20,000 bases of DNA, taken from the IMG/VR virus record IMGVR_UViG_3300032117_000007; one strand, 5' to 3'. The notes beneath the pieces are model-generated. The model searched no databases, was not told the DNA's origin, and saw only the letters and a program-made list of their open reading frames with translations. This document shows positions 1-20,000 of this stretch, piece after piece. Each line of letters begins with the position of its first letter. Positions within the stretch are counted from its first letter, which is position 1. A program made the translations under genes and the position numbers. This stretch comes from an uncultured virus (IMG/VR IMGVR_UViG_3300032117_000007) (taxonomy: Duplodnaviria; Heunggongvirae; Uroviricota; Caudoviricetes).

Positions 1-2375
1 CTCAAACGGAATTCCATACACTCGATGGGAAACCGGTTGAAAAACTTTTGTTCGATTCTATCTCTGATGCCCGTGACTTTGTAAAGCGCTATGATGATGT
101 AGCCAACTTTGAAGTCTATGGCCTGAATGACTTTAAATATCTTTTTATCTATGATGAATATCATGGAGATATTCAGTACGATCCTAGTAAGATCAATATT
201 ATTTCATTAGATATTGAGACCGATTCTAGCGGTGGATTTCCAGATATTCTTAAGGCCGATAAAGAGGTAACTGCTATCACCATTTCTCGACGTGGTGAAA
301 AGGTTGTATTTGGTTTGAAGCCATACAAACCTAAGTCTGATAAAATCACTTATATTCATTGCAAAGATGAATATGAATTGCTATCGAAATTTCTACATGT
401 TTGGCAGTCTGGTCGGTTTTCCCCTGATATTGTTACTGGCTGGAATATTGAATTCTTTGATATTCCATATCTAGTAAATCGTATCACAAATGTTCTTGGT
501 GTTAAAGATGCTGAAAAGTTATCACCTTGGGGAATTCTCATCGAAAATTCGGTGGAAATTCGTGGTAAAACAAACCAGACATTTACACCTGCTGGCATCA
601 ATGTTCTAGATTACTATCATCTGTATCGTAAGTTTTCATTCTCAAACCATGAAAATTACAAGTTGGATACTATTGCAGAAGAGGAACTTGGTGTCAAGAA
701 ACTTGATTATTCACAATATGGATCACTGAATGATTTATATGTGAAAAATTTTGAACTGTTTATCGACTACAACATTCGAGATGTTGAATTGATTGACATG
801 TTCGAGGAAAAATTAAAATTCATTGAACTTGTTGTGGCTCTGGCATATCGAGCAAAAGTCAATTATAATGATATGTTTACAACAGTAAGACCTTGGGATG
901 TTATTATTCACAACTATCTGCTTGATCGAGCAATAGTCATTCATCAATTCAAGAAAGGTAAGTCACTCCAATCATTGATGGGTGGTCACGTAAAAGATGT
1001 AAAGACTGGAATGAATCGTTGGGTAGTTTCATTCGATCTTGACAGTCTTTATCCTCATTTGATTATGGGCTATAATATCTCCCCTGATACGTATGTGATG
1101 CGCAAGGAATCATCTCCTTCCATAGATGCTATTCTCAATGGCAAGTTATCTTTTACGGATGACTATACATATGCTGCTAATGGTACTCGGTATCGACGTG
1201 ATAAACAAGGATTCCTTGCTGCTCTCATGGAATCCATTTATAACGAACGTGTAGAATTTAAACAGAAAATGCTTGATGCCAAGAAACAACTTGAGACTAT
1301 TCCAGAAACTGAAAATGAAAAACGGAGACTAGTTTCAAACGAAATTTCACGGTATCACAATCGACAACTTGCCATGAAAATTCTTCTAAACTCTGCTTAT
1401 GGTGCTCTGGCAAATGAATATTTCCGTTGGTTTGATTTCAATCTTGCCGAGGCAATTACATCATCTGGCCAGCTAACCATTCGTTGGATCGAGATGAAGA
1501 TCAATGGCTATTTGAATAAAGTTCTAAACACATCAAATGTAGACTATGTAATTGCTTCTGATACTGATTCGGCCTATATTGAAATGAATAATCTTGTGCA
1601 AACTCTTGATGAAACGGATCCTGTCAGGATCACTAAAATTCTTGATGCATTCTGTGAAAGGAAAATCAAACCTTTTATGGATAAAGCATATCAGGAATTG
1701 GCAGACTATGTAAATGCATATCAACAAAAAATGAGGATGAAACGAGAGACCATTGCTGATAAAGGAATATGGAAAGCCAAAAAAATGTATATTCTCAATG
1801 CATGGAACATTGAGGGTGTGCAATACTCTGAACCCAAGTTAAAAATTCAAGGTATTGAGGCAGTTCGGTCATCAACACCAAAGGTATGTCGGAAGAATAT
1901 TAAAACTGTTCTTGAAATGATTATGAATAAGGATGAAGAATCCGTGCAGCAATATATTTCAGATTTCAAGAAATATTTTATTACTCTTCCTTTCGAGGAG
2001 GTTGCATTTCCTCGGGGTATGAATAATATTGATAAGTATACCGATAAAAATAGTATCTATGCTTCTGGGACACCCATTCAAGTTCGTGGTGCTCTTCTTT
2101 TCAATAATCTCCTCAAGGAAAAAAATCTGCTTGATAAGTATATGACTATTGGTGATGGTGATAAGATCAAGTTTGCTTATCTAAAAGTGCCAAATCCAAT
2201 TCGTGAAAATGTCATAGCAGTACTTGATGATTTGCCCAAGGAGTTTGGTCTTGAAAAATACATCGACTATGACACACAGTTTGAAAAGACCTTTGTGGAA
2301 CCAATCAAAGGTATTCTCGACGTAATTGGATGGTCAGTTGAAAAACGAAACACATTGATGAATTTCTTTGGTTGA
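1..2375 (+). CDS. 43: Family B DNA polymerase, T4 gp43-like (5'-truncated; frame is open from position 3)
   Basis: ExoI DIET, ExoII GWNIEFFDIPY, ExoIII YNIRD; polymerase motifs DLDSLYP, KILLNSAYG, SDTDS; KKMYIL, GIEAVRSSTP. Frame reads QTEFHTLDGKPVEKLL upstream of the TTG at 48, so the true start lies outside the window. Confidence 0.98.
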   Translation, partial: QTEFHTLDGKPVEKLLFDSISDARDFVKRYDDVANFEVYGLNDFKYLFIYDEYHGDIQYDPSKINIISLDIETDSSGGFPDILKADKEVTAITISRRGEKVVFGLKPYKPKSDKITYIHCKDEYELLSKFLHVWQSGRFSPDIVTGWNIEFFDIPYLVNRITNVLGVKDAEKLSPWGILIENSVEIRGKTNQTFTPAGINVLDYYHLYRKFSFSNHENYKLDTIAEEELGVKKLDYSQYGSLNDLYVKNFELFIDYNIRDVELIDMFEEKLKFIELVVALAYRAKVNYNDMFTTVRPWDVIIHNYLLDRAIVIHQFKKGKSLQSLMGGHVKDVKTGMNRWVVSFDLDSLYPHLIMGYNISPDTYVMRKESSPSIDAILNGKLSFTDDYTYAANGTRYRRDKQGFLAALMESIYNERVEFKQKMLDAKKQLETIPETENEKRRLVSNEISRYHNRQLAMKILLNSAYGALANEYFRWFDFNLAEAITSSGQLTIRWIEMKINGYLNKVLNTSNVDYVIASDTDSAYIEMNNLVQTLDETDPVRITKILDAFCERKIKPFMDKAYQELADYVNAYQQKMRMKRETIADKGIWKAKKMYILNAWNIEGVQYSEPKLKIQGIEAVRSSTPKVCRKNIKTVLEMIMNKDEESVQQYISDFKKYFITLPFEEVAFPRGMNNIDKYTDKNSIYASGTPIQVRGALLFNNLLKEKNLLDKYMTIGDGDKIKFAYLKVPNPIRENVIAVLDDLPKEFGLEKYIDYDTQFEKTFVEPIKGILDVIGWSVEKRNTLMNFFG

Positions 2376-2399
2376 TAATCCAAACTAAAGTGATATAGT
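2372..2399 (+). promoter_or_regulatory. sigma70-like promoter upstream of uvsX
   Basis: TTGATA (2372-2377), 16 nt spacer, TATAGT (2394-2399) with extended -10 TGn; SD GGAGA at 2411-2415. Confidence 0.55.
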
Positions 2400-2421
2400 A
2401 TAAAAAATCTGGAGAACAAAT

Positions 2422-3465
2422 ATGTCTGATATAAAAGCACGTCTTATTAAGAATTCAACGATTGATGCAACTGCAACTCTTACGGACAGTAAGGTATACG
2501 GCAAGAAGGATATGATTCCAACTACTGTTCCGCTGATTAATGTTGCCCTTTCCGGTTCCATTGATGGTGGTCTCATGCCAGGTCTTACTGTTCTTGCAGC
2601 ACCATCAAAGCACTTCAAGACTGCTTTTTCTCTTTTGATGGCCTCTGCTTTCCTTAAGAAATATAAGGATGGAATTATTCTATTTTATGATTCAGAATTT
2701 GGAACACCTGAATCATATTTCTCATCATTTGATATTGATATGAATTCTGTTGTTCATACTCCTATTACGGATATTGAGGAACTTAAGTTTGATATTATGA
2801 GACAACTTAAGGAAATCAAGCGTGAAGATCGTGTGATGATTGTTGTTGATTCCGTTGGCAATCTTGCATCAAAGAAGGAAGTAGATGATGCTGAGGCAGG
2901 TAAATCTGCCGCAGATATGACTCGTGCTAAGCAACTTAAGTCGCTATTCCGTATGGTGACACCACATCTTACCTTAAAAGATATTCCTATGGTTGTGGTC
3001 AATCATATCTATATGACACAAGAGATGTATTCTAAACCAATTGTGTCAGGCGGAACTGGAGTATACTACTCTGCAAATGATATTTGGATTATCGGTCGTC
3101 AACAAGATAAGGATGATAAGGATCTTTTAGGGTATCATTTTATTATCAATATTGAAAAGTCTCGGCTTGTTCGTGAAAAGTCTAAGATTCCAATTACAGT
3201 AAATTTTGATTCTGGTATCAATCGTTGGTCTGGTCTTCTTGATCTAGCGCTAGAAGGTGGATATATTGCAAAGCCCAAGAATGGTTGGTATTGCAAGGTC
3301 GATAGGACTACGGGTGAACTTGGATCAAATATGAGAGCAGGAGACTTCATTAACAATTCAGAATTCTGGAAGGATATTTTATCAACTACCGATTTTGCAA
3401 CGTGGATCAAAAATAAGTATTCTTTCTCTGATAAGAAAATTATGAATACAGAAGAAACTTTCTGA
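2422..3465 (+). CDS. uvsX: UvsX RecA-like recombinase
   Basis: INVALSG, P-loop AAPSKHFKT, FYDSEFG, Walker B VVDSVGNLASKKE, DMTRAKQLKSLFR, VSGGTG, EKSR; located between gp43 and gp41. Confidence 0.97.
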   Translation: MSDIKARLIKNSTIDATATLTDSKVYGKKDMIPTTVPLINVALSGSIDGGLMPGLTVLAAPSKHFKTAFSLLMASAFLKKYKDGIILFYDSEFGTPESYFSSFDIDMNSVVHTPITDIEELKFDIMRQLKEIKREDRVMIVVDSVGNLASKKEVDDAEAGKSAADMTRAKQLKSLFRMVTPHLTLKDIPMVVVNHIYMTQEMYSKPIVSGGTGVYYSANDIWIIGRQQDKDDKDLLGYHFIINIEKSRLVREKSKIPITVNFDSGINRWSGLLDLALEGGYIAKPKNGWYCKVDRTTGELGSNMRAGDFINNSEFWKDILSTTDFATWIKNKYSFSDKKIMNTEETF

Positions 3466-3481
3466 CACAGAAAGGTTTTAA

Positions 3482-4885
3482 ATGAATATAGAACGAGTAG
3501 TACTTAGTAATCTGGTCTTCCGAGAAGATTATGGTCGTAAAGTAATTCCTTTTCTAAAGTCTGAGTATTTTCTTGATAATTTTGAAAAGACTTGTTTTGG
3601 GCTAATTGAAGCATATGTTCAAAAGTATAATTCATTCCCAACACAAGAAGTACTTCAGATTGAACTTAGAAACAAGGATAAAATTGACGAAACAACCTAT
3701 AAAAATTGTAAGGAAATAATTGAAAAATTTGAATTTGATCCTGAAACAAATTTAGAATGGCTTACAGAATCCACCGAAAAGTGGGTTCAAGAAAAGGCCG
3801 TATATAATGCAATTATGGCTTCAATTCAAATTCTAGATAATCAAGATAAAATCAAATCAAAAGGTTCTATTCCTCAACTTCTTTCTGATGCTTTGGCAGT
3901 AAGTTTTGATTCTTCCATTGGTCATAACTGGGATGAGGATTCTGATGCTCGATATGAATTTTATCATCGTGTAGAAAATAAAATTCCATTTGATCTAGAA
4001 TATTTTAATTTAATAACAAAAGGTGGTCTATCAAATAAAACACTTAATGTTATACTTGGTGGCACTGGTGTTGGTAAGACACTAGTGATGTGTCATTTTG
4101 CTGCATCACATCTTTTGAAAGGTAAAAATGTTCTTTATATCACGATGGAAATGAGTGAAGAACGAATTGCAGAACGAATTGATGCTAATCTTCTTGATGT
4201 AACTATGGACGATCTTTCAGTTCTTACAAAAGAAGCATATGACAAAAAGATCAAAAGAATTTGTTCCAAGACCCCTGGAAAACTTATCATCAAGGAATAT
4301 CCAACTGCTTCTGCAGGTTCTGCAAATTTCAGGTATCTTTTAAATGAATTGAAAATTAAAAAGAACTTTAAACCAGACATCATCTATATTGATTATCTAA
4401 ACATCTGTGCCTCATCTCGATTGAAATATACATCAAATGTAAACACATACATGTATGTGAAAGCGATTGCAGAAGAACTTAGAGGTCTGGCCGTAGAGTT
4501 TGATGTGCCTATTGTCTCTGCTACTCAGACTACTCGTAGTGGTTACTCCAGTTCGGATGTTGATCTAGGTGACACTTCAGAATCATTTGGACTCCCTGCA
4601 ACTGCCGATCTAATGTTTGCTATTATGACAAATGAAGAATTGGCAGCATTAAATCAATATATGGTGAAACAACTTAAGAATCGTTACAATGATCTAAATT
4701 TCAACAAACGGTTTGTTATAGGTGTTGATAAACCTAAAATGAAACTGTATGATGTTGAACAATCTGCTCAAGAAGATATTATGGATGATAAGCCTATATT
4801 TGACAACTCTGGCTTTGGACACGAAGATTCAGAACGAGGGAAGAAGAAATCTAAGTTTTCACGAGATTTTAGGGATTTTAAATAA
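3482..4885 (+). CDS. 41: DnaB-like replicative helicase, T4 gp41-like
   Basis: Walker A GGTGVGKT, YITMEMSEE, IYIDYLNIC, AIAEELRGLA, SATQT, SESFGLPATAD, KQLKNRY. Confidence 0.97.
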   Translation: MNIERVVLSNLVFREDYGRKVIPFLKSEYFLDNFEKTCFGLIEAYVQKYNSFPTQEVLQIELRNKDKIDETTYKNCKEIIEKFEFDPETNLEWLTESTEKWVQEKAVYNAIMASIQILDNQDKIKSKGSIPQLLSDALAVSFDSSIGHNWDEDSDARYEFYHRVENKIPFDLEYFNLITKGGLSNKTLNVILGGTGVGKTLVMCHFAASHLLKGKNVLYITMEMSEERIAERIDANLLDVTMDDLSVLTKEAYDKKIKRICSKTPGKLIIKEYPTASAGSANFRYLLNELKIKKNFKPDIIYIDYLNICASSRLKYTSNVNTYMYVKAIAEELRGLAVEFDVPIVSATQTTRSGYSSSDVDLGDTSESFGLPATADLMFAIMTNEELAALNQYMVKQLKNRYNDLNFNKRFVIGVDKPKMKLYDVEQSAQEDIMDDKPIFDNSGFGHEDSERGKKKSKFSRDFRDFK

Positions 4886-5094
4886 TGGTAGACAGAGAAA
4901 GATTGTCAAAACTAATTTCATGTGCTATTCAAGATGAAATTGAAGATTTTGAAGGAGTACTTATTAGGCAAGTAACATGTGATAGAGCAGCATATCGTGT
5001 TCTTGAAGTCATCAGAAAGGAAAATTTGAATATTGTAAGATTAAATCCTGGTAACCGTGATGACCGATATAAAGATTACAAAGCTATTGAATAA
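4885..5094 (+). CDS. Hypothetical protein (69 aa)
   Basis: Start overlaps the gp41 stop (TAATG). Confidence 0.7.
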   Translation: MVDRERLSKLISCAIQDEIEDFEGVLIRQVTCDRAAYRVLEVIRKENLNIVRLNPGNRDDRYKDYKAIE

Positions 5095-5130
5095 AAAAAA
5101 TATTATTTTAAAATAATAACAATTTTATTG

Positions 5131-5138
5131 TATAAATA
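5131..5138 (+). promoter_or_regulatory. T4-type late promoter (gp55-dependent)
   Basis: Exact TATAAATA in intergenic DNA, directly upstream of the structured RNA candidate. Confidence 0.8.
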
Positions 5139-5142
5139 AATT

Positions 5143-5290
5143 CACATGAGCATACATTATGCGCTTCATGAAGCGTAAGAGGCACAGAGACTATAATAGC
5201 AAAGGAACAGTCGGGGATCATAGGTGGGGTTCCTCCCGGCATTGTATGCTTTTAAAGAAGGTCGGCTCGAAAGGGTCGACCTTTCTTTTT
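5143..5290 (+). ncRNA. Candidate structured small RNA, family unknown
   Basis: GC-richer island without a credible ORF; closing stem AGCATACA (5149-5156)/TGTATGCT (5243-5250); internal hairpins 5160-5177 and 5210-5240; own late promoter and terminator. Confidence 0.65.
5256..5290 (+). terminator. Rho-independent terminator
   Basis: GGTCGGCTC-GAAA-GGGTCGACC stem (with G-U pairs) and GNRA loop, followed by TTTCTTTTT. Confidence 0.85.
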
Positions 5291-5297
5291 ATAAATA
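5290..5297 (+). promoter_or_regulatory. T4-type late promoter overlapping the terminator U-tract
   Basis: Exact TATAAATA, 35 nt upstream of the ATG at 5333; SD AGGA at about 5321. Confidence 0.8.
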
Positions 5298-5332
5298 GAT
5301 CAAAATTCCTTTTATTGCTTAGGATGTAATTT

Positions 5333-6100
5333 ATGCTAACATTCTCTAAATTAAAAAATATTCTTTCTGAAGAATTGACACCAGATCAAAGAGAGCATTT
5401 TAATTCAATTAAAAGAGATCCTAATGCAGTTGCAGCAACTGCTCATTTTTTTGGCAAAGGTAATGATGTTGTATCAAAAGAACTTGAAGCTTATTTTGAA
5501 GAATCAGTGCAAAAAACTGCTCATTTTTTTGATGTTGACGAGACACTATTTGCACATGATCCGAAAAAATTAAGAATCCATGTTCGTGATTCAAATGGCA
5601 ATATTGTAAAAAGTTTGTCTAATCAACAATTTAATAAAAATAAATTAAATCCGGGTGAACGATACGATTTCAAGGATTTTAAATCATCTAAGAAATTTGC
5701 AAGCACTGCTAAACCAATTCCAAAAATGATCAATTTATTAAATAGATTGAAAAATTCTGGTCATAATACTTCAATACTTACTGCTCGATCAGATCTTGAT
5801 GATAAGCAAAAATTTGCTCATACGATGAAAAAATATGGTATAGATATATCTAAAACACATGTATACAGAGCAGGGAATGTTGAAGGTACTTCTACAGGTG
5901 ATAGAAAAAGAAAAGTATTATCAGATCTTATAAAGAAACATGGTTATAATGAAATTCATCTTTATGATGATGATTTGGGGAATCATGAACATTTTGCTAA
6001 ACTCAAAGAAGATCATCCAGGTGTTAGACTATATTCACATATAGTTACACATAATGATCACACAGGCCAAACAACAATTAAAACTATCAGACATCAATAG
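5333..6100 (+). CDS. HAD-superfamily phosphatase with capsid-targeting-like leader
   Basis: Motif I FDVDETL (D67/D69), motif II ILTAR (T150), motif IV LYDDD (D212-D214); N-terminus MLTFSKLKNILSEE. Confidence 0.8.
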   Translation: MLTFSKLKNILSEELTPDQREHFNSIKRDPNAVAATAHFFGKGNDVVSKELEAYFEESVQKTAHFFDVDETLFAHDPKKLRIHVRDSNGNIVKSLSNQQFNKNKLNPGERYDFKDFKSSKKFASTAKPIPKMINLLNRLKNSGHNTSILTARSDLDDKQKFAHTMKKYGIDISKTHVYRAGNVEGTSTGDRKRKVLSDLIKKHGYNEIHLYDDDLGNHEHFAKLKEDHPGVRLYSHIVTHNDHTGQTTIKTIRHQ

Positions 6101-6113
6101 GGATTGAAAATAG

Positions 6114-7109
6114 ATGTTAAAATTTACTGAATTTCAAATCATTGCAGAATCTAAAATGACGGCTTCTGGTTTTGTAGGCAATCGTCATTTTGAAAAATAT
6201 GTAAAACCATATTTGTCCGGAGCTGCTAAGCATTCAAAGCAAGGCACACATATTATGGCCTCAAAACATGATGATTTAAATGTAGGTGAACAAGTAACAT
6301 TACATTCTCATCATATTGATGATAAAGGTGTCCATCATGTAACAGTAAGTCGACCTGGCTCAAGAAAAAAAATTACTGTGCCTATTTCAAAGTTAGATAA
6401 GCCTGGGGCCCAAACAGAAAATGAAGGCCATAAGTATGAAAAACATTTTTTTAATAGATGTAGAAATATAGGTCTTGTACCTCCCGGCCATAATCCTGCA
6501 GGTTCTACAGCTGGAACAGATGTCCCATTTTTAAATAAAAAGAAAGGAACAATTCATAAAGGCCGGGCTATATATAATGGTGAAGTAAAGCTAAACGAAA
6601 CCGCGGCACTTGGACAAGGTACAATTAAATTTGGAAAACATCCTAAAACAGGTAAGGTGGGATGGCATATTCCCGATGAATTACGAGATGCAAGACCAGA
6701 ATATGCTAAAGCAATAGAAGAAAGAGGTATTTTAGAATATATGAATAAACATCATCCGGATCCGGATGCAGTTGAAACTACTGCTTCAGGTAGAGCAAGA
6801 AGCATTACAATGCCACACCCGGATTTATCACCAGCTGAAGCGTATTTGAAAGATCATGATGCTGATGTTGTTCACATAGGTGAAGGTCATGGAACATATA
6901 GAGTAGGAAGTAAAGATAAAACTGGTTTTGGACTCCCAAGATTAAAAGGAAAAGGAAAATGGACCATTCGTCAAAAGCAAGAAGGTAATAAAAGATCCAG
7001 AACTGTTATGTTTCAAATTCATGGAAAACACGGTTTAATTAGAAGTCCTATAAATTTAGATCGTGATGACCATTTACAAGATTTTGCAAAACATTTAGGA
7101 CATTCATAA
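6114..7109 (+). CDS. His-rich protein with possible PD-(D/E)XK nuclease-like domain and capsid-targeting-like leader
   Basis: N-terminus MLKFTEFQIIAE; candidate catalytic pattern E109 (GHKYEK), D136 (AGTDV), E157-x-K159 (NGEVK). The ORF is secure, the function tentative. Confidence 0.55.
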   Translation: MLKFTEFQIIAESKMTASGFVGNRHFEKYVKPYLSGAAKHSKQGTHIMASKHDDLNVGEQVTLHSHHIDDKGVHHVTVSRPGSRKKITVPISKLDKPGAQTENEGHKYEKHFFNRCRNIGLVPPGHNPAGSTAGTDVPFLNKKKGTIHKGRAIYNGEVKLNETAALGQGTIKFGKHPKTGKVGWHIPDELRDARPEYAKAIEERGILEYMNKHHPDPDAVETTASGRARSITMPHPDLSPAEAYLKDHDADVVHIGEGHGTYRVGSKDKTGFGLPRLKGKGKWTIRQKQEGNKRSRTVMFQIHGKHGLIRSPINLDRDDHLQDFAKHLGHS

Positions 7110-7110
7110 A

Positions 7111-8340
7111 ATGTTAACATTTAGAAATTTTCTTATAGAGAATGAAGAATCTGCTACAGGTAAACCTCTCACTCATCTTCGTCATCTAGAAGATAATATT
7201 CTTTATGATGGTCATGAAGGTGTAAGAAGAGCATCAAAATTTTTAGATGATGCGCACAATCATCTTCTTGGGAAAGAAACATCAACTCATATTTCAACAA
7301 AATATGATGGTGCTCCAAGTATAGTATATGGAACACATCCAGAAACTGGAAAATTCTTTGTAGCTTCCAAATCTGCTTTTAATAAAAATCCAAAAATCAA
7401 TTATACAAATGAAGATATTGAACGAAACCATGGTCATGCCCCAGGTTTGGTGTCAAAACTCAAAGAAGCACTATATCATCTTCCAAAAATTATGCCAAAG
7501 ACTGGTGGTGTTTTTCAAGGTGATATGATGCATGGAAAGGGTGATATTAAGAAAAATGGTGGAAAGATTAGTTTTACTCCAAATACAATTACATATTCTA
7601 CTGATAAAAATTCTGCTGAAGGAAGAAAAGTAACAAATTCAAAAATCGGTGTTGTAATGCATACAGAATATAAAGGTAAAGGGCCTTTACAGAATATGTC
7701 GGCAACACCTTTGAGTGCCAAAAGAAGAGCTGAATTCATAGATCATCCGGATGTTAATAATATTGATCCTACTCAAAAGGTGAATACAAACAATTATACT
7801 CCAGAAGAACAAAAGAAATTTGCTATGCATAAAGAAGCAATTAGAAAAACATATCAGAGTATGAAGCCTGAAGCATTTGAGGCAATTCATGGTCATGAAG
7901 CGGCTTTGGAATCTCATGTAAATGATCAAGTACGAAAAGGTGGTAAACCTTCTACTGAAGGTTATATGAATTTCCTAAAAGATCGACATGAAAAGGAAAT
8001 TTCTAAACTTAAAACACAAGCAGCGATTGATAGAAAGAAACAAGATTTCTCTAAGAAATTAGATCACGTGAATGCCAACAAAGAACATTTCAAGAAAATA
8101 CTTGATCTTCATCATCATTTCCAAGAAGCCAAAAATATTCTTACTGGTGTAATGGCCAAAAATAGTAAGTTTGAGAATAGCATCAATGGAAAACCTACTT
8201 TACCTGAAGGTGCTGTTGCGGTTGATAAAGAAGGTAATATGACCAAGTTTGTAAATCGTGGTGAAGGTGGGTTTGCTCAGGCCAATTTGACTGGTTCTGG
8301 TGCATTTCAGAAGAAAGGGACTTCTGATGCTTCTAAGTAG
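7111..8340 (+). CDS. Conserved T4-like phage protein with ATP-dependent ligase/nucleotidyltransferase motifs (resembles DUF6267 from memory)
   Basis: THLRHLED, motif I TKYDG (K64), FFVASKS, QGD (136-138), FTPNTITY, motif IV EGAV (E366), motif V KFVNR (K379); N-terminus MLTFRNFLIE. Confidence 0.7.
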   Translation: MLTFRNFLIENEESATGKPLTHLRHLEDNILYDGHEGVRRASKFLDDAHNHLLGKETSTHISTKYDGAPSIVYGTHPETGKFFVASKSAFNKNPKINYTNEDIERNHGHAPGLVSKLKEALYHLPKIMPKTGGVFQGDMMHGKGDIKKNGGKISFTPNTITYSTDKNSAEGRKVTNSKIGVVMHTEYKGKGPLQNMSATPLSAKRRAEFIDHPDVNNIDPTQKVNTNNYTPEEQKKFAMHKEAIRKTYQSMKPEAFEAIHGHEAALESHVNDQVRKGGKPSTEGYMNFLKDRHEKEISKLKTQAAIDRKKQDFSKKLDHVNANKEHFKKILDLHHHFQEAKNILTGVMAKNSKFENSINGKPTLPEGAVAVDKEGNMTKFVNRGEGGFAQANLTGSGAFQKKGTSDASK

Positions 8341-8965
8341 AATTAAAAGGATCATTTTTGAATCATATGAAAAGCATCATGTAACTGCTCCTTCCGTCCG
8401 ATTCCAACCTCCTACGGAAGGTCATGGAGAAGTTATTGATACAGTAAAGAGTGAAGCAAAAAAAGTTGGTGGTAGTCATTCAATAGTACTATCACATTCT
8501 CATGATGCTAAAAATCCACTCACACCTGAACAAAAACTCAAACATGCCAAAAGAGCATGGCCAGATATGAATATATCTACATCATCTGTTGAACAACCAA
8601 CTTTGCTTCATCATCTTGCAAATCTTCACAAACAAGGTGTAACACATGTAACTGTTGTTGGTGGTCAAGATAGAGTGGAAGGATTCCGGAATCTCATACA
8701 CAAGTATAATGGACAAACTGGTGCCCATGGCTATTATAATTTTAAAGGGATCAATGTTGTATCGGCAGGTGAAAGAGATCCAGACGCGGAAGATGTAACA
8801 GGTATTTCCGGAACCAAAATGAGAGCCGCGGCAGAAAGGGGTGATAAAGAAACATTTCATGCTGGAGCACCATCAAATATGACACCAGATCAAAAAGATG
8901 AAATGATGAGAGATGTTCAGAATGGTATGAAAAAGTTTGAAAAGAAAAAAATAAGTAAAAAATAG
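8327..8965 (+). CDS. Cytidylyltransferase-like (HxGH-family) nucleotidyltransferase
   Basis: RFQPPTEGH, KNPL, VGGQDRV, SAGERDPD, ISGTKMR; the ATG at 8327 follows SD AAGGGA and overlaps the end of the upstream gene. Confidence 0.85.
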   Translation: MLLSRIKRIIFESYEKHHVTAPSVRFQPPTEGHGEVIDTVKSEAKKVGGSHSIVLSHSHDAKNPLTPEQKLKHAKRAWPDMNISTSSVEQPTLLHHLANLHKQGVTHVTVVGGQDRVEGFRNLIHKYNGQTGAHGYYNFKGINVVSAGERDPDAEDVTGISGTKMRAAAERGDKETFHAGAPSNMTPDQKDEMMRDVQNGMKKFEKKKISKK

Positions 8966-8972
8966 GGGAAAG

Positions 8973-9554
8973 ATGATGACGGAAGAAAGAAAAGGCCTTT
9001 GGTATAATATTCATGCAAAACGTGAACGTATTAAACATGGATCTGGGGAACATATGAGAAAACCAGGCTCCAAGGGTGCACCTACACAAGCCGATTTTAA
9101 AAATTCACAAACAGAAGAAACAAAAAAACCAGAAACTTCTGATCATGCTCATGCATCTTCAAAGCATATTAAAACACCTCAGGATAGTGAAAAACAATCT
9201 GTAAATTCATCTGATGCAGATTCAAGATTTGACGGTTCAACATCTCTTGCAAATACTTATAAATCAGAAACACCTGGTCAAATCGTCAAAAGAGTAGTTA
9301 AAGAAGCACTTTATCACGGGAAAGAAGTTCCCCTAAATAAGCCGATGAAAGGCGACGTTAAAAAGTCTAAGGTATATGTCAAAGATCCTGAAACTGGTAA
9401 CGTCAAAAAAGTGAACTTTGGTGATAAACATCTCAGTATTAAGAAGGATATTCCTGCTCGGAAACGATCATATTGTGCTAGATCATCTGGACAAGGAAAT
9501 TTAACAAAGAAAACAAGTGCTAACTATTGGTCGAGAAGGGCATGGAATTGTTAA
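8973..9554 (+). CDS. Basic modular phage protein, putative internal head protein (C-terminal module resembles DUF6321 from memory)
   Basis: Modules GLWYNIHAKRERIK..GAPT and LNKPMKGDVKK..VNFGD..RKRSYCAR..ANYWSRRAWNC separated by VKE-type sites; SD AGGGG. Confidence 0.7.
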   Translation: MMTEERKGLWYNIHAKRERIKHGSGEHMRKPGSKGAPTQADFKNSQTEETKKPETSDHAHASSKHIKTPQDSEKQSVNSSDADSRFDGSTSLANTYKSETPGQIVKRVVKEALYHGKEVPLNKPMKGDVKKSKVYVKDPETGNVKKVNFGDKHLSIKKDIPARKRSYCARSSGQGNLTKKTSANYWSRRAWNC

Positions 9555-9703
9555 AATTCAAAGAGTTTATTACTGAACTCAAAGTTAGAGAAGCTGATGG
9601 CACCGAAATGATTATTCATAAAGTGCCTATTCGTATGGCCGATGGTAAAATTAAGAAGATGTATCCGGGTAAAAGCGGTAGTTCCGGAGGTGGAGGAAAA
9701 TAA
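9542..9703 (+). CDS. Unannotated 53-aa protein with capsid-targeting-like leader
   Basis: MELLKFKEFITELKVREADGTEMIIHKVPIRMADGKIKKMYPGKSGSSGGGGK; alternative TTG start at 9548 gives MLKFKEFITE; fills the gap between neighbouring genes. Confidence 0.75.
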   Translation: MELLKFKEFITELKVREADGTEMIIHKVPIRMADGKIKKMYPGKSGSSGGGGK

Positions 9704-9725
9704 TAACTCAATAAAGGAGCATCTC

Positions 9726-9932
9726 ATGCTAAAGGGTATTTGGAAAAAAATTACAAATATGCTTGGGTGTGATGAGACTAGACTAATTGAAAATGAACCT
9801 CCAATAATAATTCAAAAGAAAAAAATAATAAATAGACCAGAGATACATATGATAAGTAAAGAACAGTTTATGCAAGAACTTGATGAATATGTAAACCATT
9901 TACATGAACTCAAACACAAGGGACGGAAATAA
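9726..9932 (+). CDS. Hypothetical protein (68 aa)
   Basis: SD AAGGAG precedes the ATG at 9726, a better start than 9642. Confidence 0.7.
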   Translation: MLKGIWKKITNMLGCDETRLIENEPPIIIQKKKIINRPEIHMISKEQFMQELDEYVNHLHELKHKGRK

Positions 9933-9933
9933 A

Positions 9934-10116
9934 ATGGAAGTATTATACTTAGTATTAGGTGCATTGGGCGCTTGTGTGGTATATTATATGATTCGTGAAT
10001 TAATTGAAAATAAGCAAACAGTGACAAAGATTGAAGAAACTGCAGTTGCAACTGCCAAGAAGGATATTGCAACTGCAGCAAATACCGTAACAACAGACGT
10101 TAAGAAGATTGTATAA
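9934..10116 (+). CDS. Small membrane-anchored protein (60 aa)
   Basis: N-terminal hydrophobic helix VLYLVLGALGACVVYYMI; ATG lies 1 nt after the upstream stop. Confidence 0.7.
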   Translation: MEVLYLVLGALGACVVYYMIRELIENKQTVTKIEETAVATAKKDIATAANTVTTDVKKIV

Positions 10117-10119
10117 TCT

Positions 10120-10557
10120 ATGAATGAATTAATTGAAAAGATGAAAGTTGTGCTAGCTAGCACATTTGCTTTCTATCTAAAGAGTCATGGGTTTCATTGG
10201 AATGTTGAGGGAGTATATTTCCCTCAACTCCATTCCTTTTTTGAAACAATTTATACTGATGCATGGAAAGCAGTTGATAAAATTGCAGAAGAAATTCGTA
10301 CGTTAGATGCATATGCTCCTGGCAGTCTTTCAAGACTTCTTCAGTTGAGTGTTGTTGAAGATCAGATTAATATTCCTACAGCATTAAAAATGGTCAAAGA
10401 ACTTGAAATTAATAATAATGCTTTAATCAATGAGCTTAGAACTGCTCAAAAATTAGCAGAAAAAACTGATTGTGTAGGCCTAGCAAATTTCCTCCAAGAC
10501 AGGATCGACAAGCACCATAAGCATGCTTGGATGCTCCGGTCAATCACAAAGAGTTAA
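10120..10557 (+). CDS. dps: Dps / ferritin-like DNA-protection protein
   Basis: HGFHWNVEG..F.QLH..FE, DKIAEEIRTL, HKHAWML; length 145 aa is typical of Dps. Confidence 0.92.
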   Translation: MNELIEKMKVVLASTFAFYLKSHGFHWNVEGVYFPQLHSFFETIYTDAWKAVDKIAEEIRTLDAYAPGSLSRLLQLSVVEDQINIPTALKMVKELEINNNALINELRTAQKLAEKTDCVGLANFLQDRIDKHHKHAWMLRSITKS

Positions 10558-10561
10558 AAAA

Positions 10562-12019
10562 ATGGAAAAATATAGATCACTAGAAAACGTTATTCGGGCT
10601 GTTGTAAAAGAAAGTGCTACTGGTTATTCCCACATGAAAGGGAATGTAACAGGCACAGATATTGGCAGTCCTATCCAGCAAGGTCCTGGTAGACCAATTG
10701 GCAGACTTCAGCATTTATCAAATATCCGTGTGCAAAATAAAGATGATGCTGCAAGAAATGCTTCTCAGAATGCAAAGAAACAACGTGAAGATACTATTGC
10801 CGATAGAAAACATGCTGAAAAAATTCGGAAACATACTGGCAAAGTATATGCGGAAGAAGAAAAAGAAACTGATTCAGTTCCAGAAGGTACTGAAAAACGT
10901 AGAAAAGTTGAGAATGTTGCACGAGAGAATTCAGCAGAACCAACTTCAGAAAAATCAACTCTTGGAAGAAATGCAAGTATTGTATCAAAAGTTTTAGAGG
11001 AGAAACAAGCCGTGTTTTCAGATAATAAATTTGGTCTACCTACTTCAGTCATTGAAACTACCCGAGCAATTTTGGAAAAGACCATGGAATCTCATCCTGG
11101 TGATCCAAAGAAGATTACTGCTGGTGGTAAGACTGATGTAAAGATTGAACCTTCTTTAAAGCAGTTAACTGCTAATGAAGAAGTTAAAAAGGATAATAAG
11201 GACATTGATGGTGAGGAAAGTGGATCTGAAGAGGAAGAAAAGGAAAAATCAAAAGTAAATAAAGAAAAAAATGAACAGAAAAAGATGGCGGAAGATGTAA
11301 ACTTTTCTGATGATGAACTTGAAACACTTGAAGAATTAGCTGCTTCACTTGGTTTAAATGAAGCACCATATGGTTCAAGTGATGGCAAGCAATCATATAA
11401 CACAAATGATCAAGGCGGTTCCAGAGGACTTGGACCGACAACATCTGGTTATCTTCAGGAAAAATGCAAGAAGTGCAAAAAGAAAATGTGCACTTGCGGA
11501 ATGAAAGAGGAATTATCACCAAAGCAGAAGAAAATTGCTGCACTAGCTGGTAATCCTAAGAAGATTGATGCTGAAGATTTTAAAGAACTTCGCGCACACG
11601 GTATGAAGGAAAGCAATGAAAAAAGTTTAGAAGTTCATAACACACAAGAACATCCTGGTCGTGCAAAGGAAATTGAAAAGATTATAAAGGGTGCTACAAA
11701 GAAAATTTTTGGTGAAGAATCAGTATTAGATGAAGGTCGCGGTCGACCACGAAAGAATCCTATTGAAAAGCCAGAAGATGATGATACGGAAGCAAATTCT
11801 AATGTAATCAATAGAATTCGTCAAGCCCGTAATTCTATGGCTGGTGGTGCTAAAACAACACTAAAACACGAGAACGGTGAAGAAACAGTGTTGACACCTG
11901 ATGTTGCTCGTATGCTTGATAATGCACATAATGTCAAAAGAACGCCCGCGGAAAAGGAAGCATTTGTTTCAGCTATTCGCGCTAGTCGTGCATCAATGCT
12001 TAAAGCAATGGGTCACTAA
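10562..12019 (+). CDS. Highly charged modular protein, putative prohead core/internal head protein
   Basis: K/E-rich, low complexity; recurrent hydrophobic-x-E sites; ELSPKQKKIA..KIDAEDF module; AT-hook GRGRPRK. Start chosen at ATG 10562, just after the dps stop. Confidence 0.65.
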   Translation: MEKYRSLENVIRAVVKESATGYSHMKGNVTGTDIGSPIQQGPGRPIGRLQHLSNIRVQNKDDAARNASQNAKKQREDTIADRKHAEKIRKHTGKVYAEEEKETDSVPEGTEKRRKVENVARENSAEPTSEKSTLGRNASIVSKVLEEKQAVFSDNKFGLPTSVIETTRAILEKTMESHPGDPKKITAGGKTDVKIEPSLKQLTANEEVKKDNKDIDGEESGSEEEEKEKSKVNKEKNEQKKMAEDVNFSDDELETLEELAASLGLNEAPYGSSDGKQSYNTNDQGGSRGLGPTTSGYLQEKCKKCKKKMCTCGMKEELSPKQKKIAALAGNPKKIDAEDFKELRAHGMKESNEKSLEVHNTQEHPGRAKEIEKIIKGATKKIFGEESVLDEGRGRPRKNPIEKPEDDDTEANSNVINRIRQARNSMAGGAKTTLKHENGEETVLTPDVARMLDNAHNVKRTPAEKEAFVSAIRASRASMLKAMGH

Positions 12020-12027
12020 TCACTTTT

Positions 12028-12035
12028 AATAAATA
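12028..12035 (+). promoter_or_regulatory. Late-promoter variant AATAAATA
   Basis: One mismatch to TATAAATA, intergenic, upstream of SD AGGAG (12051-12055) and the structural gene at 12063. Confidence 0.55.
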
Positions 12036-12062
12036 ATAAAAAGATTCTTTAGGAGAACAAAA

Positions 12063-13055
12063 ATGCAGTGGGGACAAAACGATCAGGCAGTTACTGCCAA
12101 TTCTTCAACTACAAAAGAAAGTTCAGTTGGTGCTCCAATTGGTACTTATGCTCTAGCAAAGGGCTCGGGGAATGGTATCAATCCAGTATCAATGGATGCA
12201 AATGCTCATTTTGGCAATACATCACCAGGTTCACGTGCAAACGTAGATTATAATATGTTTGGCAATACAACTGTAGGTGCATTTATCAATAATATGGCCG
12301 TTGGGGTTTTTGGTGTAAATGCAACAATGCTAAGCACATCAGGTGGTGGCATTGTTCTTGGTTATGTAACATTTGGTGGTTCTGGTTATCAGGCTAATGC
12401 TACTGCTACTTTGACCGTAACAAATGGTGGATCTTCAGGTGTTGTGAATGCTCATGCTAATACAACAGGGAATGCCGGTCGTATTGATTCTTTATTACCT
12501 CAGACTGCTGGCGCTGGTTATATCACTGCACCAACAGTTGCTATTGCTGCTCCTGCTGCAATTCAGATTGGCGCCAATTCAACATATATCAATGCTTCAG
12601 CTAATACAATTCTTCTAGCTTCTGCTAATTCTTATTGGCAGGCAAATGATAGATTCTACTATGCTGTTGCTGCTGGAAATACAGCAATCGTTGGTCTAAC
12701 TGCAAACACATATTATTATATTTCATTCGTGAATGCCTCTTCTCTTGCAGTTTCTGCTGCACCAGGTGGTGCTAATCTTCTACTAACGGCAAATGCTTCC
12801 TCAACTGAACATGCTGGTCATACAATCCAGGGTGATACAGCCACAGGTTATGTTGATGTTGGTTCTGTATATCCTCAGGCTACACATTCGGGTTGGGTAG
12901 TTCGTAGAGAAGGTACCGGTGGCAGAACAGGTCGTGTTACATATGAAACATTGGTTGCTATGGGTTCACTAGGTGTGAATGGTGTTACAACTACTGGTGT
13001 ATATGGAACAGCAAATATTACTCAGTCCAATTCAGCAGTTGATCCAATCGCGTAA
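12063..13055 (+). CDS. Virion structural protein (G/A/T/N-rich, beta-rich)
   Basis: N-terminal WGQND, GGSGY and GAGYITAPTV motifs, C-terminal HSGWV..GTGGRTGRV.YETLVAM motif seen in T4-like structural proteins; strong SD. Confidence 0.75.
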   Translation: MQWGQNDQAVTANSSTTKESSVGAPIGTYALAKGSGNGINPVSMDANAHFGNTSPGSRANVDYNMFGNTTVGAFINNMAVGVFGVNATMLSTSGGGIVLGYVTFGGSGYQANATATLTVTNGGSSGVVNAHANTTGNAGRIDSLLPQTAGAGYITAPTVAIAAPAAIQIGANSTYINASANTILLASANSYWQANDRFYYAVAAGNTAIVGLTANTYYYISFVNASSLAVSAAPGGANLLLTANASSTEHAGHTIQGDTATGYVDVGSVYPQATHSGWVVRREGTGGRTGRVTYETLVAMGSLGVNGVTTTGVYGTANITQSNSAVDPIA

Positions 13056-13074
13056 TTAAACGAAAGTCGATATT

Positions 13075-13368
13075 ATGGCTAATGATGCTAAAAAGATTAG
13101 TGATTTAGTTGTTGCTAACACGATGGCTCTTACTGATAGAGTTGTCGTGTTAGTAAACGCTAACACAACTGCAAATGTTCAAACAATCACACTTCAAAAT
13201 TTTGCAAATGTTCTAATTTCAACACAAAATGTATCTACATTTTCAGCAACTGTTCCTTCCAATTCCTCATCGACTGGTGTGAAGGGACAGTTTGCATATG
13301 ATGCAACACATTTTTATGTTTGTATTGCAAACAATTCATGGATTAGAACAACGATGAGTACTTTCTAA
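13075..13368 (+). CDS. Small fibre/structural-type protein
   Basis: N-terminal KKISDL and C-terminal PSNSSSTGVKGQFAYDATHFYVCIANNSW.R, both motifs typical of phage fibre proteins. Confidence 0.65.
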   Translation: MANDAKKISDLVVANTMALTDRVVVLVNANTTANVQTITLQNFANVLISTQNVSTFSATVPSNSSSTGVKGQFAYDATHFYVCIANNSWIRTTMSTF

Positions 13369-13369
13369 T

Positions 13370-13615
13370 ATGAAAACACGTATCAACTTTAGATATGCTA
13401 TTCAGACCGCGTTTACCGGTTCAAATGACATGTCTGTTGATATTATTCGTGTTTTGACTACATTATCATTTTTTGTATTTTTTACATTGGAAGTTTATAA
13501 GGTTATGGTTATGCAAAAGGATTTCAACCCGATGGAATTTGCTGCCGCGTGTGGTACTATGTTCACCACTGCCGGTGCTTCACTTTTAATTAAATCAAAG
13601 ACCGAACCGCAATAA
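13370..13615 (+). CDS. Small two-helix membrane protein (holin-like candidate)
   Basis: Hydrophobic segments VLTTLSFFVFFTL and FAAACGTMFTTAGASLLI, ending in KSKTEP. Confidence 0.55.
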   Translation: MKTRINFRYAIQTAFTGSNDMSVDIIRVLTTLSFFVFFTLEVYKVMVMQKDFNPMEFAAACGTMFTTAGASLLIKSKTEPQ

Positions 13616-13625
13616 AGATAGTAGT

Positions 13626-14027
13626 TTGACTAAATTTGAATTTTTAACTGATAGTAATTTTTTACTATATTGTGCAAAATATTATGATAATCCGCATTGT
13701 GAATCTACCGAAGAGTTTATGGAAGATTTAAACAAGATAAGATATATCAAAAAACTTATCTTTAAGTATAAAGAATGTGGTGAACTGAAAGAACGATTGA
13801 TTCTAAATCATATTATATTGTTACGGAATGTGTTTAGAAATCACACGGTCAGAATTTTATATTTAAAATTAAAAAATGAATTTGAATATGTGAAACCTTT
13901 TTTGGTATTACTTGATGCACTTCCTGATGTCATATATAATATCGGTGATGAAACTATAATTTATACAGATGTTATACCTATGGATTCTGGAATAATCAAA
14001 GCACTGAGGTTAAGTATCAATGAATAA
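13626..14027 (+). CDS. Conserved T4-like phage hypothetical protein
   Basis: NFLLY.AK.YDNP.C...EEF.EDL, GELKERLILNHII motif recognised from T4-like phages; TTG start. Confidence 0.8.
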   Translation: MTKFEFLTDSNFLLYCAKYYDNPHCESTEEFMEDLNKIRYIKKLIFKYKECGELKERLILNHIILLRNVFRNHTVRILYLKLKNEFEYVKPFLVLLDALPDVIYNIGDETIIYTDVIPMDSGIIKALRLSINE

Positions 14028-14175
14028 TCTTTTATCTTTTTTGGATTTTATTGCTGAGACAGAATCGGCAGTTCCAACAAATGCTGTAGGCGCTTCTGGA
14101 ATGGGCTCCACATCAGCAGGACCAATTCAAGGTTATGATCCTTTGCTTAAAAATAAGAAAAAGAAACCTTCATAG
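14020..14175 (+). CDS. Unannotated 51-aa protein with capsid-targeting-like leader (architecture like T4 gp61.1)
   Basis: MNNLLSFLDFIAETESAVPTNAVGASGMGSTSAGPIQGYDPLLKNKKKKPS; SD GAGGT at 14006-14010; overlaps the upstream stop. Confidence 0.75.
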   Translation: MNNLLSFLDFIAETESAVPTNAVGASGMGSTSAGPIQGYDPLLKNKKKKPS

Positions 14176-14181
14176 GAGTGT

Positions 14182-14613
14182 ATGATGGCCGTTGTACCAA
14201 TAGAACCACTTCCTATTAATGAATCTAGATTTTCAAAAATGGAAGATGCTATCGAAAAACTTACTGGAGTTGCTTCCGATCTATCAAAGCTATTAGCAGT
14301 TCAAGAACATAGAATCACACAACAAGAAAAATCAAATGATTTCATTCTAAAATTATTAGAGAAAAGAAGAGAAGATATGGACGCTCATGTTGATAAAATC
14401 TATAATACAATCGACGAACGAGATGCCAAAATTTTAGAAGAAGTCAAAGAAATGCGAAGTGAAGCAAACATTCAACATAGACTTGTAAACGACAAAATCA
14501 CAAAACTTGAAAAGTTGATTTGGCTTGCAATCGGTTCTGGTGCTGTTATTGGATATATTCTTGATTATGGAATTCAAATATTTTTAAAAGTAAATCCACT
14601 CATTATGCGTTGA
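14182..14613 (+). CDS. Coiled-coil protein with C-terminal transmembrane helix
   Basis: Heptad-like body, then LIWLAIGSGAVIGYIL; SD AGGAG. Confidence 0.75.
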   Translation: MMAVVPIEPLPINESRFSKMEDAIEKLTGVASDLSKLLAVQEHRITQQEKSNDFILKLLEKRREDMDAHVDKIYNTIDERDAKILEEVKEMRSEANIQHRLVNDKITKLEKLIWLAIGSGAVIGYILDYGIQIFLKVNPLIMR

Positions 14614-14636
14614 TGGAATCTTCCGAAACAATTCCA

Positions 14637-14664
14637 TTGACTTTTCAATTGGATGGTGTATAAT
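14637..14664 (+). promoter_or_regulatory. sigma70-like promoter for primase
   Basis: TTGACT (14637-14642), 16 nt spacer, TATAAT (14659-14664). Confidence 0.7.
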
Positions 14665-14697
14665 CTCTATTGAGCTTAAAACAATAGAGTCATTATT

Positions 14698-15720
14698 ATG
14701 AATTGGTTAGAAAACAAATATATATCTACACTGTCAAACAGACTAAGGAATTATTCCAAAAAGTCTGGAAATACCTATAACTTTTCATGTCCAATTTGTG
14801 GTGATTCACAAGTTGATAAACGGAAAGCCAGAGCATATATTTACACCAAGCAAGGTGTGACATTGTTTCATTGTCATAATTGCACACTTACTACTTCATT
14901 TGAGAAATTTCTCAAATCTGTAGATTATCAATTATTTTCCGAATATAAATTAGAATTATTAAAAAATAAGAATGATGGTAAGGAAAGTCTAAATGCTTTC
15001 ATCGAGAAGATGAAGCGGCCTGTATTCCTTCAGTCTGGGCCACTGAAAGGTCTTAAAAAAATTAGTCAACTTCCCTACGATCATCCTGCTAAAATTTATA
15101 TTTCAGAAAGGAAGATACCAAATCCATTTCATGCAAAAATATTTTGGTGTCCCAATTTCTTTGCATGGTCAAATGAACTAATTCCTTCTAAGTTTGATAA
15201 AAATGCTTTAAAACATGATGAAGGGAGAATTGTCATTCCTTTCTTTGATAAAGATAAGAGCATGCATGCTTTTCAAGGAAGATCCTTATCTCCTCTAAGT
15301 AAAACTAGATATATTACTTTAGTAAATGACGAGAGTAAACCTAAGATTTTTGGTCTAGATGAAGTAGATTTCAATAAAAAAGTATATGTTTTTGAAGGAC
15401 CTTTTGATTCTATGTTTATTCCAAATTCTATTGCAACTGCAGGCGGTGATCTAGTTTCTACTATTAGCTCATTACCAAAAGAAAATCTAGTTATTTGCTA
15501 TGATAATGAACCTAGAAGCCATGAAACAAAGAAAAAGATTGACAAATGCATAATTCAGGGATATAATGTATGTATATTCCCATCTAATCTTGATATTAAA
15601 GATGTAAATGATATGGTTCTGGAAGGTCTAAGCCCTGACTTTATAAAGCACATCATTGATACAAATACTTATAGAGAATTGGCAGCCAAATTGGCTTTGG
15701 CAACTTGGAGTAAGGTGTGA
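14698..15720 (+). CDS. 61: DNA primase, T4 gp61-like
   Basis: Zn finger CPICGDS..FHCHNC, RIVIPF, FQGR, TOPRIM motifs VFEGPFDS, YDNEPR, KDVND. Confidence 0.97.
   Translation: MNWLENKYISTLSNRLRNYSKKSGNTYNFSCPICGDSQVDKRKARAYIYTKQGVTLFHCHNCTLTTSFEKFLKSVDYQLFSEYKLELLKNKNDGKESLNAFIEKMKRPVFLQSGPLKGLKKISQLPYDHPAKIYISERKIPNPFHAKIFWCPNFFAWSNELIPSKFDKNALKHDEGRIVIPFFDKDKSMHAFQGRSLSPLSKTRYITLVNDESKPKIFGLDEVDFNKKVYVFEGPFDSMFIPNSIATAGGDLVSTISSLPKENLVICYDNEPRSHETKKKIDKCIIQGYNVCIFPSNLDIKDVNDMVLEGLSPDFIKHIIDTNTYRELAAKLALATWSKV
15539..15567 (+). promoter_or_regulatory. Consensus sigma70 promoter inside the primase gene
   Basis: TTGACA (15539-15544), 17 nt spacer, TATAAT (15562-15567). Confidence 0.75.
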
Positions 15721-15962
15721 TGTTTTTTGATACATTGAAATTGATTAATCAACTAAGAGCAGAGAATTCCCTTCCGTCCTATCATAAATCACCTTCATTA
15801 CTAACAGCAGCTGCATTTGAACTTGAAAAGCTCAATCAGTATCGTGATTTGGTGTTGTTCATTGCAAATGACTATAATGAATTGAGTTATGATAAGATCA
15901 AAACTCAACGTGATGAGTGGCGGAAACTTTGTCAAAATCTGATTAATAAGTTGGAGGATTAA
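15717..15962 (+). CDS. Hypothetical protein
   Basis: GTGA overlap with the primase stop; SD-like GGAG/AAGG upstream. Confidence 0.7.
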   Translation: MMFFDTLKLINQLRAENSLPSYHKSPSLLTAAAFELEKLNQYRDLVLFIANDYNELSYDKIKTQRDEWRKLCQNLINKLED

Positions 15963-15963
15963 A

Positions 15964-16236
15964 ATGAATAATGATTTAGTGAATAAATTAGTGGAACAAT
16001 GTTGGGTTTATCAAAACGAACTAGTTCAGCACGAAGATCAACCGGTCCAAGTTAGGACAACACAATTCCTCGATCCCACAAAGCTAGCTTATTTGGTTGT
16101 TCAGGAATGTATTAAGGTTTTGAATAGCAATGCTGAGTATAATGATGCAGCTGATGATTGGACTCATCCAGAATCAGAAGATTTGTTGAAGCATTTTGGT
16201 ATTGAACTTCTTAATGAAGAAGATGAATGTGAGTAA
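15964..16236 (+). CDS. Hypothetical protein (KLAYLVVQECI motif)
   Basis: SD GGAGG; motif shared with 16653..16901. Confidence 0.75.
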   Translation: MNNDLVNKLVEQCWVYQNELVQHEDQPVQVRTTQFLDPTKLAYLVVQECIKVLNSNAEYNDAADDWTHPESEDLLKHFGIELLNEEDECE

Positions 16237-16238
16237 AA

Positions 16239-16505
16239 ATGGACTATGATCAAATTGCTGACCTTTATGAACTGAAACTATGTATTCAGGATTTTTTCAA
16301 TAATTATCTGGATGTTGTGGAAGTATCAGATTCTGGAAAGGAGTTTCATCCCATTACTATTTCTTGTTGTAGATCAATGAAAATAGATCCACTTAATAAA
16401 TTATTAAAGCGAATGAAAGAACTAGCAAAACAAGAATGTCCCATTGGTTGTGCACATAATTGTGGTGCTGATAACTGTAAAAATTACAAAGGTATTGGAA
16501 AATGA
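16239..16505 (+). CDS. Hypothetical protein with Cys-rich C-terminus
   Basis: Tightly packed ORF; C-terminal CPIGCAHNCGADNC. Confidence 0.7.
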   Translation: MDYDQIADLYELKLCIQDFFNNYLDVVEVSDSGKEFHPITISCCRSMKIDPLNKLLKRMKELAKQECPIGCAHNCGADNCKNYKGIGK

Positions 16506-16663
16506 CACCGCTAACGGAACGGCTTGAATTGCTTGCATTGCGATTGGATGATGAAGGCAGATATGTCGATAGTGATATTGTAGCACAAGCAGCAACTCGT
16601 ATAATATCATTATTGGAAGAAATAAACACTTTGAATAAAGAACTTTCAAAAAATGAACAATGA
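16502..16663 (+). CDS. Unannotated hypothetical protein (53 aa)
   Basis: MTPLTERLELLALRLDDEGRYVDSDIVAQAATRIISLLEEINTLNKELSKNEQ; ATGA overlap with the upstream stop; fills the gap. Confidence 0.7.
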   Translation: MTPLTERLELLALRLDDEGRYVDSDIVAQAATRIISLLEEINTLNKELSKNEQ

Positions 16664-16901
16664 AATACAAAAATGTATTGACGCTGCCACCACCAAGAGA
16701 CAAAGTCATTATATTGATCCTTCTATGATGGAACCGAAACCCATTTACAAACCTTCAGGAGAACCAGTTTATTATGATCACTTTGACAGAATCAAGTTTG
16801 CATTCCTGATCATTCAAAAATGCATCAATGTCATTGAGCAGTGTGAAGGTGACACTGATTGGGCAATTTATAAAATTCAGGAAATGTTTGACGGAGATTA
16901 A
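16653..16901 (+). CDS. Hypothetical protein (KFAFLIIQKCI motif)
   Basis: Overlaps the upstream ORF end; motif shared with 15964..16236. Confidence 0.7.
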   Translation: MNNEIQKCIDAATTKRQSHYIDPSMMEPKPIYKPSGEPVYYDHFDRIKFAFLIIQKCINVIEQCEGDTDWAIYKIQEMFDGD

Positions 16902-16904
16902 ATT

Positions 16905-17108
16905 TTGCGTTATTATAGTTATGAATTGCCTGACGGTGATGTGGATACAATGTCAGAAGATGAAATCAGAAAAGATTACTATCCATTTTGGCTTGAAAAG
17001 ATGTATGCCAAGTTTGGCAAAGAACATGTTGATGCCACTTATTCTTTTGAAGAATGTCTAGAAGATTGGGTTATCATTCATCATGCATGGGAAAGTACAG
17101 ATGACTAA
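16905..17108 (+). CDS. Hypothetical acidic protein (67 aa)
   Basis: TTG start with SD GGAG; YYPFW..KM..KFG, SFEECLEDW..HHAW. Confidence 0.7.
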   Translation: MRYYSYELPDGDVDTMSEDEIRKDYYPFWLEKMYAKFGKEHVDATYSFEECLEDWVIIHHAWESTDD

Positions 17109-17349
17109 TCAAGATATCGTGAATTACCAGGCTGCAAGAAAAGCATTTTCAGAAACCAATCTAGGTAAATTGTGGTTTAACTATACTTCAAGACAGCAAC
17201 GTGCCGAACGATATGATGCACAAATGGAATACACAGACAGTGGATCCAATAAGAAATTGACTTTGTATTGGGATGAAGCACGAGCAGCAGAGCAAATGCT
17301 ATTGGAAGAATTGTATAAGTTAGAAAATCTTGAATATGTGAAACTTTAG
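17101..17349 (+). CDS. Hypothetical protein
   Basis: ATG at 17101 overlaps the end of the upstream gene. Confidence 0.65.
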   Translation: MTNQDIVNYQAARKAFSETNLGKLWFNYTSRQQRAERYDAQMEYTDSGSNKKLTLYWDEARAAEQMLLEELYKLENLEYVKL

Positions 17350-17360
17350 AGGAAAATAAA

Positions 17361-17636
17361 ATGAAACAAGAAGTAGCCGAAGCCATTTTAAAATGGGACG
17401 ACAATGACGAAGTTGACAATTATGAAGAAGTAACTGTAGCAAAAATTGATGGAAAATCAAGATGGACTACTTATTATTCTCAAATATATCGCAACAAAAT
17501 TGACAACACATTTTGGATGATTTCATGGGGTCGAGGTTCAACTGAAATGCAAGATAAAGGACCTGAAGATATTTCTGTTTATCAAGTTGAACCTCGAGAA
17601 AAAACCATTGTAGAATATGTGATCGTTGAAAAATAA
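17361..17636 (+). CDS. Hypothetical phage protein
   Basis: SD GAGG; SRW...Y..I, WGRGSTEMQD, QVEP.EKTIVEY. Confidence 0.75.
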   Translation: MKQEVAEAILKWDDNDEVDNYEEVTVAKIDGKSRWTTYYSQIYRNKIDNTFWMISWGRGSTEMQDKGPEDISVYQVEPREKTIVEYVIVEK

Positions 17637-17683
17637 TTGGATGATGAGCAAGGCACTGCCAGAGTTGTAGAAGTTGATTGAAA

Positions 17684-18076
17684 ATGTTGTGCCCACGATG
17701 CAAAGTTGAAATGAAACAAGGGATAGGCATTAACCCCACAACTCGTGATGCTGCCAAACGCGGGTTGGGTAGCCCAGCGGGTCTAATTGACCATGCTCAA
17801 TTGACGCTTGATCCTGTATGGAAGTGCCCTGAGTGTGGACACAGTGCCGATATTATGACAAAAAAAGAAAGTTTGAGACTTCATTATGATTGGTGGGGTC
17901 AGTGCCGTACCTGTATATCATGGCAAGTTTCAGATTCAACACGGTCTGACCCAGCCATTTGTAAAAATCCTGAGTCACCATTGTATAACACAGAAACCTG
18001 GACTGGAGGACATTGTGACAAATGGGACTCTTTTGATATAGAAACTGCATTGGAATTATTGAAAAAATACAAATGA
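17684..18076 (+). CDS. Cys-rich protein with two putative Zn-binding modules
   Basis: CPRC...CPECGHS and CRTC...C...HC; start uncertain (TTG 17678 or ATG 17684). Confidence 0.65.
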   Translation: MLCPRCKVEMKQGIGINPTTRDAAKRGLGSPAGLIDHAQLTLDPVWKCPECGHSADIMTKKESLRLHYDWWGQCRTCISWQVSDSTRSDPAICKNPESPLYNTETWTGGHCDKWDSFDIETALELLKKYK

Positions 18077-18267
18077 AAATTAGTTGGATAGGCATAACCT
18101 GGGGTGGACCTGATCGTGATCCACATTGGTGGTATGTGTATTGGTGGAATTGGTTAAAGCCAGAGGTGAGATACTGGGGCCGCGAAGATATGTGGTATGA
18201 TGCAGGTCTCCACAAAAGTTTTGGTTTGTGGTTTATCAATATTACCTGGTGCACACCATGGTCTTAA
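18073..18267 (+). CDS. Trp-rich small protein
   Basis: ATGA overlap with the upstream stop; 12 Trp in 64 aa. Confidence 0.6.
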   Translation: MKISWIGITWGGPDRDPHWWYVYWWNWLKPEVRYWGREDMWYDAGLHKSFGLWFINITWCTPWS

Positions 18268-18308
18268 AAGAGGAATAAGAATGACTCTTGATCAAGATCT
18301 TTATCAAA

Positions 18309-18704
18309 ATGATTTTTGAATGTCTTATTTTAGGTGACAGCATAGCAGTTGGCACACATCAGTATCGTGCAGAATGTGCTGTGTATGCAAGCAGTGGTAT
18401 CACCAGTCATGCTTGGCTTCATCGCTATGCAAATGCAGACTTGACTGCAAAAACTGTTGTCATCAGTTTGGGCAGCAACGACTCTGAACAAGGTTCTCGA
18501 CAGGATTTGGAAATGATTCGCAACCGAGTGCAAGCCGATACTGTGTTTTGGATTGTACCGGCTATCAAACCATATGTGCAGGAAATCGTTAAAAGTGTGG
18601 CCTCTGAACATCATGACAGGATAATTTATATTCCAGTAATCTCATCGGATGGTGTGCATCCCAATGCAAAAGGTTATAAAATGATAGCAGAGCAAATACG
18701 ATGA
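18309..18704 (+). CDS. SGNH/GDSL hydrolase (esterase/deacetylase fold)
   Basis: Block I LILGDSIA, block II SSG, block III ISLGSND, block V DGVHP. Confidence 0.85.
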   Translation: MIFECLILGDSIAVGTHQYRAECAVYASSGITSHAWLHRYANADLTAKTVVISLGSNDSEQGSRQDLEMIRNRVQADTVFWIVPAIKPYVQEIVKSVASEHHDRIIYIPVISSDGVHPNAKGYKMIAEQIR

Positions 18705-18868
18705 TATTTCACGAGATTTGTCAAGTTGGAGGAAAGGTCTGGAATCAAGTCAGACGACAGGTCAATGATGAGGTTGTGTATCAGGTCGGTGATCAGGTCT
18801 GGAGTCGGGCCTGGAATCATGTCAAGGTTCAGGTCTGGTATCAGGGTTGGGATGATTTAAGATGGTAA
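18701..18868 (+). CDS. QVxx-repeat mini-protein, copy 1 (55 aa, unannotated)
   Basis: MIFHEICQVGGKVWNQVRRQVNDEVVYQVGDQVWSRAWNHVKVQVWYQGWDDLRW; ATGA overlap with the SGNH stop. Confidence 0.65.
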   Translation: MIFHEICQVGGKVWNQVRRQVNDEVVYQVGDQVWSRAWNHVKVQVWYQGWDDLRW

Positions 18869-19023
18869 AGAAAAGTATTGATAAAGTCAGGGATCAGGTC
18901 TATAATCAGGTCAGTTGGCAAGTCTGGTATCAGGCTTGGTATCAGGTTGGGTATCGGGTCTGGAATCATGTTAATCAGGTAGAAAATGGCGGTGTTCAGG
19001 CCATGGATGATCTAAAATGGTGA
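18862..19023 (+). CDS. QVxx-repeat mini-protein, copy 2 (53 aa, unannotated)
   Basis: MVKKSIDKVRDQVYNQVSWQVWYQAWYQVGYRVWNHVNQVENGGVQAMDDLKW; overlaps the copy 1 stop. Confidence 0.65.
   Translation: MVKKSIDKVRDQVYNQVSWQVWYQAWYQVGYRVWNHVNQVENGGVQAMDDLKW
18878..18906 (+). promoter_or_regulatory. sigma70-like promoter within QVxx copy 2
   Basis: TTGATA (18878-18883), 17 nt spacer, TATAAT (18901-18906). Confidence 0.5.
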
Positions 19024-19055
19024 GGAAAAGTATTGATAAAGTCGGGAGCAGATAA
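19017..19055 (+). pseudogene. Truncated third QVxx mini-gene copy
   Basis: MVRKSIDKVGSR*, nearly identical to the start of copy 2. Confidence 0.55.
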
Positions 19056-19101
19056 AATATAATATGTTAAAATTTAACAGAAACTAGAAAAAGCAAGTGA
19101 A

Positions 19102-19308
19102 ATGACTGAAAAAAATCATTTATCCCGTTTGAAAGAAGCATTGGAATCTGCTTCGGTTGTTGTTGATCATGGTGGCATTAATCCAACTTATCTGGTTGAT
19201 ACACTGACCAAAACATATCCCAAAAAGCAAGTGATTGAAATGATCCAACAGGGTCTTGAAAAGAATGAAATTGCACTAAACACTGACGGAATGGTTATTT
19301 TTTTATGA
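19102..19308 (+). CDS. Hypothetical protein (68 aa)
   Basis: Open frame coupled to the downstream ORF by an ATGA overlap. Confidence 0.65.
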   Translation: MTEKNHLSRLKEALESASVVVDHGGINPTYLVDTLTKTYPKKQVIEMIQQGLEKNEIALNTDGMVIFL

Positions 19309-19331
19309 ATAATATATTGGAGGATGCAATA

Positions 19332-19478
19332 ATGCAACTTTATAAAGATGAAGAAATTATCAACAGTTTGGTATATTATATCAATCGGTTGGTTGTAGGT
19401 GATGATTGTATGGAATCACTAACAGAAACCATGCAGAAATTTGGTTTTTGGGATCAAGATGGATTCATTCCCTGTTGA
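19332..19478 (+). CDS. Unannotated hypothetical protein
   Basis: SD GGAGG (19319-19323) before ATG 19332 (in-frame alternative ATG at 19305); MQLYKDEEIINSLVYYINRLVVGDDCMESLTETMQKFGFWDQDGFIPC. Confidence 0.6.
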   Translation: MQLYKDEEIINSLVYYINRLVVGDDCMESLTETMQKFGFWDQDGFIPC

Positions 19479-19507
19479 GGAAGAAGAGGAATGATGGAGG
19501 CACCAGA

Positions 19508-19723
19508 ATGACCGAGAAACCATGCGGATGTTTGTCGTGTCAGGACAAACGCCGTCAAGAATTGCCAGAGGCTGATTTTATCACAAGTCTTACTGGTCAA
19601 GACTTATATTTTCGCTATGCGTGTGAAATTTGCGGCAACAAAAGATGTCCACATCATTCAGATCACCGGCTTGCATGCACAAACAGCAACGCAACCGGAC
19701 AGCCTGGGAGTTTTTACCAATGA
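19508..19723 (+). CDS. Cys-rich phage protein
   Basis: SD GGAGG (19496-19500); CGCLSC and CEICGNKRCP...H..ACTNSN..GQPGS motif seen in other phage proteins. Confidence 0.75.
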   Translation: MTEKPCGCLSCQDKRRQELPEADFITSLTGQDLYFRYACEICGNKRCPHHSDHRLACTNSNATGQPGSFYQ

Positions 19724-19766
19724 CTTGCTTTGCTTTTGCTATTATTCATAATTAAGAGGACTTAAA

Positions 19767-20000
19767 ATGCAACTTGGATCACCAATCGAAGCAGTTCATC
19801 AATCGGTGGCTGCAGCCATTTATCGCGATCTTCCTGATATACATTATCAAGGTCGGGATTGGTCACTGTGGAGTAAAATGACTGAAACTGAGAAAAAGGA
19901 ATCTATGAAAAACGATAGATTGGTTCCCAGAATAGACAAAACCAGACGCCCATATGAAAAAGACATTGAAGTGATCATGTTTCCCCAGGTGTGGGGAAAC
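19767..20000 (+). CDS. Hypothetical protein, 3'-truncated
   Basis: SD GAGGA (19756-19760); frame MQLGSPIEAVHQSVAAAIYRDLPDI...MFPQVWGN is open to the window end. Confidence 0.75.
   Translation, partial: MQLGSPIEAVHQSVAAAIYRDLPDIHYQGRDWSLWSKMTETEKKESMKNDRLVPRIDKTRRPYEKDIEVIMFPQVWGN

Follow-up and report, generated by a model that had tools for sequence, protein, structure and literature searches.

A Putative Stand-Alone RNA Gene of an Undescribed Family Downstream of gp41 in Uncultured T4-Like Viruses

Introduction

In aquatic environments, few viruses are as abundant as the T4-like phages, whose core genes are generally regarded as well charted. The stable RNAs C and D of T4 are located in the tRNA gene cluster, and both are presumably processed from the transcripts of this cluster rather than made from a late promoter. 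The pRNA of phage phi29, for which Rfam holds a family, is about 120-170 nt long, contains a multi-helix junction and acts in trans within a protein machine; we know of no T4-type packaging motor that needs an RNA. Orphan structured RNA candidates were reportedly collected through comparative genomics by Weinberg and co-workers in 2010. Time and again, orphan RNAs that combine an invariant junction with free peripheral stems have been shown to sense ligands, to act as ribozymes or to partner with proteins. An intergenic screen of IMG/VR lists 10,006 unnamed candidates for structured RNAs (Fremin, Bhatt and Kyrpides, 2023; PMC10690425).

Here, we describe an RNA unit at positions 5131-5289 of a window (the whole stretch of DNA that was analysed, 20,000 nt) which is part of a 31.4-kb record of an uncultured virus. 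Judged by comparison with related loci, this unit is very likely a genuine RNA gene that stands alone and belongs to an undescribed family. With RNAs C and D, which are stable, it has in common that it would be a small phage-encoded RNA of a T4-type phage; unlike these two, it has a late promoter motif, and a covariance model of the family (R1) finds nothing in the T4 genome. It resembles the phi29 pRNA as a phage-encoded RNA of similar size with a multi-helix junction, but no Rfam family was matched and no link to packaging genes was seen. Like riboswitch aptamers, it has its conservation centred on the junction strands while the peripheral stems vary, but it differs from them in that inspection shows no expression platform coupled to its closing stem P1, in having its own promoter motif and terminator, and in being inverted in one clade. 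No Rfam 15 family matches it. Like the orphan candidates of the IMG/VR screen (Fremin, Bhatt and Kyrpides, 2023; PMC10690425), it is known from sequence only, is supported by covariation and comes from contigs of viruses and metagenomes.

Gene Setting of the Locus

The replication block of the window ends with gp41, in the order DNA polymerase-UvsX-gp41, and the RNA unit is located beyond its end. The surrounding genes are:

48-2375, + strand, family B DNA polymerase gene
2422-3465, + strand, UvsX gene
3482-4885, + strand, gp41-type helicase gene
4885-5094, + strand, ORF of 69 aa between gp41 and the RNA unit
5333-6100, + strand, HAD-type phosphatase gene, the first gene after the RNA unit
region 5333-8965, + strand, after the phosphatase gene: genes for an unknown 331-aa protein, a DUF6267 protein and a cytidylyltransferase-like protein

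The nearest cultured relatives of the gp41 are from cyanophages, with about 59-62% amino-acid identity, and the freshwater cyanophage DSL-LC02 has a similar gene order after gp41, without the RNA. Among the best 80 gp41 loci on viral contigs, the nearest one besides the window's own contig is 66% identical. No psbA-type gene was found on five carrier fragments, which are only 15-34% complete.

The start codon of the 69-aa ORF overlaps the gp41 stop codon (ATGA). This ORF has no match in Pfam or PHROGs, and only one of the viral contigs searched encodes it, itself with a 100%-identical gp41. The DUF6267 protein (409 aa) contains a K-Y-D-G stretch that is reminiscent of ligase motif I, and a gene for a ferritin-like protein is present at 10120-10557 (Pfam PF00210, E 1.2e-22).

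Elements of the RNA Unit

The self-contained unit opens with the late-promoter motif TATAAATA, continues with an RNA core some 105 nt long (5148-5251) and closes with an intrinsic terminator; a second copy of the motif follows it. Its elements are:

5131-5138, + strand, T4-type late promoter motif TATAAATA, from sequence inspection
5148-5156, + strand, 5' strand of P1, which closes the whole fold
5160-5177, + strand, P2 hairpin, 7 bp, loop CAUG
5178-5186, + strand, junction strand J2/3, AGAGGCACA, in which A-G and then G-G-C-A are near-invariant
5191-5199, + strand, vestigial P3, CUA/UAG, 3 bp by our reading
5203-5209, + strand, junction strand J3/4, AGGAACA, in which GGAA is invariant
5210-5215, + strand, 5' strand of P4
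5222-5234, + strand, P6 hairpin, AGG/CCU, with the 7-nt loop UGGGGUU at 5225-5231
5235-5240, + strand, 3' strand of P4
5243-5251, + strand, 3' strand of P1
5257-5289, + strand, intrinsic terminator with a 12-pair stem (5257-5284), a GAAA loop and a T-run
5290-5297, + strand, second TATAAATA, ahead of the HAD-type phosphatase gene

An original prediction from the window alone had named most of these elements, and all those it named were recovered in place or at most one base away. This applies to both copies of TATAAATA, including the one ahead of the downstream genes; the first copy is positioned as in T4-type late units, shortly upstream of the presumed transcript start. The perfect 8-bp long-range stem is formed by AGCATACA (5149-5156) and TGTATGCT (5243-5250) and is extended by G5148-U5251 as a ninth pair, and the hairpin at 5160-5177 was confirmed as P2. 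For the stem proposed at 5210-5216/5234-5240, the six pairs 5210-5215/5235-5240 stand, but the seventh (5216/5234) competes with a pair of P6. In the window's P3 the family model finds no standard pairs. The proposed GNRA-loop terminator is indeed a G+C-rich hairpin followed by a T-run, as is characteristic of intrinsic terminators, and three terminator-like sites are present in 4700-5700, against 0.2 in shuffles. Another terminator-like hairpin with a T-run, at 5426-5442 within the HAD phosphatase ORF, is probably due to chance. The motif TATAAATA occurs only twice in the 20-kb window, both times on the + strand and flanking the RNA gene; as 1.64 copies are expected by chance, the two copies alone are not significant.

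When folded as a single sequence, 5143-5292 reaches -47.8 kcal/mol (z -4.27; 0/200 shuffles as good), a signal that is mostly due to the terminator, and the core alone (5145-5253) has a z of -0.95, with 32/200 shuffles as good. The reverse strand folds worse (-36.8 kcal/mol, z -2.70). By itself the window sequence gives partial support only; the decisive evidence is comparative.

Comparison With Described RNAs and Cultured Phages

A search of the whole window against Rfam 15 (4227 models) gave no match at the gathering threshold, and at E values up to 10 the best match in 5000-5450 was IS102, with 20.4 bits against a gathering threshold of 46. Twenty diverse members of the family, searched at E up to 1, gave four matches to four different families, all below gathering. 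ARAGORN detected no tRNA or tmRNA gene in the window. These negative Rfam and ARAGORN results agree with the earlier statement that the RNA matches no known tRNA, tmRNA, riboswitch or ribozyme.

Six family variants had no BLAST match in 50,697 GenBank phage records at E limits of 1e-5 (one query), 1e-3 (two) or 1e-2 (three), although BLAST would fail to detect distant members. R1 matched none of nine whole phage records (DLP6, DSL-LC02, two 'Marine virus AG-345' records, T4, HTVC008M, S-PM2, S-CRM01 and KVP40), the best chance-level scores being 10.9 and 14.9 bits. The RNA was also absent (0/5) from related viral records without a match near gp41, two of which are 100% complete (176 and 180 kb).

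Full-text literature searches found no description of this RNA. The words 'helicase', 'T4-like', 'late promoter' and 'DnaB' do not occur in the text of Fremin et al., and the core motif was not found in four supplementary files of that study (PMC10690425). The family may already sit, unnamed, among the candidates of this 2023 catalogue.

Collection and Distribution of the Family

Short-word BLAST among gp41 loci showed that several of them share AGGTGGGGTTCCTC without any mismatch, a short way past the end of gp41. These loci each have TATAAATA upstream, a closing stem that is different yet complementary, and a terminator. This 14-mer of the window is present at at least 119 loci on viral contigs. 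Model R1 was made from 40 trimmed sequences, with a structure written from inspection; among the 119 matches listed for the 14-mer, 55 score between 53.9 and 96.4 bits with R1 and the remainder 22.6 bits or less. With scores of 57.1 bits (R1) and 64.1 bits (the wider model R2), the window falls within the family.

R1 matches 10 of the 80 sources built around gp41 (the best 80), the window included, and R2 finds no additional members among these 80 loci. Besides the window there are 79 gp41 loci; 63 of them extend for 1000 nt or more past gp41, and 7 of these 63 contain the RNA. Carrier records have a single copy each (5/5). A stricter gapped pattern gave at least 118 metagenome loci. Among the databases searched, contigs of viruses and metagenomes are the sole source of the family. 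When the same strict pattern, which divergent copies would escape, was applied to 185,579 species genomes of bacteria and archaea, seven loci were found and rejected, since none looks like a member and all are in apparently coding DNA; they score 12.4-25.7 bits with R2, partly from the pattern itself.

One of the ten R1 matches, at L054:2556-2661, is a weak and possibly divergent copy (16.9 bits with R1, 27.4 bits with R2). The loop and GGAA are retained in it, but the AG-GGCA strand is missing, as is any TATAAATA in the nearest 60 nt.

Conserved and Covarying Structure

The comparative alignment supports a fold consisting of a four-way junction of P1-P4 plus the small hairpin P6. Alignment A5 comprises 90 representatives (89 distinct), aligned with R2. 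Standard pairs make up 92.3% of its 2394 pair cells, against 66.6% in shuffles, and when the 3' partner is slid by 1-3 columns only 31-51% (51.4% at most) remain paired. All 28 pairs change on both sides, in 614 cells compared to 180 in shuffles, and the covariation score of 0.704 (vs 0.231) is reached by 0/500 shuffles; the sequences are related, so that the shuffle controls overstate significance. The individual stems are all paired in most cells and show two-sided changes in each of their model pairs: P1 (93.7% of cells; 7/7 pairs), P2 (85.9%; 8/8), P3 (84.3%; 4/4), P4 (99.8%; 6/6) and the P6 stem (99.6%; 3/3). An earlier alignment of 63 sequences (A4) gives the same picture, both alignments being fitted to the model structure, so that their counts lean towards it. 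In a plain MAFFT alignment made without structure fitting, P4 is intact, being broken in 0/42 sequences. The original prediction had pointed to related regions downstream of gp41 as the place where conserved, covarying stems should be present; these were looked for and found (A5, 28/28 pairs).

G-U pairs are frequent, reaching 26/89 at one P4 pair and 37/89 at one P1 pair. On the opposite strand each of these would be an A-C mismatch, indicating that the fold belongs to this strand as RNA. The peripheral parts differ between lineages. P5 is an extra hairpin inside P4 that is present in about 40% of representatives (28/62 distinct A4 rows) and absent in the window. P3 is a long hairpin in some groups, is longer in most relatives than in the window and is nearly lost in the window's group.

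A crossing pairing of AGGAAC with GTTCCT had been proposed as a pseudoknot or switch. Both strings are present (5203-5208 and 5229-5234), but the pairing is not conserved and does not covary: although GGAAY/GUUCC fits 96% of cells on paper, two-sided changes are seen at none of its pairs, and it was therefore rejected as a conserved helix. GGAA never varies, and where the 3' strand of P6 varies the proposed crossing pairs are simply lost, so that the outer pair is open in 9/89 and the next in 3/89 sequences, where P6 changes. There may be a two-pair A-U contact between the GGAA strand and the P6 loop.

The unit had also been described as being without a credible ORF. This calls for a caveat, as a 56-aa ORF (5159-5329, + strand) and a 44-aa ORF (5108-5242, - strand) overlap it in the window. 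Across the family, however, any given frame, counted relative to the invariant core, is free of stops in at most 28 of 63 members, and the lengths of the core show no preference for one class modulo 3 (25, 20 and 18 of the 63 members). A protein-coding reading was rejected because no frame is open in more than 28/63 members and the lengths do not vary in threes.

Invariant Core of the RNA

The unpaired nucleotides of the core are strongly conserved. In A5, the P6 loop UGGGGUU is identical in 90/90 sequences and GGAA of J3/4 in 90/90, while the J2/3 columns have AG in 87/90, GG in 89/90 and CA in 90/90; every collection scan used family-derived patterns, so that the invariance of each anchor is partly ascertainment, which was checked solely by crossing one anchor against the other. 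The conserved columns of J2/3 lay outside the first search pattern. In the first sets the loop region had served as the anchor, and GGAA was found in 62/62 sequences; the invariance of the loop itself meant little in these sets and a scan with a pattern of junction motifs only was therefore made. This second anchor, AAGAGGCAAG...GGAATAG, contains two junction motifs and does not include the loop. It found UGGGGUU at the right downstream distance in 70 of 117 loci, and the remaining 47 mostly look like chance matches in coding DNA. The second-anchor set adds 27 new clusters at 93% identity, all of which keep the loop; conversely, the loop-anchored set keeps AG-GGCA and GGAA. The stem below the loop occurs in nine forms (AGG/CCU, CGG/CCG, CCG/CGG, CAG/CUG, UGG/CCA, GGG/CCC, CAC/GUG, CCC/GGG and UAG/CUA), and all nine carry the unchanged UGGGGUU loop.

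Promoter Motif, Terminator and Orientation

An exact TATAAATA is located within 60 nt upstream of the core in 56/63 representatives, and six of the other seven carry the near variants CATAAATA, GATAAATA or CTAAATA. The gap between TATAAATA and the start of the model is 6-15 nt in 53/56. T4 late promoters direct a transcript start about 6 nt downstream of the motif. Taken with this spacing rule, the gap suggests that the RNA begins at P1 or a few bases before it, and in the window its 5' end would be near 5144, about 6 nt past TATAAATA. Downstream, a terminator-like hairpin with a T-run was detected in 55/63 representatives by a crude script, which asked for a hairpin of -8 kcal/mol or lower and a T-run in the 90 nt that follow. 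The promoter motif, the fold and the terminator are thus conserved together as one unit. In the window's nearest subgroup (L116, L200 and L119), inspection by eye also found a late motif right after the terminator. Two lineages with the small protein described below and without the RNA, L075 (4030-4075) and L013 (3050-3095), have TATAAATA directly before the next gene, at the site where other lineages have the RNA unit.

The unit is co-directional with gp41 in the window and in L070, L032, L025, L018, L034, L337, L338, L340 and L341. In L339 it is on the strand opposite gp41 and convergent with gp41 and a small ORF, with a shared terminator between them, and gp41 and RNA are also convergent in five more records of this subgroup (5/5), giving 6/6 checked in the clade. 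As inversion would part a leader from the gene that it serves, this orientation argues that the unit stands alone. The original proposal of a free-standing, structured RNA of about 150 nt with a late-promoter motif, and not a leader, is upheld insofar as the unit is conserved and inverted in one clade; its transcription, late timing and action in trans are predicted from sequence features, the timing solely from the promoter motif.

Neighboring Small Protein

A small protein of about 60-100 aa with the C-terminal motif N-[FL]-G-x-G-F-x-G-x-T-P-x-F adjoins the RNA in 47/90 representatives (L070:4375-4620, L018:3933-4148, L034:3400-3603, L339:5794-5970 and 43 further loci). In 38/90 the distance from the end of its gene to the RNA core downstream is 44-89 nt, and in 9/90, which belong to the inverted clade, the gene is convergent just past the 3' end of the RNA. 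It is absent from the window, L032 and L337. Among 79 gp41 loci, the protein is present in 5/9 RNA carriers and 3/70 non-carriers. One of these non-carriers, L030, ends 110 nt after the protein motif and encodes a protein that differs in 1 of 68 residues from that of the carrier L034; in L013 and L075 the protein is present and the RNA truly absent.

The proteins with the invariant N-[FL]-G-x-G-F-x-G-x-T-P motif are an undescribed family. They have no Pfam match above the cut-off and one weak match in PHROGs (phrog_29065, unknown function, E 0.0083), and profile matches in the PDB were dismissed as spurious hits to designer repeat proteins. An AlphaFold model (pLDDT 83.1) predicts three strands and a helix, and has no Foldseek match at E of 0.001 or lower. 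The small protein is a candidate partner of the RNA; the adjacency of the two may also be plain synteny.

Possible Function of the RNA

In the proposed scheme, the late transcription machinery would start a few bases past TATAAATA and the transcript would fold into a four-way junction, closed by P1, from which P2, P3 and P4 radiate. P4 would bear P6 and, in many relatives, also the extra hairpin P5. The intrinsic terminator would release an RNA of about 145 nt, the ends of which would be held together by P1 and the 3' end capped by the terminator hairpin. With weaker support, such an RNA could act in trans through its three-dimensional core, formed by the near-invariant junction strands AG-GGCA and GGAA and by the invariant UGGGGUU loop. 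A protein or a small ligand might be bound by this core, which would then neither engage in long antisense pairing nor serve as a leader.

The combination of invariant junction nucleotides and heptaloop with variable peripheral stems makes binding of a protein or ligand through a tertiary fold our best guess. This pattern of conservation is typical of RNAs with a tertiary fold and not of typical antisense regulators, and on this basis the other explanations are ranked lower. We somewhat favor, on sequence grounds, the reading that the unit is a complete gene for a small, structured non-coding RNA acting in trans by binding a protein or ligand. A narrower version, that it represents a new class of trans-acting late RNA with an aptamer-like or protein-binding core without platform, working as a ribonucleoprotein (perhaps with the small protein) or as a sponge or decoy for a host factor or a signalling molecule, is offered tentatively.

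Alternatively, the RNA could be a base-pairing sRNA, in which UGGGGUU, GGAAUAG and AGAGGCAAG are seeds on a conserved phage or host RNA whose translation or stability is altered late in infection. Its own promoter motif and terminator are in keeping with this, as is the invariant 7-nt loop on a variable stem, since kissing-loop seeds are often presented as hairpin loops; to our reading, the purine-rich conserved strands resemble a Shine-Dalgarno-like sequence. However, the conservation is centred on a multi-helix junction with peripheral stems that are variable or optional, and no target is evident in the 20-kb window: the complement of the loop, AACCCCA, occurs three times (1.55 expected; 37/200 shuffles have as many), one of which is the RNA's own opposite strand. 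We consider this explanation unlikely.

Still less probable is a cis-acting riboswitch or attenuator, in which the state of an aptamer sets terminator read-through into the downstream genes. Its junction-centred conservation is aptamer-like, the terminator is located about 2-15 nt past P1, and genes on the same strand follow in most lineages. A riboswitch lies upstream of the gene that it controls and on the same strand, but in the inverted clade the unit is convergent with gp41 and has no gene downstream in 6/6 checked records. Moreover, a fresh TATAAATA follows the terminator in the window and the nearest subgroup, and on inspection the terminator stem is clear of the 3' strand of P1, with no anti-terminator pairing spotted.

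The reading as a ribozyme of a new class, self-cleaving or otherwise, has a slightly lower standing again. Compact multi-helix junctions with strictly conserved unpaired nucleotides would suit a catalytic RNA, and small ribozymes are known to be encoded in phage and metagenome DNA. Against this, no Rfam 15 ribozyme is matched even at E up to 10, no cleavage site is marked in the sequence, and there is no tandem or mobile-element context.

That the unit is not an RNA gene at all, but a small protein gene or a DNA site for origin, packaging or recombination, as the two overlapping ORFs and the position at the end of the replication block might suggest, is very improbable in view of reading frames that are open in no more than 28 of the 63 members, of lengths that do not vary in threes, of compensatory changes and G-U pairs that work on one strand only, as RNA, and of a promoter motif and terminator that travel along when the unit is inverted.

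Implications for T4-Like Viruses

The family is compact (about 105 nt) and rich in natural variation, which makes the preferred reading, a trans-acting RNA that binds a protein or ligand, directly testable. The models R1 and R2 and alignment A5 would permit the annotation of the family in viromes. If the proposal is true, this RNA would be an unrecognised component of the T4-like late programme, a complex and strictly conserved RNA gene that is absent from every cultured phage tested and that many uncultured lineages retain next to their replication genes.
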